Below are positions 1 to 64,000 of a stretch of DNA of 64,000 nt, piece after piece. Location of the stretch: assembly GCF_033153115.1 (NCBI RefSeq), contig NW_026889751.1:20956001-21020000 (forward strand), read 5' to 3'. The notes below the pieces were generated by a model. The model did not search any database. It was not told the origin of the DNA and saw only the letters and a program-made list of their open reading frames with translations. Positions within the stretch are counted from its first letter, which is position 1; the number at the start of each line of letters is the position of its first letter. The stretch is from Saccostrea echinata. Taxonomy: Eukaryota. Made by a program: the position numbers and the translations under genes.

Positions 1-12688: not shown

Positions 12689-13639
12689 CTAAAATGTAAT
12701 CAACTTAGGTCTGAGATAATGCTTATATGCATCTGACACCCATCTTCCCTTTCTTTGAATTTCTTGTTCAGATATGCCCGACAAATACATGTGAGTAGCA
12801 GCTCCTATTCTAAAAGAGTGCGTTTTGAAAGTTTTTGTTTCAATACCTAAAAATCTCAATGCTTTGTGTAATACACTTGAAAACTGGTATGCCGATAATG
12901 GTGTACCATTGATATGACAAAATAGAGGGCCATCCACCAGAGATCTGAATTGCAAGAAAGTTTCTAATAAATTAAAACACACTGTTGACTCTACTGATTT
13001 GCTGATAGTAATGACTAAACCTTTTCCACTCTGATCTGTTTTAGAAAAACGCAACTTTAATTTGATATTTTCATTACTTAACTGTAAATCTGAAAGGTGA
13101 AGTACATTTCTTCGACTCTTATTTGATGCTACTGCCATTTCACTTATTCTAAGAAGACCAAAAAATGCAGTTGCAAATGTAGACCCAAATAAGAAGTGCT
13201 CATATTTTGAATGTGTAACCATAGGTAAAACATCCAAAATTTTTAGTAAAAGCTGATATGTTACAGGACTTCTGATGTCCTTTGTAGGCTTAGATCTTCT
13301 TAAACCTGTTAACATTTTTTGCACAATGAAAGATTTGACTGGATTGTCCAATCCGTGCACTTGCAAACTGTGACTCAGGGCTGATAAATATACATTAGCT
13401 GTAGAATGAGAAAGATTTTTTGATGCTAGAAAAGCCACAAAATTGATTACATGATCTACTGGAGGTGGCCAAGATAGAGGCAAATTAAATTGTAATCTGA
13501 AGTCATTAAATACAACCATGGCTTTGTCATATGCAATTTTTGTGTTGTTGGAGAGGCTAGCTTCTATTAAATGATTGACATGCCCTTCAAAAGGTTCCAA
13601 AATTGAATAGGTACTTGATAAGGATGGCAATCTGCCCAT
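12689..13639 (-). CDS. Tyrosine recombinase (phage-integrase family) of the retrotransposon
   Basis: Catalytic residues LLRISE, KTDQ, HSFRIGAAT, GRW.S.AY..Y. First ATG at 13639; overlaps the RT ORF end. Confidence 0.93.
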   Translation of the reverse strand: MGRLPSLSSTYSILEPFEGHVNHLIEASLSNNTKIAYDKAMVVFNDFRLQFNLPLSWPPPVDHVINFVAFLASKNLSHSTANVYLSALSHSLQVHGLDNPVKSFIVQKMLTGLRRSKPTKDIRSPVTYQLLLKILDVLPMVTHSKYEHFLFGSTFATAFFGLLRISEMAVASNKSRRNVLHLSDLQLSNENIKLKLRFSKTDQSGKGLVITISKSVESTVCFNLLETFLQFRSLVDGPLFCHINGTPLSAYQFSSVLHKALRFLGIETKTFKTHSFRIGAATHMYLSGISEQEIQRKGRWVSDAYKHYLRPKLITF

Positions 13640-15222
13640 GGTGCTAACTGCCTGAATCTGTTCCACTGCAATCGAGAAATTGAATCTGCTATCTCATTTA
13701 TACAACCTCTTACATGAACTGCTTTAAACGGAATATTAAACTTCAAAGAAAGCAATACTAATTCTCTCATCAAAATCATTACCCTTGTATTCTTAGATGT
13801 TTTCCGATTCAAGATTTCAACCAAAGCTATATTGTCAGCATGCAATATTAATTTCTTATTTTGTAATTTGTCTGACCACAAGTAAAATCCTAAAACTATA
13901 GGAACAAACTCTAAAAAAGTGATGTCTTTTCTTATATCAACATTCCACTCCTGTGGCCAACAGAGATAAGACCAGGAAGTACCAAAAACCACACCACAAC
14001 CCACTGAACCTGAGCTATCTGAATAAAATTGTACATTTTTGTCAGATTCCCATTCCAATTCTGGAAATTTTGTTGTTCCATTAAATTCATCAAGAAATGT
14101 TAACCACATTTGGAGGTCACTATGTATTTCTTTGGAAAGTCGTACAAAGTGATGTGGCTTAGAAACACCAGACATTAAACCATATAAGCGGCATGTAAAT
14201 GCTCTACCTGCTGGCAAGGCCTTTGTAATAAAAGCTAATGAGCCAGCTAAAGACTGAAGCTGCCTTAATGTAATCTTAGATTTCCCTTGAATTTCAAGTA
14301 TTTCTTTTTGTAAAGATTCTACTTTATCCTTTGGAATGAAAATTGACTGATTAACTGAGTCTATACCTAAACCTAAGAACACTATATATGTTGTTGGACC
14401 TTCAGTTTTTTCCTCTGAAAGAGGAACACCTAATCTTTTACAGATATTTTGAAAAGAATCCATCATATATTTACAATTGTTTGTTCCATGAGCTCCAGCA
14501 AATAAAAAATCATCTAAGTAATGAACAATATTTTTCAAGTTGGTGTTATACTCTACCACCCATTGTAAAAAACTGGAAAATTTTTCAAACAAAGCACACG
14601 ATATGGCACAACCCATAGGTAAACATTTGTCTACATAATATTTATCAAGAAACTTAAAACCAAGCAGACTAAAATCTTCGGGTCTAATTGGTAACAACCT
14701 AAATGCATTTGAAATATCCATTTTCCTTAATTGTGCATTTGTCCCCAGTTTTTGTACCATGCTAACAGCTTGATCAAAAGATGAATAATTAACTGAACAA
14801 ATTTCAGGATTAATGAATTCGTTAATACTCTTTCCATGTGGAGCAGATAAATTGGTGATTAACCTCCAACCACCCTGTTTTTTAGGTAAAACTCCTATTG
14901 GGCTGCAATGAAAATTTTGAAATGGGGGGGCATCAAATGGACCCATTATGCGACCTAGGTCAATTTCTTTGTTCAGTTTAGCTAACAATTCATCTTTATG
15001 CTCTAATGCTGAAACCATATTTTTACAAGATACTGGATCCCGCGGACCCTCATAGTTCAATGAGAAACCAAATGTAAACCCATGTAAAAGTTGATTTGCC
15101 TCAGTTTTTTCTGGATAATCTTGTAACAAAATGTTTAAAGTGGTTACATTGATCGGTGTAAAACCTAGATCCCAAAGGCATGGATCTTTATTGCCGAAAT
15201 GGCCTTGAAAATCTTGATTGGG
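13567..15222 (-). CDS. Reverse transcriptase + RNase H (pol) of the retrotransposon
   Basis: WRLITNLS, KMDISNAFR, LPMG, YLDD, FLG; RNase H SDSSG, ITFLE, ADN, N.IADSISR. The frame is open from 15222; first ATG is at 15018. Confidence 0.93.
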   Translation of the reverse strand, partial: PNQDFQGHFGNKDPCLWDLGFTPINVTTLNILLQDYPEKTEANQLLHGFTFGFSLNYEGPRDPVSCKNMVSALEHKDELLAKLNKEIDLGRIMGPFDAPPFQNFHCSPIGVLPKKQGGWRLITNLSAPHGKSINEFINPEICSVNYSSFDQAVSMVQKLGTNAQLRKMDISNAFRLLPIRPEDFSLLGFKFLDKYYVDKCLPMGCAISCALFEKFSSFLQWVVEYNTNLKNIVHYLDDFLFAGAHGTNNCKYMMDSFQNICKRLGVPLSEEKTEGPTTYIVFLGLGIDSVNQSIFIPKDKVESLQKEILEIQGKSKITLRQLQSLAGSLAFITKALPAGRAFTCRLYGLMSGVSKPHHFVRLSKEIHSDLQMWLTFLDEFNGTTKFPELEWESDKNVQFYSDSSGSVGCGVVFGTSWSYLCWPQEWNVDIRKDITFLEFVPIVLGFYLWSDKLQNKKLILHADNIALVEILNRKTSKNTRVMILMRELVLLSLKFNIPFKAVHVRGCINEIADSISRLQWNRFRQLAPWADCHPYQVPIQFWNLLKGMSII

Positions 15223-16255
15223 TCACATTGGGATTGATGTTTTGACGACCGACATTGTGAGTAGCCCCTTTTGATGTACTATGGCTGGTTTGATTACTGT
15301 AACAGTTGATGGAGGGATGGTTTTTGCCGCACTTAAGACAAGAGTGTGAAAATCTACAATCTTTTTTAAGACATGAACCCTTCAAGTTGAAATCATAACA
15401 ACGCTTGTGCTGGTGCAAATTAGAAGTAGGCTTGCGTTCAGCGACTGCTGCCTGACCCATGTAAATCAACCATAATTCTGCATCAATGTTTTCCCAACTG
15501 ATCATACTATTTTTTGAGCGCCTAAGTCTAAACTGAATGTCATAATCCCTCCACCCTAGTGTAGTAGACCGAGAAGCCCCTAGCCTTATTGAACTGATAT
15601 ACTTTATTATGCCCTGAATGTGCTGTGGAAACTTTTTTAAGTAGATGGCAGCATAAATCAAAAAGGAATCAGTCCATTCCGAAATGTTTGCAATTTTTCT
15701 ATCCTTAGATTTATTTTTTATTTTAATTTCTCCATCTTCAAACACAAGCAGTTGCTGAATTTCAGCAGCTGGATCTAAATGCAATAACCTAGCAAGATCT
15801 ATATACTCATTATTCCAAATTTTTTCCTGTGTTGTCAATGGTATATTAGCCCCAAGATCTGATGTAATACTGACTAGGGGATTAACATGCATACCTGGCT
15901 GATACACAACATTTTTTGTTGCTGTAGTCATAGAGGTGTCTTGAAGCAGAGGCTGCACATCTGGAATATTTTGAGATGCGGCTACACTAAAGGTCTGTTG
16001 CAGCTGAGGCTGGTCACCTGTGATGTTCACTGGCAGTGTGGCATTCACGGGTCTGACCTCGGATGTGTCTTGTAGGCCACAGGTAGGAGCATAAATCACT
16101 TGGCTACCACTTCCCGCATGCTGTATTTGTGAGGACTCTTGTGTTGGTTGCACCGGGCGCGCCGAGGGGCCGGAAGCACGTGCAGGGCGTCTGGCATAAG
16201 GCGATTTTGTCTTGGATCTCCTTGTAGATCCCACTCTCAACAATCCAGTGCTCAT
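15188..16255 (-). CDS. Gag-like ORF1 of the retrotransposon (355 aa from ATG 16255)
   Basis: KIWNNEYIDL and W..YD..FR motifs typical of DIRS/Ngaro gag; C-terminal zinc fingers CYDFN..GSC....CRFSHSCLKCGKNHPSINC. Confidence 0.85.
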   Translation of the reverse strand: MSTGLLRVGSTRRSKTKSPYARRPARASGPSARPVQPTQESSQIQHAGSGSQVIYAPTCGLQDTSEVRPVNATLPVNITGDQPQLQQTFSVAASQNIPDVQPLLQDTSMTTATKNVVYQPGMHVNPLVSITSDLGANIPLTTQEKIWNNEYIDLARLLHLDPAAEIQQLLVFEDGEIKIKNKSKDRKIANISEWTDSFLIYAAIYLKKFPQHIQGIIKYISSIRLGASRSTTLGWRDYDIQFRLRRSKNSMISWENIDAELWLIYMGQAAVAERKPTSNLHQHKRCYDFNLKGSCLKKDCRFSHSCLKCGKNHPSINCYSNQTSHSTSKGATHNVGRQNINPNVTQSRFSRPFRQ

Positions 16256-16518
16256 TTTCTTGCAAATAATGAATAAAACCGTCAAAGATTTTCTTACTCC
16301 CAATTATTAATATTCCAACATGTGTTCTATTTAATCAAGCAATGAAAATAAAATTCTGTTGTTTTACATTACTATTTTCTAACAAATAAGTCAATAAATT
16401 TTAAACAAATTCCTTAAATATGAATTAATATGTTCGTCTTATGCGATTTTCATACTTAAATTTCTTCGATTGATACAATACTTAACCGATGATACTTGAT
16501 TTATTTTTGAACACCGAT

Positions 16519-16731
16519 GATTTCGTCTGCTCTGAACAAGATGGGGAGTTGAAAAGACCTAGCGCATGCTCATTAATACTGATGTATTATTAACCATAGA
16601 ATCGTCATGATAGGACCATATAATTCCGGAAAACGGGTTGCTCTTTGTAAGCAATACGTAATTTCAAAATAGAAAGCAATAAGCGTCATTCTCAATAACT
16701 GTATTTATCTTTTAGGGATAAATCTGATTAT
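16519..16731 (-). repeat. Split direct repeat A1 (213 bp)
   Basis: Identical to 11244-11456. Confidence 0.95.
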
Positions 16732-18641
16732 CTTCCTTTGCAATGCTAATATACTTTCCTTTGGCCTGTCTTTTCCTTATTATATAATCATTTAGTATTA
16801 ATTTTGTCTATATTGGGTTCATGATTAAAAATAAATATTCTGTTCTATACCAATCCAAACTTATACAATGTATTAAATAATCAAATAATAAACCAGAACC
16901 TCAAAGGACAATCAATGGGGATCGAAAACTGACTTGTCAATAAGAATTCTACAATGTCATGTCTGTATCCATTCGGCAAAATTTCCTGAAACTCGGATTT
17001 TTTTCTGGAACCCATCATTATACAGTCAAATGTGCTTTATAATATATATTTTTTGACTGTGCCTTTAAATTACATGCTCAAGTTTTGAAAATTCAATCTT
17101 CATATTGACTGTTGCTGCGTTCTATCCCCCTGTAGGGCGTGGTTTCAACATTCAGAGTGTGTTGTTTAAATCTTTTTTCAGAAACCTATATGCATAAATA
17201 GAATTTGGCACTTACAGACTTCCGTTGAATTTTAATGGGTTCATACTTAACTATGCCACATATTGAATGTCAGGTCATGCATTTTTTTTCTCCTAATGAA
17301 AGTAATTCTATCCCGACTCTTTACAGTGGCTTCTTAGTTTAGAATTTGATAAAGACTCTTCTATCAGTGTTTATACGGATTGTATGCAAGCAAATCGCAA
17401 AATATGTCTGTGTTTTAACTTGAAGAACGCGGAAAAAACGGTCGCCATTTGCCGCAGAAAAAATACATTAGCCGAGTTTAAGTAGGGCGGCGTAGCATTG
17501 AAGCCTGAAAGCATGTGCTTCCACATTGTTTGGTGGGGAAAATTGAATTCATGAAAAATTGAAATGCTTTGAAATAAAACTTTAAAACAAACTTTGAAGA
17601 AAAAACTGATTTGTAATAAAGGATGTATTCACTATTTGAAAAGAATTGTCCTATAAGAGAGAACAATTTCCCGGAAAAAGTCACTTTTAAAAATCAATGT
17701 TCATTAGTTGTTAACTAACGTATATATATCTAAATTTTTCAAATTTGTATTTTGAACCTGAAATTTATTATTTACATCTTAAAAGTAAATTAGAATATTA
17801 GTATTTATTGATTTAGTTTAGAATCAAAGTAGTATATGTTAGATTGCATCAAACTTATTTTCCCATTATTTTATCAAAAGAATAAAATCTACTTATTGGA
17901 GAATCAAGAAGAGAACTCAAAGTAAAGAAACAGATATCAGAAAAAAGATCTGAGGAATAACCAAAGATGCATGTTTTTATACCCCTGCAACAAAGTTTGG
18001 GGGGTGGTGGTGGTAAATTGGAATCACTTTACAACATACAATACAAAACATACACAACATTATCAATTATACAACATTCAACGTGCTTAATCTTACTTTA
18101 TATGATTATTTATACAGACATAAATATAAACAAAATGTCATTCTTTGTCCGCTAGCGGGTTTTGTATTTATTTATTTATTTATTTTACAACAGCTGCAAC
18201 ATTAATTCCCATACCAATAACGAAAGAAAACATTTATTGTTTAAATAAATGACGGAATAGGTGTTTACCAAAGAATGAAAATTTTATTCTTAAGTCAAAA
18301 GATCAACCTTAACGCATATATCGTTATTGTAGAAGATTTAAAAAAAACAAGGTGATTTCATATATAAAGAAAATGGACGAACCTCTCCCTTTTTCTCCTT
18401 CTGATATCATCACTATAGGTCCTTGACGACATGATATTGACAGTATAATAAAGGGTTCAATAGTTACGGTTCAGATCAGATAGATTCAGACAACCATGCC
18501 AAAGCCAGATGTTTCCTTCTATTAGGAGAGACAGAAATTTGGATGAATTTGTAAATTATACTTCATGTAAATGAGTTTAATTTGATTTGTCGATAATCAT
18601 TTGTTTAAAAAAAAACTGAATGTTGAAACCACGCCCTCCAG

Positions 18642-18859
18642 GCTCCGGGATCATGAAACATCTTAAGCTTAAGTCAAAATATTCATGTCGTATTAAAATT
18701 TTGATTAAGTCAAGCAGACAAAAATTAAACTATTTGTCAATATTGCTTCACAAAAGTGTTGTTATCTCCAAATTTAGAGATTCATTCAACAATTAAAAAA
18801 CATTTAACAGGTGATTAAAAATTTGACTTAAGTCTAAGTCTGTTTCATGATCCTGGGAC
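18642..18859. mobile_element. PIF/Harbinger-like MITE with CAG target-site duplication
   Basis: TIRs gctccgggatcatgaaaca / tgtttcatgatcctgggac, flanked by CAG; the paralogous empty site 'ccctccagggggat' is at 3111-3124. Confidence 0.8.
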
Positions 18860-19131
18860 CAGGGGGATATATCGCAGCAACAGTCAACATGATATGCACA
18901 CGGTTCACCGTTATATTTGAATAAAACATTCAGTATAATATATAGAACATCATACCTTTAAAAATGTTTTCTGTAGGCCTATGTATACATTTATATGGAT
19001 AAAAGTTCCAATGTTTTACTGAGTGATCCCCAAAAAATCAATGTTAGACCGGAGAGTGAGATATTCGACTTGTCGACCAGATATTGGACCACTTGCGTTA
19101 CACTAGTACTGTGGGTGGGACCAGCTATATA

Positions 19132-20010
19132 ACACAATGAAATGTTTGAAAAACGTATTCCACTGCAAATCTTAATGTCGCTTCATTCATTTACAAATTT
19201 CAAGATGAAATTTTCAGCCGTATATGCGTTCCAAATAGATTTCAATGAATGTTAAAGAAACTTTTTTTCTATATAAAAAGAAAACAAACCACTTCTTGCA
19301 AAGAAATGCATGGATTTTCTTTCATACGAAGTCATGACATGGTCGCTGAAAATCATTTAACTTCCGTAACGATTTTGTTTTAAATTGCACCCACAGAATG
19401 CACATTTCAAAAACCTATTATCGATTCTAGTTGCGAGTCAACTATTTTAGATCATAACATTTTCGACATAACAAAATTAATTAGACAAAAACAGTTGTCT
19501 CTCTTAAAAATCTAACTTCCGTAACGGTAATTCAGCAAATTTTTCGCATTAAGGGTTTATTTTTAAAATATTTTTTGGGGAAGCGAAATGCTTCTTTTTT
19601 TTATTAACATCTTAAAACAAACTTTTTAACTTTTATTGCTGGAAATTAACTTCCTTAACGATTAACTTCCGTAATGATATTTTTCACGAAATTTAACTTA
19701 TTGTCGGATTCATGCGAGACTTCATTCATTAATCATACTTAAGCATTCTATACTGAAAATCAGAAAACAAAAATTGGTCAAATTCAGCTTTATTTAAAAA
19801 AATAATAAGAATTGTTCAAGCATTAACTTCCGTAACATTACATTTAAATCAACGGTATATTAATATTATAAAAAGTTAACGATAGCAGATTTGTGGACAA
19901 TTTTTTTTTTTTAAGTTCACCGATATGTTTTAGAGAATTATAAATTTGATTTTGCTATTTGAAACAATTATTTTTTATGTTTTACACCCTGAATTGGTCC
20001 TTTATGGTAG
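19132..20010. mobile_element. DNA transposon fragment with dispersed 'aacttccgtaa' motifs
   Basis: Absent from duplication copy 1; begins CACAATG; motif repeated about 5 times. Confidence 0.35.
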
Positions 20011-20565
20011 AATGACTGATAAGTGGTTTGTTGCACTCTTTAATTTTATATTGAAGGTATTTTTAATTATTTCACAGCAATTTTGTCAGGAGAATTAATG
20101 CGTGAATCAATTTTTAGACAACAACAAATTAAAAAGATCGTTATATTCCATCTTTATTTCCTCTTTTCAGAGATTTTACAATGCATACAATTCATATTAA
20201 TATGTTATGTTAGGAACATCAAATTGTATATAAATGACATTAAAAAGGAAAAAGAAGGATATACAAACTTATTTACAAGATCAGTAATGAATGGGAGAAA
20301 ATTTTGTTTAATTGGATCGAAGCCTTGCTCAAATAGGCAGAGGCATTGCAGATTAACTTCGCACAACAAGGAATAGATTCTTTTTGATCATGCTTGCCTT
20401 CCATTGTTATTGTTGGAAGGCCATCTAATAACGTAAAATACAAGTCATAATCACACATGAATTAATTCTACCTATAAACAAACATCAAATTCGTTCACTA
20501 TACAATCAGAAAAAAGGAGTTCCTGATATTCTCTGTGGTAGAACACCACAATACGACATAATATA

Positions 20566-20729
20566 CAGTAAAACCTAGTTATTTCGAACTCAATGGGACC
20601 CAGAAGACACTTCGAGATATTCGAGGATTCAAGATATCGAAATTAAAATATATAATGAAAAAGGGATTGGGACTTTCAAATCACTCCAACATATCCATGT
20701 TATTCAAGATATTAGTGTTTGAGATACTG
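20566..20729. mobile_element. Short Tc1/Tigger-like MITE remnant
   Basis: ta-cagtaaaacctagttatttcgaac ... gagatactg-ta; related remnant at about 44848. Confidence 0.45.
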
Positions 20730-20809
20730 TATATAACGGAAGGGATCTCAGAGAGTACACGTTCAGTGGGTTAACAGTCTATAATTTTACAACAAATTTT
20801 ATCAGACTA

Positions 20810-21410
20810 GTTTCATCAAGAAAAAAAAATTGAATTTATTTATTCTTGCTGGAGCTATGCTGGTGTGTATATCCTTGAACATTACAAATTCTTTGTTTCG
20901 GTTCTGGTTGTCCAGGATAAGTTTTGATAGTGATGAACTGATTTGGCGTACTATGTTCTTCAAGGCATTTCTACCACGCAACCTTGCTTTTAGAAATATT
21001 TGCAGGCATAGTTTAAGAGATTGTACATTCTAACGTTTGCCAAATGGGATAAAACCAGATATGTTTTCCTTCGTTCGTTATAAAGTCACATATTCTGAAC
21101 ATGATAAAACGTCCAATCCATAAGGTCACACAGTTTACCAAAAAACAGGAGCTTGCTTTGATCAATTTCTGCGGAGATGGGATCCGTACGTTCCAACCAT
21201 GTTTTCGCACAAATCGGAACAGGTTATCTAAAATTTTGAATGGCTGCATGGAAAGAGTTAGTGGTTTTGAGTTGTTTGACAAGTCACTTCGAAAACCGAA
21301 ATATGATTTCCTGCAGATTGTTATAGTCTTAACTGCTGTGTTTGATTTATATTGTCCTCGCTTGGCTAGTGAGGGTCCAAATATGAGCAACTTGTGTTCA
21401 GCCTCTGTAT
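20810..21410 (-). pseudogene. Decayed LINE ORF2 3' fragment
   Basis: Frameshifted minus-strand peptide 'CENMVGTY..ISAEIDQSKLLFFGKLCDL' resembles the post-RT region of non-LTR ORF2; recognised from memory only. Confidence 0.4.
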
Positions 21411-21415
21411 GCTGG

Positions 21416-21752
21416 CCTTAAAGGAAGACAAGTTGTATAAAAAGTTTAGATATTTTATTAACAAGAAACCGCAACTCAAATAAAAATCAAAGTAATAATT
21501 TAACAAAACATTCTGAAAATAAAAATATTAATAAGTAACTATTATGAACATTTAAAATTTTTCTCTTTTTTACAGAATTCTGTTTCTAATAATTTTACAA
21601 AGCAGTTTCAAGTAAACAATTTATTAGCATTACACCGATTCTAAAATGATGAATATACTTAGATATATATTTATACAATAAAACATACGTACCTTAAAGG
21701 AAGACAAGTTGTATAAAAAGTTTAGATATTTTATTAACAAGAAACCGCAACT
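21416..21752. repeat. 61 bp exact direct repeat pair (21416-21476 and 21692-21752)
   Basis: ccttaaaggaagacaagttgtataaaaagtttagatattttattaacaagaaaccgcaact occurs twice. Confidence 0.9.
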
Positions 21753-23128
21753 GAGGTTGTCAGGGCGCGCACTGCCGTTTTATACCCCAGAACCGGTTTC
21801 CATGACATTTTCACAACTTGTCGACCTAATTCCAGCACCCATGTGATAAGGATTCATTCGGACAACACGCGACCATTGTTTTATGAGTAAATTAATTAAA
21901 ATCTCAACTGACATATCTAATTCTTTATGCCTCAACCGGCTATATTCGTTTGATACGAATATCTCATATGTCCGAATGATTTAATGTGTTTATGGTTACC
22001 GTGCCTGATCTATGTGTTACAGTTTATAAACAAAAGGAATACATGTCATGTTGACCTTCTTTACAATTGAACCAATTAATCTACAGCCTAACTCTGCACT
22101 TAAACCACAAACACATACGTGTAGTACAAAATAGTGATAAAAATAGAAATAATCAGTGATATTAAATTATTAAGGTAAAAATGAAAATAATACAAAAAAT
22201 TCTATATCACTTTGTAACAGCTTGTCAATGTCCTCTCTATAAAGATTTAAATTGAGATTTGTAATTATCATTCAAAGGAATAAATTCATTTCTTCGTATC
22301 CCAGGGTTGCTGTACATGTGCTGTGACGACCAAATATGACGATACTGGATCTTTTAGCATTAAAACAGAAACGCCATAGACATGACGTTGAGTTCCATTA
22401 ATAAAATTCAGTTCTGCTGATGTGATGAGATATTTTGCCAGCATTTTTTGTACACCAGTAGTACTTGCACTCGAACTTGCACTCAGCTAGTGTTGGATTT
22501 GTTGATTTAACATTATAAAAATTGTGTTCTGTACGTTCAAGTAAATCTAACAATTCATTGCATGATAAATACACAATATGAAAATACCAAAAGCACTCCT
22601 CCTTGTCTAAAACCCTAACACAAGTTTGTATGAATACAATTCAACGATTTGCAATATAGTAACCATATAATTTGCAAAATTCTGACTTTAAAAGTACAGT
22701 GTAGTTGTTAAAATCCCTGTAACGTCAGCTTATTTGTCAGTTGATTTCATTGAACTCAGAGCATGCTCTTGCGTATGGAATCGGTTGGGAGACCAAAATA
22801 CTATATGCATTTACAAATGATAGTGGAATATCACTATATACACTTGTACGTATACATGTATAAATTTGTACAGATTTGAGAGCTAGGTAAGCACAATTTT
22901 CCTTTCTTTTCACATTTTGAAAATATTGATTTGATTAATAATTTAATAATTGTTTTGACAGGTCTGATTATAAGTAAATAAGACATACATTAGGATATTC
23001 CCAGTGTTCTTCTTGTTATAGATCTCATTTATATTTACATTTTAAATCCAATTGCGGGGTAAATTATATTCCATTATTTTGGATATACCAAGATTGGCAT
23101 ATTTTTAAACAAACTCTGCATAATAAAT

Positions 23129-34217: not shown

Positions 34218-37200
34218 GTAAGAAAGATTATTGGTTATGATGACGTGTTACAAACTTGTATCTGTATCCGACTTTCTATTTTTCAAAGGCACGCAAACTA
34301 TATTTAAGCAAACATAAAATGAGATTTGAACTGTATTCAGTATCGTTTTAAGTATGAAAGTAACAATCATGGTCAATAATATAGTTTTAGAGTGTCAAAG
34401 AATGTTATGCAGAAATTGATTTTTAAGTTTTAAATAAAAAATTAAACATCATCCTGTGTTTTCAGATGCTGTACATTCAAGCCTTTGTTTTCATCATTCT
34501 CATGGGAAAACTAATGAGAAAAATATTTTTTGGGACTCTTCGACCTGCAGAAGTAGAGGTAATGAAACGATAATGATTATCTCAGCGAGATTCTTCAAGA
34601 CTAAAAATTTTGGACAGAGGTCTCTTCCGAGAGACCTCTGTCCAAAATTTTTAGTCTCAATAAATCTCGCTGAAATTAATGAAATGATTGTATCAAAACT
34701 TTGAACCTACCTGAATATTACATAACCACTGAAAATGATAAGCTATAAACTGAAATACATAATTTATTGATTTATACATTAGGACTTCCATCCAAATAAA
34801 CTACATCAGGATAATTCCCTGTAGTTAAAAAAAAAATCATTTTTTCTTAGGTCATGTAAATGTTGTGTCTCTCATGTTGGTTGAAACTCAATTCTTCCCT
34901 TTATAGAAGGACAAAAGTGAGGTATCCAACCCCTAATACTCCCCAGATTTGATTAGTGAACGTATGGTTAGATCTAACACTGAACTATTTGCATTATTTT
35001 AAAAGCCTTTGTAGAAAGTGATCAACTAAGAGAGGTTTTAGAAAGGGTAATGCAAAATGCATCTTTCCTTTAAATTAAACTGGAAAGTTTGTTACATGAC
35101 AGCGATTTTTTCTACCCATTGGGAAAGAGTCCGGTACTGGTTCAAATGGGAAAAATAGCATCGAAGTAGAACAAAGGAAAATTTTCTGTCATTTAAAGAA
35201 ATAAAAGATATTTTGCATTTATTCCAACCTCAATACTATTACTCCATGTTTTAAAGAATAAACAACAAGTATTTACTATTGTTTTTCATATCAATGTCCC
35301 TTGTTTTCGCATTTTAATGCTTCCAATTTGTCAAAATGTATGACACTACGCTGTCTGCACCACAGGTCCCATCATATAACGACTAATCTCTATTTTCGAT
35401 TTAAGCAGAGGTGAAACAATCAATCAACTTGTACAATGTTTCATAAATAAAAAGAAATACAATGCATGTCTGTTGCTTGGCAGTTGAATTGGGAATTTTT
35501 AGTCTCAAAATTGGGAAAAATTAATGCTTTTTGGCATTTGAAATGGTACCTTTTATTGGTACCACTTATATAAGGGAAAAAAAACCCTGCATGAAAGAAA
35601 AACTGTTGTGTGTATATGTTTGAATGACAAAACTGTAATAGAAGGAAGTTGTACAAGAAACATTGGCTTTCAGTATTGTGATAAATCTGTATAAAACTGG
35701 GATGGACGACCAGAGAGATGGATCCACCTATTGAAAAAAAGTGTGTATTTTGCACAAAAAAGAGTGCATATTTCTAGATTTATATTTCAGTATATTTTTA
35801 AGGAATAAGCCATCTCAAAATATTATGAACCCATACATCCCTAACACATTCTTTTACTAACTTCCACAACAAAACATTCCTTACAACCATATTTATATGC
35901 CTCCTGAGCAAGAAATTGAAACCATCTAACTTTTCAACAAGGCAGTTAACACCTACTAAAATATCAGTGTTTTTGAACTAAGGATAAACTTACCAAAATA
36001 AATATGTCAAACATTTTCCTATGTTTTAGGTACTTTTTATAATGAAAACTTTCATTTAGGGTTCTTGTAAGTACGTACCAGTAATGTTTATTCCTGAGTA
36101 TTAGAGGTTAGCAGTTACTGTAAAATCACTTATTTTCATAGGGTCAACATTTCGTGGTTAGAGAAAAAATTACTGGTTCAAAAGGATTTAATTTCGTGGT
36201 TAAGAACCCTCAATACACTGCACTGGTATTTTTATGCAGTTAGAGTGATCTGCCCTTAGATCTAAAATGAAATAAATTGAAATCTAAATTTATTATTTAT
36301 TATTCAATTTGTAATCAATTCAAACATTCTAAACATTTCATTTGGTCTAGTTGAATTAACAGAATGCCTTATTTGCACATATTTTTGCCATTTAAGTAAG
36401 CAACAGTGATTTAATTCAGTTCACCAACAATTCATTGTCTTTGAATATTTTTCCTGGGGATAAATGGCAGGTACCCTATGTTGAAAATTAAATAGATATA
36501 CTCCATATTTATATCTTTATATGATATTATTTTCTCAGAGCCTAAAAAAAAACATATTTCATTGGTGAATAGAGGGTCCTGAAATGAGAAACATAATACT
36601 GCAGTATGAAATTTAAACAATTCTTAGAGGATATGAATATGAGGGTCTCTTTATACCACAAAAACAAAAGTAAAACCCCCATGAAAATAAGTCACTGTCT
36701 GATTTTGGTCCAGTGTTTTGTATTAACATATGGTTTTTATTCTTTCAGCATTTAATAGAGAGATCATGGTATGCAGTGACAGAGACCTGCTTAGCGTTTA
36801 CAGTATTTCGAGATGACTTCAGTCCAAAATTCGTAGCTCTCTTCACTCTTCTGTTGTTTCTGAAGTGTTTTCACTGGTTGGCCGAGGACAGAATTGATTA
36901 TGTAAGTGAAGATTTGAAAAAAATTAAAGATATGATTATTATTTTCTTCACTAATTCACAGGCACTTGGGGGCTGGACCCCCCCCCCCCCCCTTTCCATT
37001 TTTTTTTTAATTTGGGGTTGAAACACCTTTTCCCTATTTTTGTATTAATTCTTATAATGCGCTACCTGATATTGATAATGTAACCCTTTTGTCTCAGTAA
37101 GCTGTTTTTAAATATATATTATTTTCAACTGATACATAAAAAGAGATGTATCAGTCAAAAACGATATATTTAATAAAAACAACTTATTGAGACAAAAGGG

Positions 37201-40200
37201 TTACATTATCAATATCAGGTAGCACATTATTAGAATTAATACAAAAATAGGAAAAAGGTGTTTCAACCCCAAATTAAAAAAAAAAATGGAAAGGGGGGAG
37301 GGGGTCCAGCCCCAAGTGCCTGTGCACTACTTTGGATGAATGACACTTATTCCAGCATTCTAGAGGATCAGAAAAAGCTAATTAATCAAAATTAGATGTA
37401 ATAGATTACAGCTAGCTACTTTTGACATGGCAATATATAACAAAGTAATATAAAAGATTGTAGGGACAATAACTAAGGTTCTTACTTCTAGGAGTAGAAT
37501 GACACAATTCAGTTAAGTTCTTAGGGACACAATGACATTATGATACACAACTTTCTGTTTCTGTAATAATGATTTTTAATCAGCTTGTTTTGTATACCTT
37601 TGCAGATGGAGAGAAGTCCTGTCATATCAGTATTATTTCACATTAGGGCATTAAGTAAGTGTAGTACTATCATCATTTTTATTTTACATCCACAAATTAC
37701 AAAGTGCATGGGTTGTATGTTCGTTTGCCCTAAAACTTGTTTGCCCTTGACGCCGTTTGCCCTCATTCCCGTTCGCCCTAAAACTTGTTCACACAGGGTC
37801 CGTTCACCTTATTTATATTGCAGAAAATTGAATAATTAACCAATGGATTTTTTAAATAAATTATATGTACATTGGTACATAAATTGCACACGGGAGACAG
37901 CAGACGTATGCATGTGGTCACACTATAAATACCTGTCCTATCAAAGACCCGGCAGACCAACAGAAATTAACGTCTCAGTCCTTTAATTGTTTTCAAAACA
38001 TAACGCAGATTGTATGATCCCCTAAATTACATTGACATTATTAAGTATAATTTAAATCAATTAAGCATGTAAAGAGCATAAATATCAGGGACCTTTATAC
38101 TAGTGTATATTAGTATATAGGTCCCTGTAAATATCAAATTTGAAATATTTAATTAAGATTACAGTAAATAAAAAAAAATTGGTGGCAACATTTGAAAAAA
38201 AAACAGCAAGTCGTAAAATATTGAATGAAATTAATAATAAATGTTGATATTTACTAAATACTGTATATATAATGGGGCGAATGAGATATATGGCGAACGA
38301 GATATAGGGCAAACAAGAATAATGGCAAACTGACTCATGCGAACAGATAGATAGGGCGAACGAACCTGATACCAAGTGCATGCATCTATGTTAGCCAAGT
38401 TCTGATCCGCTAATCTACTCACAAACCCTTGGCCAATCATGCCATCAAAAGTCAGGTTTGCATCAGATGATCTTGAATCTTACCTCAGCTTACACACAAC
38501 TTACGTCATTGAAAGAAATAAATAGTGTTTTTAAAAAGAAGAATTATCAAACAGGAATAGAGCAATTTTTAGTTGTTATATAGGGGGCAGATTTATACCT
38601 GTGATATAGATTCCAGATCACATTATGTGCACATCAACTTAAAGTTGGATGATGCCACATATATATTTATTGAATCATTTGAATGGCATGTTATGTGTGC
38701 ATGTTACGAATCATTGTTTACCTGTGTTTTTCATTCCCGAGACTATAGAGTCAGGATATATCTTGAAAGGAGATATCATTATTTACAACAGCACTTGCTG
38801 ATTGGTTGAACAATATTAGTAAACTCCAGAAAAAAAATCCCGACTTGAGATAGCACGATAGACCAAGGGTTTGTGAAGAGAGTAACAGATCAAAAACCCT
38901 TTGTTAGGGAAGATGACGTGCATGTTAATGTTAATTTGAATCATCTACCTAGTATATGTAAGATGGTAAGGATTTGAAATATATTTCTACATTTATGATT
39001 TGACGAAAATACTTTTGCAGAGCATTAAATAAGCCATTTAGTTAACCTATATTTTCTCTCTTTTTTTAGCACTGATAGCATTACTGGGTGTCCTAGATAT
39101 CTACTTTATAAACCATGCTTACTACAGTACACTCACCAAAGGGGCATCAGTACAGCTGGTGTTTGGGTTTGAGGTAAATCATTTATTTTTTCCAAACATA
39201 GTACATGTACACAAACTACACATACATGTATACAGTATACTCTTTCATATTTCTCTGGTTATTTAATTAAACTGTTCTGTAGGTTGAAAATACCTAGTTG
39301 AGTAAATATGCAATTTAAATTTCCTCATATCTCTAGTGAAAAACGTAAAGTAAAACATATAGTTCCTTTCAGTAAATTCTATTGTTTAAAATGTTGTCTA
39401 CTTGGTAAATTTCTATGGAAAATGTGGTGCCCAGATTAAACAAGTTTTACTCTATGTCCAGGGCTTAATATCCCTTGCATATAGGTCCAGTAAAAGGACC
39501 CTCTATTTATTGAAAATTGACTCTCTTTTTTCCCCCAAAATTAAAGTAAAAATTCCCAAGTGACAAGCATATTGAATTTCTTGGGCTTTTTGTCAACAAT
39601 ATTAATTCTGAGATTATATAAAAATGATAGAGGATAAATCTAAAATGTCTGAATATAATTGTTTTTATTTTACAGTAAAACTGATAATATTTCATCAGTA
39701 TTTCCAAATTTTGTTTCTTATTTTTCTATAAAAAAATTCCCAATTGAAAGGGAATAGGAACCTGTACCAAAAAGGGTCAGTTAAGCCCTGTGTTAAGAAT
39801 AGTCATGATTTTCTGACAAATTATATTAAGGCTACCAGGATGAAAAGATAAAATGCTTTCATCTTTCCTGTTTTCAGTATGCCATCTTGATGACCATTGT
39901 GGCTATGACATTTATGAAGTATATCCTACACTCTATAGACTTACAGAATGAGAATCCGTGGGAAAACAAGGCAGTGTACCTACTGTACACAGAGTTAGTA
40001 CTAGGTAAATACTGTACACCTAGGTAAATACTGTACACAGTTAGTACTAGGTAAATACAGTACACAGAGTTAGTACTAGGTAAATACTGTACACAGAGTT
40101 AGTACTAGGTAAATATTGTACACAGAGTTAGTACTAGGTAAATACTGTACACAGAGTTAGTACTAGGTAAATCTGTACACGGAGTTAGTACTACATATGT

Positions 40201-41892
40201 AGGTAAATACCTACAGTACACAGAGTTAGTACTAGGTAAATACTGTACACAGAGTTACTACTAGGTAAATCTGTACACAGAGTTAGTACTAGGTAAATAC
40301 CTACAGTACACAGAGTTAGTACCTGGTAAATACTGTACTTACAGTACATAGTGTTAGTTCTAGGTAAATACCTAGTGTACACTTGGTTCCAGGTAAGTAA
40401 AACTGTACTTGCAGTACACTTTGTTCTAGGTAATGTTTATTTTTTCAAATATTAATGTAAATAAAAGAACAAATTAGAAACTAATGAGATTTTATGACCT
40501 ATTTCTTTGAATTTTCCTAATGTTGTGACAAAATACATGTATTCTAATAACATTTCCATGGTATTCTAATAACATTACCATGGTATGTTTGAATAATTCA
40601 TTTTCTCTGGGAGAATCATGTAGTTTTATGGTTTATTATTACATAATGATATTACAGGTGCTGTGAAGGTTGTGTTATACATGGCGTTCATGGTAATCAT
40701 GATCAAAGTCCACACATTCCCACTGTTTGCCATCAGACCCATGTATCTCTCAATGAGGTAAGTGATCGAGTCTTGCTCTACTTTTTCATTAAATTCTGAA
40801 ACTAGTGTCCTTTTCAATAAAGTTTAACATTTCTTTTGAGTTTATTGTTTCGCATTATCTTTCAGGGGATTCAAGAAAGCCTTACATGATGTCATTATGT
40901 CTAGGAGAGCTATCAGAAACATGAACACCTAGTAAGTGTTTTTTTCGTGTCATGCTTGTGGTCTAACTAAGTTTTGTGTTATTATTTTGTAAATATTATA
41001 CTCCTGCTCCGAAGGAGAGGGGGTATACTGTTTTACCCTTTGTGTTTGTCTGTCTGTCTGTAACAAATTTTGGTCGCAGTTTTCTCAGCAACTACATATT
41101 GCAGATGCTTGAAATTTTAGCACACTCTTTGTTTAGGCCTGTCATATGGTGGGATTCATTTTTACATGAATCTGATATCAACTTCCTGTTTATCCGTGCA
41201 TCTGTCTGTACCATACATAACAAAATTTTGGTCACAGTTTTCTCAGCAACTACTCATTGCAGATGCTTGAAATTTTAGCACACTCTTTGTTTAGGCATGC
41301 CATATGTTGGGAGATATTTTTGTACAAATCCAATGTCAACTTCCTGAATAATCACTCTGTCTGTCCATAACTGAACTTGTGCACTTACATCAGGGGTATT
41401 ATTAGTGAGCATTGGATCACAGACTTCTTGTTTAGCTAATCTGAGCCAAAGATTGACGTGAGCTCTTTTGAACACAGAGAGTCTTGGTGTGAGCCAAATT
41501 TACATCAAACCAATTTATTGTGAGGGCATTTCAACATTTGATCAAAGGTTTGAAAAAAAAAAAACTGTTTGAATGAAAACATAGATTTATAGGGATAGGA
41601 CCATTTTAAAACTCTTCTATGGAATTTCAGTAGGACTGATCAAACGTTCAGTTTTTGAACAAAGAAGGGTACAAACAAATTGAGATCAAAGCTGTGATTA
41701 GTGAAAACTGAAATCTATAACATGTATAGTTTATTAAACAAAATAGTTCAAAACAATAGCCTTTAGTGTATTATGGGCTACATTAAGGGTTTTGATCCTG
41801 TCAGAGAAATGGAAATTTAGGTGGTTATTTTAATCCATTGGCCTTAAGATTACATTTAAGGGGCATACTGTTTGTTTTTGTTCATTTATAAC

Positions 41893-41942
<50 letters not shown>

Positions 41943-44900
41943 CGTTGTCCGTCATCCGTCCGTCCGTCTGTAAACTTTTCACATTTTCGACTTCTTCTCA
42001 AGAACCACTAGGCCAATTTTAACCAAACTTAATACAAAGCATCCTTGGGTGAAGGGGATTTTCAGTTGTTAAAATAAAGGGCCAAGTCCCCTTCAAAAGG
42101 GAGATAATCAAGAAAATACAAAAATTGGGTGGGGTCATTAAAAAATCTTCTTCTCAGGCATCACTGGGCCAGAAAAGCTGAAACTTTGAAGCATCTTGGG
42201 ATAGTGTAGATTCTAAATTGTTTCAATCATGACCCCCGGGGGTAGGGCGGGGCCACAATAGGGAATCCAAGTTTAACATTGAAATATATAGGAAAAATCT
42301 TTAAAAATCTTCTTCTTAGGCACCACTGGGCCAGAAAAGCTGAAACTTATGTTGAAGCATCTTGGGATAGTGTAGATTCTAAATTGTTTCAATCATGACC
42401 CCCGGGGGTAGGGTGGGGCCACAATAGGGAATCCAAGTTTAACATTGAAATATATAGGAAAAATCTTTAAAAATCTTCTTCTCAGTCACCACTGGGCCAG
42501 AAAAGCTGAAACTTATGTTGAAGCATCCTGGGGTAGTGTAGATTCTAAATCGTTCAAATAATGACCCCTGGGTGTAGGGCAGGGCCACAATAAGTACTAC
42601 GGGGGGGAGGGGGGGGGGAGAAATCAGGTGAAAAACAGCAAGGCCAAAGTTACTCAGGTGAGCGCTGTGGCCCATGGGCCTCTTGTTTAACCATAAACCC
42701 ACAACCTTTGAACTAAAACACATAAAAATTTCATATTTGGTGATATTCAGAATCAAGTCTATGCTTTATGTCAGTAGAAATTAGACTTTGTAATTTTTGT
42801 TTATTTACAATTTATTCTTAAATAGTGTTTGGTTAAATTATCTCAAGGAGAACCCAATTTTGTTTTATTTATAGTTATCCTGATGCCACTGAGGAAGAGC
42901 TTCAAGTGGACGATGTCTGTATCATCTGTCGGGAAACCATGACAACAGCTGCTAAAAAGTTACCATGTAACCACATCTTCCACACCAGCTGTCTGCGGTC
43001 ATGGTTCCAGAGACAGCAGACCTGTCCCACATGTAGGCGGGATGTACTGAGGACGACACCCACCCAAACACAAGCTCCACCCCCTCCTCAACCAGCGCAA
43101 CCACAACCCCCTCAAAACAGTATGTGACATATATAAAATATTACATCTGTAGATCACCAGATTTTCGTGACACCTTATTTTCATGAGAAATTCAGAGGGT
43201 ATTTTTAAGCAAGACAAAATTTTCATGAATTCGGGTTGTTGTTGTATGTAATAATCTTAATAATAAAAATATACGGGAGGATAAAATTTTTGCAAGCAGA
43301 CAGTTTAGTATGATTATGTAAAAATAAAGTTCTCTGGAATAAAAAGTGATTTACATTATTAAATTTAAAGTTCAATGGCCCTCAGTTAAGAGATAAGTGT
43401 TATTGGGATAATGAGTCAAATGACTATTATTTCTTGATAAAATTTTCAACTTGAAATGTTATTATTTTTGTCCAATTTTGCACTGCAGCCTACTTGGAAC
43501 ATATTAATGATACATTGGATTGTTTTGGAAAATCATAAAAGTTTAAGCAAAATTTTAACCTCATTGCCTTAAACAGGTAAAATTGTCTCCTATTTTCAGT
43601 GTTTGGGGGTATGGCTGGTATGCCTGGTATTCCTCCTCAGATGTGGCAACAGCCCCCTGTTCCTCCCCAGCAGCCAAACCCAGCTCCACCAGGTTAGAGC
43701 AATATACTACAAACAATGAAAAAATCCTAACAATAGGGTTTTAAATAAACTTTTCATGCAATATTAAGCATCTGCATATTTTATAGTATATCCATGTTTA
43801 GTTTTACAATTTACTCTCTGAATGAAATCTGAAAGAATGGAAGGAATTTAAGGTACAAAAGCGGGATCAATAAAATAAATCATATTTCCTTTCCATAGGT
43901 GGCACCCAGACACCACAATCCACCACCTCTACTGCCACTGTCTCCTCCACGTTTACCCAGCCATCAGTGTCCACATCTACAGGCTTACCAGCAGGAATGG
44001 GTGGTCTACCTACAGGCATGCCAGCAGGAATGGGTGGTCTTCCTACAGGAATGCCACCACCAATGATGCCTATGTTTCCACCTCTCATGATGCCTTTTGG
44101 TTAGTATTTCTTATTTTTATCTTTATATTACAAAGTTATTTCATGAGAGCCCAAGGATCAAGGGAGCCTATTTTAATCAAATGTGGACAGGCTTCTGATT
44201 TTGTACCTGCCTTTGAACTCTTTACAGGCTTGCCTTATCCTTACAGGCATGCCTTGTCCTTCCACCAGTCAGGTGACCAGGCATCCTTATAGCTCACCTG
44301 AACCAAAGGTTGAAGTGATCATTTTTGATTGAAACTTGTCTTTTGTCTGTCTTGTTGTCAGCAGCATCATCAACATTGTAAAATTTCCACTATTTTCTTC
44401 TCCTGAACCACAGGGCCAATTTCAGCCATACTTGGCACAATTAAAGCATCCTTGGGAAAAGGGATTCAAGTTTGTTCAAATAAAGTACAATACTGTCTTT
44501 TTAAGAGAGATAACTAATGATGTATGAAAATTGAATGGCATCTTTCAAAATCTTCTTCTCAAAAACCACTGGGCCAGTGAAGATGAAACATGTGTGTAAT
44601 GCTTCCTGACAAGTTTGTTCAAATAATAACCCCCATGGGAAATGTGGGGCCACAATATGGGAAGAAAGTTATACATTACATTGTATATATATTGGGACAA
44701 ATCTTTAAAAATCTTCTTTTCAAGAATCAGTAGATCTGAAAAAAATGATGTGAATGTTTGCTGACTTAATTTAGATTTTAAATTGTTCAAATCATGGCCT
44801 TAGAGTAAAGTGGGGCCACAATAGAGAGAGTTTTACATTGAAATGTTCAGTCAAACCTTGTTATCTGGAATTTGATGGGACCCCAGGGTCAGTTGAGTGT

Positions 44901-47900
44901 TGTGGCCATGGGCTTCTTGTTTTTAAGATACAAACTGGATTTATGGTAAGGCTAAAATTCGGAATCAAATTCTACATAATGCATATATACAAGGGGAAAA
45001 AATTCATTCATCTTCAGAACAGCAAGACCATTTTGGTTATGATTTTGAAGCATTCCCATATAATGTGGGTTCAAGTTTGATTGAGTCTTATACCTTTGAG
45101 CTGGAGCCACAATTTGGGGTCAAAATATTCATAGGATTGAAAAGTAGGGCCTAGCAATTTTTCAAAAGTCCAAGAATACTCAGATGAGCTGTAGGGCCCA
45201 TGGGTTTTTATTTTATTTATATTTATTTTTATTTCAGGGATTTATCAGCCTATTTTGGGAAACGCCATTTTTGGGGAATTGGGAAAAAATTATCGGCTAT
45301 TTGATGAAATTGGGAAAAATTAAAAATGTTGCTTAAATCATGTATTCAGGTGGAATTAATTTAACATTTCAGCATGAACTCTGATTTGGGCAATCAAACA
45401 GACAATAAAATATCATCTTACTTCATCATACAATGTACAAGATCCGTTATGAATACTTGAGTAATAAACTAATAAAAGTAAAATTGACTTCGATGAGTAT
45501 AAAGTATTTATACAACTTAGGGTAGTACATGTGTGTATGAGATTCCAATTTAGGTCATTATAGAATTTGTTTCTGGATTATAAACTCCTGCAAAATATTA
45601 TACTAAGTACACATTTTCTCAAAGTCCTCTTTTAATATGTATTAATGCATTGAAAATATATTTTTCTAATTGAAGTAATGCCTACAGTCCTTACCATCCA
45701 CTCGTAGATCAATTGAGTAGGTGAAAATAACTTAATAAATCAATAAAATTACACAATATCACCATTTTCAGGAAAAATGGAGGAAATTCAGATTAAAAGT
45801 TGGCGATGTTTTTAGTCTTTTTAAACATTTCTTATGACTGTAGCTTTGCTAAATGAGGTAAATAAATGAAAATTACAGACAATCTGACAATCTTACTTTG
45901 TGTTTTTCCAAGATAATTAAATATAAAAGCATTCTTCACCAATTGGGAAAAAATACTGCCAAATTGGGAAAAACTGCACTCATTTTCGATTGGGAATGGG
46001 GCCGAATTTCGGCCCCTGAGAGGGTACTGATAAATCCCTGTGTTTATTTCTGGCATTATATGAGAAATTTACTCTGTTTTCAAAAAGAGGCAGCAAGAGG
46101 GAATTTTATCAGCATTTTAATGATCAGAATAGTAGACTATTGGAAATAATTCTAAATCAGCCTCTTCAAAGGGATAAATTCACGTCTTCAATTCAAATTT
46201 TTAAAAGCCCAGACTTTGTATTGACAAATATATATAATGTTTTTCAGTTCATTCAAAAGAATTTAAATATTATTGCAAGTTTCCATAGAGCAGCATACTT
46301 ATATATCAGTAATATTGCATTCCTCTTTTATTGAATTACCTATATAGAATACAACACATTAATGCATATCACTGCAGATATCTGATTTTCTTCACTTGTC
46401 TTTTTAACCAATGACACTGAGCAATAAACAGATTGTCATTTGCATCTGCACACAGTCCCCAGGGTACACTCAGTCCACAGTCTATGTAACAGAGGAACTG
46501 TCCATCCTGGTCTATGATGTGGACACAGTGATTGTTACAATCAGCTCTAAGGATGTGACTCTGACTGTCTGTCGTGATTCCTCGTGGATTGAATGGTTCA
46601 TTCTTTGGAGCAGGAGTATGTCCAGTGTACCTGAATCTCAGTTTCCCGGCCTGATTAACCACCACTACTGCATTGTCAGACACACAGATATCACGGTTCT
46701 TGTTCTCAGTTATGTATGTACATGTAGTATCAAATGAATAGAGAGGTTTACCTTTATCATCAAACTGAATGGTTTTTTTCTCTGTGGAGCCAGAGTAACA
46801 GACAACTTTTGTTTGTTTTTTATCTTTACTGTCCATGATAACCAGGAGATCACCAGAGGAGGTACTACAGACACCTTTAGGTTTCCAGTTCTGTAGTCTG
46901 ATCACCTCCTCTATCTTCTCATTCTTCACAATGTTCACAGTTCTATGCCAGTAATCAGTATAAACTAGATCTCCACTTTTTGTCACTGCTATGTTAGACG
47001 GTATTTTCCCTGACTTGGTTCTGATTGACTTAAGTAGTGATCCCCGATTGATGCTGAAGAGTTTCATGGTGCTGTCATTCCCACCTGTCCAGATTTCTTC
47101 ATCACTCAGACAGGCCACATTGTAAAGGTATTCATACCCAGTGTTGTCTATGGTGGTGACAGTCTCTGGTTGATCAAGCAGCTGTTTGACTGGAGGAGAG
47201 GATCCAGCTTCTGGTGATTTCTGTGTTGTCTTCATGCTGTAGCCATGTTTATCTGATGTTAGAGAACTTGATGATAAGGCTCCATACAGTTTACTAAGTT
47301 CTTCTCCTTGGATTTTTCCTGGAATGAATTTGGGTAAAGTCGGCATTATTTTGTGTGGAAGATTTCTGTATGTGTGTACATTGGATGTGACACTAAATAG
47401 TTTTGACATGTCATTAGTGTCTATAGCTATTTCAACTGAATTGATTTCATCCTTGATGTCAGACATTGTCTTGTTTATTTCATCCAGATGTTTCTGTAGA
47501 GTTTGTAACTGTGTGTTTTTCATCTCATCAACTTCAGCTTTAAGTTTCTTGACAAGTTTGTCAATTTCTCTGTGCCAGTCCTCTCCATGTTTTGATATGG
47601 CTGTTGAGAGATCTCCATATTCCTTTTCTAACTGACTTATTCTGTTTTGTACATCAGAGGCAATGTCCTGGTAGGTTGGATAAACGGTATCATTTAATTC
47701 ATTTCTTTCTTTTGTAAATGTGTCTTTCTTTTCATCCAGAACTTGCAAGATTTTAGATAATTCATGACCTAAATGTTGATTAGATGAAATGCAGCTGATG
47801 CAGACAGGAATATCACATTGTTTACAGTACATTTTACATCGTTCTTTATCATGAGTTGTACATGCTATATAGAGGGTAGTCAATTTCCTGTCCTGAAATT

Positions 47901-50409
47901 TGACAACTTTGTGAACATTGGATTCACCTTTTGAGATGTGTTCTCCCACACAGGCCTTACACAGGTTGATAAGACATGTATCACAGTGCATCTGTACCAC
48001 AGCGGTCTCACACAGGTCACATCGCATCACATCCTGGGCACTGGTACGGGGGTCCATCATTAGATTTTGTGTCTGAAGCATGAAAAGTTCAACATTAATG
48101 ATTATACATATATTGACTGGTTTTGAGGGTAACAAAAGTTCTGTTAGACCAGAGAACCACACTGTACTAAAAAGTATGTCAGAGGCCATTACGCTGACAA
48201 GTCTTGGATATGCATGTATACACTTGTAGATAATAAAGTCATATAGCTGTATATATACAAAATTCATTAAATCTTTGTGTAAAAGAAATTTTGTTCCCAT
48301 GGTTAAAGCTTACAGTATGAATTTTCTTAGATTTTTAAAACAACTTTCAAATTTACAAAAATGCTCTTCTCATGTTTATTACCTGATTTCAGAAATGGCG
48401 GCCACCCTGTCTAAGCACTCTGATCATGTGTCCTACTTACCAGTGTCGCACATATATCTACCTGTCAGGTGTTTTTACTTCCTGGTCTATAGTGGGGATT
48501 TAAACATTGGCAAAGCCGCAATGTTCCAGGCCCTCATAGAGATATTTAAGGAATCACTGTCTAGTTAGTAGAGTATGCCAGGGCATCAACGCTAGTTGGA
48601 AACATGGGATAAATTATCCCACGTTTCCAACTATCGTTGATGTCCCTGGCATACTCTACTAGTTAGTAGAGTATGCCAGGGCATCAACGATAGTTGGAAA
48701 CATGGGATAAATTATCCCACGTTTCCAACTATCGTTGATGCCCTGGCATACTCTACTAACTAGACAGTGATTCCTTATATTTCTATTTCATTGTGAAATA
48801 AAAATTGTAAATTTGTTTTTAAATATGTAGACTAATAGATTTAAATTACACGAGGCCTCACATGTCAATTTCAATAGTCCCCGCCCACTGACATCAAACA
48901 CAAAGACAGCCGCATGAAAATTACGTGCATTTAAGGCCTCCTTGGCGTCAGACACAAAGACAGCCGCACGAGAAATACATGCATATTATGCCTTCTTAGC
49001 TCCTGACCTTTGCTTGGCAAAATTTGCATTCCGATAGAATGACCAAGAAATCAACTCAAATAACTTTCAAAGAGTTATCAGAGAGACAAATGGAAATATT
49101 TTATGTAATGGTACTAAACAGGTAATATTCTGGTACCCTTAAACCCACCAAGCCTTACAGATTTAGCCAATTGAAAGTTTTTACAATTTTCAATTCATTT
49201 TCAATATACACAATCATGTAAAATGTTGATGAAATGAACATGCAGAATTTTTCACCACATCGAAGATTTCTCCAAAACCCTTATGTTTCAATTATGCACA
49301 TTATTTTATCCCCATTTTCTGACATCAATTTTTTTCTGCAGAAACTGCAAATATAGATACAAGACACAGATATACATGCACTTTTATTTTTTTTAGAGTC
49401 ATTTCCAATTATATCCATCATTATTGTCATCATCATCATTATTACAATTTACAATCAGTGGTAAATAAAAGAGAAATGAAAATTTTTTCAGTTACTTGAC
49501 TGTTTTTATTATACCATTTACTTTGTTGGAAAACAAGTTCTCCAAAATATGACACTTTTTGGGGAGGTTGTTGGTAATTACTATGCTTCCTTCACATGAT
49601 CTAGACCACTGTTATCAGTATCTGTCACATCTTTGTCCTTCCCAGCATAGCTGTGGTCAATATCAATCTGTTGACTTTCTGTTCCCTGACCACAGCCTTC
49701 AACAACTCACTGAATTTCTTTCTTGTTATAATGATGATTCCACCCATACAAATGAGTATATTGGTTTCTTGTTTACCTCAGTAACATTCACTTTATTGGT
49801 TTTACTGCATAGAAAATTCTACATGAGAGATGTACACTCAAATATTTTCAGCAGGGGCACATTTATTAAACCTTTTCCTTTGGTTAACCCTGCCTTGCCA
49901 ATGCCCCCCTTGGGGCCTGAGGGCTGAAGCTAAAATCATCCATTAATGCAATCTTTAAAATATCTTCTATATCTCGTGGACATCAAGCAGTTAAACTGTT
50001 GGCGTGATTGTAATAAGCATTGAACCCTCTCCCAAAATTTGGAAATTCATTGTTCCCTTCAAAGCAAAAAATTTTGGAAACAAAATGTGTTTGTGAAACA
50101 CTGATGCCCCCATATGGCAACTTAAAGCAAAGGTTAAACTTTCTCAAATGCGACACAAATATGTTGCTACCCAAAGTAAGGTCTCGTCTCAAGAAATATA
50201 CCTGTGAAATATGAAAGCCCTAGCAGCAACCATTGAATAGATATGGAAAAGGTTAATGTTTTTCAAAAGAAAGTAAATATCAAGGTCAAGGTCAAATGGT
50301 CAAAATTAATGGTGCCTAAGGAAAGGCCTTCTAACAGGAACTACACATGTGAAATATGAAAGCTGTAGCACAAATCGTTCAATAGTTATAGCCAATGTTA
50401 AAGTTTTTC

Positions 50410-50440
<31 letters not shown>

Positions 50441-52446
50441 AAGTGTCAAAGTTATTGGCATCAAAAGGAAGATCTTTTCACAAGGATTACATAAGTATAA
50501 AAGCCCTAGCACCAACCATTCAAAAGTTATGGCCAGTGTTAAAGTTTTTGCAAAACTGGGTCAAACTCCAAGGTCAAGGTCAAAGGGTCAAAGTTGTAGG
50601 TATCCAAACGAAGGTCTTGTCACAAGAATTACATATGTGAAGTATGAAAGCCCTGCTAGCACCAACCGTTCAAAAGTTATGGCCAAGGTTAAACTGCAAA
50701 ATTGGGTCAAACTCCAAGGTCAAGGTCAAAAGGTCAAATATGATGGTACCCAAAGAAAGGTCTTGTCACAAGGAATACACCTGTGAAATATGAAAGCCAT
50801 AGCTTCAACCAAACAAAAGTTATGGGCAATGTTAAAGTTTTTGCGGACAAACAGACAGACAGACAGACGGATGGACAGGGCAAAAACTATATACCCCCGA
50901 ATCTTTGATACAGGGCATAAAAATGATCTATTGATCAAAACTAGCTTGAAAGCCATGACATTCACAAGAACAAAAAGGCCATAATTTATAAAGCTGGCAT
51001 CTTCAAACCTTGTCAGTTACTGCTTATGTTGAAATAATGGACTTCACTAAAAAAAGGGTTTTATTAATCAGAATGTGCATATTCATTTGTCAGGAAAAGA
51101 ATGATGACCCAGGTGAGCATTGTTGTCATTTGGGCCTCTTTTTTGTATGTGCATTTTTTACCTATTTACAGGCATGCCTCGTCCTCCTAGCAATCTTTCT
51201 GAGCTTTCTACGGAGGATCTGAGGAAGATTGAGGGACAAGAGAGGGAGAACGTAGAGGCCAGGATTCAGTGGTTGAGGGATATCCAGGCATTAATGGATG
51301 GAGCCATGGTGATGATCAATCAGTACAACACAGTAGCAGCTCAATTAAGGTACTCTATTATTAAGAGATGATCATGAGTAGTTTTATATTACACCATGAG
51401 GTAATGATGTAATAAGAAATAAATGCAAACAGTTTTATTTCATGATTGGGGCTTCTTGCAAAATAAGGTGATAATACTAGTGAATTCCTCACATATGTTT
51501 AGGAATCTAAAGTATCGTGTATCAGCATGCAGTTTAAAGTTTGTTGAAATTACAAGTACTTTTTTTTTACAATTACCCACCGTTCACGGTAGCTCAGTTG
51601 GTAGAGTGCTCGCTCCGTGATCAGGATGTCGTGAGTTCGACTCTCGGCCGCGACTAAGTCGATAAAAATGGGTAGCAACTGTTCCTTCGCCATGCAGTAG
51701 GCACTTTGAAGTGAAAGTTGCGGGTCCTTCGGATGAGACCTTAAAAACCGAGGCCCTGTATCACGGCAGGCGTTGGCACGATAAAGATTCCTCACTGCTC
51801 GATGGCCCTCAGTGCTGAGTAAAGGTCAAAATTTGAAGCCCTTCACCAGTATATGGTGACGTCTCTATATGAGTGAAAAATTCTCGAATGGGATGTAAAA
51901 CTACATACAATCAATCAATCATTTACAATTACCTTGTAGTTGATTTTTCTTACAGCACTCCAGTTATAAATACAAATGTATCCTCAGCAAATAGAAGTAA
52001 GGAGGAACAGTCAAAGAGTGAAGTCATAAAAACCAAAGAGGAAATAAAAACAGAACCCTCTGGGACAGATCTTAGTAAGTTCAATTGTAAGAATACATAA
52101 AATATTGAAATACTCTTAGTAGAGAGTCTGACATGGTCTAAATACATGGTGAATGTTAATGGAGAAACAAAAAAATCTGTAAAAGAAAATAAAGTTAGAA
52201 TTAAATTTATTTATCTTAACTTATCTTTAATTTACTTGGTTATAAATTAGTGACCTTTGATTGACAGATTACGAGGATCTGGAGGGAGCCACGGGATACA
52301 GCCCCCCAAAGGAGGAAGAAATGCCAGAATGGGAGGATCCAGCCAAAGAAGAATTCGCAGATGAAATGCATGAAATCCGACGGCGGAGATTACAGAAGTT
52401 TGCCCAAGAACAGAAGGACACGCCCACTACTGACACAACCAGCTAG
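34089..52446 (+). CDS. SYVN1: E3 ubiquitin ligase HRD1/synoviolin (ERAD), 14 coding exons, 611 aa
   Basis: Exons 34089-34217, 34466-34558, 36749-36901, 37606-37654, 39070-39173, 39878-40004, 40658-40757, 40866-40931, 42875-43119, 43600-43692, 43899-44099, 51172-51349, 51956-52074, 52268-52446; all GT-AG, total 1836 nt in frame. QFYPSVVYITKS, ERSWYAVTETCLAFTVFRDDF, RING-H2 [34 protein letters not shown], Pro-rich region, C-terminal EIRRRRLQKF. Confidence 0.96.
34466..34558 (+). CDS. SYVN1: SYVN1 exon 2
   Basis: MLYIQAFV...LRPAEVE|gtaatg. Confidence 0.92.
34570..34680. mobile_element. Short foldback (hairpin) MITE at the start of SYVN1 intron 2
   Basis: tcagcgagatt..agactaaaaattttggacagaggtctct-tccg-agagacctctgtccaaaatttttagtct..aatctcgctga. 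Confidence 0.8.
36749..36901 (+). CDS. SYVN1: SYVN1 exon 3
   Basis: HLIERSWY...AEDRIDY|gtaagt. Confidence 0.95.
36957..37324. mobile_element. Long foldback element (about 180 bp arms) in SYVN1 intron 3
   Basis: cacaggcacttgggg...gatacat / atgtatc...ccccaagtgcctgtg; near-complete palindrome. Confidence 0.9.
37606..37654 (+). CDS. SYVN1: SYVN1 exon 4
   Basis: MERSPVISVLFHIRAL|gtaagt. Confidence 0.92.
37711..38373. mobile_element. Mutator-like MITE with 9 bp TSD
   Basis: TSD aagtgcatg at 37702-37710 and 38374-38382; imperfect TIR ggttgtatgttcgtttgccct / agggcgaacgaacctgatacc; subterminal gttcgccc repeats. Confidence 0.8.
38385..38910. mobile_element. Degenerate TIR element
   Basis: gatc.g.ta...tcacaaacccttgg / ccaagggtttgtga...ta.cagatc inverted ends. 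Confidence 0.5.
39070..39173 (+). CDS. SYVN1: SYVN1 exon 5
   Basis: LIALLG...GASVQLVFGFE|gtaaat. Confidence 0.93.
39459..39790. mobile_element. hAT-like MITE (CAGGG termini)
   Basis: cagggcttaa ... ttaagccctg; related to 45235-46040 and about 35100-35590. Confidence 0.55.
39878..40004 (+). CDS. SYVN1: SYVN1 exon 6
   Basis: YAILMT...NPWENKAVYLLYTELVL G|gtaaat. Confidence 0.93.
39981..40433 (+). repeat. 29 bp minisatellite made of the SYVN1 exon 6 3' end plus its splice donor
   Basis: Unit tactgtacacagagttagtactag|gtaaa, about 15 variably degenerate copies. Confidence 0.92.
40658..40757 (+). CDS. SYVN1: SYVN1 exon 7
   Basis: KVVLYMAFM...FPLFAIRPMYLSMR|gtaagt. Confidence 0.93.
40866..40931 (+). 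CDS. SYVN1: SYVN1 exon 8
   Basis: FKKALHDVIMSRRAIRNMNT|gtaagt. Confidence 0.93.
40995..41432 (-). mobile_element. Small HINE/pearl-like element
   Basis: Hairpin tatactcct..gaaggagaggggtata, TCTG microsatellite, two ~160 bp units, ends cttgttt. Confidence 0.6.
41897..42688 (-). mobile_element. Pearl/HINE-like element with ~166 bp satellite units
   Basis: tagctcacctgagctgaaagctcaagtgagct hairpin, TCCG microsatellite, tandem units (42142, 42304, 42470), end 'ctcaggtgagcgctgtggcccatgggcctcttgtt'. Confidence 0.8.
42875..43119 (+). CDS. SYVN1: SYVN1 exon 9 (RING-H2)
   Basis: YPDATEEELQVDDVCIICRE...CPTCR. Confidence 0.95.
43600..43692 (+). CDS. SYVN1: SYVN1 exon 10 (Pro-rich)
   Basis: Phase-compatible GT-AG exon, FGGMAGMPGIPPQMW... 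Confidence 0.85.
43899..44099 (+). CDS. SYVN1: SYVN1 exon 11 (Pro/Ser/Thr-rich)
   Basis: Phase-compatible exon, GTQTPQS...PPLMMPF. Confidence 0.85.
44289..45207 (-). mobile_element. Degenerate pearl/HINE-like element(s)
   Basis: agctcacctgaaccaaagg start, decayed units, 'ggccatgggcttcttgtt' and 'ctcagatgagc..ggcccatggg' ends. Confidence 0.6.
45235..46040. mobile_element. hAT-like non-autonomous element
   Basis: TIR cagggatttatcag / ctgataaatccctg; subterminal ttgggaaa motifs. Confidence 0.7.
46369..48060 (-). CDS. TRIM-like B-box/coiled-coil/NHL-repeat protein (no RING), single coding exon, 563 aa, nested antisense in SYVN1 intron 11
   Basis: MMDPRTSAQDVMRCDLC...CDTC...LCKAC..H, second B-box CTTH...CKQCDIPVCISC....H.GH, coiled coil, NHL blades (FNPRGITTDSQSHI, HIIDQDGQFL, PWGLC). 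Acceptor at 48073; AATAAA (minus) at 46327-46332. Confidence 0.9.
   Translation of the reverse strand: MMDPRTSAQDVMRCDLCETAVVQMHCDTCLINLCKACVGEHISKGESNVHKVVKFQDRKLTTLYIACTTHDKERCKMYCKQCDIPVCISCISSNQHLGHELSKILQVLDEKKDTFTKERNELNDTVYPTYQDIASDVQNRISQLEKEYGDLSTAISKHGEDWHREIDKLVKKLKAEVDEMKNTQLQTLQKHLDEINKTMSDIKDEINSVEIAIDTNDMSKLFSVTSNVHTYRNLPHKIMPTLPKFIPGKIQGEELSKLYGALSSSSLTSDKHGYSMKTTQKSPEAGSSPPVKQLLDQPETVTTIDNTGYEYLYNVACLSDEEIWTGGNDSTMKLFSINRGSLLKSIRTKSGKIPSNIAVTKSGDLVYTDYWHRTVNIVKNEKIEEVIRLQNWKPKGVCSTSSGDLLVIMDSKDKKQTKVVCYSGSTEKKTIQFDDKGKPLYSFDTTCTYITENKNRDICVSDNAVVVVNQAGKLRFRYTGHTPAPKNEPFNPRGITTDSQSHILRADCNNHCVHIIDQDGQFLCYIDCGLSVPWGLCADANDNLFIAQCHWLKRQVKKIRYLQ
48380..48410 (-). promoter_or_regulatory. 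Probable 5' non-coding exon end / promoter-proximal region of the nested gene
   Basis: Minus-strand donor CAG|GTAATA at about 48381 next to a YY1-like GCCGCCATTT motif. Confidence 0.35.
48547..48777. mobile_element. Foldback MITE whose hairpin core is tandemly duplicated
   Basis: Outer TIR taaggaatcactgtctagttagtagag / ctctactaactagacagtgattcctta; two ~98 bp palindromes with the same loop (gggataaattatccc). Confidence 0.88.
50079..50920 (+). mobile_element. HINE-like element with ~145 bp 'aaggtcaaggtca' units (copy 1)
   Basis: Start acaaaatgtgtttgtgaaacactgatgcccc, tandem units, GACA/GACG microsatellite, end atacccccgaatctttgatacagggcataa. Confidence 0.8.
51172..51349 (+). CDS. SYVN1: SYVN1 exon 12
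   Basis: MPRPPSNLSELSTEDLRKIEGQERENVEARIQWLRDIQALMD, the conserved C-terminal helical region. Confidence 0.9.
51578..51921 (+). mobile_element. tRNA-derived SINE with 12 bp TSD
   Basis: A box TAGCTCAGTTGG, B box GTTCGA, central 'cttcggatgagac..aaaccgagg' (Deu/Nin-like domain, from memory), (CAAT)n tail, TSD tttacaattacc at 51566-51577 and 51922-51933. Confidence 0.88.
51956..52074 (+). CDS. SYVN1: SYVN1 exon 13
   Basis: Phase-compatible; tacag|...|gtaagt. Confidence 0.8.
52268..52446 (+). CDS. SYVN1: SYVN1 exon 14 (terminal)
   Basis: ...EMHEIRRRRLQKF...TAG. Confidence 0.85.
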
Positions 52447-53705
52447 CACTACGCTGGTTCTATGTGTTAATTTTCAACAGTGCCTCCCTCATCCATAAAT
52501 TTTGTAAACTAAGTGGGTTGTCTTTCTTTGGTTTCATTCTAGACCTGTCTATACATGTAACCCACATGTAGGCGGAAAAATTGTTTGCAGAGTTACCTCC
52601 TCTATTTTAATTCATAATACATACTTCACTGAAAATTATGCATTAAGGAGTTTTGAATGTTTGTGTCCCTGGAAATTTTGTTGGGTTTTATCTGAAACAA
52701 TTCCAAGGTCATATAGAATTCTTCCTTTTGTAACAATTTATTGGATTTTCCAAGAAAGGATTGTGCCATACCCCCACGTACAAGCAATTCATGCGTATTT
52801 AAGATTAGCAATGGATGTTTATGCCTGTCATATGATTAAAAAAAATTGATCCCCTCCCCTGTTTTTTTTTCATAATTCATAGTTAAAATAATTTTAAGAT
52901 TTCCAACTAAAATTGGTATGCATTATTCAACAAAATATTTCTTGGAGTGGCACTTTAATTGAGGGTGATTTAACAAAGGTCAGATGTATGAAAGTGTTTA
53001 CAATGTACAAGTAACTGTGTTTGAGTATTGTGTATGTGATGAAATTATTGTGGTGCTTGATTTCATGTCATTAAAATTCTGCTCATTTTGTTACATGTAC
53101 AGTACATATGATTATTTGTAAATATTGTATTATTATTTTTGTTAATTTCATTGCATTGATATTTAACTCCTGTTTTTCCTTGACTCATAGCAGATATAGA
53201 ATTCAGAGCAGTGAACTGAAAAAAAGATATGCAAGAGAAGTTGATTGTACTAAAGTTTGGGATGAACATTCAATGTTCTGGACACCTTTTTTTAAAATTA
53301 TCTTTTCTTTTTGTTGGTAACCTGAATAGCAGATAAAAAATGTATTTACCATGCAAAAAAAAATTGATACTGGAAAAAGAAACTAAAAAAAATGATACTG
53401 GAAAAAGAAACCATTGCTTTAATTAATATGGTAAGGGACTGGTTTGAAATAAAATCAAGTCTTTTAGTATATTTCCTGCCTTTTGTTTTCATTTTGATTT
53501 TAATTATTACTCATTTGAAATAAGGAGGAGTAATGCAAATGGTCTACAATATTTTGATGTCAGGACCTCTGAATCCAGGGTTGTGGGATTTTTTTTTTCA
53601 AAAATATTTCAAGCTCCAACTTTATAATGAAATTTACGGACACAAAAAATGAAGGACACACAGTTAAAATATCACCAAATTACCATTTATTGCAAAAGTA
53701 TCAAT

Positions 53706-54385
53706 GACAAAGATTGTGAAATAATGATGCCCCCATATGGCAGCGCATGGTCAAGGTTAATGTTTTTCAAAAGTAGGCCAAATGCTAAGTCAAGGTCATC
53801 AGGTCAATATCGTACCCACAGAAAGATCTTGCCACACGGAACAAACTTGTGAAATATGAAAGCCTTAGCACCAACTATTCAGAAGATATAGACAAGGTTA
53901 ATGTTTTTCAAAAGTAGGTCAAATACCAAGGTCAAGGTCATGAGGTCAAAATTGCTGGTACCCAAAGAAAGGTTTTGTCACAAGGAATACTCCTGATGTA
54001 CGGAAGCCTTTGCAACAACCATTCAGAATTTATGGCCAAAGTTAACATTTTACAAAGTAGGTCAAACTTCAAGGTCAAAAATATGGTTCCCAAAGAAAGG
54101 TTTTGTCACAAGTAATACACCTGATATATGAAAGACGTGGCATCAATCATTCAAAAGGTATGGCCAAAATTAAAATTGGTAAATGTTTTACAAAAATAGA
54201 TCAAACTCAAAGGTCAAGGTCATGAGGTCAAATATCTTGCTACCCAAAGAAATCTGAAAGCCCTATCACCAAGCGTTCAAAAGTTATTGGCAATGTGAAA
54301 GTTTTTTTTAGACAAACAGATTAACCGACAAACGGACAGACTAAAAACTATATGCCCTCGAATTCCTGATTATGAGGGCTTAAAA
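53706..54385 (+). mobile_element. HINE-like element, older copy of the same family
   Basis: Same units and terminal structure, more diverged. Confidence 0.7.
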
Positions 54386-54530
54386 ACCCCTATGTTCCAT
54401 GCTTGTGTAAATATATACCTTAAAAAGTCGATTTTTCTGCGCCAGAAGGTATACCTTTGCGTACAATTTCTTTGATATGTTAAAAAGTAATTGAGATGTC
54501 TTGGGGAAAAAGAAAGATTATTACATATAA

Positions 54531-55669
54531 AACAAGATGTGTTTGTGAAACACTGATGCCCCCGTAAGGCAACTTATAGCAAAGGTTAAACTTTGTCAAA
54601 TACAAATCAAATATGTTGGTGCCCAAAGTAAGGTCTTGTCTCGAGGAATATACCTGTGAAATATGAAAGCCCTAGACGCAACCATTGAATAGATATGGAA
54701 AAGGTTAAAGTTTTTAACAAAAGTATGTCAAACATCAAGGTTGAGGTCAAATGGTCAAAATCAATGGTGCCCAAGGAAAGGCCTTCTCACAAGAAATACA
54801 CAGGTGAAATATGAAAGCAGAAGCACCAACCGTTCAAAAGTTATGGCCAAGGTTAAAGATTTCCAAAATCAGATCAAACTCCAAGGTTAAAGGGACAAAG
54901 TTGTTGGTATTCAGAGAAAGGTCTTGTCACAAGGATTACACATGTGAAATATGAAAGCTCTTGCACCAACCGCTCAAACGTTATGGCCAAGGTTTAAGTT
55001 TTTCAAAAGTAGGTCAAACTCCAAGGTCAAAGGGTCAGAGTTGTTGGTATTCAAAGGAGGGTCTTGTCACAAGGATTACACATGTGAAGTATGGAAGCCC
55101 CAGCACCAACCGTTCAGAAATATGGCCAAGGTTAAAGTTTTTCAAAAGTAGGTCAAACTCCTAGGTCAAGGTCAAAAGGTCAAAGTTGTTTACATCCGAA
55201 GAAAGGTCTTGTCACAAGAATTACACATATGACGTATGGAAGCCCTAGCACCAACCGTTCAAAAGTTATGGCCAAGGTTAAAGTTTTTCAAAAGTAGGTC
55301 AAACTCCTAGGTCAAGGTCAAAAGGTCAAGGTTGTTGGTATCCAAAGGAAGATCTTGTCAAAAGGATTACACATTTGAAGTATGAAAGCCCTAGCACCAA
55401 CTGTTATGGCCAAGGTTAAAGTTTGGTAAAATTTTGCAAAACTGGGTCAAACTCCAAGGTCAAGGTCAAAAGGTCAAATATTGTGGTAACCAAAGAAAGG
55501 TCTTGTCACAAGGAATACACACGTGAAATATGAAAGCCATAGCTCTAACCAATCAAAAGTTATGGGCAAGGTTAAAGTTTTTGCGGACAAACAAACAGCT
55601 AGACAGACAGACGGACAGACAGACAGGGCAAAAACTATATACCCCCGAATCTTCGATACGGGGGCATAA
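54531..55669 (+). mobile_element. HINE-like element with about 7 ~145 bp units (copy 3)
   Basis: aacaagatgtgtttgtgaaacactgatgcccc ... atacccccgaatcttcgatacgggggcataa. Confidence 0.82.
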
Positions 55670-57499
55670 TGAATTAAATTTAATCCCACCTATTTCAATG
55701 GTAGAGAGAAAAAAATATCACTGAATGCAAAAAGATACACTATGAGGAAATTTGTCATCCTCCTATTTGGAAAATTTTAAAATCTGACCTTGAAAAGTAG
55801 CACTTCTCACACCTGACTGTCATGCGAGTACTATACTTTAATGAAAAATGATTACAGTGCACTGAGGATGTATAGATATGGTAGCAGAGAGCGAGAGACT
55901 TACTCTGTGGAAGGTGAATAGACCTTGTCCATTTGTATAGATTAGCAGGTGCCCCTTGTCATTTGATGCTATTTAGTTAAACTTAAGAGATTTGGGCTTC
56001 ATTTGTCAGTATTTGAAATTAAAATTAACATCATTTTAACCAGCAAAATTGTCATGTTGACAGTGTTGTGAAAATTTAATCAGTTATTTAGACTAATTAC
56101 CCTAACCACATACAAATAACCTCACAAGACGTGAAAGTTGGTTGAATACCCTTACACAAGGTACGCATCTTTGAGAGATGGATGGAGGGAGGAGAATTTA
56201 CAGAGAAGAACTTAAAATTTGTGAAAATGCTAAAAACTGGTTTTGTTTATGTGTTTTTCATTCCAAGTACTAGGTGGGTGGTTACTGGGAATTGTAATGA
56301 ATGATAATTAATTATTTATATCATTATACTTTGTAATGTGAAAATGCAGCATACCTACGCTGAAAGATTGGAAGATCTTCAATTTATGAGGGCAGTAAAT
56401 TTGTCAGAAGTTTTATAGCTTTATCAGAGAAGAGTGCTAGATAAATTACCAAAGTTCCTCAAGTACAATTCAATATCTGCAATTTGCATATTTTTTTTCC
56501 TAATGTTAGAAATGCTAATATTATTATACTTCTACAATATGCATATGTTTAAGAAAGCACTTAAGCCTCGAAATAGCTTTGTGATATTTATGATTATATT
56601 GTTAATATATACAAGGGATCTTTCTGAAATATGACTACCATCAAAGCCATTAAGAGATTAGAGCACTTAGCTAACAGGTCTTTGATATGCCATTCAGGTG
56701 TATTTTATCAGATTTTTTTGTCCACCTTGACAAGGACACCATCAAACGGTGCATCAGGATTTTTTTTTTAGTCATATGTTATCTTAAATACCATTCCTAT
56801 TTGTAGCAATGCTAATCATGAGGAACTCATTATTTTTGATTTGCAGAATAAGGTTATGTAATTAAATTTATGTTCCTCTGATTTTAAGATAAAAATTTTA
56901 AACACCTGTAGAAAGTGTCTTAGACTTGTTTATATGTATATTAATCAAATGCATCTTATTCAATTAGGCATTCTAAAAATTCATATTTAAATGATTTATA
57001 TGAAAAATATTCCATCTAATGTTTGTTATTTTTTAAAATGACTTTGAAAGTGCTTGATTTTCATTCAATAAGAAAAATGTCCCACTGCATGTCATCTACT
57101 TAAGGTTCTTTATCCCTTTGCTCATTCAAATAAATAATTTTGCTTCACTCAGTAAGTCTGAATTATATTTAAAATACAGACAAATTCAGCATATGTTGCA
57201 GTGCATATTTGACAGAAATTGCCCTAAATATGACAATTTTCATGAAGGAATAATAATTATTTATTTCAGTGAGAGTTATCTCTCTTATCAGAGGGTCAAT
57301 GAACCTTAAACTTGTTAAACAATTGGCATCGAGTCACTTTTTGTTTGCCTGGACAAATAGAAGAGCTTAAACCCTTGTTAATAGTGACATCATTGATGAC
57401 AGATAGTCTTTATTATATTTTTGATCGAGGGATTAAACATGGAATTAAACATGGAAAACTTTTACTTTTGGAACGAAGTTTTAATGATATTGAATAAAA

Positions 57500-58330
57500 T
57501 ATGAAGATAACGAACAATATTCAATCTCGAAAGTCCAATAAAACGATACACATTTGGAGCAGAGCAAACAGGGACTTCAAAATTTAGAGGTGGGATCAGG
57601 TGCCATGGAGGAGTGAGCATCCCCTGCCGACCGGTCACACCCGCTGTGTGCTTCTTGTCATGATCATGAAAAAACCCGAAAAAATCCGTAGAAGTTCAGT
57701 GTCTTAATTATGGCCTAACAATTAGTATGAAAAACGTCAGTCAGCATTTGACTCAATGATAGGTTGTATGTGCTGACAAGGTCATTGTATCGACCATAAA
57801 ACTTGCAAAATGATCGCTTCAGACGAGACTGTTGATATCCTTGTTTCATCAACTTGTTTGTCAATAGCTTGCCTCGTTTTAGAATTTGTTCAAACTTAGA
57901 GCATGCTCTTGCGTATCGAATCAACTGAGAGACGTAAACCCCATATGCAGGTGACAAGGGTATATTGCTACATAAGTAAGGGAAGTTGACCATTGAAAAG
58001 TTGAAGTCATTACGTTTATCATGAAGCTTTGTTGTTAGGTTACTATTAACATCTTTTTCTAGTAAAATATCTAAATATGGTATCTTTTATTTCAAGCACA
58101 CTGGGATATATCGAGTCGACATATAAATGGAAGTAACTATAATAATTGTTAATTGATAATATGTCGTCGATATATCGAAATGTCGAGTTGAGGGCTACAG
58201 CAAGTGTTTTCTTCTTCTCATATAGAAATTTTTGAATAAATTCTCCTTCATATGAATACAGGAATAGGTCTGCTAATAATCTGCACAATTGGTACCCATG
58301 GGAATTCCAAAAGATAGTTGGAAGACTTTT
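57500..58330 (-). pseudogene. Decayed Penelope-like reverse transcriptase fragment
   Basis: Frameshifted GIPMGTNC..LLADLFLYSYE, FRYIDD, NFPYLCSNIPLSPAYGVYVSQLIRYARACS. Confidence 0.8.
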
Positions 58331-59107
58331 GAATAACTTTTGGAGTTTCTGAGTTTTGACTTTCACATTTGGTACTGTAACTTCTTTAAAAGTATCAAGG
58401 TTATGTTCATATAGGAAAACATTAATCTTTTTGGTTTAAGATTTTCTAATTTTAGATCAATTTTTCATGTTTTGGAGGCATGGGTTTTACGTTTGTGGAA
58501 AAATTCCTTGATGCAATGTCAGATTCAGCACCTAACAGATTGAATTAGGTCAAGGTCATGATTAATGCAATTTTCTAAACCTTTGATATTATATTTACTG
58601 AATATTTTCTTTTTACACTTGTAAGGCTGAGGTCCACAGTTGTGTGGATTTTTTTAAAAACTAAATTACAATTCAGATTTTTTTAAAAACGAAATTACAA
58701 GTCAGATCCAGCAAAACTCCTATCATGTTGATCCTGGGTCAAGGAAACTTCAACCACAAAAAATTATCATTCAAACTGCTTTTACTATTTCAGTAAGATT
58801 TTAACTAGACGTAAAATGAATACAAAGGGAGCATTTTGACAGAGTTTTTTCGTTTGACAATTTTAACATCAATCCGTGCATACAAATTATTAATTTACTC
58901 TGAAAAACTTTTCTATTTGTAGGTGTACAAAATAAGAAATTGCAATTAGATTTATGAGATAAAGATAAAAAATGCCTTCTTATGAACTAGCTAAGAACAC
59001 CTGTGATATGTATTTTAAACGTTAAGTTTTTAGATACAAGTCTTTTTTTCATCCGAGTTTGGGGTAGGGGAAGTTCCATAACTTCCATAGTTAAAGAAAT
59101 CAAACTC

Positions 59108-59880
59108 AATTTTTACCTCTACTGACCAGAGAACCAGAAGAGTTCATGCGATAGTGAGTGTCCGTCGCCCGTCTGTCAGTCTGTTTGTCTGTCTAGCTGT
59201 CTGTTCACAATTTTTCAAAAATGTGATATCCTCCTATACATGTAGTTTTGTGCCGATTTCTGTATAATTTGGTAATCAGACTACACTAAGATACATGTAC
59301 ATAATTCCATTTATCAGTTTTCATTTCAAATAAAAGTTATGCCAAGGTTATTAAAAATAGAAATTTTCTGTTAATTTTTTTCAAAACACTACTTCTCTTA
59401 CAATTTTGATATATTTACAATAAAACTGTCTACAAGTAGCTTACACGAAGATATATGATTCTATTTATCGGTTTTTATTTTCGATGAACAATGTTGCCAT
59501 GGTTACAATAAGTAGACTTTTTTGTGAAATTCTTTCAAAATGCTACTCCTCCTACAATTTTGGTCTGATTTCAATATAACTTGGTACACAGATTACACTG
59601 ACTGAGATACATAATTCTGTCTATCGGTTTTTAATTTCGATGAAATGCCATAGTTACTAAGAGTAGAAATTTCTGTGAAATGCTTTCAAAATGCTACTTA
59701 TTGTACAGTTCTGGTCCGATTTAAAATAATTTTTCTTTAAAGAGGTAGACTATACATAATTCTATTCAGCGTTTTTTTGCTTTGCGATGGGTACTATAAA
59801 TAAAAAAAAAAAAATTCTGTGAAATTCTTTCAAAAAGCTACTCCTTCTACAGTTACTCAGATGGCAATAATCTTGCTATA
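59108..59880 (-). mobile_element. Degenerate HINE-like element with ~150 bp units
   Basis: GTCT/TCCG microsatellite, then repeated 'tttcaaaa.gctact' (59382, 59536, 59687, 59831). Confidence 0.55.
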
Positions 59881-60220
59881 CAAAGAAACTAAGGAATCAT
59901 TATTTTGTTTATTACTGTTGTCATAATTTCAAGTCCAAGTGCTTTGTTATAAGTACATACCAGTAAAGTTACAGTCTCATCAGAGACTTCCGGTCCATGA
60001 AAAGTATAAGAGGTAAAATGGTAAACACGAAAAAATTGCTGTCTACATACATAGTATACATGAACATATATTTTTGGAAGGAAGGGGGTTGTTATTTCAA
60101 ACTCATTCCCACTTATATATATCATATATGTTTTGGGGGTTTATTGTTTGGCGTGAGGGCAGGGATACTGGGTGCATGTGTTTAAAATTATTTTCTAAGG
60201 GCTGTCTTTTTTTTTAAGAA

Positions 60221-60371
60221 ATAAGGTATCATTTTTAAACTTTTATCGGGATGTAAATACGGGTTGGTCATGTGATCAAATTTCATAAAGCCCGAAGGGC
60301 TTTATGGTAGCGATGATCACGTGCCAACCCGTATTTATATCCCGATAAAAGTTTAAAAATGATACCCTATT
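60221..60371. mobile_element. Foldback MITE
   Basis: ggtatcatttttaaacttttatcgggat...cataaagccc-gaa-gggctttatg...atcccgataaaagtttaaaaatgatacc. Confidence 0.85.
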
Positions 60372-63300
60372 ACTTATATTATTGGGTTGACTGGTTTATT
60401 ACAAATAGTTGGGTCCTTCAGTTTTCAATCCATTGAATATTTTTTTCAAACTTCAACGGTATAAATTGAATATGTTGAGCGTGTCGATCACTTATGACGT
60501 CACTATGAAATTACGTAGATCGTTTATGACTAAACAATCAATTTATGGTCACATGACGAACCTGTTTTTACACAGGTGTAAAAACGACTTGTTCAAATAG
60601 CGCTATCTAAGGGAAAACATATACAATAATAAAACATTGGAAAGGGAGAGGAGAGTCAGGACCCCCTGATCCATTTGCTGGATTTGCCGTCGCAATATGT
60701 TACTCAAAAGTATTTTTATTTAAATATGCGTATTTTTTAAACAAAAAAAAATCGTCAGTAAAATTTGATTTATATAAAAGGTGTGCCATTTCATATTTAT
60801 TGGTTTGTTTATTACTTTTTATGTTGAAGCTGCATGATTGATAATCTTACCCTATGAATTATAACTTTTTAAGTAATTTATAAATTTATTTTTGATTTAT
60901 TTTTTCCGTGAATCGATTGACCCAGTAAACAATATTCTTAATTTATCAGCTGACTATCCTTGACACTGAAGAAATGAAGTCCATTCGACTTGTTGTATTT
61001 ACATAGTATAATATTTTTTGTATTTTGAGAAAATATATGACAAGCTCGAGAACACTTATTTTGATTAGAATTTATAAAAGATACAGTACATGTATTTGGC
61101 TAACATACACGCACAATTTATATGTTTGTTAGTTAAACCATGGGAAGACTTCTCAAAGCTGGAAGAATTGTATGCATTTTTTTTTGTATTTTATACAAAA
61201 AACACCTTCATGAAAATCCCTTGGCATATTCATTTCAAAACTGAAATAGGAAAGACGCCCAAATGAAACTCCAGCGATTTTCGCACCTAAAATCAGGGAC
61301 TTCTATACGTCCTTGCTATTAAAATTAAAAAAAATCATTAATTCTTCACTACAAAATGTGTATCACTCAGGCTCATTGTGCAAGGGAGGGAGGTCTGACC
61401 CTTTTTGATAAAACTTTTTGTTATTAAGTTTGTAAAGTATAAGGACATTTTTATTCTTCACACTGAAAGTTCGGTTACTCCCCCCCCCCCCCCCCCCCAA
61501 CCACCAACACCACCACTTTTCGTTGTAGTATGATTGTGCCCCCCCCCCCCCCCCGGCATGAATGTTTTTCGAGTTTGTTCGATCCTCTCCCTTTGTTTTG
61601 GTCAATCATTTTCCTGACTGCACCCTACCTTCTCTTTGAAAACAGATAAAATATGACTGTCACTCCTATATGATTCACTGAATTTCCCTATAATTTCCAT
61701 ATAAAAGTACAATATTTCTGTTTACCATTTTCCCAGCTTTGGATGAAAAAGAAAACAAATGAAGTGACACTGTTACTCGGTTGAATAAGATGTATTTTTG
61801 GATCTACGTGATCAATTCCCGATATTATTGATGGATTAGGAAAGCCACGCCTTTCTTTGACGCACCGGAACTGACGAGATTTTTTTTTCATCTTTAACTC
61901 TAGCATCTTTTGTTACTTTTGGTTCATTTTCTTGTTAATGGCATCTCTTTAACCGAAACCGCTATTTTTTGATGCAACAGTAACAACATTTTCTTTCATA
62001 TTTTTGTTACTTGTATATGATTCATTAGTTATTCCAAATTAGCATCTTTTGCCCTTAGTATTTCCTACATAAACATCCATCAAACGCAATATTTCATTTT
62101 TTTTTCTTACTTTTTTTTTCTTTAAAAAATTATAGTTAAATAGTCCTTTTGCGCGTTTTGATGCAGAATAAAAAATGTTTTGATAAAGGACATACGTCCT
62201 TCTGTCATAAGGTTTATTTTGATGATCTGAATCGCTGTATCTAATGTTGCTATGCCCCAAATGCGTTAAAAATCACCTTTGATTTCAGATATCGTTTGGA
62301 GAGTGGATTATCTTTTAAAATGGGGTTGCTATGACATTGTGCTGAATTAACTCAATTATATGCAAATTTTACTAGATCGTTTAGATTATCTATCTATCTG
62401 ATCCCTTTATATCTTTTAAATTTTCTCGAAATCCCCATGTTTTTTCTCTCTCTCCGAATTTTGTCACGTGCTTTGATACATTTCATTCATTTATGCAATA
62501 ATGTAATGGGAAAAAAGAAAAATAGTCCCCAAATCAAAAGAGTCCATTTCACACCGTGTGGTTCCAACTTATTATAACTACTTCATTTGTAACCGCTAAA
62601 TTTGTTGAAGCCATTCTTTGACACGAATATCTGACATATGTAAAGTTCGTTGGCTATTTGCCCTGTATCAGTTCTGAACAGGTAGTTTGATTTATGAGCA
62701 CACTTTATCTCTTTTTTATGAATTTCATGCCACAATTAATACACCAAGAAAAAAAACACTTTATTTTGATTTAAATAAATCATACTAAAAATAACAAATT
62801 AAAACAATTTCATGCTTTCGCACACTGAATATGAAATATCTATATGTAACTATTAACTTCGTCTTGTATCCATCACTCATGGATATTTTCTGAAGTACAT
62901 ACGTACGATGATGTATATATACTCGTACATTACCATTATGCAGTTTTTTTTAAGACAAAGGTGGCGCGAATGCACGCAGTTTAGTTTCATGTTGCATTGC
63001 GTGCTGTTGATATTTGTCATTTGCATTTTTGTCAAATTTGTCAAGGGCAAAATTTCAATTTAGTCGGAAGTTGGTTCCTCTTTCTGTAATTTAGTATAAC
63101 TCTGAGAGCATGGCCGTAGGAACCGGGGGGGGGGGGGGGGGGCACGGGGGCACCCCCAATAATTTTGCCGATATATAGAATACTATAGGAAAAAAAATAG
63201 CTACTGCTGCTCAATAATAACGTCTGATGACCTCTTTTTTTCTTTTCTTTTCTTTTTTAATTTTTTTTCTTTTTCTTTTTGCTTGTCAAGGAATTTTTGG

Positions 63301-64000
63301 TAGTTGATAGTGCCCCCCAACTGTAAACGTATGGTTGTGCCCCCCCCCCCAACCACCACCACTGAAATTGCTTCCTACGGGCCTGGAGAGGAAACGTATA
63401 AATCTAAAGTTAGAATTGAAATGCGCACACCGCACATTTTCGACTGTACCTATAATAAACGGCGCAAATTAAGCATGGGAAAGAAGGTGAAAAGCTGTGG
63501 TTTCAAAGGAGGGTTTCAAAAGAGATATACTCGTAATAATTGTACATATATACGAGTACATGTACTTTCAACCAAAATATGTTTAAGAACAAAATTATTA
63601 CTTCTCATTTTGAATTCAGAATATTTTGATTGAATGTCAACAACAAAAAAATCAAGCAACAATACTGATAGTCCTGAAAGCATAAAAATAATGAACAAAA
63701 TAATTGACTACAATCTTAAAAGCTTGTCTTTCCTTGTCTAATATCTGTTGTCGGGTTCTCGAACTCTTATTTAATCTGGAATTTAACACCTGTTTTATTT
63801 ACCACCCTTAATGGATGGGAGTTCACGATAGCCTCCCACACGCCATAATAATTTATAGAGATAATTTGTGTATTCTTCAAATTTCAAACAGGTTTTTGTT
63901 TACATCTTAGCGTTATGTACTTTATAACTGATAATATGAGAAATGAGATTCTTTTCTATATATGGAAACCCATTATTGAAAAGGAGAAAAATAGCTGATT

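Follow-up and report, generated by a model that had tools for sequence, protein, structure and literature searches.

A candidate UUU_CGN-type +1 frameshift site between gag and pol of Ngaro-type retrotransposons

The element and its gag/pol junction

An intact 6.0-kb Ngaro-type retrotransposon lies on the minus strand, at 16731-10727, of the 64-kb stretch of Saccostrea echinata DNA that we analysed as a whole and call the window. Its parts follow one another in the order A1, gag, pol, tyrosine recombinase (YR), SGNH hydrolase, B1, A2, spacer and B2 (Table 1). An ORF related by tblastn to the gag-like ORF1 sits upstream of pol in other families as well, while the pol ORF gave an RVT_1 match (E 1e-16) and its relatives gave RNase H-like ones.

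Table 1. Features of the retrotransposon, with positions counted along the window
Feature	Position	Strand	Remarks
Split direct repeat A1	16519..16731	-	213 nt, at the element's 5' end; 100% identical to A2
gag-like ORF1	15188..16255	-	355 aa from first ATG; no Pfam family
Splice donor in gag, CAG/GTATGC	15889..15894	-	after 120 codons and one base
Cys/His (zinc-finger-like) motif near gag end	15302..15400	-	from translation; pattern match in family representatives
ATG TGA in pol frame	15223..15228	-	TGA bounds the pol ORF on its 5' side
Predicted +1 shift site CCA TTT CGG (E, P, A codons)	15194..15202	-	predicted junction peptide ...RPF/GNKDP...
pol ORF (RT and RNase H-like region)	13567..15222	-	551 codons, +1 to gag
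Predicted recombinase splice acceptor	13666..13680	-	AG 13667-13666, in phase with gag donor
Tyrosine recombinase ORF	12689..13693	-	-1 to pol, 127-nt overlap; Phage_integrase E 5e-9
SGNH/GDSL hydrolase ORF	11938..12570	-	Lipase_GDSL E 0.001, below Pfam cut-off; acceptor AG 12532-12531
Repeat B1	11452..11751	-	300 nt; 100% identical to B2
Repeat A2	11244..11456	-	213 nt; 5-nt overlap with B1
Repeat B2	10727..11026	-	300 nt, 3' end of the element; 217-nt spacer from A2

The element carries split direct repeats in the arrangement A1-[ORFs]-B1 A2 B2, as the excerpts of PMC8547959 define the Ngaro type. It also has gag, RT/RH and tyrosine recombinase in this order on one strand, no methyltransferase (MT), and after YR the SGNH hydrolase ORF that the excerpts of PMC9210276 list as optional; a methyltransferase domain found no match in any of the pol proteins scanned (7/7). 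Since direct repeats, the lack of a methyltransferase and a hydrolase ORF fit the descriptions excerpted from PMC8547959, PMC9210276 and PMC7192593, the element appears to be of the Ngaro type, an assignment made against published descriptions. The preliminary description had called the N-terminus of pol DIRS-like and the element a YR retrotransposon; a YR retrotransposon it is, but not one of the DIRS1-like type, because its repeats are direct rather than inverted terminal ones with an ICR, and no MT is present.

Several side observations concern the ends and the surroundings of the element. The 217-nt spacer between A2 and B2 (11243-11027) is unique sequence; in four other families (L053, L083, L089, L154) the corresponding spacers measure about 120-430 nt, while published schemes draw B1, A2 and B2 adjacent. 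The pentamer ATAAT recurs at the left end (16731-16727), at the B1/A2 junction (11456-11452) and at the right end (10731-10727), and is likely the recombination core. At 1 kb from the element, an AMP-binding (acyl-CoA synthetase-like) ORF runs uninterrupted for 584 codons on the minus strand (7930-9684), with no introns apparent in its frame. Inverted repeat pairs (27-33 nt, 81-96%) are nested around 17100-17155 and 18616-18892, and possibly mark a non-autonomous DNA transposon.

At its 3' end gag reads CCA TTT CGG CAA TAA, with TTT CGG at 15199-15194 and the stop codon at 15190-15188. Directly behind ATG TGA, at 15222, pol opens in the +1 frame and overlaps gag by 35 nt; its first Met is residue 69 (15018), 48 residues past a conserved TPIN motif. 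The coordinates given in the preliminary description all proved correct, as did its account of an ATG-less pol in the +1 frame that overlaps gag by 35 nt. As in influenza PA-X, a zero-frame UUU_C is found within the overlap and the downstream ORF stands in +1; the UCC of the influenza form is absent from the E site, which holds CCA.

Searching the genome at the DNA level yielded 22 matches to the element, and 21 of them were aligned at the gag/pol junction. Both ATG TGA and TTT CGG are kept in all of the near-identical copies (16/16; 96.7-100% identity), and because these 16 close copies all keep it, the gag/pol layout is not a mutation of the window copy. Five older copies are less uniform: the TTT-CG motif is kept in two and lost in three, and ATG TGA is not kept in this form in three. 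Two decayed copies (L018 and L019, 83% identity) have ATG-AGA at the site, that is, an open Met in the pol frame, and neither contains an ORF of 150 codons. Sister copies with an open, ATG-initiated pol had been named beforehand as evidence against a frameshift; the open Met does exist in these two, an intact ORF does not. Among the other families (83 examined), ATG TGA was not a conserved feature.

TTT-CGN in the gag/pol overlaps of other families

Protein searches of the genome, in each of which 150 of about 1300 candidates were scored, returned 138 loci (L035-L172). The 136 that could be anchored were grouped into 56 families, separated at less than 80% nucleotide identity; the S. echinata genome thus holds at least 56 Ngaro-like families, many of them with intact multi-copy members. 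A metagenome scan contributed 80 loci, 55 of which had enough upstream DNA and formed 46 families, whereas nothing was found when metagenome contigs were scanned with a single protein or viral contigs with an alignment. Each family was represented by one member, kept if its gag covered the Cys/His motif and overlapped pol in +1. This left 27 families in the first set, 24 in a held-out set from the same genome, fetched after the first test, and 32 in the metagenome set (83 in total), with 2, 3 and 14 dropped (19/102). The dropped rows were mostly broken copies, and a few had a pol that was in the -1 frame or shared the frame of gag (L185, L201, L209, L081). The 83 representatives are therefore selected for the +1 layout, and single contigs cannot separate mutation from a true alternative layout. 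A case of this kind is the metagenome contig L185, with a gag of 427 codons and a pol of 568 codons in the -1 frame, representing either a mutation or a true -1 type. In two further loci gag and pol share a frame (L118, L143); these, lacking 13 and 7 bases in comparison with their +1 siblings, were read as mutated copies.

An in-frame TTT-CGN occurs in the gag/pol overlap of 55 of the 83 distinct families: 17/27 in the first set, 23/24 in the held-out set and 15/32 among the metagenome contigs. Under a codon-shuffle null over the 83 families the mean was 7.95 and the maximum 18, so that none of 5000 shuffles reached 55; neither did any of 5000 reach the observed count within a single set (shuffle means 2.3, 2.2 and 3.5). 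A lone 5-mer in a single overlap of 12 codons might be due to chance, but its recurrence over the families is not. TTTCG was the top in-frame 5-mer in all three sets, and its sites fell by frame as 18/0/0, 28/0/1 and 20/0/1, i.e., 66 in frame versus 2 in the other two frames. Under an earlier, stricter inclusion the first set had shown the motif in 15/24 families (later 17/27), with p 0.001 against a best-of-any-5-mer null. Conservation of TTT-CGN at the junction, put forward in the preliminary description as a check on the frameshift, is thus borne out both here and in the 16 close copies, and its persistence across distant families supports a reading of the site as a UUU_CGN +1 frameshift.

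The codons chosen bear on the level at which the motif is selected. Within the overlaps TTT-CG was observed 66 times versus 7.9 expected, TTC-CG 6 versus 6.2, TTT-AG 16 versus 13.7 and TTT-CA 29 versus 22.3; TTT-CA, TTT-CC and TTT-CT were not raised, which leaves CGN as the preferred A-site codon. Because TTT-CG is enriched and the synonymous TTC-CG is not, the signal resides in the RNA and not in the protein. In gag upstream of the overlap, all four Phe-Arg codon pairs were raised jointly, as would be expected of a protein motif. In a fixed stretch of 130 codons, 66 sites were counted over 5518 codons whose +1 frame is open to pol versus 19 over 5047 where it is closed (p 2e-6), the latter being mostly a gag QFRL motif. 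The stretch of open +1 frame upstream of the site averages 23.5 codons, close to the 20.9 expected by chance; downstream, where openness is built into the counting stretch, the median is 64 codons.

The motif is found on both main RT branches (31/36 and 23/45 rows in a quick version of the tree, built without named reference elements) and in 15 of the 28 families belonging to the clade of the window element (null 3.1), there within a variable linker. In 34 of the 55 families it comes ahead of the zinc finger, in the others behind it, and so it is not bound to one protein position. The A-site codon is most commonly CGT (36/66 sites); the E-site codon ends in a pyrimidine at 53/66 sites, being most often CCC (18/66) and TCC at 5/66. 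The gag/pol overlaps measure 35-470 nt across the families.

The signal also has its limits. TTT-CG is missing from 28 of the 83 families; a different Phe-Arg pair is present in 17 of them (null 9.7, reached in 4/3000) and no such pair in 11, while TTT-AGG appears in six of the motif-less families (null 1.7). For the metagenome families alone, Phe-Arg pairs showed a weak codon bias (20/38 versus 53/148, p 0.065). Presence of the motif is clustered on the tree, with 14 changes versus 22.9 after shuffling, and the p-values overstate independence because the families are related and many pre-finger sites are homologous. In-frame TTTCG also turned up within the last 50 pol codons of 9/56 families, and a search for a 3' stimulatory structure at 55 sites found none (mean z 0.03; one below -2). 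Beside these families stands a clade of three from the S. echinata genome (L090, L092, L136) that is devoid of TTT-CG and has gag stopping directly after the zinc finger; the gag end of L092, TTC TAA C, may represent a stop-stimulated shift.

Routes to Pol, the recombinase and the hydrolase

Taken together, the layout of the junction and the codon statistics make it very probable, in our judgement, that Gag-Pol is produced by a PA-X-like +1 frameshift at TTT-CGG. A small share of ribosomes would slip by +1 at this point of the gag/pol overlap. By analogy with influenza PA-X, tRNA-Phe in the P site would re-pair from UUU to UUC while the CGN codon waits in the A site, after which GGC AAT AAA would be read on into pol to give a Gag-Pol of 895 aa. 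If the PA-X yield of about 1% applies, many Gag molecules would be accompanied by few of Gag-Pol. In the window family the shift would come after the zinc-finger motif; in the 34 families with the site ahead of the finger, Gag-Pol would be devoid of it.

Three other routes to Pol have to be weighed against a frameshift. Splicing does occur in this element (see below), and rare splice forms can be hidden by contigs; a spliced RNA joining the gag donor at 15895 to an acceptor at the 5' end of pol might thus be considered. The window has a TAG/G at 15167-15164 whose phase matches that of the donor, and 19/83 families show a YAG at that place. These 19 YAGs come from the pol codons Leu-Gly (Leu ending in A in 12/27, against 42% pol-wide), though, and their mean pyrimidine share is only 0.43, while any other acceptor offset at the pol start is shared by at most 9/83 families, against 33/36 for the hydrolase and 50/56 for the recombinase. 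Neither a joint nor a contig break was seen at the pol start in five runs, guessed to be RNA; contigs span the gag/pol junction unbroken in 5/5 of these runs. Given that contigs drop rare splice forms, neither depth nor a missing pol or YR joint is evidence of absence. Nevertheless, splicing into pol leaves TTT-CG unexplained, and we give it a slim chance. Separate translation of Pol, by reinitiation after the gag stop or by a leaky or internal start at an AUG or near-cognate codon, with TTT-CG kept for some other RNA role, seems to us slightly less probable still. It draws on the pol-frame ATGs that precede the conserved pol start in 61/83 families and on the open Met of L018 and L019, which lies where an ATG had been marked in advance. 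Such ATGs are, however, rarer in that stretch (2.2%) than in gag's +1 frame further upstream (3.8%), share one offset in at most 5/83 families and are altogether missing in 22/83. Moreover, the first pol ATG of the window is behind 36 upstream ATGs, a start there would remove 48 conserved residues, and another RNA role would demand no single reading frame.

The least likely of the routes, in our opinion, is that TTT-CG is a by-product of protein constraint, either a Gag Phe-Arg motif or double coding, and that the ATG-less pol reflects mutation or TGA readthrough. Pro-Phe-Arg does precede the zinc finger in one large clade, and Phe-Arg is conserved elsewhere too, as a gag and a pol motif. But a constraint on Gag would favour neither TTT over TTC nor CGN over AGR; a constraint on the pol frame presupposes ribosomes in that frame, which in several families opens only a few codons upstream. 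The synonymous codon test therefore largely refutes the by-product explanation. As for point mutation or readthrough at ATG TGA, the alternative offered in the preliminary description, it is not supported, in view of the 16 close copies that share ATG TGA together with the motif and of the scattered or missing ATGs ahead of the conserved pol start. The +1 frameshift at TTT-CGG thus remains our preferred explanation for Pol.

For the recombinase and hydrolase ORFs, splicing from the gag donor appears to be the route, in the case of the recombinase on prediction only. A GT..AG joint 15895-12530 is present in contigs of runs X1 and X2, which come from two studies and are guessed to be RNA, and it yields an in-frame Gag(1-120)-SGNH product of 317 aa. 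Among the 36 families having the hydrolase ORF, 33 keep a phase-1 acceptor that is at most 18 nt away from one position. As regards the recombinase, NAG occupies a homologous pol codon in 50/56 families, CAG being used in 46 versus CAA in 5 (CAG accounts for 41% of Gln pol-wide), and from this acceptor a Gag-YR fusion of 445 aa is predicted. This phase-1 acceptor lies concealed within the Ser-Arg-x-Gln codons of pol, just ahead of the recombinase. The predicted joint was not seen in contigs of five runs, a kind of material that loses rare forms. Strong donors were distributed by phase as 29/5/4, a count that is uncalibrated because stop codons limit phase 2. Frameshifting in Ngaro elements is itself already conjectured: Poulter and Butler (2015), as quoted in the excerpt of PMC13003380, guessed at a programmed frameshift for the YR ORF. 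The conserved recombinase acceptor argues against this guess, and a -1 slippery heptamer was found in only 2/42 families at the YR overlap.

It is tempting to combine these observations in one scheme, which we regard as rather more plausible than not, in which a single Ngaro RNA with a single start codon gives rise to Gag, to Gag-Pol via the UUU_CGN shift, and to the spliced products Gag-recombinase and Gag-SGNH. Should this four-protein scheme be true, Ngaro elements would be the first transposons to use an influenza-type shift, as well as the largest family encoded in genomes to do so, and the -1 frameshift guessed for YR would be an error.

Meaning and comparison with known systems

In the literature that we found, the expression of the overlapping, often ATG-less ORFs of tyrosine-recombinase retrotransposons is left open. 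Our analysis points to a specific site, direction and junction peptide, which one reporter would suffice to test, and with it the UUU_CGN shift, known from RNA viruses, would reach a widespread class of genomic elements. The 66 natural sites, with variants such as CCC E-site codons and UUU_AGG, may be of use for the study of a poorly understood slip. For annotators, a +1 offset from gag to pol is no sign that a Ngaro element has decayed.

Overlaps or frame offsets are mentioned without a mechanism in the excerpts of PMC3266345, PMC3783388 and PMC6681497, whereas in LTR elements the extra ORFs come from spliced messages (PMC5408684). No named shift site for a DIRS-order element was found in the literature, where older reviews may propose a frameshift for pol. 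Literature matches for UUU_CGN in transposons were confined, among the titles listed, to one amalgavirus and one ASXL paper, and we found a UUU_CGN-type shift described only for RNA viruses (e.g., influenza) and for one proposed vertebrate gene. What we propose is thus a known kind of recoding in an element class for which we found no described site. Closest in build are Ngaro elements with an SGNH hydrolase, such as DIRS-53_XT of Xenopus, which likewise have split direct repeats, overlapping gag, RT/RH, YR and SGNH ORFs and no methyltransferase, and whose expression mechanism is not given in the excerpt of PMC9210276.

The role of UUU_CGN as the +1 motif of influenza PA-X and of amalgaviruses, cited in the preliminary description, agrees with the excerpts of PMC3498833 (Firth et al. 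2012) and PMC5052127 (Nibert et al. 2016). For PA-X, UCC_UUU_CGU as the site and the +1 direction were fixed by mass spectrometry, with an efficiency of about 0.7-1.3% (PMC3498833), and no 3' stimulatory structure is known according to the excerpts of PMC8310308 and PMC5009743. The Ngaro sites resemble PA-X in having UUU_C in the P site, CGN in the A site, a +1 direction and no 3' structure that we could find; unlike PA-X with its UCC, they have CCC as the commonest E-site codon, and their product, predicted from sequence, is the Gag-Pol of a genomic retrotransposon.

In the +1 overlaps of amalgaviruses UUU_CGN is prevalent, with a consensus that does not require UCC, and an AGG variant has been proposed for two of these viruses (excerpts of PMC5052127). 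With them the Ngaro elements share a structural ORF1, a polymerase ORF in +1, the motif in the overlap and a minority AGN variant, our UUU-AGG families recalling the AGG form; amalgaviruses differ in being dsRNA viruses of plants and fungi, with overlaps of 287-968 nt there versus 35-470 nt here. Finally, yeast Ty1 also makes a retrotransposon Gag-Pol through a P-site slip of +1 that precedes an Arg codon, at CUU_AGG_C (excerpts of PMC5052127 and PMC3498833). Ty1 is an LTR element of yeast that slips on a Leu codon, with up to about 40% efficiency owing to a rare tRNA, in which it differs from the Ngaro elements; some Ngaro families, nonetheless, carry UUU_AGG_C, a form intermediate to the Ty1 site.
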